From assembly GCA_029953675.1 (NCBI GenBank), contig JAMWBK010000002.1, positions 3,100,001-3,164,000 of the forward strand: 64,000 nt of DNA, in the 5' to 3' direction. The translations under genes were made by a program, and so were the position numbers. This stretch comes from Rhodosorus marinus CCMP1338 (lineage: Eukaryota; Plantae; Rhodophyta). Positions within the stretch are counted from its first letter, which is position 1. Each line of letters opens with the position of its first letter. The notes beneath the pieces were generated by a model that was not told where the DNA came from, searched no databases, and saw only the letters and a program-made list of their open reading frames with translations. Below are positions 1 to 64,000 of the stretch, one piece after another.

Positions 1-1359
1 GAGTACGTTCAGTGCCTCGAAGTCACTCAACTTGTTATCATTTGCCTAAAATTCCGAACACATGCAAGCAAACGATAACAGGTCAACTGGTCAATTCAGA
101 ATCACAAACCCCGGCATTTTCCACGAACAGCTCGTTCAGAACTTTTGTCATTTCCTCACCCAGAAATCAACAAGCTTCGTCAACCTTTCCAAGCCCTGCA
201 GTTTCTCTATTCTGTTGCTTGAAATATCTAACGTCTTGAGCTCGACCTACAGTTCAAGAATATAGTCAAGCCCATCTCAGCTTTTCATGGAGATCAGAAT
301 TCCGGGCTATTCACGTGCATCCACTCACCAGCTCCTCAATACCCTCCATGCTCGTCAAGCCATTATGGCTCAAATACAACTCTTCCAGATTTCGTAAATG
401 GGACAGGTTTTCAATCTTCGTCAACCGATTGCTCGGCATGCTGAGCACTTTGAGCTTCAACAACTTGTCGAGACCCTGCGAGCGAGAGGCAAGGGTTGAC
501 TCAGATCGTCGATAGGCGAAGGAGGGAGATCGATGTTCAAGGGCATACCTGTAGCTGTGTAATCTTGTTCCTTCCAAGCCATAGACTCGTGAGGTTCGTG
601 AAGGTATCAAGGTTTTCTATGACCTGGTCGACGCGAGCAGAGTGAAATCATGACGATTCAACATTATTCCAGAAGCTGAAGCTCAGAAATGGAAGTCTGG
701 GAAGTTCTCACCTTGAGATGGTTGTCTCCTAGCTCGAGAAACTCGATTGTTGTGAGATGTTCGAGGCCTGTGATCTTGCCTATCTTGTTGTGTATCAGGT
801 AGATCTCCTTCAACGCCGGAAGTTTTGCCAACCGGAACTCATTCAAATCCTTAACCTTGTTGAAGGACAGGTCGAGCTTCTCCAGGTTGTCCTTGTTTTT
901 GAAAGATGTTTCTCTGATGTGCTTGATCTCGTTCATGAACAAGTCCAAGTCAACCAGCTCACCGAGATTCTCCAGGTTTTTCAACTCTTTTATAGCATTC
1001 TGACGAAGAATTAGCGTCTAAAGCGAGCCAAGAAACTGTTGAGATCCCTTAGTTGCAACAGGCCAGGCCAAAAATATCCCAAACAGCGTTCAAAGGCAAA
1101 GGCTTACTTTGAGCTTGGCACAGTGCGCCAGGTTTTCAATTTCCTTTACTTGGTTATTCGTCAAGTTCAGCTCCTAAGCGGTTAGTCAGAAAAGATCGCT
1201 CGGATTAGCCTGATGTTTGATTCATTGTCACTCGACCAATCCCTTTGCGCTCACCTCAGTATCATCGGGAATAGAGTACCCCTTCCCAATAGCTGAATTG
1301 GGCTCATATGACATATCTAGAACCTTGACAATGTTGGTCTCCGCGTTTTCCTCCTCCAT
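1..1359 (-). CDS. SDS22: Protein phosphatase 1 regulatory subunit SDS22/PPP1R7 (leucine-rich repeats); 3' end runs off the window
   Basis: Exons 1359-1255, 1173-1108, 1017-712, 623-549, 475-329, 246-160 and 45-<1 are all phase 0 with GT..AG introns. The spliced product is continuous SDS22-type LRRs (e.g. LEELYLSHNGLTSMEGIEEL, LTSLWLGRNKITQLQGLDKL, LEFLELGDN-like IEFLELGDNHLK). Confidence 0.92.
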
Positions 1360-2299
1360 ACCAGCTAGACACCTCTGAATGCAGAGAGCCGGAAGTTCCT
1401 TCAGCGAAAGCCCAAAGACAAAGTCAATACAACCTAGGAACCCCTGCTTCGAACCGGACAGTCTTTCACAAATTTACTCTGCGCCAGGCTTCGCATAAGA
1501 TTTGCGCTCAATCTACCTCTGTGAATCCTCCCAAAAGCCTAATAACGGAGAACGTCGCGGACAGCAGTTCCATCCGGGCGACATGCCGACACACTACCCC
1601 AAATAAAAAACCCCCCGCTGACCCATATCAGGACAAAACAAAGCGCATGCCTCAGTCAGAGTTTCCGCAAACCCAAAACAATCATCCAAATTCACCAGAA
1701 GTTCTTCCAAAGCGGAGCCATCTCGATCTTCACTCGTCATTCCATCGAGTCTTCAACGGACCTCCATCCTTCTCACCACAGGACCTGAATTTACTAAGAT
1801 GGATACTAAAAAGTACTACTATGGCAGTAACCTCGATTTTCGGGGTTAAAGAACATTTTTGGACATGTACTAACGATTACACTAAAACGTGTACTACTAT
1901 TCTACTAAGTAGAAATTTGTACTATTTGCTTTTGCTGATGAGTGCGAACGAATGTCTTTGGACAAGGCGTTCCTTTACATCTGGAGCTCATGAGTTTTGT
2001 TCACTAAAAACTATCCTATGAGTGCTACATAATAGGTGGTAAACCACTAACAGAAATGCTGCTTGCTGAGTGACTTCCCGACTTCCCGACGTCAGATCCG
2101 ATCGGGTAGGAACGACTTGGCTGGCAAACGACCTGCTGACCTCCGTCTGGAGGGCGCAGAGATCAGACCAGTTCTTTCAGAGGTGAGCTACCTCTATCCT
2201 GTAGGCTGAGGAAAGAGGGCAAGCGGAGATGACGGGAGTGCATGTCCGGTGTGACCCGACGAACAAGGATGTTGCAGCGAGATATTCTGCGCGATCGTG

Positions 2300-2720
2300 A
2301 TCGGCGCTTGAGATAAAATCAGAAAGTTTGATCCAGAAAGCTGTGTACCACATTCTGAATTTGTGTTCGGATCATTCCAACTTATCACTTGAGGAAAATT
2401 TTCTGCACACACCAAGCCATATCTTGCTTTTGAAATCCATGTCAAAGTGGAGGTCCCCGTGCCCCAACAAACAAGCACTACCTCGAGGCCATCTAACACT
2501 ACAATACTGACCAAATCAGAGCAGCGTACTTTCAGAACAAACCAGCCGCATCCTCCCCAAATGCATGAAGAAGAAGAACTGGGTGGAGAGATACAAAACG
2601 TCAATTTTGGAGGTAGCGTTCATAGAACAATAAGACCTCTCCTCTCCGCTATCTAACGTTACCACTGTGTACGAAACTGGTTGGAAACTATATGCAGTAA
2701 ACCCGTTGTATCCACCCCAG
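2300..2720 (+). mobile_element. Possible decayed pogo/Tc5-type (DDE_1) transposase fragment
   Basis: One frame, with in-frame stops, reads HILNLCSDHSNLSLEENFL..HILLL / LPRGHLTLQY*PNQSSVL / SNVTTVYETGWKLYAVNP. This loosely follows the DDE_1 motif order LLILDxHxSH..LPxxxxxxLQPxDxxxF..NIxxGFxxxGLxPxNP. No TIRs were identified. Confidence 0.3.
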
Positions 2721-2931
2721 CTCGCATGAATGTTGTATCAAACAGCTTCAGGCTACCGATGATGTGAAGGCGAGGGTCGCCGAAGGTACTCATGATTTGG
2801 GGGGAGATTGAATGAGAAGTCAAGATCAGGTCTTCAGAATGACGGCACAAAACTTAGTGAAGAGGAAACAAGCGAATCTATTCGACAAAACTAAGTGACT
2901 GCAGTAGATTATCTATAAGAGTAAGGAGCAT

Positions 2932-3802
2932 ATGATGACCTTTGTGAACGTTTCTGGGAGGGTTTTCAGTCATCGGTGTTCAACGGTAACAGATGACAGA
3001 CGGAGAACGAACGTGAGAGTGCGTCAGAGGTAAGGTAGCTCAAAATCTGGGCTTTCACGTGCAGTTTTTTAATTTTGGCACAACTGATAAAGCTAGCGGT
3101 TCGGGCTAGGAGGGACTTCGGCTTTCCAGAGGCGGGCGAGGGTGAGAAACAGCAGGTCGATGCCTTCCAGAAAGCGCGACAGGATAGTGGTCTTGAAAGG
3201 ACGATATATACGATTGTTCCATTGGATGATAATGGAGTACCCATGGTTCGGGTTTTGATAGTTGGCTCAGCCGAGGGGGATCTAGAGCTCGCAAAGTTGA
3301 TCAAGGACAACCCATCTGTGACTGGTCTTTACTACACATGCGACAGAGGAGAGGCAGTGTGTGATGTCGAGATGAGCAAAGTGGCCAACACCGTACCGGC
3401 CAAATCGTCCGATGAGGAGGCCTGGATTGGGTAGGAATTTAGCACCAGCTCTCCCAAATACACTGTGGGCGGTTCAAAAATCCTCCATGTTTGTACTTGA
3501 TGAGGAGAGGGCCCTCTAACTTTGTGTCCTTGCGTTTTGTGTAACACGGCTTCAGGTTCTGCATTTGGGCCAAAGTAAACATTGTTTTCTTGGGGGCTGG
3601 TAAGCAGGTCTCGAACAGGGACAAAATTGAAAAGAATCTGTCCGAACATGGTGTGACATTCTACGGCTCTGATGTCTCACAAGCCCTTGTCGACGATACA
3701 ATAAGCTTGGACTCCTGCTTGCAAGCACCGATCGAGCAGCTCGAGGAAGCCTTACCGGCCTTGAGACATGCGGCGGAGGAGCTCACTGCAAGAGGTGACT
3801 AG
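2932..3802 (+). CDS. Putative plastid-targeted ~221 aa protein with a divergent PurD/GARS N-terminal (pre-ATP-grasp)-like domain and no ATP-grasp domain
   Basis: Exons 2932-3029, 3110-3430 and 3556-3802 sum to 666 nt in frame. The N-terminus MMTFVNVSGRVFSHR is transit-peptide-like. RVLIVGSAEGDLELAKLIKDNPSV and DEEAWIGFCIWAKVNIVFLG..LSEHGVTFYGSD parallel PurD KVLVIGSGGREHALAWKL and DHEALVAFAKENNIDLVVVG..FEAAGIPVFGP. An alternative last exon via a GT at 3800 is possible. Confidence 0.7.
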
Positions 3803-4188
3803 TAGATCGTATGGAAACTTTTCTTTTCGATAATGCAAAACTGACATTAACCTAGCGATGAGCGCAATGGCGCACCATTCTCCAAGAATTTATGGCTTCC
3901 AGGAAGTTCAGCCGTAGAGGAGAATTCATAAGAGCAGTATACAACAAACTAGGTTTCGACAAATTAGTAAATATAGCACGATAAATAGTTCCCTAAGTAA
4001 GCTATTCACTTGTTCGGCGTCTGCAGTAGGCGCTGACGAAAGTACGTTGCGCGCCCCAAAACTGCAAGTCCGCATCGAGCTTGAAGGTCTGCACGTGTTT
4101 TCTTAGGGCGCAGTACGAAAAGGCGGGATCCCCACGTGCGAGGGATAGCGTTGCCACTCCACAGAATACGGCACGCTGTACATGGAAA

Positions 4189-5002
4189 CTAATTTTTTAG
4201 TGCTTCCGTGTTCTTGCTCTCGCGCACAACTTCGAGGTACAGCTCGTGCACTCTCGTATCATCAGTTAGCTCCGGGTGAAAAGTACAGGCGATCATGTTG
4301 TTCTCGCGAACGAGAACCGCTTTCTCTCCAAAACTCGCCAAGATTTGGACACCCTCTCCAACCGCGTCAATAGAAGGTGCTCTAATGTTGATTGCGTGGA
4401 GCTTCTCGCCCTTCCAGAATTCAGACAGGACGTCGGTTTCGAAGGAATCAACTTGCGACCCGTAAGCATTCCGAGTTACTGTTACATCCATTGTCCCAAG
4501 CCGGGGTAACGTGTCATACCCTGTCACATCTTTTGCCATCAGAATGCATCCTGCACAAGTACCAAAGCAGGCCAAACCTAGAGTTGGTGCAGTGCGAGCA
4601 CATGAGCATACGAAAAAGGGAAAAAATTCAAAGTAATCCGTGTGGTAAGGTCCTTACCGTCAGCTATCATTTTTTTTAGAGTCGGCAAGATGTCCCAATC
4701 CCGCAGCAGTTTTCCGATGGTTGTGCTTTCCCCTCCTGGAATAATCACACCATCAATCCCCACCAAGTGCTGAGGTGAGACAATCATTTGAATAGCGCAT
4801 AACAAGCTTAGCCTATGTACAACAACACTTCCGCCGTCCGGTCAAAACAAGTCTCTGCAAAAGCAACGCGTACCTCCACCGACCTGATCGGAACCGCGTG
4901 CGCACCAAGCCTGCCCAGCATTGCAGAGTGTTCGGCAAAGTCCCCCTGTAATTCAAGCACTCCGATTTTGAGATCCTCGTACATGTTCACGTTCCTGCCC
5001 AT
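4189..5002 (-). CDS. PDX2: Pyridoxal 5'-phosphate synthase glutaminase subunit (PDX2/SNO)
   Basis: Exons 5002-4874, 4769-4658 and 4577-4189 give 209 aa. Motifs: IGVLELQGDFAEH, PGGESTT, FGTCAG (catalytic Cys), RNAYGSQVDSFE, IRAP and FHPEL (His-Glu). Confidence 0.95.
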
Positions 5003-7063
5003 CTTTCTTGAAACTACAAGCAACCGACTCAGAAGCCAGCAAACTCCCAAAAAACCACGCCAACCGGAAGAAACAAGAAAAGGCCAAATGAACTTTTTCC
5101 GGTACTTGTCTCCAGTTCAGACCACTCAGCGCAGGGTATCAACAGCCAAACTCGCTCGATCCCGCGCTCTTAAACTTCTGTCTAGAGCTTTGACAGCTTG
5201 TCTACTGGCAGCAGCAGTGTGGACAGCCTCCATGAAAAACGGTGGGCCTTCCATTCCTCATTCCTCACACGGGAAACGAGCCTCAAATATTTTGATACAA
5301 TTTACAAGTTCATATCCTATTCGGCCATTTTCGCCACTCACTTTTAAGAATTAAATATATATTTGATAGGTCTGTGTTGGAATGGGTGAGTCAACCGGGT
5401 ATTTCAGTTTAGCGTAGTATGGTTGGCTTAAACGAGAATTTTGATTGTATACTTACAGTTTCGTTCTGCCAATAGAGGGCGTATTTGGATCTTTTGCTGA
5501 CTTGATTGGTGAGAGCTGATGTTTCCTGTTATTATGTATGAACGGGCCGAGGAACCGGTGATTTCTCTAGTTGAGCTGCGGGAAAGCTGACCGGTTCTCG
5601 TATGATGGGAACTCCTACATGATCACAACGATTTTTTCACGAATATCATGTTAAGAACGGCAAAGCCTTACCCGCTCCCGATAGGCGTTTGGAGCTGAGG
5701 AAGGGAGATCGTCAAGGGAACGAGCAAAGCTTTCACAGCAGACAGTAAATGATCGTGCCCCCGAAGCGGCCGACGAATCTCATCGTCGGCCAGCAGTTCC
5801 CCGTTTCACAGGCGACAGGGGAAATACAACATCCGCGCCTACAGAGAGCTGAAGCAGATTCTTTTACACGGCAACCTCTGGCCGGAATTTCATCGCTTAG
5901 TCCAACAGCGCGCCCCCCTTCCTGAGGATCCCAGCAACCTCCCCGGTGCAAGAGAGCCGCGGCGATTGACTCTTGATCTGACGCCAAGGGCTCCATCCAT
6001 TAAATTTCAATGTTTATTCGCTTTTTGGAAATATGTGGCCACCTTTTGCTCAATACCGTTCGATCTTCAAAGTCGATTACATACCCCTAATATTTTTTAG
6101 CGCAATGTTAGTCAAATCCTAGAACGTTTTACTATGATATATTTATTTTCCGAGGAAGCCGGCCATTGTTCAACCCCTCATTGTCCGCGTTTCTCGCTGC
6201 ACTCACTTCGAGTTTTTTAGTAATATTTGCTTACAGGCTTTCCGCGAGGGTCTAGAACTGGCCCAGAAACCAAGCAAACTCCCGAGAGTCCTACATCCGA
6301 AACGGATCTTTTGGACAGCTGTCCCATCTCCCGCGGGGAGAAAATTTCAGTTAAGAAATATTTTCATTTAGTAAAATTTCTTGTGGCCAAAGAAGCAATC
6401 TTGGAAGAACCCTTTATCGGATTTCTGGGGACGCTCCATACAATTTTCTTATCTTGCACCTGATTATATTTATGAAATTCTAGTTGAACCTGTTGTACAC
6501 GATAGGAAGGATGGCGATCCATATATCTCCGCTACTTGTCCTGCTTTTGGGGGGCTCAAATCAACCGTGGGGACCGGTGCAAAAAAAAGTTTCCGCCGAC
6601 CCCTCATGAAATGGTCAGAATCTCCGAAAATCTGAAAAATATATATTACTTTTTAACAACCAGTCACGTGAGAATCGCCCTATCCAGATTTCTAGAGGGG
6701 GGTTATTCGAGAATCTCGATCACACGGGTTTGTGGTCCAGACATATTGGATCGAATAGTAAAGGGGTACAACCTCCATATCAAGATTTTCCTGATCTTAT
6801 TTATTCGAAACTATTTTGAACCTCATTTCACTTCAGCACAATAATTTACCCCCCCACCTTCCTAGCTATAGAAAATATCGCTTTTTTAATGGAAATGAGT
6901 AAAAGGAGTGTCGCTTTTCGTGATAGGTTACCCCCGATCGCGCTTGATTGATGGTTTGCTTTTTTAAGGTCATTTTTGATGTTTTCTTCCCTGCCATAGA
7001 GGTTTTCTGTAGAAGCTCGTGGAGGAGGGCCTGGGGATTGTGGAGTAGGAAATTTCGGGGGGA

Positions 7064-7083
7064 TGTGTGTGTGTGTGTGTGTG
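7064..7083. repeat. (TG)10 microsatellite
   Basis: Read directly from the sequence, upstream of the translocator gene. Confidence 0.9.
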
Positions 7084-7315
7084 AAGGGGAGAGGGTTTTG
7101 GCTTGTAGATTGAGAAGTGGGTGCTGGCATTAAATAGTGTTCTGGAGGGAGGGAGGAAGGTGGGGATGTGCAGGTGAAGGGTGGTTCTTTTCTTTTTTTT
7201 GGTTTGTTCTGTTTGCGGGTTTAGGAGGGTGGGGGGTGGGGGTGGGGGTGGGGGGGATTTTGTAGGTTTTGATCTGGCATATAATTTGTCGGTGATAGTT
7301 TCAGAGTGTTGAGCG

Positions 7316-8467
7316 ATGGATCAGGTTGGTTTTGTCGGTGGATTGGGGCTTGCGCCTGCTGGTACGAAAGCTACTGCGAGGACTTGCAGGATGCAGAGGC
7401 CGTCGCGCGTGGCCCCTGCGCATAGGGCCCGTCGGTCTGCTCTGGTGAAGATGTCCGCAGCAAAGGACGCGGCGACAGGAGGGCCAGTGGAAATCAGCAG
7501 CACGGGCGAGGTTCAGAGTACTCAGCAGAGGCTCAGGGTTGGAGGATTCATTGGTCTGTGGTATGTTTTCAACATTGTGTACAACATCTCGAACAAGACA
7601 GTCTTGAACGTCTACCCCTACCCGTGGTTCGTGGCTTGGATTCAGCTTGTCATCGGAGCAGCGTACGCGATATTGGTTTGGGCTACAAGATTGCGAAAAA
7701 TGCCAAATATCAACACGGATCTGATCAAGTCGCTCATTCCAGTCGCGATCTTCCACAACGTCGGTCACGTCGCCACCGTGGTGTCGCTCGGCGCTGTAGC
7801 AGTTTCTTTCACTCATGTGGTCAAAGCTATGGAGCCGTTCGTAAACGTTGTTGCTTCCGCGATCATCCTCAAGTCTGTTTTCCCGATCCCGGTTTACCTG
7901 TCCCTCCTGCCGGTGGTTGGAGGAGTGATCATGGCATCCGTTACCGAGGTGTCCTTCACTTGGATGGGTTTCATGTCAGCAATGACCTCCAACTTTGCTT
8001 TTGTCGGACGTAACATCTATTCGAAGATGGGAATGGCGTCGACCAAGGACGAGAACTTGAACGGTGCGAACCTTTTCGCAGTCATGTCGTGCATCGCCGT
8101 TGTTCTCCTCGCACCTTTCCCGTTCATTATGGAAGGAACGAGTTTTATCACCGGATGGAAAGCCGTAACAAGTGGAGCAGGGGCGGCTATCACTTCTGCT
8201 AAGTTGGCGCAGACGATAGGGATCTCGGGACTTTTCTTCCATATGTACCAAGAGGTTGCGTTCCTCGCCCTTGACAGTGTACATCCGGTTACGCACTCAG
8301 TTGCCAACACAGTGAAGCGAGTTGTCATTATCGTCACTTCGATCATCGTATTCAAGAACCCTGTTACCCAGGCGAACGCGCTCGGATCTGCTATTGCGAT
8401 CGTTGGTGTTTTGCTGTATTCGTTGATCAAGAACTACTATGCCGAGAAGGAAGCTAAGAAGGCATAA
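7316..8467 (+). CDS. TPT: Plastid phosphate translocator (TPT/PPT/GPT family), intronless
   Basis: 383 aa ORF with transit peptide MDQVGFVGGLG. Family motifs: WYVFNIVYNISNK, AVSFTHVVKAMEPF, VHPVTHSVANTVKRVVII and multiple hydrophobic helices. The exact substrate subclass cannot be resolved by eye. Confidence 0.93.
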   Translation: MDQVGFVGGLGLAPAGTKATARTCRMQRPSRVAPAHRARRSALVKMSAAKDAATGGPVEISSTGEVQSTQQRLRVGGFIGLWYVFNIVYNISNKTVLNVYPYPWFVAWIQLVIGAAYAILVWATRLRKMPNINTDLIKSLIPVAIFHNVGHVATVVSLGAVAVSFTHVVKAMEPFVNVVASAIILKSVFPIPVYLSLLPVVGGVIMASVTEVSFTWMGFMSAMTSNFAFVGRNIYSKMGMASTKDENLNGANLFAVMSCIAVVLLAPFPFIMEGTSFITGWKAVTSGAGAAITSAKLAQTIGISGLFFHMYQEVAFLALDSVHPVTHSVANTVKRVVIIVTSIIVFKNPVTQANALGSAIAIVGVLLYSLIKNYYAEKEAKKA

Positions 8468-8943
8468 GCGGCTCCGAGATATCTGGGGGGGATGGAAGAC
8501 ATGGCTCGTCGCTCTGATCATTGGTTGATGCCAAAGAAAATATGAGGGGAGGGCTAACGCTCCCAGCTTTTACCATGCTAAACTGGAGAAGCCGGTCTAA
8601 CGTCATCGTGGCCGGAGTGGAGGACGAAACGTGCAGCTCGAGTTGAACGAATCAACTTTCTTTTCCCAACAGTGAATTTTATTTTTCGAGAAGCAAGTCG
8701 GACCCATTTCCAGGCCTAGCATCGCGAACGAGTAGCTCAGACCCATTCCCAGGCTTCATGCCGAGAACAAGAGAAAACAAATAAACTCCGTTTGGCTCTT
8801 CCGAAGGCGAAGACAGTATCCTTCCTAGCATCTTCCCTGCGCCGAGCGTGATGTCCAGTACGCGGACGCCTAGTTGTCCAACTCGAGAATAACTTATAAC
8901 TCATATACAGCGGTCATCAACAAGCTTTGACGGGGCCGAACGC

Positions 8944-11066
8944 TCATTTCGGATCCCCAGCTTGAGTTCCCGTAAGCGTGAATGTTCCAACTTCCACGAT
9001 CTTCACGGGCACGAGTTTGCCTCGTAGCTCCTCAATGTTGCCCTCAAAGTATGTTACTCTGTTTTTTCTTGTCCTTCCCATAACCTTTGCGGACGTGAAA
9101 TACGCACAAAGGAAACATTCAGCTATAGAATTCATTACAAGGCACGAGCGTATTCTTCCATCTACTGTGCAGAAATCAAGTACCTGCTTCTCATTCCGAG
9201 AGTTCCGTTCCGTGACCAGGACCTCTTCGACTCTTCCCAAATACCTCCGGTTTCGGCTTAGAGAGTCCGTTTCATTGCGACGATTGGCTCTACGTAGTCT
9301 GCTCTCTTTCTCGGAGTCTGAGACCTGATTCTCCATGATTGCACCTGCGGAAGGTTAATGGCGTTAGGGACCAGATTCTTCACTCACCAAAACAATGCGA
9401 GCAGCCCCTGCAGGGCTTACCAGGAGTATTTGGCCTCGGGGAGTAGGCAGCGGTATGGACATGATCGAACTGGATCTCCTCCATCAGATCCAAGGTGTTC
9501 TGGAACTGTTCCTCTGTCTCCCCTGGAAACCCTACAATGGTATCCGCTGTTATCGCCGCATCGGGGATTTCCTCCCGGATCTGCCTGATAACCTCCCTGT
9601 ACCTTTCGACAGTATAGCCTCTGTTCATCGCCTTGAGCACCTCCGTGTCACCGCTCTGGAACGGAACGTTAAACGACTCACACACTTTGCTAAGCTGGCT
9701 GCAAGTTTGTGCAAGATTTTTCGTAAAGTAGCGAGGGTGAGAAGTAGTGAACCTAATACGTTCAATACCATCAACGTCGTGGACTGCGCGCAACAATTCA
9801 GCAAAAGTCACCCTAGGTTTAAGATCCCTCCCGTAGGCATCTGTATTCTGGCCTAACAGCGTAACTTCTCGATACCCTTGCCTGGCTAGCTCTTCAATCT
9901 CAGCTCGAATCGCTTGGGGTGTCCTGCTTTGTTCAACACCTCTCGTATTAGGGACAACGCAATAAGTACACCTTTCGTTGCAACCATAGATAATATTAAC
10001 CCAAGCGGAGACGCCGTCAACTCGAATTGGTTTCGATAAGTCTTCTGTGATATGTGAAGCTTCGGTTGCCACGACCTGATTTCCCTGAGCGACGTCCTGA
10101 AGCAACTCTCCCAAGCGATTCGCGTACTGAGGTCCAATAATGAGGTCAACCTCGGGCACCCGCCGCGCAAGCCTGGATGCCTCCTGCTGAGCAACGCATC
10201 CAGCAACCACAACGGCAATGTTCGGGTAAGTCCACTTTCTCTGCGCGATTGGTCCGAGCTGTGAATAGAGCTTGTGCTCCGCATGCTCTCGTATGGAGCA
10301 TGTGTTGAACACGATTACGTCAGCTTCCTTCATAGTCCTCGCCACCTGCATTCCCATAGCTTCGAGTTCCCCTGCCATTCGCTCAGAGTCCGACTTATTC
10401 ATCTGGCATCCATGGGTTTCGATGAAATACGAAGTCCACTCCTGTTCTTCCCGCTTCACTCTGATTTTACCCAAATTTTGCCCAGTTCGACGGAATGTCC
10501 TCGTTGGTGTCCATGAAGTCAACTCTATCGCCCTTTTCACGTCTTCTACGTAGGCGGCGTGCCAACCAGAGGCTGATTGGGCTTTAAAAACTCCTGAACC
10601 AACCCAAAGCGATTGAGGTCAAAGCTAGTGGTCAGATGTGAACGTGGTTCAGCCCAAACATGAATCGTGTCCGAGCGGGCTAACCTGTGTGTGGATCTGT
10701 GGAGGACACAACATCTACAATCTCTGGAAAAGGAAACGTGCCTTTCGTGTGCCACCCCAGATCTCCACCATTGTGTCTGGAAGCTTCACAAACAGAAATA
10801 CTCTCGGAATACTGGCGTATTGACTCTACACCATTCTTTCGCCCTTCCTCAATCACAAAATCGCAAAGCTCCTCGCTTAAAACCAGCACGTGACGTATCC
10901 TAAACTTATCCTCAGTTTCAGCCAGACCCCTAACACCATCCAACCGACCAGGCAGACTCCCACTCACGTTAATCACCACACACACATTCCCCTTCCTAGC
11001 GGGATCAGCGTAAACGCTCCCTCTTACCCTCCTGAATCCAGCAGATGGCACAAACCCGGCTGCCAT
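8944..11066 (-). CDS. miaB: Plastid-targeted parvulin (PpiC-type PPIase) domain fused to tRNA-2-methylthio-N6-dimethylallyladenosine synthase MiaB, 618 aa
   Basis: Exons 11066-10685, 10593-9421, 9344-9184 and 9084-8944 sum to 1857 nt in frame. MiaB motifs: [34 protein letters not shown] (radical SAM CxxxCxxC) and a C-terminal TRAM domain. Parvulin motifs: [29 protein letters not shown]. The MiaB ORF has no ATG of its own upstream of the UPF0004 domain. Confidence 0.88.
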
Positions 11067-11659
11067 GGTGTCCTCTACAAAACACTACTCCAGAAACCCG
11101 CTTCTAAAAACAAAAAGGAGAAAGAAAAAAAAAACGGAGAAAAAAACTAAATCCAGCTGCTCCACTACATCAACACATCCCTCCTAGATCAGCTCTTACA
11201 GCCAAATACAAAACAAAAACAGAATCCTTTCTCCTAAACGAAAAGACAATGTTTCTGTTTGTCCTCCTAACTCCTCCACCCAAACCTTTCCGCAATTCAT
11301 CCTTCCTCTTCAACTCCAGGCGTTTTGCTTTTATACACATTCCATCGCCGATGTGTTTATCTGTCAACCTGAAAGTCATCCATCGAGATAGGTGGCGCCT
11401 CTCCCCGTTTCGAAATGACCAAAAGAAATCTGACCGTCGTATAATAGAAAAGTCACCTATCTCGACAGTTGACGCACACTCGAACCAATGGATAAACCTA
11501 GGTCGTATTCTTTAATCAGATATCATATCGATATATTTCTGTCCCTGTGAGTGCTAAAATTCAAGACTACGCATTCGTTAGTCTTTTTTTAAAAACAATT
11601 TGATCTTAATCTAGAATTTGGTTGTTGGAAGACGGGGCTGGAAAGGGTTTCGTCTGGTT

Positions 11660-12262
11660 CTACTTTGGTTTCTCATTATGAGCCGTCGACAGGCTGACTG
11701 AAGGTGATTTTTGGTCTACAGTAGCTTCTTGGTCTGTGGATGGATGGTCTTGTTGATCTGGGTCTACTTCTAGAGTCGATGTGTCGATTCTTACGACCTT
11801 CTCGGAGCGTTCTGCAAGGATCGTCTCGATGTTTGAGGGACTGTCACCAAACCATCCAAGATTATCTGCGATGAGATGCCGGTTCTTGCATCCTGGGCAC
11901 TCAACGAGGACAACACCCCGCTCGTACGCACCCTTTGAGAAGCGTTTGACGGCTCGCGTGTTGCATACCTTGCACGTGAACATGATCATCATCAGATCTT
12001 TTCCATGTCTTGTTCCAATGTTCAGTCCTTCGGTTGCTTTGATACCCTCGGTCCCTTTTTGTCCTCCTCCAACTAGGTCCGCCTTAGCATCGCCGCTTCC
12101 TGCTTTCTCTCCGTTCTTGGATAACGTCAGTCTCGACCACTGCAAAGCTCTCGCTCCCAACGAATACTGAGAATATTCTCCTTTCAAGCTCGGTAATCTC
12201 CTAGAAGAGGTCAAAACCCTTCGGGTGAGACCAGCAGCTCGCCACCAGCGATGCCAGCTCAT
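11660..12262 (-). CDS. ZIM17: DNL zinc-finger chaperone (Zim17/Tim15/Hep1 family)
   Basis: [39 protein letters not shown] is the zf-DNL signature. The first ATG at 12262 gives an Arg-rich presequence ([15 protein letters not shown]). Confidence 0.93.
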
Positions 12263-12701
12263 ATCTCTACTAGCCTCAAGAAGAGGCTCGCAAGCCACGC
12301 GCTCTGACTTGCTGTTTGCTAGGCCCGTCAATACCTTTCCGAACGAACTCGTCCCTGTCAGAACTCATAGGCCTTCCCCATTCGAAACCCACCACCAGCA
12401 AAGCATTTCCCGGTGCCTTCGGCGGTAAGGATGACGATCCTTCGCAGTGGACAAGATTCCCGCATGGATAAATACTGGTTTCAGCTAAGGCTTTATACTG
12501 ATCACATCGGTTCCGTGGTTGTGGATGGACTCCCTCTTGCTGTTCACGTTTAAGACATCTTGTTCGACGCTTTAATCTATACAAAAGCTATTTACAATTT
12601 TCATTTCGAGTTGGTTGAAGAGAATCCGTTCGTATCATGAAGTGGAAATAAGAATTAGAAGTTCGAATAATCAAAGGCACTGGTTGGGAATGTCCAATGC
12701 A

Positions 12702-13355
12702 CTAGCTAGAGCCCAACTCAATGAGAATGGTCTTCGCGAAATTGCTGAAGCTGTCGCGGACAGATTCCTCCCGATTGGGCTTCGGGCTGTATATACATAT
12801 CTCAGTCTGGCCGATGTCAAAGATGAATTGTATGTGTACAGGTACAGGCTTCTTGAGACGCGACTTGACGGCCAGACTACACTTCAGCTTGTCGCCTTCT
12901 CTGTCCTCTATGTACTTGTACTCGTTCCTTTTCAATATGTCCTTCACAAGGGTTTGTACACGCACAATTGACATGGTCGAATGGAAAGACGTCAGCAGTT
13001 CGGATTCAACGTCCTCCAGGCCTCCAAATCGCCTCAACATGGATTTCATTGACCTCGTCAAAAACGAGCGTGAACGAGAACTATCGGATCCATCAGATAT
13101 AGAGCTCGTCTCCACCAGCAGAGTCGTCTCATCAACGGTTTTCTCTACATCTGGGACATGACTAGTGCTCCGAAGCGAATAAGTCCTTGCAGACCTCGCC
13201 GATGGCGTTCTGGAGATACTCCGCTCTTCGACAAAGGACCTCTTCAACGGAACCAAACTACTGGGAGAGTCCAAACTAACCTCACCCTCCTCGACACAAG
13301 ATTCATCTATTTGAACTGAGCCAACCTCACCCTCCTCGAAACAAGATTCATCCAT
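12702..13355 (-). CDS. Hypothetical 217 aa protein: Ser-rich N-terminus plus a C-terminal KA1/AMPK-alpha-CTD-like domain, with no kinase domain
   Basis: Clean ATG-to-stop ORF preceded by a purine-rich 5' region. The C-terminal STMSIVRVQTLVKDILKRNEYKY..KLKC..VHIQF..FSNFAKTILIELG follows the KA1 helix-strand pattern and ends at the typical KIxxEL position. Confidence 0.65.
   Translation of the reverse strand: MDESCFEEGEVGSVQIDESCVEEGEVSLDSPSSLVPLKRSFVEERSISRTPSARSARTYSLRSTSHVPDVEKTVDETTLLVETSSISDGSDSSRSRSFLTRSMKSMLRRFGGLEDVESELLTSFHSTMSIVRVQTLVKDILKRNEYKYIEDREGDKLKCSLAVKSRLKKPVPVHIQFIFDIGQTEICIYSPKPNREESVRDSFSNFAKTILIELGSS
13278..13352. repeat. Two 30-bp direct repeats, 45-bp period, encoding DESC(F/V)EEGEV twice
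   Basis: AACCTCACCCTCCTCGA(C/A)ACAAGATTCATC at 13278-13307 and 13323-13352, with one mismatch. Confidence 0.9.
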
Positions 13356-16300
13356 CCGAAGAAAATGAAATTCTCTTCGAAATTTCCGTCTCGTCTGCCT
13401 ACAAAACGCTCACGCTCCCGACGACACTCCCGTCATCCCCCCCCCAGAAACGGACCTCCCCGACCAACCTCAGCCGCTCAACACGCAAACACCAACAAAA
13501 TCCGACACGCTCCCCCCTCCTCTCCACCCCCTCCCCCCCCGCATTCAATAAGAAGAGAGAAGTATATTTAGCCCTTTCATATGCCCATTCTTCTAACCGA
13601 CCGTCCGCTGTGCACTCTCAGCCAGGGCACGTATTTGCCCTATGCTACCCGCCCTACCTCTCCAGCTCTCACCTAATCCCTTGAAGACATGGAACGCAAT
13701 CCTTCCAGGTAAACAGCATTTTCGAACAATAGCAGGAAATTGAGTTACCATGACAACAGACCCTTACAAATAAAACAATATAGTAAATCCGATACATATA
13801 TAGTTTTAGATAATACAAAGTCCTTTTTTCGTTCTTGAATATGAATAAGGTACGTATAAACGATATCCGCACCGATTGTATTCTTGCGTATAGATTGTCG
13901 CCCTAATCGGGACAGAGTGCGCGACCGTCTTTTGTCTCGTTGAATAAATTATTATCATTTCGACTTGCCCACCTTGTCAGCCTCTCAGTGGAATCTTCAG
14001 TCTCCCCTCGTCGAAAAAGAAAACGAAACGAGAATTGTCCCTTCTGACCCTCTAGAAGAGAGAAAAACTCGTTTGTCGTTTCTTCCTCAGCCGATTGTTT
14101 TTAATCAAAATATGATTCACGCTCCTTTCTTTGGGCAAAGAAATAGAAAAGGTTCTTGGTGGGGGTGGGGAGAAATAGGTTGACACAATGGTGGTTAGAG
14201 CTCAGACTGTTTTATGATTGGCTTTTAATGATGTGTGTTTTGCTTGTTTTTGAACGATCGTTAGGGATAGTGAGTTTCTTAAAGTTCTAGTTTGATAAGA
14301 ATATTGGGGATTGACTCTTCTTCTATTATGAGTCAGATGTGTAGAGAAGAATAGAATGGAACGATGATCTGGATTGAGCTAAGCAGCAACTTGTAAAGCT
14401 GCATATTGACGGTGTCAGCGGATTCCAGCACTGCAAAAGCAATTGGAGACCAAGTTCGATCTTCCACCAGAGAGCACCTTGAAATGCTGAGGGCGGACTT
14501 CTTCTCTTGTCAAGGAGTGAACGCGAATATATGGAACTGGATCCTGCCATACAAAAGGGTTGCTGGACACGTTTTGGGTTTCGCTCGCAGTTCTCCCATT
14601 CTTGCGATAGATAAGAATAGGAGCGGGGTTGAATCTACCCCATCCATCCTTTCGATTGGAAACCATTGATGAAACCATGGAGCTGTCCTGCCAACAACTG
14701 GTACGCCAAAACCTTAAGATAGACTCTCCAAGGGCGGGGGAATTTGAAAGCCTACGCGATGTATGCTTATTGAAGGGTTACCCCATTGAGGAACGCGAGA
14801 TGTCAGCGCCCGGACTCGCAACCGCAAACTACGAACTGCAAGGGCTGTCCGAAGGCTACCAAAGGCTATGATTTGAGCTTGATCAGTTCTACCTTTACGA
14901 CCACCAGATTGCGACCAAAATTGCACACCTGACTTGCCTTACACACTCCCCTCACCCTCCGCTTTCATCAGCTCGCGATGGAGCGCCGCTGTAAACAGCT
15001 AGCTGCAAAACACGAACCAGACTTGAATCTTCAAAAAAATCAGTCTAAGATTGAACGTGCGTCCCCTGGTATTAGAATCGTGATTCTTTCTCAGCTGGGG
15101 ATAAGCTAGCATTGTCAATTTAATATTTTTTCTCTATGAAAAAATGCCAAATGATAGGAACCGTTGATTACCACATTTCAGCAAAAGGTTGAACTTAGAA
15201 AACTAGTAGAATTAAGTGATGTTTCTGAGATGATCGCCATAAGATTCAATTGGTGGTGAAAGGTAGAAGTATTTGAAATTTCAGTCAAAAATTTAGATAC
15301 ATGAACAAAAATACATATAAAATCATGAAATCGAACCTTTTGATGGACTGATTTATCCAATCATTTTATAAACATTTCCCAGTGAGACTGAATGGGCCAG
15401 TTACCGCAAGTTTCGTCCCAAACTATTCCCCCCATTTCGTATGTTTTTTTGCGGTCCAGTCCTAAATTATTCAACAATCGGATACCGCATCTCTTATTAG
15501 CCAAAATTCTTCACGCTTCCCATCAATCAAATGAAATCCCGGGTTTTTTGTTCAGAAGAAGAATAATCTTCGACGGACGGGATAGACACGCGGCGACTAA
15601 TTATTAGAGTATCTCAATAGAAACGCTAGGTAACATATTATTGGAATTTAGAAATTCTCTAAGAATTTTTAAACTTTCCCGGTCACCCGCTACAACACTG
15701 CTCTCTCCTCGGAGAAAGCTCTCTCCTCAGAGCAAGCTCTCTCCTTGCGCTACTAACGAGTGGAATACCAAAAGCATCAGAGGTTCGGCTCGATTACAAG
15801 CGTCTTGTACTAGGGGTAAAATATCAACCAGCTGGTTTACTTCTACTTAAAAACAAGTAGCACATGAGAATTAATTGGATGCGGCTCGACGTACCCCCCT
15901 TGTCGTTGGGATATATCGGAAATGCAGACCTATGCATGAGGGGGGTGGAGATGACTTGCAGTATTGAATGTAATGCTTTCTAAAAAGGGGTCAGTTTGGA
16001 ATCGACTTCCGGTAGATTTTCAGAATCGTACGGGTCGGAAATCTGTACAATTCCTGTCGGGTATCTTGTTTTGGAATACAAATACTGAGTTAGTTCTTGA
16101 ATAGTATCATGATTTTACCCCCTTTATGGTCAAGAATCGGGTTTTTACTTGTAAACATAAAACAGAACAAGATTGTAGATACTCTTAATTATTTATAAAT
16201 TTATGGAGGTTGGTACGCACGAAATTTCTTCCCTTTTGGAAACATCTAGCGTAGTTTAGAATGGAGTCGGGTGGTTTGGTCATCTTGAAGATATATATAG

Positions 16301-16692
16301 GATGGTCGGGCTGGCTTGGTGCGTCTAGATGGTGGTGGGAGTGGGGAAGGGTGGTGTGTGATTAGGGAGCGGAGAGTTTGTTTGTATTTTGAAGATTTCG
16401 GTCGGAGGTTCTTATTTTTACTAGTTGCAGGTACATGTATATTTTATAGTACGCAGATTTCGAATGCTGAAGTGACTGTGCACCGGTCTGTGATCGAGTA
16501 CAAGTTTTCTGGGATTCTCGTGAGGAAGAAGTTTTGGTTTTTGGACTTGTTGGAGGCGTCTGTTGGGTTGTTAAGCTGAGAGGAATTTTTTTAAGAATAA
16601 TCTGGGTGGGGACGTGTTCGAGTCCTCGTTGTATGAGCACAGTGAGGCGCTTGGTATCAGAGGTGGTGTGAGAACTGGAAGCTCATGCGGTG

Positions 16693-17694
16693 ATGATGAG
16701 TCTCATGGGTGAGCACCCCCAAAATATAGATTGTGGGGTTTCCGCGATTTATAATACGAAACCGGCTCCGTTGAAGGAGCCGTTGGTGCCCTTTGAACAT
16801 CAGGTTGGAGGCCACTCTGCGCTTTCCCACGCAGCCGGACGGGTATGGAAACCAATGATAAAGAAGGAGGTCACTTTCTATCAAAGAATTTGGGCAGAAG
16901 AATCGAGTCCAGAGTGCTTATGGATTCGCGACTGGACACCACGATACTATGGACTATTTGAGAGGGAGGAACTTGCGGAAGAGCGTGTTGCGCCACAGGC
17001 TAGCAGTGGCCCGCTGGGTGGGAGAGTAACCGAAAAACCTGCTCAACGGGAAGGGAGTCGAGGCTCTGAAGTGGAGAAGAGGAGTTCTCCATGGGAGAAG
17101 AAGCTGTCCGAGATCAGGAAGAGACAGAAGCCGATGCGCCTCTATGTTTGCCTCGAAGACTTGACCGCCAGGTTTTCGCGTCCTTGCATTCTTGATGTTA
17201 AACTTGGCGTTCGAACTTATGATGATGATGCCTCCCCTGAGAAGAAGCTCAGACATCAGGAGAAAGTTCGGAACACTACTTCAGGGAAATATGGAGTGCG
17301 TTTGAGTGGTATGCAGGTTTACATTAGGCAAGAAGGAGATTATTTATTCCGGGACAAGTATCACGGAAGGACATTGAAGAGGGAAGGGTTGGTTACTAAT
17401 TTACGAGACTTCTTTGACAACGGAAATGGATTGCGGCGTGACCTGGTTTCTAGATGCAAGGCAAAGTTGGAATTCTTAAAGTCCTTTGTCGACGTACAAC
17501 GGTTGTTCTACTTCTATTCGTCTTCCTTGCTAATCGTCTATGAGGGTGACGAGGATGTGGCCAACCCGAGTGTGGATGTGAGAATGATAGATTTTGCTCA
17601 CACGCAGCCTAGCTTTGACCATTCGGATCCTGGATGTTCACTTGGTGTTTCGACGCTGGTCAAAATCCTTGATGAGATCTTGGGAGAGGACTGA
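16693..17694 (+). CDS. Inositol polyphosphate kinase (IPK superfamily; IP6K/IPMK-like), intronless
   Basis: Motifs HQVGGH, PCILDVKLG (PxxxDxKxG), GVRLSGMQVY, KYHGR, SSSLLIVYEG and MIDFAH. ATG at 16693. Confidence 0.93.
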   Translation: MMSLMGEHPQNIDCGVSAIYNTKPAPLKEPLVPFEHQVGGHSALSHAAGRVWKPMIKKEVTFYQRIWAEESSPECLWIRDWTPRYYGLFEREELAEERVAPQASSGPLGGRVTEKPAQREGSRGSEVEKRSSPWEKKLSEIRKRQKPMRLYVCLEDLTARFSRPCILDVKLGVRTYDDDASPEKKLRHQEKVRNTTSGKYGVRLSGMQVYIRQEGDYLFRDKYHGRTLKREGLVTNLRDFFDNGNGLRRDLVSRCKAKLEFLKSFVDVQRLFYFYSSSLLIVYEGDEDVANPSVDVRMIDFAHTQPSFDHSDPGCSLGVSTLVKILDEILGED

Positions 17695-18729
17695 TATTAT
17701 CAATGGCAGGTTTGCAGCGAGGACGTCGTTCAATCTCATAACTAATTTGGTTTCCTTATCTATTGGTATAATTGAGTTTCAAGTATGGTCGTGCGTGCTA
17801 TCTAAAGAAAGAACAAATGAAGGATCCGTGAACACCTCTCCTCTGAGGTAGAGTTAAGATGGAATCTACCTAAGGCGTGACATGTCTCAGTACCAAAAAC
17901 CTACCCCAAGATAATACGGCTCAGTCGCATAGTGGTGGGGATATAGTTGCGCCCTAATTTCTGTGCCCAAGTCAGCTATACCGCTTTCCAGCCCACTAGG
18001 AAACCAAACCTTTTTAGAGCCCCGTTCGGAGAATCTGCTCCGTTTCGGATTGTGATAGCCAATCAAGTTCAGCGGATATGCCGATCTACTGCCATCGCAC
18101 TTTGCTTGTTTGAAAATGCTGGGGATTATTTTTAATTTTCAATAAAACAGTGGTTCTGAAAATCGTGCCCGTGAAAGCATTTTTTTGTCCAATCAATTTC
18201 TTGGTTGTTGTGGTGGTGGCCTCTCTGCTGGGAAGAGTTTGGTTGAGCGCGGGTAGATATATCAAAACAGACACAGAGTGTGCGCTTGCCTCCGCTTTTT
18301 CAAGCTTTTTTTCCGTCTGGATCATTTCCCTGTTTGCTGGACTAGAAAATAAAAGAAACAGGCCTCAACGTCTGTCGTTTAGGTACGCGCTATATGGAAC
18401 CCAGCAACGTCGGTTCTTGTTTTAGTCCGCTATTGAGCGGATACAACCGTGTCAGATTCAATGCCTGGAATGTGAAGACTTTGCTTCTTTCCGGGATTGA
18501 GGAAGGCGCTCGTTCTCGGTCCAGATAGAAACTTGTTCTGTAAAATTAGGGATCCGCTTGTGCACTGCAGTGTTCTAGCAAATGAGAAATTATATTAGTC
18601 CCTTGCATGCTAGCCTCAAGCTAAATCGTTCAGTGCAAAACTAACAACCCGGGGTGGGTGTCGTGGGACAGGGAAATGGGAATCCAAAGTGTGTAATTCC
18701 AGCTTCTTTGCGAGTTCATTTCAATGGCG

Positions 18730-18990
18730 GGGTATCCCGGTGAAGGCCACATGATCACCATTGGTTTCTCCAGGCGAACAATAGCGTTTCGCCGACTTCA
18801 CTCCATGCCCAAGTCGAACGTCGTGACCCAAAACCAATTTAGGACTTTGGAAAACCACAAACGGGCTCTTCCTTGTTTGCTCGAACATTGCTTCCGGCCT
18901 CCCGGTACAGGGTTAATTTTTTTTTGTCCGGGTTCCATCAATAGCGAGGACCGCTTCCAGCCCATGCAAGCAGTGGAAATCCTCTCATAA
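18730..18990 (-). mobile_element. Possible PIF/Harbinger- or IS4/IS5-like DDE transposase relic
   Basis: The minus strand reads EDFHCLHGLEAVLAIDGTR, resembling FxxxxGFPxVIGAIDGTH around the first catalytic Asp. It is flanked by stops and a frameshifting A-run. Confidence 0.2.
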
Positions 18991-21900
18991 CGGCGCCCTC
19001 GGAATATAACTCAGAAGCTGGTATGTCAGAAGGTGCGTATTCTAATCCTTGGTACGATGCCCAGGGCTATATCCTCCAACCTAAGCCTTTGAACTAGTTG
19101 TGCTTTTACTTGTTGCATAACAAGCCTCCAATCGGGAAGGCTGATTCCTAGTAAAATCCAAGCCTTTACGTTTGTGCAGGTCTTAAGATCATTCAAAGAC
19201 CCCCCCCAAAAAGCGACATCTGTCTACTAAATTTAGCTTGGTTTTTCAAAGAAATACGCACCCACACAGTGCTCCACTTTTCAGCATTCTCATTTTCGAT
19301 GTAAAAAACTCCTATTTTTATCATCCTTTTTTTTCTGAGGATTCCTTGAACCGCTGCTTTTTTTCACGTACTGAAGTTTGAAAAAGTTTTATGCAATTGG
19401 TTGATTCGCTGAAAGAAATTGAAAAACAACTGACTTGGAAGGATCCTTGAGATTCCGGTGCTGCAGTATAAAAACTAATCTTATGGAAGATTCTCAGTTA
19501 TCAATCAATATTACTCTGGTACGTCGATCAAGCGTCCATGTCGTGCGTGTGGCGACGCCTTTTTAGTCGTTGTTTTCGGCCTCACAGAAAGATCTGGTGT
19601 GAGCTCACTGGTGGAGCATGTTACTCACCTTCGGCAAACGCAGGCTATTTTCAACCTCGCTTGGACAGTTTCTAAGTTTTCTGATGCCCCTACTCCTCCA
19701 GTCCCCGGCGCTCGAGGGGATAAGCGGAAGCAGAGCATGCAGAAGACGGAGAACCGAATATGGCCAATCACAGCATTGAGCGTGGTGTTTGGGTTCAGCG
19801 GTCCCGCTGGTGGACAATGGCGCAAGAACCACTTCTCATCTCTCGCAGGCGGACGAGTTCCCGACCGCTTACGTTGCACAATCAAACCGAGTCTAAAACT
19901 AACGAATCGAACAGCATACTCGGAGTTGAGGTATTATTAGATAAAATCGCGAGACTTTGGTTTATTGTCACATTTCTTTACTTGAAGCGTGCCGTAGCGA
20001 ATGTCGTGTTGGTCAGTCTAGCTTTATCTCTCAAAGAGCTGACGGAGAAAACGGCTAAAGACAAACCTAGAAGTGGCTCGCCCTCCTTGTGAGGACACAG
20101 GGCCCCATGTTTTAGCTTTTCTCAGTGCCACCGTCCGTTGTTGGTAATGAGGCTTCGGGTGCATGCAGGCAAGGATAGCCCAGCAGCGAGTCTAGTCCAG
20201 AAGTATGCAGAACTTTTGGTTCAATATGTATTACTTTACGGCGGTACTCTAGCAGTATGGTAGCTGAGGCTCGCTACCGCCTCCTCGGTTGGCGCGCTTT
20301 AGCTCCTCGTACCTAGTTTGCGTTACGCTTTGCGCAGTGCTTCAGGCTAAGTTGGGATCAGTTCGGTGGACCGTTCATGGTCCGCTTGTCCGCTATCCAT
20401 TCCCTGTTCTTGACGAGTGGGCAGCACGCACGCGATAAACGCAATTGGAGGTGCATCTCATCCGATTGTCCCGTCGTGAGTGTATTGTGAGCTTGTTACA
20501 GAAAAACGTGACGCGATCCTTGCTCAGCACGGGTATCAGACGACTGCTGCTCGTCAAAACCCTAGTAGCGGAGCAATGAATTTGTTTCTGAGCAAGGTAG
20601 GCTTCGGTTGGAGCGGCCGACTAATAGATATAGGAACCCTGGCTGTCGCTTCTGTGCAAATTGTAAGGGCTGTTCTCAAAGGTCATTTGACGAGTGAGGC
20701 CATTGCAATTTTTGATCACCGACGTACGATGCGCATTCGATTACTCGTGGAGCAACGAGTCTCTGGACTGTTTTCTCGACACAGCTTCTCTCGGTTTTCC
20801 TTATGACGCGATGCATGTGTTTATCAGCACAACCAAAAGCACGACGATTGAGTTTGAAGTGCAATATCAACGGTAGCCATGAATTCAGACCGACTATGTT
20901 TACGTAGTTTTGCGCTAGTCGCTTGAACTCTCGTCGTCTCTCAGCAAAAAAGGTCCAAAAAAAGAATCCAACTGTTTACGGCTGTCGAGGCGTATCTTGA
21001 GGTTCTACCCTATTACTAGTACGAGAAATTCAGCACCGGATTCACAGGAAAGCTTTGCAGCAGAATAAGTGGAGGAAACTCTAAACAGCTTCAGCCTGGT
21101 AGTTGCTGAATTTCTTTGCCAAGCGCTATCCAAGAGGAACCCGACGTCTTGGTATCCTATACCCTACCACAGCATTACCGATCATTTGTTCAGTGCAGGG
21201 ACCATTCGCCCAGGAGACTTCTAATAGAACTGAGTGACATGAGCGCAAATGAAGCCATCCGCAATAAAAAATCTCCGCAATACGACATAGAAATGGCTCA
21301 TCGACGTGGGACATTGGGCGGGTTTGCAGAAGACCACAGATCATTCACGATAGTGAACATCTTCAACTCTCAGGCCGATAGAACATAAACTCATTCACTA
21401 CTTAAGCCGTTAACATCAACAGGAACTGAATTTGCTTCTTCTGCCAGAGACACAACTGACTGACTTTACTTGACGAACTACCTCCCCCCTCCTCCCCCTT
21501 AACCCCCCATAATGTTATACGTTCGGGTTGACATTCAAGCAACCCCGACGCTTCCAGCCTCCTCATCAACCGAGAACACAAACCGAAAAAAAAAGAAAAT
21601 GATTGCATGCTCGAAGACGTTCTTCCTCCATAACTTTCAGAAACGTCCTATTCATCGCTTTATTGTGTATTCAATTTTGCGTCTGGTCGGCCAACTTGCA
21701 CTGCTTACAGACAAAGAGGAGGTGGGAAAGAAAATCATACTTGAAAACTTGATAGATCTAAAGCTAAACGAAAATATGGCAAGAAAAAAATCCCCTAAAC
21801 ATTGTTGCACGTTCTGCTGAATGCAAATCGTTCTTTTTTAAAAGCAATATAATTGATAAACAGGAAGCCACCCAATTGAGCCATGAAAATCTTACCTCTT

Positions 21901-24248
21901 GGGGAAAAGATGCTGTAGACAGAGTTTTCTTGATTTTGATGGGGTTTTACCTTCGAAAAGGACCTCCTTCGGACGATTTCGATGTTTCTTTTTTTTTATT
22001 GAAGAAACCACCGGAATATTCGTGGGTGCCTTCTTATTTGCTTTGCGTATCAAAAATATTTGTTGTTTAATGTAGGAACGAAAGGTCCGGCATATTCCAA
22101 AGCTCATATTCCCATCACCTGGGCGGCTGGAGTTGATCTGCTCCTCGCAGACTACAATTAGGTATTTTAAAGATCTCCAACGCAGTGCCTGAACGGGTCG
22201 CTTACTCGGTCAGACGTAAAAAAATACTATTTCATGGCTGTATCTTTCCTCTCTATCGCTCCTGCACTCTCACAAGGTGAGCGCGATGCTCTGATTGGTC
22301 AAGAGTGGTACGGTATTGGATATAATTTAGACACCAAGGATGGTCAATTCTGGATCACGATTCTAGTCTACTTGCTATAGAGGCCACCGAAAAGACTGAA
22401 GACAATTGAAACTGAGGCACGATTCTCCTGAATCTCTTGTAGTTGAAATATTTTCGCATGTCGATGGGCATTCGTGCGAGTGGCATTTATCTCGAAATTT
22501 GAAGGTTGTGTTCTAAGCCCGCCCTAGTACAGCCTTACAAATTTATTCTGTTAAACATGTAAGTAAAATGAACTCACAGGTTTTTTGAATTCAACTCGGA
22601 TTATGAAAACGAGAAGAAAACACCTCTCTGCATTGAAGAAATTACTGTTTTGCAAACTAATGCAGATGAAAATATGATGTTCCTTTTCCTGTTCCAAGAT
22701 GATGAATCATGAATAGAATTCACGCCGGGTTAGGCGATACCTTAAAATCTAGTTCTATTCATGTCTCTTTAGACCAATCATTGTCTATCAAAATTGCAGA
22801 GTCCCCAAAAAAAGAAACTTGTTAAAAATCCAGCTCCTCCTTCCCCCCCACCGCGTTGCCTGTCAAATCGCTCCAGACATGTCTACGAAATGTTTTCCTT
22901 TTTTTTTCGAACGGGCCGACGGACACGAGAGAGAGGAAACATGCAAAACTACTTATCCTATGCCCTGTGTTTTATTGAATCTCTATTCTTCTTCCAACCT
23001 TCCACCCCCTTTTCTTCCTATTCCCATTCCCAATACAACTCATAAAAACAAATTTCCATAAAGAATTCCTCTTTCTGCCCGCTCACCTATTCCTTTTCTT
23101 CCCCCCCCCTTAAAATACCTTCAGGTCACCGCAATATCAACCAACTATTTTCCGTACGCTGTATTCGCCAATAACTCGCGTAAAATACAATCCAAAATAT
23201 CTTAAATTAATGTCGCCTAACCAGGCGCGCGTGGCCTTGGCTGGGCCTTTTAGTTGTGCCTTGGCTGTGTACAAAATCTCACGCGGAAGTTTCAGCTTTG
23301 CTATTCTGTGTTGCTCTCAAAATGGGGCCTTGATGAGGGGTGATGGAGGAGGGGGGGGAAGGATAGTATCTTATTCTTCATTCTCTTATCGTACGCCTCT
23401 CCGCTCATCAAATAAATATTCGTTAATTTAAATACACACTCAGAACTGACTTTGGACACGAGGGGTGGGGGTAGCCGTTGCATGGGGTGGTTTGGATAAC
23501 TAGGGGTGACCTCCAAATTTTGGTGCGCTAAAAGTTGTCGAATGGACGGAAGCAGTTGAGCGGGGGGGGTGGGGGAGAGGGAAAAAAAAGGGAAGGAAAA
23601 GTAAGCGAAACTCTTTCTTCTTTTGAATTCTGCTTGCTTTTTTTTGTACCTTGTTCATTGGTCAATGATAATTTTATCGAATTATTTAAGTTTGGAATGG
23701 ATAAAGTGGGATTAGGGCAAGATAGAGGTTGTACCGGAATTTTGGTGTTGCTAGGAAGGGTCCGACGTAAAGTTTGGATTGGGAGATTGAGTGAGTTTTT
23801 CAGGAGGCTAGTAAAACGTATTATGGAAAGCGGTCATCGATGGGGGAATTCGTTCGCGGGAGGGGGTGGGGAAAGGTCGGAACGGGAAGTTGGACGACGA
23901 TTTTTGGGTGTTGAAGGCCTACATTGTGATTAGCTGAATTTGCGCAAATCGAGCTGACGACACGCTGCTGAGTGCAAAGCAGAGGGGGGAGCTAAAGCAG
24001 CTGCTTTTTGAGGTATAAGGTTCTTTTTTTGTAATAGAGGGGACGGATCGGGTTGCTAGTCGGAGTGGAGTTGCATGCTTGGGGTTGAGCTTTGTATGTT
24101 GAGACAGACGGCAAGGAGTGTTCGGATTTCTGTGCAGTGAGGTTTTGGGTTTGTGACCGACGTGAGTAGAGAAAATGACGCCGTGAACAGCAATAGTTTG
24201 AGCTGCGGAGGGGAAAGTTTTGAGGGAGAATTTGTGTGTTCGAGAGAT

Positions 24249-24950
24249 ATGGCCAGTGTAGGGGAGGGACGCTCCGTTCGGGATATTGGAACCATTAACC
24301 GACCTGGTTCACCGATTCCGACTGGAAGTTGTGATCAATTGAAAGTTGACCAGCTGGGCATCTTTCAGAGCGGGGCGTCGTTTGAGAAGTCTTTAGATGA
24401 GGAAATTAGTGAGAGATTAGCAAGGACGGTTTCGTATTTTGAAAATGACAATGCTTCTCTTCAAGTTGCAGCTGGAATGCACAAGAGTACGCCCTTGTCG
24501 AACGTGCAAGACGATCTGTTCGTGTCCGGCGATGATCCACAAGAGAGAGATGAGACGAGGAGCTTGAGTTTTCACGTCAGAAGCATGAGACCAGCCTCAT
24601 CCTTCAAGAATATGTTTGAATGCAAGTCGTTCAAAGGTCCAAGCTTTTCCTTTTCGAGCGGTGGAAAAGTTAGTTCCAGCCGATCTTCGCTGGTTTCAAC
24701 GTTGCCGAGATATAGCAAAACGCAAGGTTCCTTTTATGATCAGTCTACGGCTAATTCGACCACGAGCGACGCCAAGTTCGCGAAGGTTTTCGAGAATGCT
24801 GATGAGGACGATGACGATGATGGAAGTCTGAAGAGCTCCTTGGACGATGAAAGTGATAGCGATGAATCCGTTCCTTCGTCCATATCGGGAGAATTTGAGC
24901 TCTATCGTCAGGTAGAGGACGTACCAAGTGGACCTGACGGTTTCTTGTAG
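24249..24950 (+). CDS. Hypothetical Ser/Asp-rich, probably disordered protein; may have a further 3' exon near 25005-25115
   Basis: 265-codon open frame with an in-frame ATG at 24249, downstream of a G-rich 5' region like those of verified genes. No family motif was recognised. Confidence 0.6.
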   Translation: MASVGEGRSVRDIGTINRPGSPIPTGSCDQLKVDQLGIFQSGASFEKSLDEEISERLARTVSYFENDNASLQVAAGMHKSTPLSNVQDDLFVSGDDPQERDETRSLSFHVRSMRPASSFKNMFECKSFKGPSFSFSSGGKVSSSRSSLVSTLPRYSKTQGSFYDQSTANSTTSDAKFAKVFENADEDDDDDGSLKSSLDDESDSDESVPSSISGEFELYRQVEDVPSGPDGFL

Positions 24951-26954
24951 ACCGGTGAAATTTTTGTCGGAGGAACGATCTCTCGGTGCTCAGCTTCAGT
25001 GCAGAGGAATATTGCTGGCCGGAGATGCGATTTGCTCATGAGCTCGAACGTGAACTTGCTCATGATCGCTCAGATAACGTGGTGGGGAAGGCCCTTGAAT
25101 TTGCGCTCCAGGTCTGATCTGGTGCTGATAGGAAGGAAGTGTTCAGATTGTATTTATGATTACTACAAATTAATTCTATGTCGCTATTACTGAGGGACGT
25201 AATCGGAGAAGCATTGCAAGCCTAGAAATGTAGGGTTTGAATAGGTGGTCGTCCCGCTCAGGTACCGGGATGTCGCTCGAAGATAGTCCTCGCATACCGA
25301 GACGTGGCTCGAATAAGATCCTCAGTAAATAAATAGTGTATTAACTTACTTTTTGACCTGTAGCGAGGTCCTCCCCAAGATGAGGAGCTAGTCCACAAGC
25401 GTGTTCGGCGTTGGTCCAACCAGAACTGGGAAAACAGAGCAAAATTTTGTTTTTCAGTTCTATTCCTCAAAAATCAAAAAGAGCTTTAGTGCCACAGATA
25501 CAGCGAGAATCTGAACCGTTAGGTATTAACACCCAGCGCAGCTGAATGAGAAGAAACCTTCTCACACCGCGCCTGCTTGTGAACGATAACGAATCGAATC
25601 TTAAGTTAAGGGTTCACACTTACATAGATCATCCTCGGAGACCGAAATCTATCCTCAAGAGATAAGCATCATCCGTCCTCATCAGCATCGGGAACGTTGA
25701 ACGCACGCTGCTGTCGATGAGAAGAGCTACGTTATCCTCTTTACTGACCTTCTCAGCGGCCAAAGCCAGACTGTTGCTCCATTGAAGAAACAACCATCGT
25801 CATCAAACACATCCCAACAAAACCAAACTCAATCCGAAAAGGAAGAAGCCATATGAGATGGTTGTCCTGCCAAGGAGATGCTGTACGTTGGGGATTGCGC
25901 ACCTCTCCATCCTCAGGTACCACATCGAAATCCACGACGGTGATGGACTAAACAAGGAGGGGATCATATTCAGTTCAGTTGAACATCATTAGTGCGCTCC
26001 GTATGCAAAGATTTGTAAACTTTGTCAACAACATCCAGGGAACAAAAAATTTGCCTTAGCGTATGGCGGCGGCCACGTTGAACAGAGACAGAGGTTCGTC
26101 TCGTGAAACGAGAAACTCTCGACGGGTATTTCGCTTTTATGTGATTCTTTGTTCTGCTGTCTTTGCCCTGTCCAAGCAAGAGGAATCTGTTCCTTGCCAA
26201 TTCAGAAAACAACAAATAACAGCCCAGAGCAGGTTCGGAGCATAGAAAGAGAGGTTCGCATCGCGTCGGAGCAGTGACTGCTCCGACGTCACGAACACGG
26301 CCGTTTGAGAAGGTCTCAATAGTGTGATTCTCTGTTGCCAGCAAGTGTTTCCCCTTTTGTCTCTGAAAAGAGTGTTGGCGAAGGTGTGTGGGAAAGGCGC
26401 GGGGGAAGCTGAGGAGGAAGGTGAGGGGGCGGGATGGGTTGGGGTGGGACAGTGTAGCTGTTGAGCTGATAATCGGGTTTTTTGAATGATATATATTAAC
26501 GACCAGTTTGGGTAGACTGAATGCTATTGCGGTGTATAGGAGAGGGAGGCTTTGAAGTAGGAAGAAAGGCCGATGTTTATCTCTTTCGTCTTCGGTTTTT
26601 TTTTTAAGTGAGTGGAGACTAAGGGGTTGGGTAGTTTTTGAATAGTCGAGGAAGAGAGAAAGAGGGAGGTGTGCTGTTGGAAAGGGGCTGGAAGAGACGT
26701 CCTCGTGTTTCCTTGGTGGTGTGGCGTTTGCAGCCGTTCGTTTTGGGTTTGAAGAGAGTACGACGGGACGAGGACGGTGTTCGGGGAGGACCGTTTTTGG
26801 CGTGGGGAATGGGAAACATTTTGCTAGGTTTTTAAGGAGCGTTTGGTTTGTTTTTACTGTTGGGAGGGTGGTGGGGGGGGTGGGGGAGGTTGCTCCAAGT
26901 TGCTTGGGGTGGAGGATTGGGTGGGGCTGTACGCCTTGAGAGTTTCTTTTTTTA

Positions 26955-28752
26955 ATGGTTGGTGAGGAGGGTGAAGAGAGGGCAAAGATGGGAGACGAAG
27001 GGATGAATTTTAATGCGACTGGTCAGATTGGGATGGATCTTGATTCAGGTGGTCATGGATTGATGGATCTTGAACAGAATGTTCGAAGCGGGGCGGGTAG
27101 GAATGAGGGTGACGGTGGTACTGCCGCAATGGCGAATTGGGTAGAAGGGGAGGGTAGGTCAAAGGGAGAAGAAAATAGTAGCCGGCCTGCAATAGGACTG
27201 GATAATACTGAGTATACGAAGATGAGAGGATTGATTTGCTCAATTTTGAGGGAATATCGAGCTGAAAATGTTATGTCGGAGAGCTCTAAGATTGTGTACT
27301 TGGACAGTGGACTTGACTTGAGACAAGGTTTCTTCGTCCTCTTAGAGAATGGTGGGTTCAATTTTTTTTGTAGGAACACAGTCAGAACGCTTGTTGTTTG
27401 CCTACATGCATGTTAACGCTTCGGTCTTCTTACTACTGGTCTGGCAACAGGACTGGACTCCGCACCAGTATGGAACTCGACCAAAGGGAAGTTCTTAGCG
27501 ACAATTACGATTTCCGACTTCATAAATTTTTTGTTTTATACGAGCTTCGCAAATCCCCAGGGGATGAACGATCAATACGCGTCCCAGACTATCGGAAACT
27601 GGCTAAGTATGTTATCATCCCGATCGAACTCCCCTTTTTACTAGTGACTGTAGGAAGATTTTAGTTTAGGCTGACGGCCGAGGAGATGCAATTGGAAGAT
27701 TGGTTGATCCTTGATCGACAGCTTGACATTGAAAGGGCAATGTCCATCTCCAGCTGAGTTTCGGCTGAAAACACGGATCTGCTTGCATGTGGTTGGGATG
27801 ACAGCCTTCTTCTTCTGTTGTCGCGAGACTCTAGCAACGCGCTTGATACCCGATGCTCAACTTCGCCGCTTGGATTTCTGATTTTCTTTTTTCTGTCACA
27901 AAATAGACTATGCCACAGAGGGCCGAGAATGGGTGTGGAGACATGTGGAGGCTGATACATCACTGTACGATTCGTGTAGAGTGTTGGCGGATCACTCGCT
28001 CCATTACTTACCGGTCTATTCTAGGGAGTCGAATATGGTAGTTCAGATGCTGACTCACGTGAAGATTCTGGGCTTCCTACGGGAAAACTTGACAACTGAG
28101 AAGCTCATGAAGAAGGCGATGGAGAATGGATCGTCAGAGTATAAACTTATGCAGTCGACCCTTGACAGTCTCGGAATAGGGACCTTCAAGGACCTCGCGG
28201 TACTTGAGTTCTCCACGCTAGTTGTTGATTGCCTCCAGACCATGGCAAGGCGGAGGTTGACTGAGTTGCCGGTCATTGATCCGGAAGGTAGGACTAAATC
28301 TCACTGAGCTCACCCTTGGTTCGTGAAAGTAGAGAGGAACCGTTCGCAAGAGATTATCTCCAGACGGGAGAAACTCATCTAGCGGTCAAAACCTGCGTGT
28401 TTCTAGGAAAATTTGTCGACGTGTTTTCGAGGCATGACGTCTTTGAGTTATCGAAAAGAGACAGGGAAGCGAATTCGAAGATGTCTGTGATTGAAGCGAT
28501 TCATAAGCGCCCAATTGTAAGTCCCCACTGTTTGAATCAAGCGTTTACATCTTGCAGATGCTGACTGGTAAACGCAACAATCCTGTCCAGGACGGGTCTA
28601 TGGGTCACTGTTGCAGAAGGCAGGACTGCCTAGGTGCTATTATTGATGCGTTTGGGAGATTCGAGGTGGAGCGGATGTACTTTGTAAGCGATAAGAATCA
28701 ACTCGAGGGAGTGATATCTCTCAGTGATTTGCTGAGATTCTTCCTGGGATGA
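26955..28752 (+). CDS. SNF4: AMPK/SNF1 gamma subunit (SNF4-like, CBS domains)
   Basis: Exons 26955-27351, 27451-27606, 27907 or 27919-28287, 28407-28516 and 28591-28752 stay in frame. Motifs KIVYLDSGLDLRQGFFVLLENGLDSAPVWNS..TITISDFINFL, LPVIDPEGKFVDVFSRHDV and GVISLSDLLRFF match AMPK-gamma. Confidence 0.9.
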
Positions 28753-29393
28753 AGAGGATCTCTACCCTGAAAGAGGTTCTCTTCCGTAGCGAAGTGGATC
28801 GGAATGACCTTAATGTGAAAGTGGCTGTGCCATTTGCAACCTGCCGTGTTTTGCTCGGATGATTGTAATGATATTGGTTGCGGCAACCGGTGATGTGAAC
28901 TCGGAGAGGAGCACTGATTGTCGTCTGCAGAGATGCACAGCTGCAGATTTTATGTTGTATTTTTCTTTCGTTTTTACGGAAAGAAGGAAACGCTCTTCGA
29001 ATACATCAACGAAGCAGCGTGTGGTGAAAGGAAGTTTGTACAGAGTGATTAAACGAGAATCGGGGCATATACTTGATTACGTGACTCCTTGCAAGAATGG
29101 AGATGAGTGGTAGAACTCAGGATCTTCTAGCGATGCTTACATAGTTGCACTGGTTGAGCGTTGCCCAGAAACCCTGTGCGCACCTGGAGCACTTGATGCT
29201 CCTCATGCTTTTGGGTATCTGCACGGGCCTGGACTTCATTGGTGGCAATTTGCAAGCTAGTTGCTTGCCGTGGCCGCTGGGTCCTTCACGGTCTCGTTTG
29301 CTTGGTTTAGTCTGTCCAACAAAAAAGGTCTATAAAAAAACACAAGTTATTGATCGATAGTCAGGCACAGCTAGGATTGGACTTGTGCCTTCG

Positions 29394-32300
29394 CTAAGAA
29401 GCGGATTCGTGCTGATGAAATTCCTGCTCGAGTTCAAAGTTGATCATTGTGATATCAGGTTGAGATTGGAGTTCATTGCTCAGGACAACTCTCGCACACA
29501 GTTTCATCGCGTAGGCCTTGACAAACGCAGCACTAACGCCAGAGAGTGTCCCTCCACAAACTGGGATTGAAGCGCTCATCCTCAGATGCGAGAACTCCTC
29601 GAGATCAAATCCATCCACATCCGTCTCCGCAATTTGCGCTACCAAAGGCTCCGCAGAGGGTGCACTGCTTTCAGTGACCCTCCCAGTGGACGTGGCGCAA
29701 GAGTCAAAGAAGAAGGACTGCTCGTAGGAAAACTCCGTTACTTGTAGTACTACTCGCAAACAAAAAAGGAAGATTAAGGTTAACAACCCTGTAGGTCCGG
29801 ATGCGTCGGGCACGGAGACGCAGCGCTCAAAACTTGGACTGTCCATGGGCAAGGCTTACACGTTACAAGATCAAGAAACCGGAGCACAGCAGCAGTCTCC
29901 ATGGGGTCGGCAAAAGGCTTTTCCAGAATCCTTATCGTTTCCGTTAGCGTGCTAGCGCGAAAGTGTTTGATGCTCTGTACTCCCGTCCGAAGGAGCAGTA
30001 CTCGAAGGCAAAGAAACGTCTCAACAGTTAGGTTACTGGACCGGACTCTAAGCGCATCCCGCAGCTTCTCCAGCACGCTTGACACCTTTTCACATATTGA
30101 AACGCGAGGAAACCATTCAGTCCTTCGCTCACCGACGGAAAAGCATCTGGGATACTTTTTCGGCGCCAGATAGCCTGCTCTTCAAAGTATTACCTGCACA
30201 TTGAATTGCTGCTCCTCCCCAAAGAACAAGCAGAATGATATTCGTCTAATAACTCTTGCACGGCTCTTCAGGTCGGAGTCCCGGCCCGCGAACACGGCCG
30301 TGATTCCGCCAGCTCCAACTCCCTGATTCTGAGTGGACATTCCGGCGAGTAGGGCCTTGTCCGAGTCAAGAACACAATTCACAGTTTCCGCGAGCGTTCT
30401 TAAGAGGGCGGAACTCTTGCCTTCGAAAAAGGTGGACTCCTCAAGCAGCGCTAACGTTCCCTTCTTGATTGTTTTCAGTGCCCATGGATATCTGCAACAA
30501 CAGAGTCGTGCACGTTAGATTGGAAGCAAACTCCCAAATATTCAGGGAGCGAGAAAGCAGCAGACTTTCTTGGTGTTCCTCACTCGCAGCAAGAGTTCAA
30601 TAGCTTGGCCGCTGCTGACTTGGCGATCTCATCATGGGGGGCCGAGATCGTCTTTCCACTCGTTGGCCTTCGAAGGATTTTAAACGCAGATTCCACTGCC
30701 GGAGCTAACAGGGCTACACCATTTGGTCGGTCATCTTCAAACGCAGAGTCAAGAAGTCTCACTAATGAACTCGCATTCGCAACCAGTGCTTTGGTCATTA
30801 GATGAGCACGCTTCAACGTATCACTTCCATCGCTCCCGACTCCGTTTCCGACACCTTGTTGGGACGTGGGTTTCCTCGTCTCGGCTTTCGATTCTGCCTT
30901 GGTACTGTTCACTTGAGAATCGGAATCCATTTTTCCAATCTCGTTGCACGCGCTTGCTGAGATCGTGGTCGCGTGAGCAAGTTCTTTCCTAAGTCTTCTA
31001 TCGATTATCGACTTGGGAACCGCATATGTGTAGGAAGAAAGCACGTTAAGCGACTCCAAGACTACTGATGCCCGCGGAGTAACAGTTAAGAGTTCCCTAA
31101 CGGTTACGTATATTGTAGGCCAGGAAGCTACGACGTCCGCTTGATATCCACAGGACTCGAGAAAGCATGACAAAAACTCGAGCGACGACGTCTAATCGAT
31201 CAAGAATGATAAACTCAGGAACTCCTCAACCATGGAAGCGAACAAAGTGGCGATCGATTCTCTGACTCACCTGTATGTTTGCAGCATGGAAGTCTGCGAA
31301 GAAATCTCCTGCTGCCAATAGTCCCTTCAGCGAATGTCGTGCAGCGCCATCGGAAGACTCCTGATCCTCTGTGTCGACTCTCTCCTTCAAGGGCCTCCCG
31401 ACTGGATCCTTTCGCATCGCCTGACCCTCTCTTTTCAACTTGCGGTTCTTAGCAGCCACCGCGAGACTGCTGCCCTCGTCCCACCTCAGGGATAGTTCAA
31501 AAACATCACAAACCGCCGCCGTAACCGACTCCGAAGTAGCTCCAGGAATGGCTAGAAGCAGGTCGATTGCGTTACGGCCTTCTGGTCGGTCTCTCCAGCT
31601 TGTTCCCGGATACTTAATCCGGTTTTGATACCAAAGCGCTATGAACGAAGCAGCCAAGTCGCACGGGTGACGCCGCAGAATGGGCTCAAGACAAGACATA
31701 ATCGCCGCCTTTTTAGATGTCAACCTTTCCGTGGAGTGGTAACCTTGCGACATGTCGCGTTTCCAAGAGGTCCACACATTTACACAGCACGATACAACAC
31801 GTGGGAGAATCGAGAAGACGCTCTGAATTGTCTCGTGCCTTGGATCAATAGTTCTTATTCCCTGTTCAGGCCCCACCCCAATGATCATGTCCTTCAAATC
31901 TGTCAGCAGCTTCAAAGGGTTCAGAGAAGAAGCCTCTGCGGGAGCTGATCCAGCTGGTTCTTTCGACATTCTCCTGTTCACGGATGACTCTCCGTTTCGC
32001 TGATCGTCCTCCAGAAGAGCATTGGTCTTTTCCTTCTCGCGAACATACTCCTCAAAGCTCGCGAGTGTGGTTCTTAGCAGCTCAGCGAGGCCGTTGAAAA
32101 GAACGAGCCGATTGTCCGCGAATGTTGCGAACGAGCCCAATGCGCTGTTGTGGGGTTGGCTGTTTCCCGATTCACTCAGTAGGAGCGATTCATTTTCTAT
32201 CAACTGCGTGATCTCGTTGATAGCAGAGGTCATATAGTTCTCCAATCCAGCTTCCAAGAACTGCGACGAGTTCTGGAAGAAAGATATCCATCGCCTGAGA

Positions 32301-35300
32301 AGTCCGGAAGAGTCACGACCAGTTCTCACGCCCCGTGCAGACAGCCTTAAGCCACGAAGTATGGTAGGGAGAAACAGCCCAGATGCCTCGGCAGCCGTCC
32401 AAGCCCGCTTTTCTGGAATCGAAAAGTTCCCAAGAAAATTCAGCAGAGTTCATTTGCTTCTTCTGCGTGGATTATTGCTGTGGGTTGTCCCACTTTCAGT
32501 ACCTCGCAATGTTCGATCTTCAGTTGTCTCCTGTTCAAACGGACTTCCTTCAGCAACAAGAAGCGCCTCCAGCGCATCAAGAAGGTGGAATTGAATGACA
32601 AAGTCCCGCTTGTCAATGGACTGGGCCAGTAGGTTGAGGACCACATCCGCAACAATCATCGCGTACTGGTTGGTGTGGTGAAAAGGAATCTTCACAGTGT
32701 AGAGTAGTGTAGCGAGTAGTTCAGCGGCTGACGCTGAAACTGCTGCGTGCTGAGTTTTGAACGAACTGGTCCCTGGCCCGCCGACTATCCCTTGCTGTCC
32801 GTTCTGCCCAAGAATTGCCGTCGAGAAGCCGAAACAAGAAATCCACGAATTTAGAACAACGCTAGTGTGCGCCTGCGTGATTCAGCAACTCACATCGCTC
32901 TCAGACATGTGCTCGGGAACTTTTGCCCGTATGAACCCCAACGCAATTATGGCAATAGCGTGTACGTTTGATGGAGCTGGAAGAAGTTCTCCCAATGATA
33001 CATAGCTCGGATCATCGTTTGCGGTTTCTCCGCCATACAATGCGGCGAGGCCTGCAGCAGTAGAGGCAGATGGCTTTGCAGTTTCCAGGGTTGAGATAAC
33101 TCCTTTTCGAGATCGGGAACACAGCTCCGCAGTTTTCTGCATCACAGTTTGCAGCGTCGAGAATGCATACAAAGCGCGGGGAGCGTCATAGTACGTTACG
33201 TATTCATGCGTGCCTTCGTTTATGGAAGCTGCCAGATGGTTATCGTCAGAACCTGAGGGGCGAGCAACATTGTCCGAGTCCAAGCTGCTTCGCGGAGAAA
33301 CTTACTCTCAGGGCCCAACAGGAGATGCAGAGGCTGATCGCATACGGTCACTGGGTCCAGGTACAATGCATCCGTCAACCACATGCTGGCGATCATCCTA
33401 TCTGTTCGGTTGCTGTCGACTAGGGCATCGAGCATCAAGAGCAGACCGCAGTCATGTCCTGCCCGATCAAGGTGGTGCTCCACGACTATTTCGCAAGTAC
33501 AGCAAGTTTGGTTAGTTGGTGAAAAAAGTTGGACGCTTCTGGTGCTAATTTCCGCCTTTCCACTTTGCCGCTTGCGAGTGGCATTTTTTGACTTACCTAA
33601 TCTCCACAAGCGCCCATATCGTTCCAAATTTCGAGACCTCCGATTCTCTACCGGCGATAGCATCCCGTCGGCCATGACCGCTGATGCTTGAGTGGGAAAG
33701 CGGGCCTCAAGGCTCATCCACAGCTCGGCTGCCGTCAGGTTTGAGCTCGGCAGTTCAGGATGAAACATTCGCCAACATCTAAACCCGATCATCTCCGCCC
33801 GCTCCTCACAGAATTCGGAGTCATTGCTTCCAACCCGACTTGCTAGTTCCAGAAACGCTCCAGCACCTGCGATGCAGATTCTCGTACTCTTCGCCTTTGC
33901 GCATTTCACCACCGTATCAACCAACTGGTTCTTCGAATCCGTACTATCCACCAGCCTCGACAGAGCGATTACCAAAGTACAGCCCCTAACAGAAGCTAAG
34001 GACGTCTGTTCCTCTTCATTTCGCGATTCCTGCATTGACCTCTCGCAACGCTCTTCTTCCATGGGGTCAACCTGTACGAACACAACGCAAAACAGAGCAT
34101 ATTATCACGAGCTAATTTCAGCGACGTGCTCTTGCTCACGGTTCCTCCAGGTCTAGCCACTGACAAATACTCCTACCGAATCATAATCCTTCCACAGTAT
34201 ACTCGCGGCTGGGGTAACGTGTTCATCCAGCCAGTTCCCAAAGAAAGTGCAAAAGGAGAGCAGAACTGGCGCCCTCTCAGCTGAATACCCCGACTCTCCT
34301 AAGTTCTGGGGCTGGAGTGCGTTGCAAGCAAGGATACAGAAAGAAAGCGCTGATCGGAGGCACTCGACATCTTCAGCAACGGATGGCATTTCGGATACGC
34401 AGATCTCGATCACCGCCCACAGCATTAGACTCGCCGCAGTCCTTTCCTCCTTCAAGATCGAACGCGCCACAAAAAAAATTCAGTGAGCAACCCGCAAAAA
34501 GTTGCTACCAGGAGGTGTTGGTGACTCCTACCTCTTCGAACACCAAGTAGCTCAGTCCGAAGGAAGATCGCTTGAAATCTGCGTCTGTGAACTTGCCGCC
34601 TTCTGCGACTATCGATTTCATTGTCGCCAAGAGCTGCCCAAGAATAAGAAGCGGCGATAAATATTCCACAAACCTACTCATCGGACCGTCTACATCGGTA
34701 TCTTTGCTGAAGTCTCTTGCTGCAACTCCATAGGTCATGGTCATCCATGTCACTCGGTCTGCTGCAACGTTCAGAATCGCCTCGTTATCGAAGAGGGACA
34801 GTACGAGCTTCACAGTCTTTACAAACGGTTTCGGACTTTGCTGTAGATGCACCTCCTCAAAGAGGCTCGTGAGAGCTTCGACGGTTGGTAGTAACGATTT
34901 TTCTCTGGATATCAAAACGGCGAAGACAGGCGAAGGATTAGGATCTTCCCTCGAGCGATGTTGAAGGCAGATTGTGTGGTAGCGACTTACTTGAAGTAAG
35001 ACTCCCAGCGGTCCTCCTCAGGACCGCAGAGCCAAGCGTATACTCTTTTCTTCAAGCTGACGTCGTTTCGAGAGATGGATAATATGGCTTTTGTGACGAC
35101 CTGAGCTCTCAGCTTACCGAGGTGATGGCTATCGGGAGGCACATAGTTAATCAAAAAGTCCAGGACATTTCTCTGTACTAGAGGGTCCTTCTCCGTAAGC
35201 GCCGCTGCAATGGCCGGCGCGACGATTTCTGGCGGAGGGAGGGGAACGGTTTCTCTCCGATAGCAATGGGTCAGGAAAGCAAGCGCGGGAATTCGATTGG

Positions 35301-35966
35301 GAGCGAGCAGAAGAGCGCGCCAGATAGATACAGAAAACCTGATATCATCGGCAACAATAGACTGAAGATCTGCGAGGAGCTTCAGAACGATTGAGTAGAA
35401 TTCCGAAGTCTCGTCCTCGAGACCCGGTAGCAAAGCCAGAACCAATCCATCCAGTACGTTGTGCAGGTCCGGACCAACGGGTAGGAAGTACTCCGCATAC
35501 AGAGAAAGGAGATCCCTTTTCACAGGCGTAGAGGAGTTGGAAAGCAGAGGAAACAGACCAGAAGAGTAAATATATAGACTTTTCCCCAGCTCCTTCGGTC
35601 CAAGTCTCGTGAATACGTTTCTGTACGTCTCCAACGCCTTCAGGTGAACGCCTAACAGTTGATATGGTCAAGAGCGAGTTGAGGGGCTTGGGTGTGTGCT
35701 CCGGGATGTGATGGCATGAGCTTACCACTCTGAAACGATGAGTCTAGACATTGCGCTAGTCTTTTACCGAGAAGCAAACTTTCGGGAATAACCGGTCCTG
35801 CGTTTTCATGCCTCTTCAGAACGTCGTTGAGCCTCTGTAGATAACGGATCAAATCTGCCCAGTCAGCAGCACGATCGAACGAAGACAGAGCGGACACTAG
35901 ATCCGCTCGAAACGCTTTGAACGATTTCTTAGACGCTAGCGCTTCATAGTCGCCCTCACCACTCAT
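29394..35966 (-). CDS. DOP1: Dopey/DOP1 (Mon2-interacting Golgi-endosome trafficking protein), multi-exon
   Basis: Dopey_N motifs FDRAADWADLI, KRLAQCL..GVHLKALETY, YSSGLFPLL and LALLPGLEDE. C-terminal motifs FLCLRVLLLR..FLDL and FELEQEF. Successive minus-strand ORFs are joined by GT-AG introns (e.g. 35725-35652, 34990-34905, 34176-34072). Not all internal junctions were resolved. Confidence 0.92.
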
Positions 35967-36307
35967 CGCCGAGCTGGGTAAAAAAGCAACTCCACGCCTA
36001 GCGCGGAGCTCTTAACCAACCCCAAACCCGGATTCCGTCGAGGTTTCTGACCACAAATCCAAAACACTAAGACCAAACTTGTCCTGAATGATTCAGATTT
36101 TGATCCATATTGAACTTGTTTGTGTTTCCCTTACCAAACGAAATAAGTCTAAATGGAAAGTCTTCATCAAAATTACCCTTGCAAAGCTGCTGTCCGCAAG
36201 TCAATCCCTCTCAGTAGGTTTTCTGGTGAACGAGTGGACTTGTGGGAGTGGCATAGTCTGGCATTGAGCATATGCCTATTTCGTCGGGCTTCTTGTCTAT
36301 CTTTCTA

Positions 36308-36537
36308 GAATCCTTAGTGAAGACAACCATATCAGTAGATTTAGTATTCATGTCTGCTCTTTTGGAATCCTTAGTGAAGTCAATCATGTCAGTTGGTTTT
36401 CCTTTTGCACTAATGACCGACTTTGTGATTGCGCAGCCTGGCATTGAGTATGGAGGCGGTTCCTTCCGCCATCTTGTCTGTTCGCGGATAGTCGAGTGTT
36501 CTTTTCTCGCTTCCTTGCATCCTTAGAGAAGTCAATC
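36308..36537. repeat. Degenerate direct repeat (57-bp period, plus a third distal copy)
   Basis: GAATCCTTAGTGAAG.CAA.CAT.TCAGT at 36308 and 36365, and GCATCCTTAGAGAAGTCAATC at 36517. The minus strand encodes (M/W)(I/V)(D/V)F(T/S)KD(S/A)(K/R). Confidence 0.75.
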
Positions 36538-37240
36538 CATGGAACTAGTGAATGTACAAGGACGGTTCGAGCGTTTCGGAATTGATCAGATCCGTTGCGC
36601 TGCCTTTACTGTTTGTAGTCAGCTGTAACTAGTCTTATCTGACTTTCAACTTCAATTGAATTTTGTGAACATGACATTTTCTTTCGGTTTTTCATGTTTT
36701 GAAGAGCCCTTGAACGGGTTTGAGGAGTTGCGGCTTGGGAGTCAGGTATCGAACGCACCCTTGTCATCTCCTTGCCCCAACTAGTCCTATTCCTTAACAA
36801 TCTCGTTAATTATACCCCACGCCGTGATGATTTTGCCCACATTCCCCTGCGTTCTTTTACTTGCTTTGACGCGGGCCAGCCTTGAAGCGCTTTCTCTGTA
36901 GTGAATTCTAGCTTCAACTCCCCAAACTGGTACTGGGCAACCTGCTGGTTGCCATTGTCCGTTGAAATGATTCCGCAAAAAGATACTTACATGCGCTTTG
37001 TAGGAGTGCAGACCAGCTCGATTGATTGCTTCCTCTGAACCCTTGCTCGAAACGGTCTCTGAGTGTTTTCGCTGTTGCAAGCCTTAGATGACCGACCATC
37101 AAGGATTCAATGGTTTCGCATTTATTAAAACAAGTCAAAAGGTACTATTGGTTTGTCTACTGTTGGATACTCAAATAAAAATACACCTATTATGCTGTTT
37201 CTGTAACTACAACTAGCGAAAGCGGAACCCCCGATTCGTA

Positions 37241-38353
37241 TTACGGCAGAACTTTCAAGTTGGAAGAGGACCCCCGAATGGTGATTCCCGTTGCACAACT
37301 CGCGGCTGCCACCGCAAGTATTACCAATAAACGCATTCTAGAAGCAGAAAGGTAATTGCTTGCGAACGGTTCCAACGCTTCCGCCGCTTGTACTGCGGCT
37401 TCTCGAGCTTCTCGACGTTCGCGTCGCTGCTGACGGATTAGCTCCGCCATGGCCTTTCGAGAATTGACCAGCGCGCTCCGCTTGTTTTTCCTGATGTGCA
37501 TGCCAATAAACTTCTTCCAGTAATGAGCGACATTCCTGAGGTAAAAACATTCACAGAAGTAGCAAAAAAGAAGAGAAGCCAACGGCGAATGAGCTCCTCA
37601 TGCAGCAGTTCCCGTGGGTATGAAGACCTGGACGTACTCTGTTCTCGGAAGAGCTCCAAGCAATTCCTCCAGTTCACTGTTTCGCCTTCCAGCCGTTCCT
37701 TCACGGACATACTGTGATATCAGCATGTAGGCTGTAGTTAATTCCTCGTCAGTCTCCGGCATCTTCGGGGGATACCTTTCGGTTCGATATCTCTCACGAA
37801 CTAGCCTCTTCAAAGCATTCGAAGCCCTCCTCGCCTCGTGCGCGTCCCGCGGTACAATGCCGATAAGATTTTCGAGCTGCGCTCTGGTGCTCGCGGCAAC
37901 GTCGCCTTCCCTTCTCAGCGCTTGGAGCATGGAGAAGCTACGGTTAATATCCCGTTCTGATTCAGGCATCGTTATCATGTCCATATACTTCGTCCTGCTC
38001 AATGGCGTAGCGATTAGCGTGCCATTTCTGACTCGGAACTCCTTCCTAAGCTGCAACTCAATCGCAGCCTTGTACTTCTGCGCAGCATATCTATTCTCAG
38101 GTACAATCCCGATCAAGTTGGCGAGCTCGAGCTCTGCGCTCGGCTTCAGCTTCCTTTGCGCCCTGTTCCCGAGCAGTTCGTATGCCCTTGTCAAAAGCTC
38201 CTTCTGCTCCGGTACTTTCGGGGGCAACCTGAACCCTCCAGGATTCTTCGCCCTCGCTTCGACCACACACCTTCCCCTCCTCCTCACCGAGACACCCTCT
38301 CCCACCACCCCAATACTTCCTATTCCAAGAAATCCAACCAGCGCTCCTTCCAT
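37241..38353 (-). CDS. Putative plastid-targeted ~336 aa protein with three internal ~70-80 aa repeats, unknown family
   Basis: Exons 38353-37638 and 37535-37241 (intron GTACGT..CTCAG, phase 2). Transit-like N-terminus MEGALVGFLGIGS..RRRGRCVVEAR. The splice restores repeat 3 in register with repeats 1 and 2. Confidence 0.8.
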
Positions 38354-39556
38354 TCAAACCAAAACAAAAAAGCTAAAACCAAAAAACAAAACAAAGCCAA
38401 GAAAACCCACTCCGCCCCAAAACCAAAATGCAACTTCCTCCTCACTCGTTATCTTCAATTAACGATCTCTCCCACCTCAATAGTATTCTTCACTTTCAAG
38501 CCCTTCACCCGCCCTTCCAAAATCCCTCCTACCTCCTTTCCCCCCCTCCCCAAACACAAAAATTTCTCAACCTCAAAAAGCCCACCTCCTTCCGAAACCA
38601 AACCTCGCGCAAAGCTCGACCTTCCTTTCCTAAAAAAAGTATCAGTCCCAACTTCTCCAGAAACTCCTCCTTTCGACCTACAAAATACCTCATAATAATA
38701 AAAACAAAACAAAACTTTAAGCACCTATAGTTGAGGAGGATTTCGACCTTAAATTTCATGGAGTTTTCTTTTACAAAAACCTGATATTTTCGAAAAATCC
38801 CCGGTTATTGGATTTGATTTGTTAATGTTGTTATAAGCGTCATATAAATAATTCAATCATTAAAGAGAATATGGCTCTTATATGTTAATTAATAGAATAT
38901 TTGGGATTTATTTGATTGAATATTTAGTGATGATTAGATAATACGGCATTCAGGTAACATTGGTCAGCTTTCCTTGGCCTGAAGAATTTTTTTTTTTTGA
39001 AGGTCGACGGCAAACTCCTCCACCCCCCCCTTCATCCCTTCCGAAATTGGAGCACGGGGTACCTGCACCTTTCGAGCAACACAAATCATTCCTTAGGCTA
39101 TTCAGACTTGCTTGAAAATTTTCGATTATATTCATTCAGAGGTAGTCTACTGGCAAGATATGGAGGGGGTTAAAATATCGTCGATAATTGTGGGTTTCGA
39201 TAATCAAAGAAAACAAGCGATTTACCCGGGGTAACAAAATCCCTCGTTTTTGAAACCCAAATCAAGAATAGTGGTAAAAAGACCCTTGCAGGGGGGATTC
39301 ATTTAGTACGGTACGGCTTACCGTAATATCAGTATTAAATACAAATAATAGAAATTTTCATATGGTAAATATCTTGTTCTTATGACAAAAACATGGTACA
39401 AGATATACATGAATAAAGTAATAAATTTGGTTCCTCGATATATTTTTTGAGATATTAATCCTGTTCATGTTGTACACGTGGAGATATGTTGTGATAACCA
39501 TTATTGATTGGTTACCGTGCTCGAGGCTTTATCCAATCAATGAAATGGGAGTCATC

Positions 39557-41371
39557 CTAGAGTGTAAAAAGTTTATAGTATTTAAGGACACCGCTCTCCG
39601 GGGTTGGGACATTTCGGATTGGGATCGAGAAATGCCTCGGAATGGTAATCGATGTGGATTTGATGTGATTGTGGTTGTGAGGGGAAATCCCTTTAGATTG
39701 CTTATTGCCTTCGTTCAGCCATGGACGGGATATTTGATGGTGAGAGGATGAGATAGCGCACCATGTGCACATGGCAATTTGCCTGAGAGATAAATAGGAG
39801 CATATTACTTCTGGAAGGGCTTCATGTTTGATATGAGGAAACGACACCTGTGAGTGTGAAACCCTGATGAGCTGATTTTTCCTCCCGAGGTGCAGACTCC
39901 TCTGGCGGGAGGCTGAGCAGTTTAACGCAAGGCTGGTTAAGTGTAAGCTTAGCTGGTTTTTGGGATCGTCCAATCTCGCTTTATGAGTCCTGCAACTTGC
40001 CTATTAGGAGTAATCTTCGTCTTTAAAGTAACCGGGGCGTCAGGACTACATCCGCGTCTTCAGTTTTAAAACGCCTTGTATGGCAACAGCTGCGAGCGCT
40101 ATCAAGCATCAATTTAGGTCGAGAGTTGGGCTTGAGTCCTTGTTCTCCCTGATGGAGGGGGACATGAGAGATGGCACAATCTAAGCTCTTCGTGGTCTCC
40201 TCCAGAGCTTGCCATGTGCAAACAAGTTCAGTTCGATATGAAGGAAAAGCTCGTCCAATCGCGAGTCCTTCAGAGCCTCCTGATCACAAGCCTTCGTAGG
40301 AATGCTATCCCGCGCTGACAGCTGAGATCTTCGGTCGCTCAAGGACAGTGCTGGGCATCTCGTGGGTTGATAATGGGGACAAACAGGTTGCAATGCGACA
40401 CATTGTCCGCAACTCCTTAGACAAGCGCGGTCCACGGAAGGGCTTGACCGCTGAAGTTCTCAGTACTTCGCCGCTAGTATCCAAGCTCGCAGCAAAGCCT
40501 TGTAGATGCGTGTCATCTGATCTCACGTTCGCAGGTATAAACCAATTCTGCACGCTTGTTTGAATAGCTGCAAAGGTGCGGTAGGATTGCTGATTAGAAT
40601 GTTCAACCAAAGCAAAGTCGTTTTTCAGTCCACTACCCGTTAGCGATCAGTCAGAGCCGATGTCGAGTTGGAGATTCCCCTCTTCAGGAGTCGAGATGGT
40701 CTTCACATGCGGCTCACTAATTCCCATATCAGCTAGTAAACGACGTTATAGAAATCAAGGATAATTTCCTTCCTCAAACTCAAATGACAGGACAGAAAAG
40801 AAGGCATTCCGGGAACAGCTTAACGCCATTTCAATAAACGATTGCCCCCGAATGAGTCCCCTGTGGTGCTATAACCCTGCTTTTCCCCGTAGACCTACAT
40901 CCCGGTAGCTGCTAGTGAATGGAATACAGCAGCCACCACCTTTTTCGAGACGGAATCATAACACAGGCAACACGGCTCGCCAGAGCGGCTCAGTTGAGCA
41001 AACTAGTTGCTCGTACATACATTAGCGCACTTGCAAATAAAACTGACGCTCAATAAGACGAGTTACATCAACGAACATTGCCTTCTTCAGTCTGAAACGA
41101 CAGTACAGACCAGAACAACCCTTCGTGAAGATCTCAACGCCATGCCATCCATCTCCTGCAGAAGCATTCTAGAAGCCAGAGAGGCGTAGTGCACGTTGGC
41201 ATTCGACCCTCTCAACTGCCTGGAACGGATTCGTCCTTCATAGAATACATACACCAGCTCACCTGATTCCCATCGCTGAATTCTTAAATCGATGGGGAGG
41301 TCTGTGTAAAGTTTCACCGCCCATCCCAAGAGCTCTCTTTCTCTCGCGTCTGCGTCCCAGCTTTTCATCAT
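39557..41371 (-). pseudogene. Possible fragmented or multi-exon gene of unknown identity, including an F-box-like segment
   Basis: Protein-like ORF pieces with plausible splice sites (e.g. GAATCAG|GTGAGC near 41263). SFPHIKHEALPEVICSYLSLRQIAMC resembles an F-box. No continuous model could be built. Confidence 0.25.
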
Positions 41372-42007
41372 CTAAAATACGTCGAAAGCAGAGATGTAAG
41401 AAAAAAGTCATTTACTAACTCGATGGTAGTATTTAAAAACCACCCAAGTTCAGTCAAAAAAGGGCGCGCAAAAATTGTAAACTGTCGTTTCTATGCGTTT
41501 TTGAAATGGTTTTAATGGATGGATTGGGAGGGCAAGGGAGGAGAGCGAGAGGGAAGAGAGGAGGGAGGTAAGGTATCGTTTTAGGTGTGTTTGGTGAGTG
41601 GGAAGAAGAAGGGATTCTTAGGAACAAGATTTAGAGGTTTGTATAAATCTATTAGTGTATGATTTGATTTTTGTTTTTGTTGGTTAGGAAGGTTTTGATT
41701 GTCCGCGGTGGTCTTTGTAAATAGTTTAGGGTTTCTCTGTGTTGGTTTCTGTTGGATTCTTTTGGTTTTTGTTTGGTACTTTTGAGGGCGTTGCGGTTTC
41801 CTTTTTTGGGGGGGAGGGGAAGCCGTTGGTGCAGAATTTTGGTATGCACATTTTAGAATTTTTGACGAGGAAGGAGGTCTTTCCAAGGTAAGTGGGTGCT
41901 TGTTGTTTGTTTGGTTTTATAGATTTTTTGACCAAGAACAACTGCACAACTGACATGCTGCCCCCTGTGCTTTGTCCTACTCTAGAGACCCGAAAAAGCA
42001 TTTGTAG

Positions 42008-45000
42008 ATGGGCCAGAGCAGTAGCCTGGCGGATTTAAAGCGACTGCTCGTCGCCGCTGCTAGAGCAGATGTCATAGGAGATGAGGTTGATATTGGTTGT
42101 GCTCGTGCAACATCAGAGGGTCGATTCCATGTGCAAATAGAAAACCATGTTACGGAGGACCCGATTGTAAGCATCTACACAAGCCAAGGGGATATTTTCC
42201 GTGGCTCTACATCCACTTTGATCGCCAAATCAGCCAAGAACTTGCAGCCGAGAAAAGGGCGACCTCCAAAAATCAATGTTGAGTCGTGGGAGACTTCCCT
42301 CGGAGTATTTAAGGCAGAGGATGACAATGGAGAGACGTGGACAAAATTTTCCGTAATTCTCAGTGAGCTGGACGACGAAGACTTGTACCCTCTTCACTCA
42401 GCCGACTCTGCATCGGACAAGGAAGTGGATGGTGGCGAGGATACGAGCAAGCCAACTGTTAGAACTCCGAACCTAGGCGGTTCTGAGAGTAGATTGAGAC
42501 TCGAGAGCATCGTCTTTTCCACCTTCCCCGCAGTTGGAGATTATGTTGAGATTAGTCCTTCCGGGAAAAGTTCGCTGAAGGGAAGCGCTGGCAAAGTTGT
42601 GAATATCGGTGACCAGTCGAATCCAGAAAAGCGAAGGGTGCAGGTGAGATAGCTTTTGTGTGCTAGGTTTCGTTGCCAAGGTTGGTGCAGCTTGGACTAT
42701 TTCTGAAAGTCGTTCCTCCTCTTCATCACAGCTGCTGATAGGGAACAAGCCAACATGGGTGACCCTTCGATTAGGTGACTTTCGCTTGATTGATGGATCA
42801 CAGGTTCGTGATGAGCAGGCTCGTGATGACCGGGCAACCCCCAAGTTGAGCTTAGATCCTGCACCAAATGAACAGGACAAGCCCTCGCCGGCCATAAGCG
42901 ATGTAAAACTCGATCCAGGAAGACCACAAACTTTGAAGGCAAAATTGATGAAGATGTGGTCGGAGAAGAAGGTTAAGAAGCAGGTCGACCGAGCGCCTGG
43001 AGATACCCAGGTAAGTCCTGACTCCGAAACCGCTCGGGTTTGAATCCTGCGCAGTCGTTCTGTACGAGAAATTGCGAGCAGATGCACTCCCCGACTTGTA
43101 GCGACTTAGAGAACTGACCATGTGATCTCCTCGCAATTGTGCAACTAGGCGACAAGTCCCGGTCCAGTAGAAACTGTCGCGGTGAAAAGGGAGAAAACTG
43201 TTCATAGCGAAGACTCGGCGGCCCAGATGCACAGCAAGCTCGCAGTATCTGACAAGTCCGCGTCGAAGTCCTCCAACTCAACGAAGCGCAAGAAGAAGAA
43301 GCGCGATGTTAGGAGTGCACATAGTCTACAATCTCACAGAAAGGCGGTAGAACCTTCAGAAAAGCCTGCTAGTAGAGGCTCGGACTCCAATTTTCCGGAC
43401 GACAAACGGAGCTCCGATTCAAGTAGCGAGGAATCCTATCTGGAAGACGGTGGATCAGAAAGAGTAGAGCAATGGAGAAGAACCCGAGGATCACCAGAGC
43501 GAGGACGGAAGAAGTCACACGGTCCTACCATCAAGGATGCCGATGAACGGTCCACGAGCGAAAAGGAACCTGCGCGACCAGCACCCAGAAAATCTGAAAA
43601 AAAGAAACCGGTCAGACAGAAGGGATGGAGAGAAATTCGTGGTTTGTTTACCGACGTTGTTGTACAGAAAAACGAAGAATCGGAGAGCGACGAAGAGGAC
43701 TCGGAGAATGAAGAAAGCTCGCCTGAGGAGGCCTCTCCTGTGTTGAGCACTAGCCGCTTACGGAAAGCGAAGCTCAGTAGTACCGAACGTGGGCCTAGGG
43801 GTCGGACGAGGAGAACCGAGGACGCGACTGTTTCGGAAGACGTGGGCAAATCAGCCTCTGTAAGGTCGCGCTCTAGAAGAAGAGAAGAAACGGAGGTTGA
43901 GCCGGAGGCCAGCAGCAAGGCATCCGCGAAGTCAGAGAAGAAAGACGAGGCGAAGAGATCCCCGGATATAAAACGTCCCACTAGAACTCATGGGAAGGTT
44001 ATCGGGAAAGCGGTTGATGCACTTGAGGCGGACGTCAAGGCTACAGGTGATAGTGATGTCCAAAAGATACCTACCAAGCAACCAGGAAAGGGAAGCAAGC
44101 GGACTATTAGGAAACAAAACAACTCTGAGGAGGAGGATGTCTCGCCACCAGGAGAGGTCCGATCCGAGGTGAAAAGCAGCAAGCGACAGAATTCTGGTAC
44201 TGAAAGGGCGGTCACTTATGGCGCAATTGCGTCCGTTGACAGCAAAGAGAATGCCGAGGAGAAAAGCCAGATAGAGACGGCTGCGAAGGGGTCTCCGAAG
44301 GCTGTCAAGCAGGCTGTCAAGGTGCCCAGCCTCAAGCAATTGGCTGAGGAGGACGAGAGTGAGGTGGAACAGAGCTTCATAGAAATCCTTGCTGGATACG
44401 ACTTCAAGGACATCTCGGACAGCATGAGCTTTTTCGGAGACGAGGTGATTTTAGACGTGACTGGCCTCAAAGTCAAGCTTGTAGACTACATTTCCAAGTG
44501 TTGTTTGAAGATTGCGCACCCAGACTCACAGATTGAAGTAGAAGACCAGCTGCCCTTGCTTGGTTCTGACGAGCTGAGCGAGTTCTTGGCCAGTCTGACG
44601 TTCGTCCTGGATGGGTCACTTTCCATCGCCCCGGAATTCTCAAAAAGGTGGTGTAGTAGAAAGGGATTAAACAGCCAAGTCGTAGGGTTCGCGTTGTCGA
44701 TTGTCGACGCGGCTTTGAAAGCGGCGCTGGAGCTGAAAGCGAAGCTGGATGAGAAGAAAGACGTGAAAGATCCGGCGCTTGGAGAAGCTAGCGGCGATCA
44801 GGTTGAGGTTACGTCAACAGGTCCCTTCCAGAACGCCATCAACGCCTTTGTCGTGCTTGTAAACTACCTAGAATACGAGGACAAGACAATCGGAGACGCA
44901 GAAGATGCGGGGCCAGAGGACAGAAAGCTCGCCACAGTGGTGCATCTCGCCGAGAGACCTGAGCTTCTGGAGATGGTATCACCAACGATGACTTTGATGG

Positions 45001-48000
45001 AGCTGCCAAAGCTTAAGGCACTGAAAGGACCCAGTTCGAAGTTGAGGCAATGGGCTTCAGAATATATATTATGTCTCCTCGGTACTCGCGCATTGTCCGA
45101 TGTGGAAAGAAATGACGTCATTCACCGAATCGTTGAGCATGAAAACATTTTTTCGTCCTTTGTGGATGAACTCCAGAAGAGAATGGTGCGGATCGATGAA
45201 CGTGCGAGGGGTACGGATGAAACTGTTGCGGACGTGTTGTACGAGCTGCTTGAAAACAAGGAGTTCCTCATACGGTTAGCTGACCCCGAGGAGAATGAGA
45301 CGAGGGAAAAGCTCGCAGATGCTTTCACCAGCAGTTTCGAAAAGATTGTCTCTGGACGGCCGGCGGGCATTGTCAACAACGAAATCAATTTGAAAGTTCT
45401 CGATGCGGTTACATTGTTCTTCAAGTACGCTTTTCTCAGAGGGCATGTGGTCGGCAATAGTCACCTGCGGTCAAAGTTTATGACAGCGTTTGCAGCGTTA
45501 CTGGCTAGAACGGACGAGATCATAGCTGATGTTACGGGTAAGCGAAGAACAGAGCAGTGCTGGTCAGAATTCATGTAGCTGAGAGTATTGTTGTTGTCCT
45601 TGCATGATGAATTAGGGAACAGCAAGAACCCGGTGAAGATGGATCCTTTCGATGGATACGAAGTTGATGAGATAATAGAGGACGAACTCATTGATGAGGA
45701 CATTGCGTGGTTCCTCTCTATTTCGTTCCGGATCTTCGGTGTGTTGGGTAATCGAATCGGCGGAGGCTCGTTGCTTAGCCATCTCATTGAGAGTCAGTTC
45801 CGGGGAAGGAGAGGTCTAGAGAGGCTCTACACGTTCGCTTGGAAACTGCAGCGAAGCGTGGGGACGGAAAAACTGGGGGAGAAAGACCGAACGCTATTCA
45901 CAGTAGCTTTCACTGCCGTCCAGGAGGCCATGGAGTCTGCTCACTTCTCATCGCGGAGGCAGAATCCGGCCGTAAATGATTGTGAGTCAAATTTGTCAGG
46001 CACTTGCCCTTTGTTTTGGAACGAATAGACTTGCTTGTGAGAACGAGAATAGCATCTCTAAAAATTTGCGGTTTTCGTCATAACCCGTAGCTGCAGACGT
46101 GACAACGAGAAGTGACGGCTACGATGTGCTTGGCATAAGCACATCGGACGGGTCTGATACAGAAATCCCAAGGAAACTGGGGACATTGGAGAAGGTAGAG
46201 CCCATACGATTGAGAAGTCTACTACAATATCCCAAAAGACGTCGTGAATTTGAGGTGGTTGATGCAGAGCTATCTGAGTTCTACCGTGAGGAAATGGAAG
46301 CCGCGTTTATTAGGCTCACCGGCAGCGGGGAGAAACCAGCACCGTTCAAGAGGCTTTCGAAAAATGAGTATCTTCCTGCTGCGAGAAAACTACTCCAAAG
46401 TCAGGGGGAGCATATCATGCAGTGCAACTGCGTCGAGGTATATACTTCTTCGGCCAGCATAGCTTCGAAATTGCTTCAGAGCCCAGTCGTACTGATCGCT
46501 GTATACTTGTTTCACCTCTCTCGCACTTTTTCTGGTACTGCCCCGTAGGTCCCAGGCGCCATGGCGTGCAATGATCATAGGTGTTTGAACCGTGCATCCA
46601 TGTTCGAATGCGACGAACAGCATTGTCAAGCTGGCGAGAGCTGCTCGAATCAGAGGTTCCAGAAACGTCAGTATGTCCCGGTGAAAGTAACAAAGGCTGA
46701 AGGAGGCAAAGGTTGGGGCCTGAAGCCGCTTGAGGACGTCGAGAAGGGCACGTTCGTAATGGAGTATCAAGGCCAAGTAATAGACGAGGATGATTACGAG
46801 CGGCGAAAGAAGAGATATGAAGGAGAGAAAAATTTCTACTTCATGAATCTGACACCGGATTTGTATCTGGATGCATCGAGAAAGGGCAATCTCGCAAGGT
46901 TCATTAATCACTCCTGCGACCCCAACTGCGCTACACAGAAGTGGACCGTCAGCGGGGAGCCTTGTGTCGGAATATTCGCGGTCAAAGGTAAGACGAAAAC
47001 ATCTTTCGAAGCGCTGCTTTCGGTTGCTAATGTGATCACCCCCCTTGCCAATCTGCTCGTTTTTAGATATTCCGAAAGGTTGTGAGATCACTTTCGACTA
47101 CAACATTGAAAGTGGAGCGCGTGGAGAGACCTCAGCTGCTGTGAAGTGCGAGTGTGGAGCACCAAATTGTAAAGTTTGGCTTACGGGCAAGGAAGATACG
47201 CCGGAGATCAGGAAGGCTGCTGAAGAGCAGTATCTGAGGCGTGCGAAGGTTGTTGAGGATCAATTGAAATGGATCAACAACCGCATTGAGCTGAGAGCCC
47301 GAGGCCGGGCGGACGAACCTTCGTCACTCTCTGAAGGCGAGGACATGGACCTTAGCGACGAGAAGCTTTCCACGGGAATGGGCGAGACCGAAGACAATCC
47401 GGAAAACCCACAGGGAAGCCCCTCACGGTCTCCTGGAAAGCGCGATCGGCGTGTTGCGTTCCCGGGTATGTACAGTGGGACGGACGATGTCTTGCCGTCC
47501 ATTCGCATAAAGAAGCGGACCGTCGGCAACGGCCAAGCGAGTCCAGAGTTGACAAAGGTCGAAACTAAGGAGCCGACGCCTTTAGAGTCCATGAAGAAGG
47601 AAGAAACTCCTTTGGAGCTACCGAATAAGGAACTGGCTATCGTTAAACCCGCCACCGCGGGTATTCTGGATGACATGGTTGTGCGAACTGAAATGAAACC
47701 AAAGCCCTCCGAGTTCCCCGCAATAGGGACTACGTCTCAGGGCAGAAAATCAGCATTTGTTGAAACATCCTCAGCTGGCGAGTCTAACCGGGAATCGAAT
47801 ATTGTAGAAAAAACTACTGCAGACTCAATCCCGATAGTACCGCCTGCTCCTCCACCGGTTGTGGAAAGCAAGGATGTGGCTGCACATGCCGGCTTTATCC
47901 GAGTAGATGCTTCTGGAAAAGAGGAATCGTCTCTCGTTTCGGAAGGCACTAAGCTACTGAAGGATGTCATGCGCAATGATGGAAAACCTGACTTCATAGA

Positions 48001-48886
48001 CGAGAGTGACAATAGAGACGCTATGTCGGGAACAATTAAGACTATCAGCGTAAGCGAGTCCAAGGAGGGTTTGCGAGTTCCAGGATCACCGAAACGAGTA
48101 CGGTCCGAAACAAGCGAGCTGAAGGATAGCAACCTGACCTCTGACAGAAAACGTGTATGGCAGACAAGGGATCGATCTCCTGGTCAGCGAAGGGAGTCGC
48201 CACCGTACAAAAGGAGGGAAGTATCCCCGTACGACAGAAGAGAGCTCTCACCATACGAAAGAAGGGAACTCTCACCGTATATCGGACGAGAGGCGTCCCC
48301 GTACAAGAGAAGAGAGCTCTCACCGCGGGAAAGAAGATATCCATCTCCGCGTGAGAGAAGGGAGTCCCCTCCTTATAGAAGTCGCAGGCAGCACCTATCT
48401 CGAGATTCGAGGAGACGCGAGAGCTACTCCTCCAGAGATCGACGCAGGCATCGATCTCATTCATCTTCCAGGTCACGTTCGCGGAGCTATTCAAGCAGCT
48501 CAAGAGGGTCGAACAGAAGGATGCGTACACGCCCGCGGTCCACGTCGCGCTCGCTGTCTCGATCACGTTCGTATTCTCGCTCGAGTTCACGATCAAGCGG
48601 AAGACGCAAGTCGAGGCGTAACCGGTCAAGGTCCCGTACTCCTGTTCCCAGAAGATATCGCGACAGCCCCAGGAGGGGATGGAAAGATAGTGACGATGAC
48701 CACTACAGGCGCTATCGCTCAAGGTACGAATTTAATCCTTCCTGGGTTTGCTCAATGGTCAGGTGACAAAGTGCTTATCCTCGTTTTATGCTACTACAAT
48801 TTAGCCCCAGTCCCCACAGAGAAAGAAGCCCATATGACAGATCTCGTGATTACCGGAGGAGTTACCGGAGGGACCGCTATTATTGA
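42008..48886 (+). CDS. SETD2: SET2/ASH1-type histone H3K36 methyltransferase (AWS-SET-postSET), ~2064 aa
   Basis: Exons 42008-42643, 42732-43010, 43149-45537, 45616-45981, 46091-46437, 46549-46987, 47067-48723 and 48805-48886 sum to 6195 nt in frame. Motifs: AWS CNC..CLNRASMFEC..CSNQRFQK, SET KGWGL..FVMEYQGQVI, ARFINHSCDPNC, EITFDYN, postSET CECGAPNC. The assignment to SETD2 rather than ASH1/NSD is tentative. Confidence 0.85.
48185..48376 (+). repeat. 8 x 24-bp coding tandem repeat, consensus xRRE(L/S)SP(Y/R)
   Basis: QRRESPPY KRREVSPY DRRELSPY ERRELSPY IGREASPY KRRELSPR ERRYPSPR ERRESPPY, read in the SET gene frame. Confidence 0.9.
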
Positions 48887-51204
48887 CAAAGCTGGTGGTT
48901 ACTATCTGCAGCAAGGTTTGCAACAAAGAAGTCAACAGCAGGTCGGAGAGCAAAGAATAAATGAATAGACAAAGCCCAAGACGTGGGTCTCCACTTGACT
49001 CGAGGATTTCACGCCATCGACTCCCAAGTAGTCCAATGATGTCTTTTAAGACCTCTGATTGGAGAGCTTCGCGAACTGTGAAGAATAGGATGGTTGGTCG
49101 ATATACTGGTAGAGCATTTGGCTCCGTTCCACTGCTTCCAATTTGGACAGGGTTCGATTTCGTACTTCCGTATTTCAAAAGCCTTGTAGACCCTGTGGGC
49201 TTTGCAAAGGCTTGAGAATCAAAATCTTTGGGATCCAAGTGAAATGTACTGGAAAGCTGTCCTATAACCGTAGCCGTAACTGTAACCGTAAACTTTACTG
49301 GGCAGCTGCATACTGCAGCGCATCACTATTTCTACTACCGCAACCGCAACCTTTGCTGGGCAACCCCGCTACCGGGGTCTCATGCTATGTTCAAAAGAAA
49401 AACCAGTGACCAGCGGATTGTCCAGCTGGTCCACACGCAAAGCTCCAGTCGCAAGCTCCGCGATTCCTTGCCGAAGTTGTCCGGTTCATCTGAGCTCTGA
49501 TGTCCCTTCATTCGTCCTGTGCAGAAAGTGCTATGCAGCTGTCTCGGAGGAATTATTGGGTCATGCGCAACGAGAGATTAACTAGGCAAACGGCTAGCAC
49601 CATCTGATCATTAGAACGTTTCCTCACGTGACCCGTGGCTACGGACCTGTCCAGTGCTTCCGAGAAAACGGACTGCCCAAACCACGGCCGGAATCGAGCT
49701 TTGAGATAGTGCTTCTACTTATCATTGTTGAGCTACTTTAGAATCTCAAGTAGGTCTGAATTGTCGCGGCGTGTTCCTTGAAAGCCTTCTATTGGGACGA
49801 AATAGACTCTTTTCGGACATTGGAATGACGATGGCTGTTGTGGATCAGATCAGTTTTTTCTGAGCTTGCAATCTGCAGCATCTTTGTCGTTTGCCATGCG
49901 TTTCGACATGATTTCTCCTTAAACAACAGATCCTAACTCTTTGAAACGAGTATTATCGGGACTACTAATTGTGTTTGGAAGAATCGTCGCAAACAAAATT
50001 GTGTGAAAGGTTATGGAGAACTCCAAGGTGGGTCTTCTGTATGCCACAAAGATAGCGGGCAGCGAGCCTCGCTGTGGTTTTTGATAGTTTTTTCTTTGGT
50101 TTTTTCTTTGGCTTGCTAGGACGAGAACAAACTACTTCATGACGCACTGTCTGAGTATGTTCTAACAGCGGCAAATCAGCCTACGTTAGGCCTTCACTAC
50201 GCAGCGATGCACATGAAGACCCGAGTAGGACCGTTCGCGAAGAACAACTATAGTAATCTAACTCAACTATCAGAAAGTTTGCTTGACGCGCAGAGCCATG
50301 TGAAGTTTGCTACAAATTTTCTTCGAGAGTAATGCAAGCCGTATCAGAACAACTAAAGGATGGGAGTAGGCTATATCGCTAGGAACGAAAGCCCCTCAAT
50401 CTGATCCTCAAACGCGCTTTTTTCGATGACAGGCACAACGCAGGCATTCTCGTTGCGGATAGGATTGACGTGCTCATAAGGAAGTGCGACAATTCACTCA
50501 AGATCAGAATGGCAAAAAGTCACAAATAGGACGAGACTTTTATCCGAGATTCATATGAGCCGCACATTGCAAGAGAATTCTCGATCGTCTCAGTCCAATT
50601 TCAGTCTTGTCCTCCTCAACTTGGGCTTGCCCCTGAGAGAGGATTCTGAAACCTACTAGGCTTTTCCTCTTCACCTTCTATCGAAGCACATGCTTGTACT
50701 CAGATATGACACGTGAGGCATAACGAATTGCTGATAAGCTCACTAGTTGTAGAATTACAAGCCCCATCATGGAAGCGTAAGCTTGAAACCTGCGCGGCTT
50801 GATGGAATTCTGATCTGGTCTGGATCAAGCTTCGCTGCCCGGTCAATGGTCGCCAGGTGCTCGAAGAAGTGAAGGACGCACAAGCTTAGTTTACATTAAA
50901 AGCCATGCAGTTACATGTTAGTATCGATTCTGTCTTCCGCTGAAAACATGATCTCCACGCGATTTCCAGAAGCCGGTCCTCGTCGTCGCCTGGGTTCGGG
51001 GCTTAGCCAGAATATGTTTCATAATTTCAATGATTTCTGTCCAACACTTGGCGCTGACGTGCTTGCTTAGCAGCTTGCAAGACTCCTAGCTCACACGTTT
51101 TCTCACGTTCTCAAACTCTTAGCCTAGCTTCAGCTGTTGAATTAGTCTGGTTCGGCCACCTTCATTGTTGAAAGCACGCCACTGGCGCTGTAGGATATCA
51201 CGAC

Positions 51205-53986
<2,782 letters not shown>

Positions 53987-55703
53987 CTTGAAGAAAACCT
54001 CGAAGATGTGTGATTTTCACTCTTCTAAGAACTAGCAGAGTACGTCCAAAAAAAGCTTTCTTGCACCCTACTCCGTCGCCTTCTCAAACCACTCTCTGGC
54101 ATAACCCAGGTGACCTCGCTGACAAGTTTTTCCTCATCCGATAACGCCTCAACTCAGACACAACATCCACACTGTCAAACCTGAAAAGCAAATCGTCCGC
54201 GGTTTCATCTCCACAGTTCCGAAACCTCTTCCTCTCGCGTCATAGTATCAACAGAAACTTTACATGAAACAAGTCAAAAACAAAACACCCAGCCCATCAC
54301 AAGCAGCTCATCCCCAAAAAACCAGCCAACCCTTTAAAAACGCTGATAATGATCTTCGAAAACAGATTCCAAGTTCAGAGATTCATGTAAAATAACATAA
54401 AATACTCCAGTTCGCCTTTTTAGTTCATCCCCTTGCTCCTGATTCCTGGTCACTTCATTACTTCTCCTTCCTCGTGAAGATCTTACCAAGTGAAACTTCG
54501 ACGGGTTTTTGTTACATCACTTCAGGGTTATGCAATCAAATTTATTTTGAATTGACTGATTAAATACAATTTCCTACTCAATTTGCAAAGTTGAGTTTTT
54601 CTTTCGACGAGTCTTGTTTGTATTAATATGATATATATATGCTTGATTCGTATTTGTACATGAAATGGGAAGGTTTTGGTCGCACCTGTCTGTGTCGGTG
54701 GTGGGATAAGTACTCGAAGCTGGTGCTTTCCAAGCACGTAGAGGCCCAAACCGCCTGTGATTGAGGAAATGAGGCTATGATAGCGTTGTATTGGAGAGTA
54801 AGACGTGTTCGTATGAAAAACGGACTCGAAAACAGCACTCGATTTTGAAAGAGGAGAGCACCTGTGAGGCTGCCCGGATTGTTTCTGCAGCTACGGCGGA
54901 GTTGACCTTGAGACATGACGTGGACAGTAACGAGACGTTGGTCCCTTCTATTCCCAGATCACGCGCCCTCGCGAACGGAGGTACTTGAGCTTATCGCTCT
55001 CCGTGGTGGTTCTCTGCCAAGTTTTTAGAAATTCCAATAAGAGAGCGATATTGTTTCTCCAGTTTCTCATAGTTCATGCAAGCTTGCCGAATCATTACGA
55101 AGGTCTCACCAACACTCAGTTTCTCCTTGCAGAAAGACCCCCGCATCAACCACTTGCTATCCGTTTCAATTAAGTACTCGATCACCCCTTAATTACTTCA
55201 CAATATATGAATCATGTTGACATATAATCATTATTATTTCGCATATACTATGATTTTCTTCTCCTATTCATAAATCCTGCCTTCCAGAAAACTTGTTTTT
55301 TGTACATGGAAATTTGTACCAGCGATAATTATCAGTTTGACGTGTGCTAAGAATGTTTCGGTTTGGTTTAGGATGGTTGCTTTGGATCTGGCTAGGAACA
55401 AGATGGCCATGATCGGATCCCTCGTTAGCTGTTAGGGAGATGTGGTAACTGAATTAACTTGAACGAAGAAATGGTCTAGGTTTTAATCGTTTCTGATAAC
55501 GATGGGCCCCGTTGATGTGCTTGTTCCAGGTGGTGTAATCCTTTTACTGATCTTGTTCGGATGGGGGACGGATCTGTTTGTGAGGCGGCGGGCACTGCAG
55601 AAACTGAAGTAAGCGTTTGAGATTCTCTTCTCTCAAGTGCGACAGCTTGTACTCGTTTTTGTTACTTACAGGGCTGCTTTGTTCCTTTGTTCTCGTAAGA
55701 TAT

Positions 55704-56406
55704 ATGGGATCGCTAGGAAAATGGGGACCAAGAGGGCAGAGTACTGGAACTCCATGGAGTCCTCAGAGCTCGCCAGCGTCGCCTGATTTTAACCTCACTC
55801 CGAAGAGACTTTCTTTCTCGGTAGGAACAGATGCACTAGAAAACAGATTGCTTTGCAGATGGCGGCACCTAATATCGCCACTTGCCCTTTTGCGTTTGTG
55901 CAAAACAGTCGCCGTCGCTAATGACGCCGGGGAGTTTAGCAAGTGCGGACAGAAAATTTCGAGAAAATTCAACATCAGTCGTAAGCGACCGCGTAAAGAA
56001 ACGTTCACCTGAGAAGAACAGACCCACATTGGACCGTTTGCTCAAGGGGTCGCCGGGTGGTGGCGAGGCACCACATAATAGAAGCCCTTGGTCCTCGACA
56101 AAGTCGGAGCAAAGGACTGTCACTTGGAGCTATCCCCTCAGCCAAGAGAAGGACGCCGAAGTCCCAAGCAAAAAGGGGGCGCTTGATGACTCATTATTCT
56201 TCAAGCCCGTCAGACCTGTGACAGTGGAAGAGTCACCAGCGTTTCGGGGCTTGTACACACCGACGTGGACGAGAGGTTCGACGAAGCAGCGCACAGGAAT
56301 TCCCATGATAGGTTTGTATAACAGCAGTTCCAAACCTAGTTCTTTGCAGAACTCTACCTCCCGAGGAATACCAGCATCGCCCCAGCGTTCGTTCAGGGAC
56401 GTCTAA
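55704..56406 (+). CDS. Hypothetical 204 aa Ser/Thr-Pro-rich disordered protein
   Basis: Exons 55704-55820 and 55909-56406 (88-nt GTAGGA..ACAG intron, phase 0). The product has many SP/TP sites. An additional upstream exon is possible. Confidence 0.6.
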
Positions 56407-57079
56407 GTAGGACTTTGTACATCAGATGAACATAAGCCTCTAGAGAAGTGAGCCACACACAGATGGCAAGCGTTAAGCACTAAATTTATAGTTAACCGTG
56501 CAGCTCCTTTCCTGAGTCGCCCATGATGAGCGTTCGGCCTATCTTAACTTCCTATTCTCGTACGTCGCAACGGATCCCTTGTACACATTTCCAACGAGGG
56601 TGGGAAGAACCCTGCACGGAAACTTGGTCTACTACAATCTGCTCAAGGAAATTATTGACTTCGTTCTCGATGGTCTTTGCTGTAGCACAGCCGCCAAAGT
56701 GTTTGATAGACCAAGTATGAGGTCCTTGCGTGGATCCCGCACCTGAAAACCCCCACCGGACCACATTCTCCTTCCACACAAAAATACTTAACGGATACGT
56801 TGAACTCGCTAGTAGACTTCGAAGAGGCCCTTGTTTGCAGAGTCCTCCCTTGGATAGATAGCACGTGACCTCTTCAGTCCGAGCGACCATACTGCGCAAT
56901 ACGGGCGAGAACAACTAACAAAGGCAGATGTCCGCCATTTAGAATCTGGGGTTGTCGGCAGCCGGGGTGTTGGTGTTGCTGCAGTGAGGGAGCTTGCGAT
57001 GCTGAGGACCATCCGCTTTCGCCTGTTCATAGATGTCGGGACGTCTGATATAAACGAAGTCCCGTTCCCGACCAGCCAG

Positions 57080-57335
57080 ACACGCATTTGCAAGCGGCGG
57101 GGTAATGAAGTTTCTGCAAAGGGGTTCCATGCGGGCCAAGTGGTCAATTGTTTAATTGGCAAGGACTTGTCAAGAGGATAACATCGTCAAAAGATTTCAA
57201 GCAGCGCGCTGCCTGAAAAATGTTATCCTCTTGCCCAAAAACGGCGTCATGTAGTCCAGCCAGCTTGAGTCGTTCGATAATGCTGGATTTCCAATAGTTA
57301 TAGTCGTAAGGGCCTTCCAACTTTGGGCATCTAGG
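57080..57335 (-). mobile_element. Possible decayed Copia-type gag N-terminal fragment
   Basis: PKLEGPYDYNYWKSSIIERLKLAGLHDAVFG resembles the Copia gag start KLxGxNYxxWKxxMxxxLxxxGLWDxVxG. It is followed by frameshifts, and no pol or LTR was seen. Confidence 0.3.
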
Positions 57336-57372
57336 GAAACATCCCACGGCGTCCATTCTGCTGCACCAAATG

Positions 57373-57435
57373 AAACCACCTTTCTTCTTCGTAAAACGAC
57401 GTTTCTTCTTCGTTAAACCACCTTTCTTCTTGTGA
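57373..57435. repeat. 3 x 21-bp tandem repeat
   Basis: AAACCACCTTTCTTCTTCGTA / AAACGACGTTTCTTCTTCGTT / AAACCACCTTTCTTCTTGTGA. Confidence 0.85.
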
Positions 57436-58572
57436 CACGCGAACACGTCGGGATCGCGCAAGAACTGCCACACAAAAGAGGAAAGAGTGTACGGCTACCG
57501 AATGATTCGGCGTCGACGCAGATCACGGGCGTAATGTTCACAGTGCTGGGGAACTACCTACCATACGACACTGCGCACTATTCCAAAGTCGAGTCCCAGG
57601 TCCTTGTGTCGAGTGAAATTCTCCCTTCTCGGGATTTGCTAGACCCCTCGATATAGCATACACCAGTCCTCCCAAAAATAGTTGCTAGGGAAGCCCAGGA
57701 GCTGCTCCACCCCAGTGTCATCGCGTTGTATGAGCGACACAATGACATTTCATTTGAAAAATATAAAAACGAATAGTTTGAGGTTCTTTGGTGGGGTAGG
57801 GGTTTAATCCGCTTAATATTTTCAGATGAATGTGTTCGAATGTTGTTTCCCATTAGAATTCCGGAAGATCAAATCTTCAGTTTTAGAAGTCTGCATTGAC
57901 TTACCCCTTGAGGACTGACAGCGGGACATCTATTTATCCGTTTTGTGTGTGTGTTCTGTCCACGTGTCCTTGAAAGCCAATCAAGTGGTGGAATTAAATG
58001 TTGGGAAGTTTTTAGATGAAACAAGAACAAGATTTCCATTGATAGTATTGAATCACAAAGTGCTAGCATCGGTCCAGATTTTAGTTTACACTTCAAGTCG
58101 AGACTTTCTTTTTAGTGTTTTGTCTTGCCTTGTGGTGTTGCAATTTGTTGAATATTGCTTGTTTTAGGGAGGGCTCCGGATGGCATGCAACCCTTGGAAG
58201 GCGTCGAATTACATTTCATCGAGTGGGCGACGGAGCGACTTTCTTGTTGAAACCTCGAAGAGTAAACAAACCTCAGATTGATGGATCTGCGATTTTTTCG
58301 TTTGTTTTTCCTGTCGAGGGTAGGATTTCTGTGGTGATTACAGGAACGGATGGATCGCACTCCGCGCGACATCCGTGATCTCGCATTGTTGGTCTTGACA
58401 CTGTCAGTCCTGCATGGAACGGCCAAGACCCAATTGTCGATTGCTTGTGCATGAATATACTTGTTTAATATCATTCGTTTCCTACTTTCCGCTCTAAGAC
58501 ATTGTTCTATTCCTGCAACTCTTATCCGCCCCAGTTCACCCTCGCCCGTCTTTATCTACCAAGGCGCGCCAG

Positions 58573-60519
58573 CTATCTCGTATGACTCAACCTCTTCATA
58601 GAAGATGAAGGAGAATGCATCAGCTTCTGCAATGACTCCCAGCCCGACTCAACGCCTTTCGGGAAGTGCGACTGCAAAATAGACATTCTCTTCTTCGTTT
58701 CGTTGTGCGAAAATATCGTCCCGCTTCCAATGAGAAACAAAATCCAATGACCAACCCGGACTTTCCCCAAACAAAACACTGATGTGAGCAGAAGCTGTAC
58801 GCCCAACGATATATACGTCATCGACTCATTAAACTTTCCTGCCTTCATGCTCGACAAAAAATATGCCACAAGCAACCTTTCCCCACCATTCAGACGAACT
58901 ATGAAAGCCTCTGCTTTCCCACTGCTTGTTAGTAGAGTAAACGGCAGCACAGTTTGCGCCAAACCAACTATCCTGTTGCTACTGCTAAAGAAGCATATCT
59001 GCAACAGGAATATGTACCAAAGACAACTCAACGACCATGTGGGCAAAATTCCGGCGTCCACACTGTCCAGTACAGCAGGCAGAAAATACATAAATGCAAA
59101 ACACGCCACAGCATGAATGTCCAGCAGAACTCCAGCCACAGCGAACATGTGCCAGCGTACAATTGCCTTCAGAATGGTTCCCATGTTGTAAACAACAGAA
59201 GACATGACGGACAGCAAGACTAAAACCGAACCGACTATCCAATTGCTCTCGCTATTCCACCCAGAGACGATATTCACACCCTCACCCTGCGCCTTACCCT
59301 CAACCACCTTTCCTTCAACCTCTGAGTTTTGACTTCGCTTCAAACTCTTTGAACACGTCTTCCCGTCCTTCTTCTTCTCCACGCTCGTGTGACTAGTCCC
59401 TTCTTCCCCAACCTTGCCTATGACTGGGCCTGCAATACTGTTTCCATTTCCGTGCGAGTCCTTCCTTCCCCTTGCACTGTGGCCTCCCTTCTCAAACGAC
59501 CTGCCAAACCTCTCGGCGGCGTTCTCTAGCTTCCTTGCCCACTCTTGTCTATGAGCTTCAACTCTACTCGCCGCATCCGCGATTATTATGTCCTGCTGCC
59601 AGTCGGTAAGCGTATCCACCATACCTTGTTTCGCTTTCTTCCCGGAGATCTCTGTCGGGGAGTCCTTGGAAGCATTAGCTTTCTTTGACTTGCGCTTACT
59701 TTTCTGAGATTCTTTCGGTTTCTCTGGAGCAATGGTGGAGTCACCGGGCTCCTCGTGTCCCTTCTCCAACTCGCTCTTTGTCTCAGCCACTGGTTCCTCA
59801 TGCTTCGCCGACTGTCGTTGGTCTTCCTTGGTCAAGTCCTTGGTATGCTCCTTCTCGACATCCTTCGATGTGGAAGACGCTCGTGCTGTGGGCTTCTTCT
59901 GACCAGCCAAACGCAGCCCAGCAGGGTATTGCCGGTTGGGTGTGCCTGCGCGTCGGTCGCTGTTTGACCTAGGTACTGCTCTAGATCCATAAGAGGTGTA
60001 CTGAATAGTCTCACCAGTTAATTCGTCTCTTATGTGCCGTGTTTCAGAGCAGATCTTGAGTCGTGGTTCCCGGTTAGGCCTCTTATGGTCAGAATTAAAC
60101 GGTTTGCGGGAATCCCCTTGAGCTTTTTTCCTCGTATAAACCACAGCATCCGTACGCGGAAGCTCGCTGTAGACTTTCTCTAGAGATTGATCCTCCGCAC
60201 TCAATGGAGAAGTAACAGCACCTCCAAAATCCAAAGTTCTCCAGCTTGAAAATGCAGAGTCCACAACCGAGGAGAGTGCAGTATTTCCATCGGATCGATG
60301 CGCCGCAACCTTCCAACCGTTTGATACTTCGCTCAAGCTTAACCCGACGCCTTTTCCTGGACTCCCCGGTATACTGAGCACCTCGTCACTTTTAACGTGC
60401 TCGCTTGGAACCCCGTTCTCCACGGCCGACTTGTACTTTCTTAGATTTTTCGACAAGGGAAACTCGTCATTGTCGTCGTCCGTCAAGTCGGCCGGAAGAT
60501 AATAGTACTCCTCATCCAT
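58573..60519 (-). CDS. Uncharacterised 648 aa protein: long charged or disordered N-terminus plus a C-terminal multi-pass membrane domain, intronless
   Basis: 654-codon open frame with the first ATG at 60519 (MDEEYYYLPADL). The last ~230 aa contain several hydrophobic segments. Confidence 0.85.
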   Translation of the reverse strand: MDEEYYYLPADLTDDDNDEFPLSKNLRKYKSAVENGVPSEHVKSDEVLSIPGSPGKGVGLSLSEVSNGWKVAAHRSDGNTALSSVVDSAFSSWRTLDFGGAVTSPLSAEDQSLEKVYSELPRTDAVVYTRKKAQGDSRKPFNSDHKRPNREPRLKICSETRHIRDELTGETIQYTSYGSRAVPRSNSDRRAGTPNRQYPAGLRLAGQKKPTARASSTSKDVEKEHTKDLTKEDQRQSAKHEEPVAETKSELEKGHEEPGDSTIAPEKPKESQKSKRKSKKANASKDSPTEISGKKAKQGMVDTLTDWQQDIIIADAASRVEAHRQEWARKLENAAERFGRSFEKGGHSARGRKDSHGNGNSIAGPVIGKVGEEGTSHTSVEKKKDGKTCSKSLKRSQNSEVEGKVVEGKAQGEGVNIVSGWNSESNWIVGSVLVLLSVMSSVVYNMGTILKAIVRWHMFAVAGVLLDIHAVACFAFMYFLPAVLDSVDAGILPTWSLSCLWYIFLLQICFFSSSNRIVGLAQTVLPFTLLTSSGKAEAFIVRLNGGERLLVAYFLSSMKAGKFNESMTYISLGVQLLLTSVFCLGKVRVGHWILFLIGSGTIFSHNETKKRMSILQSHFPKGVESGWESLQKLMHSPSSSMKRLSHTR

Positions 60520-63500
60520 CTCGCCTCTTTCCTTCACCTTCCCTCACCGAAATCTGCAGCCGATGTTAAATACAAAGTTCTCATCTTCTAAAGCAGCTTC
60601 CAGGCGCACAACCATCCGCCCGTCGCGCTCAACCGCTGACGACTCTTTCGCTTCTCCAAAGGTTTTAGATCTAAACACTCACAGCACACCACAAATCAAG
60701 CGCAAGCCTCAATGGAGGCTGTTACCACACAGTCCAGCTCCTCCCGAAAAATCAAGCCGCTTTTTCCTCTCTCAACTCTCGCACGTCCGAAAGCGAACCC
60801 TCCGAACGCTTGCCTCTCTCCAAGATCTTCCCTTCCCCCTACCTTTACCATCCCCGTCAAACCCCAAAATCCTAAAAGCTACCATCTTCCCCACTCCCCC
60901 CTCCGCCCCGCACCTTTTTCCCGGATTGAGCAATGTGTCGTCCCTAACCCCTCGCCAAACGTCCTGCGTGGATGCGCAGATGTAATATTTTGTCTATTTT
61001 TTCGCTTGGGAGGACAACAGTAGATTTATGAAACCCCCGTTCGCAGAAAAAAAATGCTCTCTTTTCCACCTCTCAAGGAGATCTTGACGATAATTTTTCT
61101 GTCCTATACCCCGTCTGAAAAAACGCCACCACCATAGATATTTCTAAAAAACGAAATCTGCATCCAGGTAATGAGGTCTTTTACTTATTTCATATAATTT
61201 GAATTTTGAAACCGTTTTTCGGGCTCGCATGAAGGCGATAACTGACATGGCCCTTCAAGCCGCTGCGACGGCACTTCAGACCCTGCTTTCTTTTTTTCCT
61301 AGATGTTTGCCTCCCGCCCGGTTTCGGGGCCTTCATTGGTCAAAACAATAGATAGTCGATTGTAAGTGGATTGCTTGTTATATGTACTGCTCAATAATTT
61401 ATGGAGAAGGGGCTTCGTTAACATATTATATATATAAATGTATTTTAAATTCAATTTCTGTGCGCTTGAATAGTTTTTGTTTTGTTGGGAGATTTTTTGG
61501 CTGTAAGGTCAAGGACTGATCGTTCAATACCCACATCCCCCAACCCCTGTGTTCGAAGAAACCCGAAGTTTGCTTATATCAGATTTACATGAAATAAAAA
61601 AGATTTGCTGCGTGGCACGCACAATGGAAAACCCCCTGCAGGTCTATGCAACCGTTCTAGACATCATGCGGGGAATGCTGTTTTGGGGAATATTATTTAT
61701 CCAGTCAAACCCTTGGCAAAATCTGTGAGTCGCGAAGCACGATACGTGGAAAGAAATTGCGGAGCCGGACCAGCCATGAAGCCGCACATTGGTCATTAAG
61801 AGCCACTTTCCCAGCACAATTTTACACCGCATCCAAAAGTTGCTTTTGCGTTGTTCAAACGGCTTTTCACCGTTTTCACGAGTTTTTTCTGCTTTCTTGA
61901 GCATTTTGATGTCTAACGGAAGAAAACTAGAATATTGTTGCCATTTTCTTTAGCAACTAAGGCATCCAGTTCCGAGCGCAGAGGGGGGTAAGTACAATTT
62001 TCTTTGAGGTCGCACCCCCGCAACAATACAACTTTCTGTGTACTTATGTATTTACTGGAAATAACTTGGAATGATTTCTATTGATAGGGGTTAGAATGAG
62101 ACATGGAATTTCATCGACGTGGAAGGGGGGTATTAAATTACTAAAATTTAGATTTTTAAGAAAATAGTTCACTTACAACATAATGCTGCCTCTCATGCCC
62201 ACAGGGCGTAGGTGTCATATCTATTTTCGCATCGGAGAACAATGAATGGAGAGTTGAGAGACTCAAATGTACTTTGGCATCTCAAAAATGTTTCTGTATG
62301 TTCTTCATCCCAGAGAAACACTCAAGAATATGAATGCAAAAAAGGAATGCCCTCGAAGGATCCACTATCTTCGCCCCTTCCACGCTCTGCCTCAAAACCT
62401 TGACCGGCAGCAACTATATTTAGGACTAAGGACAACGTGCATTTATTCTGCCTACGTTCACGGCGTGGAATCGGCGGATTTCCCACACGAAAGCCTATAA
62501 GGATCCCTCCCCCAGTGTCTTCCACCCCGTCTGCACGCCTGCGCACCTGCTAGAACACCAACAACCGCTTATTCAGAGCTAAATAGCCTGGGCCATCGGG
62601 TCGTTCGATTTAGATTTATGCGACATGATGGTACCATGACCCGCTTGATTCGGAGATCTCCCAAAATCCCGGCAAGCCCTTAAATGCCTTAGACGAGACT
62701 CAATCATTTTAGAGTGAAAGTTCGAAGGTACTGATTGGTGGGAATTGCGAGTCTCCTCTGGGTTCAATCATTATCTAAACCCTTTTCCGATAGAGCAGAT
62801 CTTGTTACCAGATAGCGCGACGGATTTATCAAGCCTCTGCAAGCCCTGTGTGTTTCCGCTCTGCAGCTCTCCTGATTGGCGAAGCTATGGAGACTTCGGC
62901 GCAGTGACTTGGTCAGTCTTGTTGTGTTGAGTGCGTTGTAGGGTCCACTGATATTCCTCATCATCAATTGTCGTTGTTCAGTGCTGGACCAGCACGTATG
63001 TTGGATTCCATATCTGAAAGGTTGAGTACGCGCGTCAGCGGATCGAGGACCACGGAAATAGCATGTTGCCTTGGAAAGGTTAGTAGCCCCTCTAGCAGGG
63101 CCGACCTCGATTCGCCCTGTCTAAGGAGACGGCGCCGTGTTCACTCGTTGCATGTACGGCCAGGTTGTTCCTTCACCATACGCCCAACGGCAGAGCCCTC
63201 TCGTATCTCCTAATCGCTTGGCCCGATGTTGAAAAACAGAGCTTGCCCCATACCGGTCAATTCGGGTGCTACATCGATATCCAGAGTACCTGACTGTTTT
63301 CGAGCTTCTTGGTGTGTCACCACCACGTGATCGCATTGTCTATTTTCCTGATGCCTTCAGAAGAAACTCGCCTCATGCGTCATCCGGCCTGGTGGGAACG
63401 GGTCAGCCCGTAATCTAATGAATATGCAAACTACGTGTTTCCACGGCCACTTTCTTGCTAGCAATGCATGGCCTCTCCTCAGTCGACAACTGGATCAATC

Positions 63501-64000
63501 AACGGGCAAGAGAACTATGCAGAAGACTGATCGCGCAGCCTTGGATCACGCACAGCCGGATTTCGGGCGTCCAAACGTTTCTCCATTGGACGTCCAGATA
63601 CCGCGGAGATACGCTTCCATCGTTGTCAGGGATTTCGAAGCCTCCACATTCCACGTTGTCTTGAGTTTTTTGTTAGTTTTTGGATTGAACTGGAAGACCG
63701 GCCTGAACGTCCTTGATTGCGGTCCATTGCTTTTTAATGATTGACTGTCAATCACTAAATTTGGACAGACTGTCGGTGCGCCCTTGATAAGAGCAAACGT
63801 CCAAACGTCAATTCAGGACAATTCCATTCGGATTGGACCCGATCGGCATGGTCCGGGGTCGATTTGATGTGTAGGCGTTCCCGTTTTAGGATATATCCTT
63901 CGATCTACATGCACAGGCTTGGATGCGATTCTCTTCCTTCGCGTACCGGACCGTCCGCAGGTCTTTGAGGGAGATTTCGTGCTTGCGTTTACGTGGCTCG

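Follow-up and report, generated by a model that had tools for sequence, protein, structure and literature searches.

The N domain of PurD (glycinamide ribonucleotide (GAR) synthetase, EC 6.3.4.13) is known as a part of a four-domain enzyme. It corresponds to Pfam family GARS_N (PF02844) and, in PDB entries 2qk4, 2yw2, 2yrw and 1gso, has an alpha/beta fold with five parallel strands. Roles have been proposed for Arg13 and Glu14 of the human enzyme (PMC2978367), and the lysine of the E-x-S-K motif of PurD binds ATP (PMC8880213). Literature searches on GARS_N/PF02844, on stand-alone pre-ATP-grasp proteins, and on the locus tags and the motif described below returned nothing relevant, and no earlier description of a conserved stand-alone PurD N-domain protein was found. 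Plant plastids contain BADC proteins, non-biotinylated look-alikes of BCCP, which bind acetyl-CoA carboxylase and lower its activity.

We analysed a stretch of 64,000 nucleotides from the red alga Rhodosorus marinus CCMP1338 (contig JAMWBK010000002.1, positions 3,100,001 to 3,164,000 of the forward strand; hereafter the window, in whose own numbering all positions are given). A sequence-only reading had assigned positions 2932-3802 to a plastid-targeted protein resembling the PurD N domain. Our overall reading, to which we give a probability of about 0.7, is that of a stand-alone, PurD-derived, non-catalytic protein of a red-algal family, equipped with an F-type presequence. Its layout is best explained as this basic presequence, followed by an acidic alpha/beta domain of ~110 residues, homologous to the PurD N domain and arranged in the same strand order, and by a C-terminal helix of ~28 residues.

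Gene model, transcripts and probable plastid targeting

Conceptual splicing of the exons 2932-3029, 3110-3430 and 3556-3802 yields a 666-nt open reading frame of 221 codons and a stop. The product is 100% identical to the NCBI hypothetical protein NDN08_008274 of Rhodosorus marinus, the gene of which spans exactly 871 bp on JAMWBK010000002.1. All parts of the gene lie on the forward strand, and both introns have GT..AG borders. Exon 1 (2932..3029) carries the start codon and residues 1-33 (of codon 33, the first two bases), and thereby the greater part of the basic presequence MMTFVNVSGRVFSHRCSTVTDDRRRTNVRVRQR, whose fourth residue is Phe. Intron 1 (3030..3109; 80 nt, GTAAGG...CTAG) is followed by exon 2 (3110..3430; residues 33-140), which comprises the last part of the presequence, what is left of an N-terminal family motif, and the first three strands of the PurD-N-like domain. 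Intron 2 (3431..3555; 125 nt, GTAGGA...TTCAG) precedes exon 3 (3556..3802), which runs from the last base of codon 140 to residue 221 and the stop codon TAG.

The transcript-derived ortholog P0002 (MMETSP0011, 223 aa), ~90% identical to the window protein, confirms both splice junctions. A second transcript of the MMETSP strain (P0003) retains intron 2 and stops at the same place, so that the stop after ...TARGD is common to the window model and two transcript-derived proteins. The three-exon, 221-aa model proposed from the sequence alone is thus borne out by the identity with the NCBI protein and by the junctions of P0002, and the strings quoted from the sequence were all located: VLIVGS (residues 81-86), GSAEGDL (85-91), VTGLYY (103-108), DEEAWIGF..VNIVFLG (134-153) and LSEHGVTFYG (168-177). 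Positions 2932-3802 hold a genuine nuclear gene of Rhodosorus marinus that is expressed.

The protein stops 36 residues past the N-like domain. The 3' flank (3803..4188, forward strand) has many stops in all three forward frames and no coding potential, and leaves no room for ATP-grasp domains; from 4189 on the reverse strand, ~390 bp downstream, it gives way to a convergent PDX2 (SNO glutamine amidotransferase) gene. The absence of an ATP-grasp domain, claimed earlier, agrees with these stops, with the convergent gene and with the common end of the two transcripts, beyond which nothing ATP-grasp-like follows. A tblastn search with E. coli PurD revealed no PurD-like sequence with E < 2 elsewhere in the 64-kb window.

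Residues 1-34 have a pI of 12.0, with 9 K+R versus 2 D+E. The N-terminus, MMTFVNVS..., was judged by inspection to represent the F-based aromatic motif of a basic, acid-poor presequence, with the Phe at position 4. Such an F-based motif is a plastid signal of rhodophytes (PMC7038456). The pattern M-x-x-F-[VI] was also seen in many family members and in the TPT translocator at 7316 in the same window. Taken together, the motif and the basic presequence indicate that the protein is probably targeted to the plastid.

A family of short red-algal proteins

An exhaustive phmmer search of 1.84 billion representatives with the window protein gave 23 matches. Discounting the query, three partial sequences and one chance match inflated by repeats, these are 158-320 aa long and align over residues ~45-205, with E-values between 2e-19 and 5e-6. 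The chance match, P0020, is a repeat protein of 2393 aa in which residues 165-205 were matched ten times; it was rejected as a relative, its score being inflated by the repeats. A profile search returned 42 matches in total, with none between E=1e-19 and 0.01. The family amounts to ~45 short proteins of 158-341 aa, labelled at source as 'hypothetical', 'uncharacterized' or by the domain name alone.

The source species is named in four cases, each time a red alga (Rhodosorus, Gracilaria domingensis, Eucheuma denticulatum and Pyropia vietnamensis), and these represent Bangiophyceae, Florideophyceae and Stylonematophyceae; relatives of similar short length, for which the first inspection had proposed to search, exist in three red-algal classes. 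Annotated proteomes of several other sequenced red algae were absent from the family matches, and the distribution may hence be patchy or limited by annotation. We consider it likely that these stand-alone PurD-N-like proteins make up a small family not described before, whose named members come from red algae only.

Homology to the PurD N domain

Taken by itself, the window protein matched GARS_N over residues 80-183 (profile positions 2-97 of 100) with E=0.027 and 15.7 bits, below the gathering cutoff of 29.5 bits; removal of the presequence brought the score to 16.4 bits. Ortholog P0002 matched TIGR00877 purD with E=0.066, and queries of one or two sequences against PDB sequences produced noise alone (IF-2, E=0.54; a FosW coiled coil, E=0.27). 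At the level of the family, GARS_N was matched individually by 16 of the 19 members scanned (best E=1.3e-13), and PF02844 is precomputed for 21 of the 42 profile-search matches. The nine best matches of the family profile among PDB sequences were all GAR synthetases (best E=7.9e-6), and hhalign aligned the family with residues 1-108 of E. coli PurD with a probability of 94.9% and E=4.4e-8. Several motifs are in register, namely VLIVGSGxRE of the family versus VLVIGxGGREH of PurD and, common to both, F.K...VD.V.VGP[DE] and G.T.F(G/P). None of the 19 members matched GARS_A or GARS_C, or any other pre-ATP-grasp Pfam family; PurD is clearly closer than PurT, biotin carboxylase, pyruvate carboxylase or carbamoyl-phosphate synthetase. 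As judged from sequence comparison, the resemblance to GARS_N is borderline for the window sequence alone and well beyond chance for the family. The earlier alignment by eye along the GAR synthetase N domain is significant for the family profile and weak for the single sequence, which stays under the Pfam cutoff.

An AlphaFold model of the window protein was built from the 41-sequence family alignment, in which no PurD was included. The pLDDT averages 76.6 over the whole model and mostly exceeds 90 in residues 71-210; the two Rhodosorus sequences alone gave an unusable model with pLDDT 35. Predicted secondary structure elements comprise strands 79-84, 103-110 and 126-131 and helices 88-98 and 135-144. 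The first part of the PurD-N-like domain (3246..3430, residues 79-140) holds strand 1 (VRVLIV), a loop, helix 1, strand 2 (VTGLYYTC), strand 3 and the beginning of the next helix. The second part (3556..3691, residues 141-185) has the invariant F141 and W144, strand 4 (NIVFLGAGK), a helix, strand 5 (GVTFYGSD) and a helix at 178-185; in the alignment, strand 4 matches ..VGPEA.. and strand 5 ..FGP.. of PurD. It is followed by the C-terminal helix (3707..3790, residues 191-218; pLDDT 83-96), which opens with a nearly invariant Cys194-Leu195 and contains AEELTA, the counterpart of AEQLVE in the family, just before the end ...AEELTARGD. This helix had been described as short; with ~28 confidently predicted residues, that description does not apply.

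A Foldseek search of the model against the PDB placed GAR synthetases in all of the top eight positions, with E-values from 3.5e-5 to 5.2e-4 and rmsd of 2.0-5.8 Å over 99-116 aligned columns. Further enzymes of the same fold class, PurT (1kj8, 1kjq), the biotin-dependent 3-methylcrotonyl-CoA carboxylase and pyruvate carboxylase, ranked lower (E 2e-3 to 1e-2). NAD(P)-binding Rossmann domains, represented by L-threonine dehydrogenase (TDH; 4yr9/4yrb, E ~1e-3), are a similar three-layer alpha/beta sandwich; here as in the red-algal family, strand 1 is followed by a Gly-rich loop, and strand 2 ends in an acidic residue (D111 in the family). The Rossmann domains differ in lacking a sequence-profile match and in the loop, which is GSGxRE in the family rather than GxGxxG/A, and they ranked below all PurD matches, though the E-value gap between PurD and generic Rossmann-like domains is just ~10- to 40-fold. 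The core of the window protein is accordingly modelled as a pre-ATP-grasp alpha/beta fold, in agreement with what had been expected of it.

Conserved and lost residues

Residue counts given below are column counts from the 41-sequence family alignment, which includes the two Rhodosorus sequences. Ten positions are invariant in all 41 sequences, the window protein included: D58, G60, E62, R80, Y107, F141, W144, F151, L168 and T174. C194 is found in 40 of 41 and L195 in 39 of 41. Polar residues that are conserved and specific to the family are D111 at the end of strand 2 (36/41), R156 after GPD (31/41), H178 (25/41) and D179 (40/41). The N-terminal motif MRDYFGDDGRE is present in 39 of 41 members, the two exceptions being the Rhodosorus sequences. 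In the window protein its remnant (3165..3197, residues 52-62) reads FQKARQDSGLE, in which D58, G60 and E62 alone are kept (3/11), and AlphaFold confidence over these residues is low (~50). Descent of MRDYFGDDGRE from a displaced copy of NCRFGDPE, a loop of the PurD A domain, was considered and rejected: the best local score was 25 versus 22.7 +/- 3.6 for shuffled sequences (p=0.25), and hhalign gave no second match.

The Gly-rich loop of the window protein (3264..3284), G85-S-A-E-G-D-L91, aligns in hhalign with G7-N-G-G-R-E-H13 of E. coli PurD, which corroborates the replacement of the PurD signature GxGGREH by GSAEGDL; the third Gly is changed to Ala, Arg to Gly, Glu to Asp and His to Leu. 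The MMETSP strain has GSAERDL, with the Arg kept, versus GSAEGDL. Across the family the loop consensus is GSGxRE[LVI], with G85 in 40/41, G87 in 30/41, Arg at position 89 in 19/41 and Glu or Asp at position 90 in 40/41, whereas the PurD His of GGREH (position 91) is found in 0/41. Roughly half of the members have GSGxRE as such, and most have GP[D/E]. Furthermore, the ATP/Mg-binding E-x-S-K motif, which lies where the N domain of PurD meets the B domain, is represented in E. coli by E101 and K104, whose counterparts in the alignment are D186 and I189; the position of the ATP-binding Lys is occupied by L, M or I in 41/41 and by Lys in 0/41. Compared with the PurD N domain, the family thus lacks three residues (His in GGREH, Asn in PGN, Lys in E-x-S-K) and has gained the N-terminal motif, an invariant Trp, a Cys-Leu pair opening the terminal helix (or acidic tail) with its C-terminal AE(Q/E)L, and a plastid-type presequence.

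By these comparisons the Rhodosorus protein is the most diverged member of the family, having lost the N-terminal motif, the GSGxRE loop, GPDR and FPHD. As the loop is still of the GSGxRE kind in most members, GSAEGDL represents a further, lineage-specific decay, and with almost all family-specific motifs gone the function in Rhodosorus may differ from that in the rest of the family. A derived subgroup unites the window protein with its closest relatives, P0005, P0008 and P0024, and their common derived C-terminal helix suggests a stable subfamily. Between the two Rhodosorus strains the presequence (residues 1-44) is 68% identical, the core 94% and the C-terminal helix 97%.

Possible function and alternative explanations

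The family stands alone, without the B, A and C domains of PurD and consequently without a site for ATP, Mg and glycine; as conserved N-domain residues are gone as well, the PurD reaction would be impossible for the window protein. The earlier view of a non-catalytic, repurposed pre-ATP-grasp module is supported, and neither the fold comparison nor the transcripts spoke against it. How such a protein would act we can suggest only tentatively, at somewhat less than even odds. It would be imported into the plastid and, upon removal of the presequence, become an acidic protein of ~20 kDa working by binding instead of catalysis. In most members the old anion cradle of PurD, formed by the Gly-rich loop with its Arg-Glu and by the N-terminus of a short helix at GP[D/E]R, appears to be still present and might accommodate a ligand that carries a phosphate, or else a partner protein. 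The Rhodosorus cradle would have decayed to GSAEGD and GAGK, and what stays conserved there may point to a protein-protein role, as an adaptor or scaffold. The BADC proteins offer a likeness in concept alone: they too would be plastid copies, catalytically dead, of one module of an ATP-grasp system, made as small stand-alone proteins that could bind in place of the real module. There is no homology, and what BADCs imitate is the biotin carrier instead of the pre-ATP-grasp domain. A more specific proposal, which we regard as a long shot, is a red-alga-specific plastid regulator derived from a duplicated PurD N domain, in which the relic phosphoribosyl/anion cradle and MRDYFGDDGRE would sense a phosphoribosyl metabolite or dock on the hand-over of phosphoribosylamine from amidophosphoribosyltransferase (PurF) to PurD, gating the entry into purine (and thiamine) synthesis. 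Such a pseudoenzyme control point, if real, would have no known counterpart in other lineages.

Several other explanations need to be weighed. The resemblance to GARS_N might be convergent or due to chance in a generic Rossmann-like domain, given that the single-sequence Pfam match is below the cutoff, that Rossmann-like folds are common and that Foldseek also listed TDH and other dehydrogenases. This is extremely improbable, since PurD alone emerged from four independent tests (the PDB profile search, Pfam in 16/19, hhalign at E=4.4e-8 and the Foldseek top eight), with VLIVGSGxRExxLA, F.K...VD.V.VGP[DE] and G[IV]T.F in register. That the protein is the N-terminal subunit of a split PurD, acting in trans with a separate ATP-grasp (B/A/C) polypeptide and relevant to catalysis, would fit the retention of active-site loop parts (GSGxRE by roughly half of the family, GP[D/E] by most of it). 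Against it, the His of GGREH and the fourth Gly are missing family-wide, yet are the same in the five aligned PurDs (human, Geobacillus, Aquifex, Ehrlichia and E. coli), (C)PD stands in place of PGN, and the loop Arg varies. Moreover, the most conserved features of the family (MRDYFGDDGRE, W144, C194) have no counterpart in PurD, and the Rhodosorus loop is almost wholly lost in a gene still under constraint, all of which makes a split enzyme very improbable.

The losses in this most divergent member could also mean that the Rhodosorus copy is a transcribed, functionless relic heading for loss. We find this hardly credible: the frame is intact over three exons with canonical splice sites, the ten family-invariant residues and C194 are all kept, and P0005, P0008 and P0024 have the same derived C-terminal helix; the two strains, 32% different in the presequence, differ by just 3-6% in the domain and the C-terminal helix. 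A new small-molecule function, for which the domain and the acidic N-terminal motif would form a new ligand or catalytic site (for instance to sense or convert a phosphosugar or a nucleotide/dinucleotide), has more in its favour and is nonetheless unlikely. The identity of eleven residues in 39 of 41 sequences from classes that parted very long ago speaks for it, as do the family-specific polar residues D111, R156, H178 and D179 and the NAD-binding Rossmann domains found by Foldseek. Conversely, the matches in Pfam, NCBIfam and PDB sequences are to PurD alone, the motif region is of low confidence in the usable AlphaFold model, and Rhodosorus, lacking the motif, R89, P154 and H178, indicates that such a site would not be universal.

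For a stand-alone, PurD-derived, non-catalytic and probably plastid protein, the conservation in three classes together with the 11-residue motif poses a well-defined, testable question for red-algal plastid biology and would show neatly how one module of an enzyme can be put to a new, non-catalytic use. Should the protein act on the entry into purine synthesis or on the channelling of phosphoribosylamine, it would bear on the long-standing problem of how this unstable intermediate is handed over from PurF to PurD. If purine entry is not involved, the gain is a modest, lineage-specific one in annotation, from 'hypothetical protein' to 'stand-alone PurD-N-like plastid protein'.

Gene neighbourhood

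Among Florideophyceae-like contigs, including the Gracilaria locus and divergent clades, the order of a RuvX-like gene, the family gene and an unknown gene is kept, and this neighbourhood is absent from the Rhodosorus window. Being limited to these contigs, the microsynteny was set aside as a clue to function; it reflects relatedness and shows no obvious functional link. As with PDX2 in Rhodosorus, a convergent gene follows in other family members too, within ~100-230 bp.

Gene structure and expression

The gene studied (window 2932-3802, +) is a nuclear gene of Rhodosorus marinus, a red alga, and consists of three exons (2932-3029, 3110-3430 and 3556-3802), whose joined ORF of 666 nt provides 221 codons and a stop; both introns (80 and 125 nt) are of the GT..AG type. 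The NCBI hypothetical protein NDN08_008274 was 100% identical to this product, and its gene occupies exactly the same 871 bp on JAMWBK010000002.1 (assembly GCA_029953675.1). All strings quoted in the sequence-only reading were recovered in the product, including the loop GSAEGDL (residues 85-91). Furthermore, a transcript-derived protein of 223 aa from another Rhodosorus strain (P0002, MMETSP0011) was ~90% identical to the window protein, confirmed both exon junctions and terminated at the same ...TARGD stop, which was also reached by a second transcript product of that strain (P0003) with intron 2 retained. The gene is expressed and constrained. It should be added that P0003, corresponding to 3412-3802 of the window, represents a ‘complete’ 123-aa ORF, which begins inside exon 2 in a different frame, runs through intron 2 and is then in frame with exon 3; in the window strain this frame hits a stop inside the intron at 3519.

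The expectation that no ATP-grasp region follows was borne out, since stop codons abound in every forward frame of 3803-4190, with no coding continuation, a convergent PDX2 gene (SNO glutamine amidotransferase; 4189-5002, -; Pfam SNO E=7e-29 and 7e-8 on two exons) comes next, and tblastn of E. coli PurD (GAR synthetase, from NC_000913.3) against the whole 64 kb returned no match with E<2. At least one intron interrupts this PDX2 gene.

Homology to the PurD N domain

Taken singly, the window protein shows borderline likeness to PurD: it matched Pfam GARS_N with E=0.027 and 15.7 bits (cutoff 29.5) over profile positions 2-97 of 100, TIGR00877 purD matched the ortholog P0002 with E=0.066, and PDB sequence searches with one or two Rhodosorus sequences returned noise only. 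At the family level, sequence comparison makes the homology clear. The best nine matches of the family profile among PDB sequences were all GAR synthetases (human 2qk4, E=7.9e-6; Geobacillus, 2.7e-5; Aquifex, Ehrlichia and B. subtilis, ~2e-4), and hhalign aligned the domain with residues 1-108 of E. coli PurD (probability 94.9%, E=4.4e-8). Individual Pfam scans matched GARS_N in 16 of 19 members (best 1.3e-13) and none of the other pre-ATP-grasp Pfam families in these 19.

Structure prediction with AlphaFold from a two-sequence alignment gave a pLDDT of 35. A usable model was obtained with a 41-sequence alignment including no PurD; its mean pLDDT was 76.6, with 91-97 across most of residues 71-210, and the predicted order is strand, helix, strand, (helix), strand, helix, strand, helix, strand, helix and a long helix at 191-218. 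This model has the PurD N-domain fold, as had been anticipated: the best eight Foldseek matches in the PDB were all PurD (E 3.5e-5 to 5.2e-4, 99-116 columns, rmsd 2.0-5.8 A). Among known entities the PurD N domain (PF02844) comes closest; the window protein has the fold in common with it and is homologous to it through its family.

A family of short proteins in red algae

When 1.84 billion representative proteins were searched exhaustively with HMMER, 23 hits were obtained, including the query, three partial sequences (60-123 aa) and one chance match inflated by repeats, which was rejected as a family member; the remaining hits (158-320 aa) were matched along residues ~45-205 with E 2e-19 to 5e-6. 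A profile search with the family yielded 42 clusters of 123-341 aa and nothing between E=1e-19 and 0.01, so that the family boundary is sharp. Named members come from Rhodosorus marinus (Stylonematophyceae), Gracilaria domingensis and Eucheuma denticulatum (Florideophyceae) and Pyropia vietnamensis (Bangiophyceae), the rest from sequencing-run assemblies and metagenomes. P0051 and P0022, belonging to two of the most divergent clades, and P0026 have a common microsynteny, and the Gracilaria downstream neighbour is present beside all three genes (blastp E 2e-30 to 8e-57), which argues that they are also red algal. Members with a species name are so far confined to red algae; databases including EukProt and MMETSP yielded no protein named as coming from a diatom, haptophyte, cryptophyte or glaucophyte, an absence to be taken as provisional.

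Source labels of members read ‘hypothetical protein’ or ‘uncharacterized protein’, apart from one JGI entry, ‘Phosphoribosylglycinamide synthetase, N domain’. Searches of the available literature were negative for the PF02844 family, stand-alone pre-ATP-grasp proteins, the locus tags and the motif. Small proteins made from reused domain relics are unsurprising in themselves; here a known enzyme domain occurs in a new form, conserved, stand-alone and non-catalytic.

Conserved residues and loss of PurD function

The family consensus reads ...AYSLGETLKDSPLLNSTLMNAMRDYFGDDGREVQDYMKRPRN..G.PMFRVV.VGSGxRE..LA..L..S..V.GLYYCPD...VCD.EM.......VVRFAKW.VADAVFVGPDR......E..LA.AGIT.FPHDVSAAIADG.L.V.ECL.PL...(acidic)..AEQLVE. 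All 41 aligned members share, without exception, D58, G60, E62, R80, Y107, F141, W144, F151, L168 and T174 (numbered as in the window protein); C194 occurs in 40 and C117 in 30. In two clades (P0021, P0022, P0023 and P0046-P0052) Cys117 is missing, the loop is GNS/GNG instead of GSG, and 15-60 residues are inserted between domain strands 2 and 3.

In the hhalign register, with counts over the same 41 members, the PurD loop G-x-G-G-R-E-H corresponds to G-S-G-x-R-E-[L/V/I], with His in none, Arg in 19 and Glu or Asp in 40. Likewise, P-G-N of PurD is replaced by (C)-P-D, V-G-P-E-A by V-G-P-[D/E]-R and F-G-P by F-P-H-D, and the lysine of E-x-S-K, an ATP-binding residue in PurD (PMC8880213), by L, M or I in 41/41. 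The sequence-only reading took binding of phosphoribosylamine (PRA) by the GxGGREH loop as established; it is a reasonable literature proposal rather than fact, since Glu14 is the candidate for orienting the ribose of PRA and the structure of the enzyme-PRA complex has not been solved (PMC2978367; PMC8880213).

The window protein was examined for the ATP-grasp part that defines a GAR synthetase and for the key residues of this enzyme, and it lacks both; everything required for ATP-dependent ligation is missing, and the protein is not a GAR synthetase. Family homology, fold and the missing ATP-grasp part support the original idea of a repurposed, non-catalytic PurD N domain, and we regard PurD-N-like identity together with lost PurD activity as highly probable (about 0.9 or more).

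The Rhodosorus protein is the outlier of its family. Its loop is GSAEGD (GSAERD in the other strain) versus GSGxRE, and it has GAGK for GPDR, YGSD for FPHD and FQKARQDSGLE for the N-terminal motif MRDYFGDDGRE; the acidic tail, which ends in AEQLVE, is replaced by a longer helix that contains AEELTA. Neighbour joining placed it with member P0005 on the longest branch of the tree; P0008 and P0024, too short for the tree, have the same derived C-terminal helix.

Probable plastid targeting

Residues 1-34 of the window protein have a pI of 12.0 (9 K+R, 2 D+E), the remainder 4.4, and its N-terminus, MMTFVNVS, carries Phe at position 4. An M-x-x-F-[V/I] start is found in many family members (e.g. MYAFLPPIP, MFAFVPYIP, MAFVSLFVP, MAFATPPP), and the same F-type motif occurs in a triose-phosphate/phosphate translocator (TPT) family gene of the window (7316-8467, +; single exon, 383 aa; Pfam TPT, precomputed annotation), with the N-terminus MDQVGFVGG, MDQVGFVGGLGLAP. 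A phenylalanine-based motif at the extreme N-terminus has been described as the plastid-targeting signal in rhodophytes and glaucophytes (PMC7038456). From these rhodophyte-type motifs we infer on good grounds that the protein is located in the plastid. A signal peptide before the F motif, of the secondary-plastid type, was seen in no family member.

Possible mode of action

Following import into the plastid and removal of the presequence, the mature acidic protein of ~20 kDa would work by binding. The new C-terminal helix, predicted with high confidence, and the invariant Trp144 plausibly cover the face that in PurD contacts the A and C domains. The anion cradle of PurD is kept in most family members, as the loop Arg/Glu and the helix N-terminus at GP[D/E], with an Arg added after it; a phosphate-bearing ligand, or a partner that is acidic or phosphorylated, could still be bound by such members. 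Because the cradle has decayed in Rhodosorus, the remaining conservation would point there to a protein-protein role. We offer this binding or adaptor mechanism tentatively.

The invariant N-terminal motif might help to form a novel site for ligand binding or catalysis, an attractive idea for canonical members, but one that no database match supports, that cannot hold for Rhodosorus and that seems rather improbable. It is much less probable still that the protein is a subunit of a split GAR synthetase, as residues common to all five aligned PurDs are lost in every member and the family has motifs of its own. Decay of the Rhodosorus gene towards loss is equally hard to credit: identity between the two strains is 68% for residues 1-44 and 85% for 45-70, the domain reaches 94% and the C-terminal helix 97%, and by this comparison the protein is under constraint. 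Least credible of all is a generic Rossmann domain unrelated to PurD, as four independent tests all point towards PurD; generic Rossmann-like domains followed PurD in the Foldseek list at E 1e-3 and weaker.

Gene neighbourhoods

Other red-algal contigs carry conserved neighbours of the family gene, all on the minus strand: L001 (4475-5140 and 6705-7109), L006 (3725-4438 and 6137-7036), L007 (3744-4448 and 6107-6781) and L005 (6947-7618). The upstream neighbour is divergent, encodes 221-237 aa and is RuvX/YqgF-like by eye (..LDV..SHISISVSD..GLVVG..); the downstream one is convergent and contains HNYGSVHKSxRDLLxWA and AELYHDLGI as motifs. Compared pairwise by blastp, these neighbours gave E 3e-27 to 2e-58. 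Further upstream, L001 and L006 carry a heme oxygenase and a WD40 gene. No homologs of any of these neighbours were found in the Rhodosorus window.

Upstream of the gene studied, ~1.5 kb (1360-2931) are without a gene in the NCBI annotation. Two ORFs of 136 and 63 aa (2194-2604 and 2659-2850, -) lie here in the same frame, with just three stops between them, as though a small intron divided them; neither matched Pfam. They may represent a gene missing from the annotation and divergent from the gene studied, or have arisen by chance. A leucine-rich-repeat exon (664-984, -; Pfam LRR_8 E=5e-18) is part of a 335-aa annotated gene extending past the left end of the window.

Follow-up and report, generated by a model that had tools for sequence, protein, structure and literature searches.

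In the red alga Rhodosorus marinus, a nuclear gene encodes a MiaB-type methylthiotransferase with an N-terminal parvulin domain

The 64,000-nucleotide stretch of Rhodosorus marinus CCMP1338 DNA that we analyzed (the window) carries a nuclear gene on its minus strand at 8944..11066, with four exons and introns of 91, 76 and 99 nt, whose spliced CDS encodes a 618-aa protein. At its N-terminus, a disordered presequence is followed by a domain with the parvulin fold (residues 54-147), then by ~35 residues of basic linker and a complete cyanobacterial-type MiaB; the GenBank annotation of the genome gives a 618-residue product over the same span. Exon 1 (10685..11066) provides the start codon, the presequence (~residues 1-49, all with pLDDT values below 50 in the AF2 model, in which the folded domain starts at residue 54) and the parvulin domain from strand 1 to helix 4, that is, residues 54-127 plus the first base of codon 128. 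Intron 1 (GTTAGC...GTTCAG, 10594..10684, 91 nt) lies within the parvulin domain, with exon 1 ending in ...CACACAG|GTTAGC and the intron itself in ...GGTTCAG|GA. Exon 2, which spans 9421..10593 in the spliced gene model, opens with parvulin strands 3-4 (residues 128-147, 10535..10593), which carry Ser134, His139 and the terminal VEDV motif and were placed by the alignment with PpiC and by the AF2 model, where the strands run from 129 to 134 and from 137 to 147. Then come the low-confidence basic linker (residues 148-182, 10430..10534, pLDDT 42-61), the UPF0004 or methylthiotransferase N-terminal domain (residues 183-281, 10133..10429) and the radical SAM domain (residues 326-497, 9485..10000). 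Beyond intron 2 (GTAAGC...CCGCAG, 9345..9420, 76 nt), exon 3 (residues 519-572, 9184..9344) contains the beginning of the TRAM domain (residues 551-612 overall), and beyond intron 3 (GTACTT...GCAAAG, 9085..9183, 99 nt), exon 4 (8944..9084) contains the rest of TRAM and the TGA stop, the CDS ending at 8944. Both of these introns are of the GT..AG type.

The original prediction held that an incomplete parvulin ORF and a MiaB ORF lacking its own ATG were fused in frame across the 91-nt intron at 10684-10594. The two ORFs are indeed as it described them: without splicing, the parvulin frame runs into a stop two codons into intron 1, and the MiaB frame of exon 2 has no ATG before the first cluster cysteine (GCQMN). 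The intron also exists, and its removal preserves the frame (...DPHTG|VFKA...), but it sits inside the parvulin domain rather than between the two domains. In the same way, the missing parvulin strand does come from the MiaB frame, with the refinement that exon 2 supplies the last two strands, not just one. Since these two strands, the linker and the start of MiaB form one continuous stretch of exon 2, the two modules are joined within that exon and the fusion is independent of intron 1. The transcript check proposed across the splice junction is provided by P0003, a 618-aa protein from the MMETSP transcriptome of another R. marinus strain: it aligns to our model with 94% identity and 0 gaps and spans all three junctions, with the same DPHTG|VFKA at intron 1, NTPG|A at intron 2 and NEKQ|VMGRT at intron 3. 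In one relative the position of intron 1 is uninterrupted, and a single 355-aa ORF reads through it. With splicing that preserves the frame, a gap-free transcript-derived counterpart and relatives that carry uninterrupted fused ORFs, the predicted in-frame fusion is a true one, and we consider both the identity of the gene and its domain architecture to be well supported.

MiaB belongs to the radical-SAM enzymes, contains two [4Fe-4S] clusters and turns i6A37 of tRNA into ms2i6A37. The C-terminal 436 residues of the R. marinus protein (183-618) score 454.1 bits on TIGR01574 (tRNA-i6A37 methylthiotransferase), well over the equivalog cutoff of 355.3, and contain UPF0004 (PF00919, 102.6 bits), radical SAM (PF04055, 108.4 bits) and C-terminal TRAM (PF01938, 39.4 bits against a cutoff of 21) domains. 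In alignment A2, none of the six cluster cysteines varies: C190, C226 and C260 in UPF0004, for the auxiliary [4Fe-4S] cluster, and C332, C336 and C339 in the CxxxCxxC motif (C332-x3-C336-x2-C339) of the radical SAM domain. The AF2 model superposes on the MiaB crystal structures 7MJW and 7MJZ with target-normalised TM-scores of 0.91-0.93 (the Foldseek match to 7MJZ has E = 1.3e-46), and the best unfused relatives are cyanobacterial MiaB proteins, at 63-65% identity. Judged by its sequence, the module is a complete MiaB of cyanobacterial ancestry that is predicted to form ms2i6A37. It shares the full set of UPF0004, radical SAM and TRAM domains and the six cluster cysteines with bacterial and cyanobacterial MiaB (7MJV-7MJZ, Bacteroides uniformis), from which the R. 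marinus protein differs by ~180 extra N-terminal residues (presequence, parvulin and basic linker) and by being encoded in a nuclear, intron-containing gene. CDK5RAP1 (mitochondrial) and CDKAL1 are likewise radical-SAM methylthiotransferases acting at tRNA position 37, but they belong to different clades; Huang and Gogarten (2008; PMC2530860) set them apart from a cyanobacterial-derived copy in Plantae, in a paper that does not mention a parvulin domain.

By sequence profile, the N-terminal domain of the window protein falls below the Pfam gathering cutoff (17.8-19.2 bits versus 21.7 for PF00639/PF13616); that of P0003, from the sister strain, scores 21.1 bits, and orthologous domains reach 25.9-40.1 bits on PF00639 and pass the Pfam cutoffs of both PF00639 and PF13616. 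A profile built from the family matches SurA (1.6e-16), PrsA (3e-14), Par14 (5e-8) and PpiC (9e-8), as well as PpiD and Pin1, with E values over the whole set from 1.6e-16 to 1e-4. The AF2 model of the domain has a pLDDT of 82, and its best 50 PDB matches are all parvulins, the top one by target TM-score being 6xd8_A (0.87, rmsd 1.7 Å). Among known proteins, E. coli PpiC/Par10 and the parvulin domains of PrsA and SurA are the best profile and fold matches, sharing with the R. marinus domain a four-stranded sheet packed on helices, the His/Cys/Ser-Thr/His network and GGDLG. Unlike them, it is joined to an enzyme instead of being free-standing or part of a chaperone scaffold, and it departs from bacterial parvulins in the replaced pocket Phe ('TQF') and in a last strand that ends in the family-specific VEDV.

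Residues H59, C93, S134 and H139 align with the active-site residues of PpiC, and we take these positions to be equivalent to those known from Pin1 and Par14 numbering. Alignment with canonical PpiC bears out what had been read from the letters, namely that both histidines, C93 and GGDLG are kept while the Phe of 'TQF' is replaced, here by Ser136; across the family this position, which in bacterial parvulins holds an aromatic pocket residue before the second His, is mostly Arg. Cys and Asp at the equivalent of position 93 are the two alternatives found in canonical active parvulins. In a set of 58 fused proteins, 52 have Cys and 6 have Asp at position 93, His59 is conserved in 51 and His139 in 53, 50 have either Ser or Thr at position 134, and Asp145 of the VEDV motif is present in 57; the Cys/Asp-His-His-Ser/Thr network is retained in ~90% of members, R. 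marinus included. In Galdieria, His59, Cys93 and His139 are replaced by Gln, Asp and Leu, and Compsopogon has lost both His as well as the helix region that carries the Cys. Catalysis therefore appears to be dispensable in some lineages, and these losses favor a role in structure or binding rather than in isomerase chemistry. Across the family, the median length of the linker is 36.5 residues; it contains ~20% Lys + Arg, with a net positive charge in 57/58 members, and its sequence itself is not conserved. By hand count in the P0003 alignment, the parvulin domain seems to be changing faster than MiaB between the two R. marinus strains.

Inspected by eye, the N-terminus of the R. marinus protein reads MAAGFVPS (P0003 shares MAxGFVPS), those of relatives read MAFV.. 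or MATFVPS, and relatives resembling secondary-plastid algae have a signal peptide followed by Phe. The R. marinus N-terminus thus resembles red-type presequences, and with the closeness of the MiaB part to cyanobacterial MiaB this makes a plastid destination for the fusion likely. The comparison that had been drawn with the plant parvulin-rhodanese protein holds: Arabidopsis PAR3/STR12 is a plastid-targeted parvulin linked to a sulfur-metabolism domain in a photosynthetic eukaryote (PMC8716364), although it belongs to the green lineage and its partner domain is a rhodanese, whereas the partner in R. marinus is MiaB.

The original prediction treated the fusion as a peculiarity of one lineage, which it is not: it has been conserved in red algae as well as in algae with red plastids. 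Named carriers are Rhodosorus, Compsopogon, Galdieria, Nannochloropsis, Cladosiphon, Nemacystus, Vitrella and Chromera, with brown algae represented, and at least 52 of the 145 newly returned representatives among the best 150 of an exhaustive HMM search of environmental sequence clusters are fusions. Word-indexed searches with the N-terminus, alone or as a profile, returned few relatives; it was the full-length query and the exhaustive HMM search that recovered them. We found no parvulin gene neighboring miaB in the cyanobacterium Pleurocapsa PCC 7327. In a scan of bacterial and archaeal genomes, three related Gastranaerophilales MAGs among the matches listed have a small ppiC beside miaB, but the two genes are unfused and in divergent orientation. 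The lack of a parvulin neighbor in PCC 7327 and the divergent pairs among the matches listed leave the idea that the fusion descends from a cyanobacterial operon unsupported. The fusion would have originated once, early in the red lineage, and have been handed on with red plastids to stramenopiles and chromerids.

MiaB-type enzymes consume or rebuild an Fe-S cluster in every cycle, and to our knowledge it is still unsettled how cells mature and maintain them. The reading that we prefer, with a probability of roughly 0.9, is that a single nuclear gene of one red-lineage origin encodes a probably plastid-directed MiaB with a linker-tethered parvulin that presumably serves in maturation. The MiaB part would convert i6A37 to ms2i6A37 on those plastid tRNAs that read codons starting with U, while the flexible basic linker of ~35 residues would tether to it a bacterial-type (SurA/PrsA/PpiC-like) parvulin acting as a prolyl isomerase or holdase. 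So positioned, the parvulin would assist the MiaB polypeptide, unfolded after its import, or a partner at that site, in reaching a state that can accept Fe-S clusters. As a secondary option, parvulin and basic linker together may add a binding surface for tRNA or partner proteins. Our best guess for the parvulin domain itself is that of a tethered prolyl isomerase/chaperone for MiaB maturation; folding, cluster loading and partner recruitment, the roles put forward in the original prediction, would all be candidates. A link between a PPIase and MiaB has been seen in E. coli, whose MiaB is co-purified with the cyclophilin PpiB and recovered in smaller amounts with an active-site variant (PMC7353009).

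The parvulin might also be present without isomerizing anything, as a structural, docking or spacer domain: a platform for ferredoxin, Fe-S delivery factors, ribosomes or MiaA, for example, or a stabilizer of UPF0004. We regard this as a tentative alternative with a real, if clearly lesser, chance of being right. The parvulin domains of SurA and PpiD, which are chiefly non-catalytic chaperone modules, give it a precedent, and several features of the family point the same way: the domain is retained in Galdieria and Compsopogon despite their lost catalytic residues, that of the window protein scores below the Pfam cutoff and has Ser for the bacterial pocket Phe, and the near-invariant VEDV motif lies outside the active site, where the domain borders on the linker. 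Against it stand the full active-site network found in ~90% of members, including R. marinus, and the alternation between Cys and Asp at position 93, which is the pattern of active parvulins. A role for parvulin and linker as an additional tRNA- or RNA-binding arm, raising affinity or shifting the choice of plastid tRNAs, is distinctly unlikely in our judgment. The consistent positive charge and Lys + Arg content of the linker would suit such an arm, which is a plausible addition given that the TRAM domain of MiaB already binds tRNA, and Par14 provides a precedent for nucleic-acid binding; but bacterial MiaB works without one, and what is conserved in the parvulin is the active site that binds peptides rather than a basic surface.

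We find it very improbable that Cys93 takes part in sulfur or redox chemistry, whether as a persulfide carrier that rebuilds the sacrificial auxiliary cluster or as a redox switch, a proposal that recalls PAR3/STR12. In its favor, Cys is kept in most members, ~45 residues separate the domain from C190, the first cysteine of the auxiliary cluster further downstream, a plant chloroplast protein combines a parvulin with a sulfurtransferase domain, and PIN1At has a redox-sensitive parvulin cysteine (PMC8716364); a persulfide carrier would, however, tolerate neither the Asp that replaces it in 6 members nor the loss of the segment in Compsopogon, and Pfam detected no rhodanese or other sulfur-transfer signature in the R. 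marinus protein. Least of all do we credit a gene-model artefact in which adjacent parvulin and MiaB genes were misjoined via a chance GT..AG intron. The stop just within the intron would fit such an error, and so would P0004, a 396-aa MMETSP ORF that begins inside MiaB and might be mistaken for a separate MiaB start. P0004, however, begins past the first cluster cysteine and runs into intron 3, which this isoform keeps, so we regard it as an incompletely spliced transcript; the unbroken run of parvulin strands 3-4, linker and MiaB in exon 2, the gap-free junctions of P0003 and the uninterrupted fused ORFs of relatives rule out separate genes or an annotation chimera.

If our preferred reading of a tethered maturation factor is taken further, the fusion could be seen as a 'Rosetta stone' for a general functional coupling of parvulins to Fe-S or sulfur-inserting enzymes of plastids, with the parvulin as an obligatory, catalytically active maturation or regulatory factor. 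We think this generalization rather unlikely. Were it true, the parvulin might isomerize a proline that gates loading or repair of the auxiliary cluster, or sense redox state via Cys93, and the plant parvulin-rhodanese, like the contacts between PPIase and MiaB in bacteria, would show the same partnership from another side. On a more modest scale, the long retention of the fusion in red algae, stramenopiles and chromerids suggests that parvulin and MiaB work together, and it may offer, in one small domain, a testable handle on MiaB maturation. After plant PAR3/STR12, it would also be the second example of a plastid parvulin linked to sulfur-related chemistry, and in red-lineage plastid proteomes parvulin-MiaB could serve as a simple marker at the level of architecture.

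The advance is a moderate one: parvulin and MiaB are each well known, and databases already show the two combined. The original prediction had supposed it undescribed, and this is right as far as papers go: in the literature searched we found no published description or test of a parvulin-MiaB fusion, and the P. falciparum MiaB paper says nothing on domain architecture. It does not hold for the databases, where the architecture has already been annotated automatically: besides the GenBank product, UniProt names the R. marinus protein 'Peptidylprolyl isomerase', and IMG has entries labeled 'UPF0004/PPIC-type PPIASE domain'.

Translation of the minus strand across 8700-11400 gives a four-exon gene (exons 11066-10685, 10593-9421, 9344-9184 and 9084-8944) with introns of 91, 76 and 99 nt, all three GT..AG, whose 1857-nt coding sequence specifies a 618-residue protein joining a parvulin domain to MiaB; we put the probability of this identification at about 0.9. 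The borders originally predicted for intron 1 were recovered as given (exon 1 ending in ...CACACAG before GTTAGC, the intron in ...GGTTCAG before GA). As had also been argued, the parvulin ORF is incomplete if unspliced, with a stop two codons inside intron 1, and MiaB lacks its own start: the MiaB frame of exon 2 contains no Met 5′ of the GCQMN motif, the site of the first auxiliary-cluster cysteine, making standalone translation of MiaB impossible. The proposal that intron 1 joins the two modules was right as to borders and frame, but the intron in fact lies within the parvulin domain. The final two strands of the parvulin (19 residues), the linker and MiaB all come from exon 2 in a single unbroken frame, and the fusion is thus independent of splice prediction.

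An exact-sequence match for a neighbouring single-exon gene leads to JAMWBK010000002.1 of GCA_029953675.1, the Rhodosorus marinus nuclear genome (PMC10250338), where the deposited annotation already lists a product of 618 residues spanning the same 2123 bases. The check proposed earlier, RNA across the first junction, already exists in the MMETSP R. marinus transcriptome: a derived 618-aa protein (P0003; UniRef A0A7S2ZBX3, automatically named “Peptidylprolyl isomerase”) is 94% identical to our model without gaps and crosses all three splice junctions. Together with the gene model and the continuity of exon 2, this establishes the in-frame fusion as real. A second MMETSP ORF (P0004) might be taken for an independent MiaB, which we reject: it starts at MNKSD, inside the GCQMN motif and past the first cluster cysteine, and runs into intron 3 (9085-9183), so the transcriptome data include incompletely spliced transcripts.

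The C-terminal portion contains Pfam UPF0004 (residues 183-281), Radical_SAM (326-497) and TRAM (551-612) domains and scores 454 bits against the MiaB equivalog NCBIfam TIGR01574 (cutoff 355). When it is aligned with fused and cyanobacterial MiaBs, every sequence shares the six cluster cysteines. AlphaFold2 modeled the full protein with a pLDDT of 79.6 and a pTM of 0.73, and the MiaB part superimposes on MiaB crystal structures with target-normalised TM-scores of 0.91-0.93. The closest unfused relatives in a full-length search are cyanobacterial MiaBs (63-65% identity), in keeping with a published report of a cyanobacterial-derived miaB copy in Plantae (PMC2530860).

The window's parvulin domain (residues 54-147) alone scores 17.8-19.2 bits against Pfam Rotamase, below the cutoff of 21.7; orthologous domains exceed Pfam cutoffs. 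Its predicted structure (pLDDT 82) has the parvulin order of strands and helices, and its top 50 PDB matches are all parvulins (for 6xd8_A, TM-score 0.87, rmsd 1.7 Å). A profile of 17 fused N-termini matched the solved parvulins SurA (1.6e-16), PrsA (3e-14), PpiD (1e-10), Par14 (5e-8), PpiC (9e-8) and Pin1 (1e-4); the fused parvulin is of bacterial type, with SurA, PrsA and PpiC matching better than Pin1. Alignment with a canonical 94-aa PpiC from a bacterial locus bears out the residue assignments made earlier: His59, Cys93, GGDLG and His139 are kept, and the Phe of the PpiC “TQF” is replaced by Ser136. Ser134 is kept as well. Residues 1-49 are predicted to be disordered, and the linker (148-182), modeled with low confidence, carries a net positive charge in all but one of 58 fused proteins.

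Across those 58 proteins (window numbering), Ser91, Gly101 and Gly104 are invariant, and most keep Asp145 of a family-specific VEDV motif (57), Trp105 (56), His139 (53), His59 (51) and Ser or Thr at 134 (50). Residue 93, Cys in 52, could be imagined as a persulfide carrier, but its replacement by Asp in the other 6 speaks against that role; the same Cys-or-Asp alternation is known among active parvulins (Pin1 and Par10 versus Par14). The Galdieria-type sequences (P0006 and P0014 from Galdieria, P0008 Galdieria-like) carry Gln, Asp and Leu in place of the His, Cys and His, and in Compsopogon (P0007, P0123) the parvulin is degenerate, with the Cys-bearing helix region deleted and both His gone. 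That the domain is kept despite these altered active sites argues that part of its value is structural. The mechanism we tentatively favour is that a tethered parvulin, as isomerase or holdase, would aid maturation of this probably plastid MiaB. A weak, independent hint that MiaB may be a PPIase client comes from E. coli, where it co-purifies with the cyclophilin PpiB in pull-downs and is recovered less well with an active-site variant (PMC7353009).

The fusion had been ascribed to one lineage, which proved too narrow. The full-length search returned many proteins combining Rotamase, UPF0004, Radical_SAM and TRAM, those from named taxa belonging to red algae (Rhodosorus, Galdieria phlegrea, Galdieria partita, Compsopogon), eustigmatophytes (Nannochloropsis gaditana), brown algae (Cladosiphon, Nemacystus) and chromerids (Vitrella, Chromera). 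Many further relatives are metagenome and transcriptome sequences: at least 52 of the 145 newly returned representatives among the best 150 of an exhaustive HMM search (1.84 billion representatives) have a parvulin domain followed by the start of MiaB. In one relative (L001), parvulin, linker and UPF0004 form one unbroken 355-aa ORF on a eukaryotic contig with histone H2A. The fused proteins begin either with red-type sequences (MAxGFVPS, MAFV...) or with a signal peptide followed by Phe, the patterns by which proteins are directed to primary and to secondary red plastids, respectively. We regard a role in the plastid as likely. The 819-aa G. phlegrea model (P0006) has an additional C-terminal part of ~190 aa matching ribosomal protein S7 (PF00177), probably a merged gene model.

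Among the 600 miaB-start loci listed in a prokaryotic genome scan, none encoded a parvulin-MiaB fusion, and no parvulin gene adjoins miaB in Pleurocapsa PCC 7327; the simplest reading is thus that the fusion arose in a eukaryote, early in the history of the red lineage. Three of the 600 have a parvulin near miaB, all in Candidatus Gastranaerophilales MAGs, where a standalone 94-aa ppiC lies 70 bp from miaB in divergent orientation (L006, 1590-3276; also L007 and L008).

Nor is the architecture unseen: through automatic annotation it is already present, with the gene model, in GenBank, UniProt, IMG and EukProt, some IMG entries being labelled “UPF0004/PPIC-type PPIASE domain”. Full-text literature on parvulin-type PPIases with MiaB, methylthiotransferases or radical SAM yielded no description or test of it. 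Among described proteins, chloroplast PAR3/STR12, which combines parvulin and rhodanese domains, comes closest (PMC8716364). We regard the fusion as real, conserved and uncharacterised, and made of two familiar modules.

Elsewhere in the window, three long ORFs called under bacterial start rules (43182-45578 and 47045-48766, plus strand, 798 and 573 aa; 58573-60537, minus strand, 654 aa) had no Pfam match at E <= 0.001. Upstream of the fusion gene lies a minus-strand gene (11660-12331) for a 223-aa DNL-type zinc finger protein (PF05180, 104.8 bits), a member of the family of organellar Hsp70 escort proteins. Downstream, a single-exon plus-strand gene (7316-8467) for a 383-aa protein of the triose-phosphate/phosphate translocator family (PF03151, 346 bits), extended at its N-terminus, is convergent with the MiaB gene; ~475 bp separate the two stop codons.
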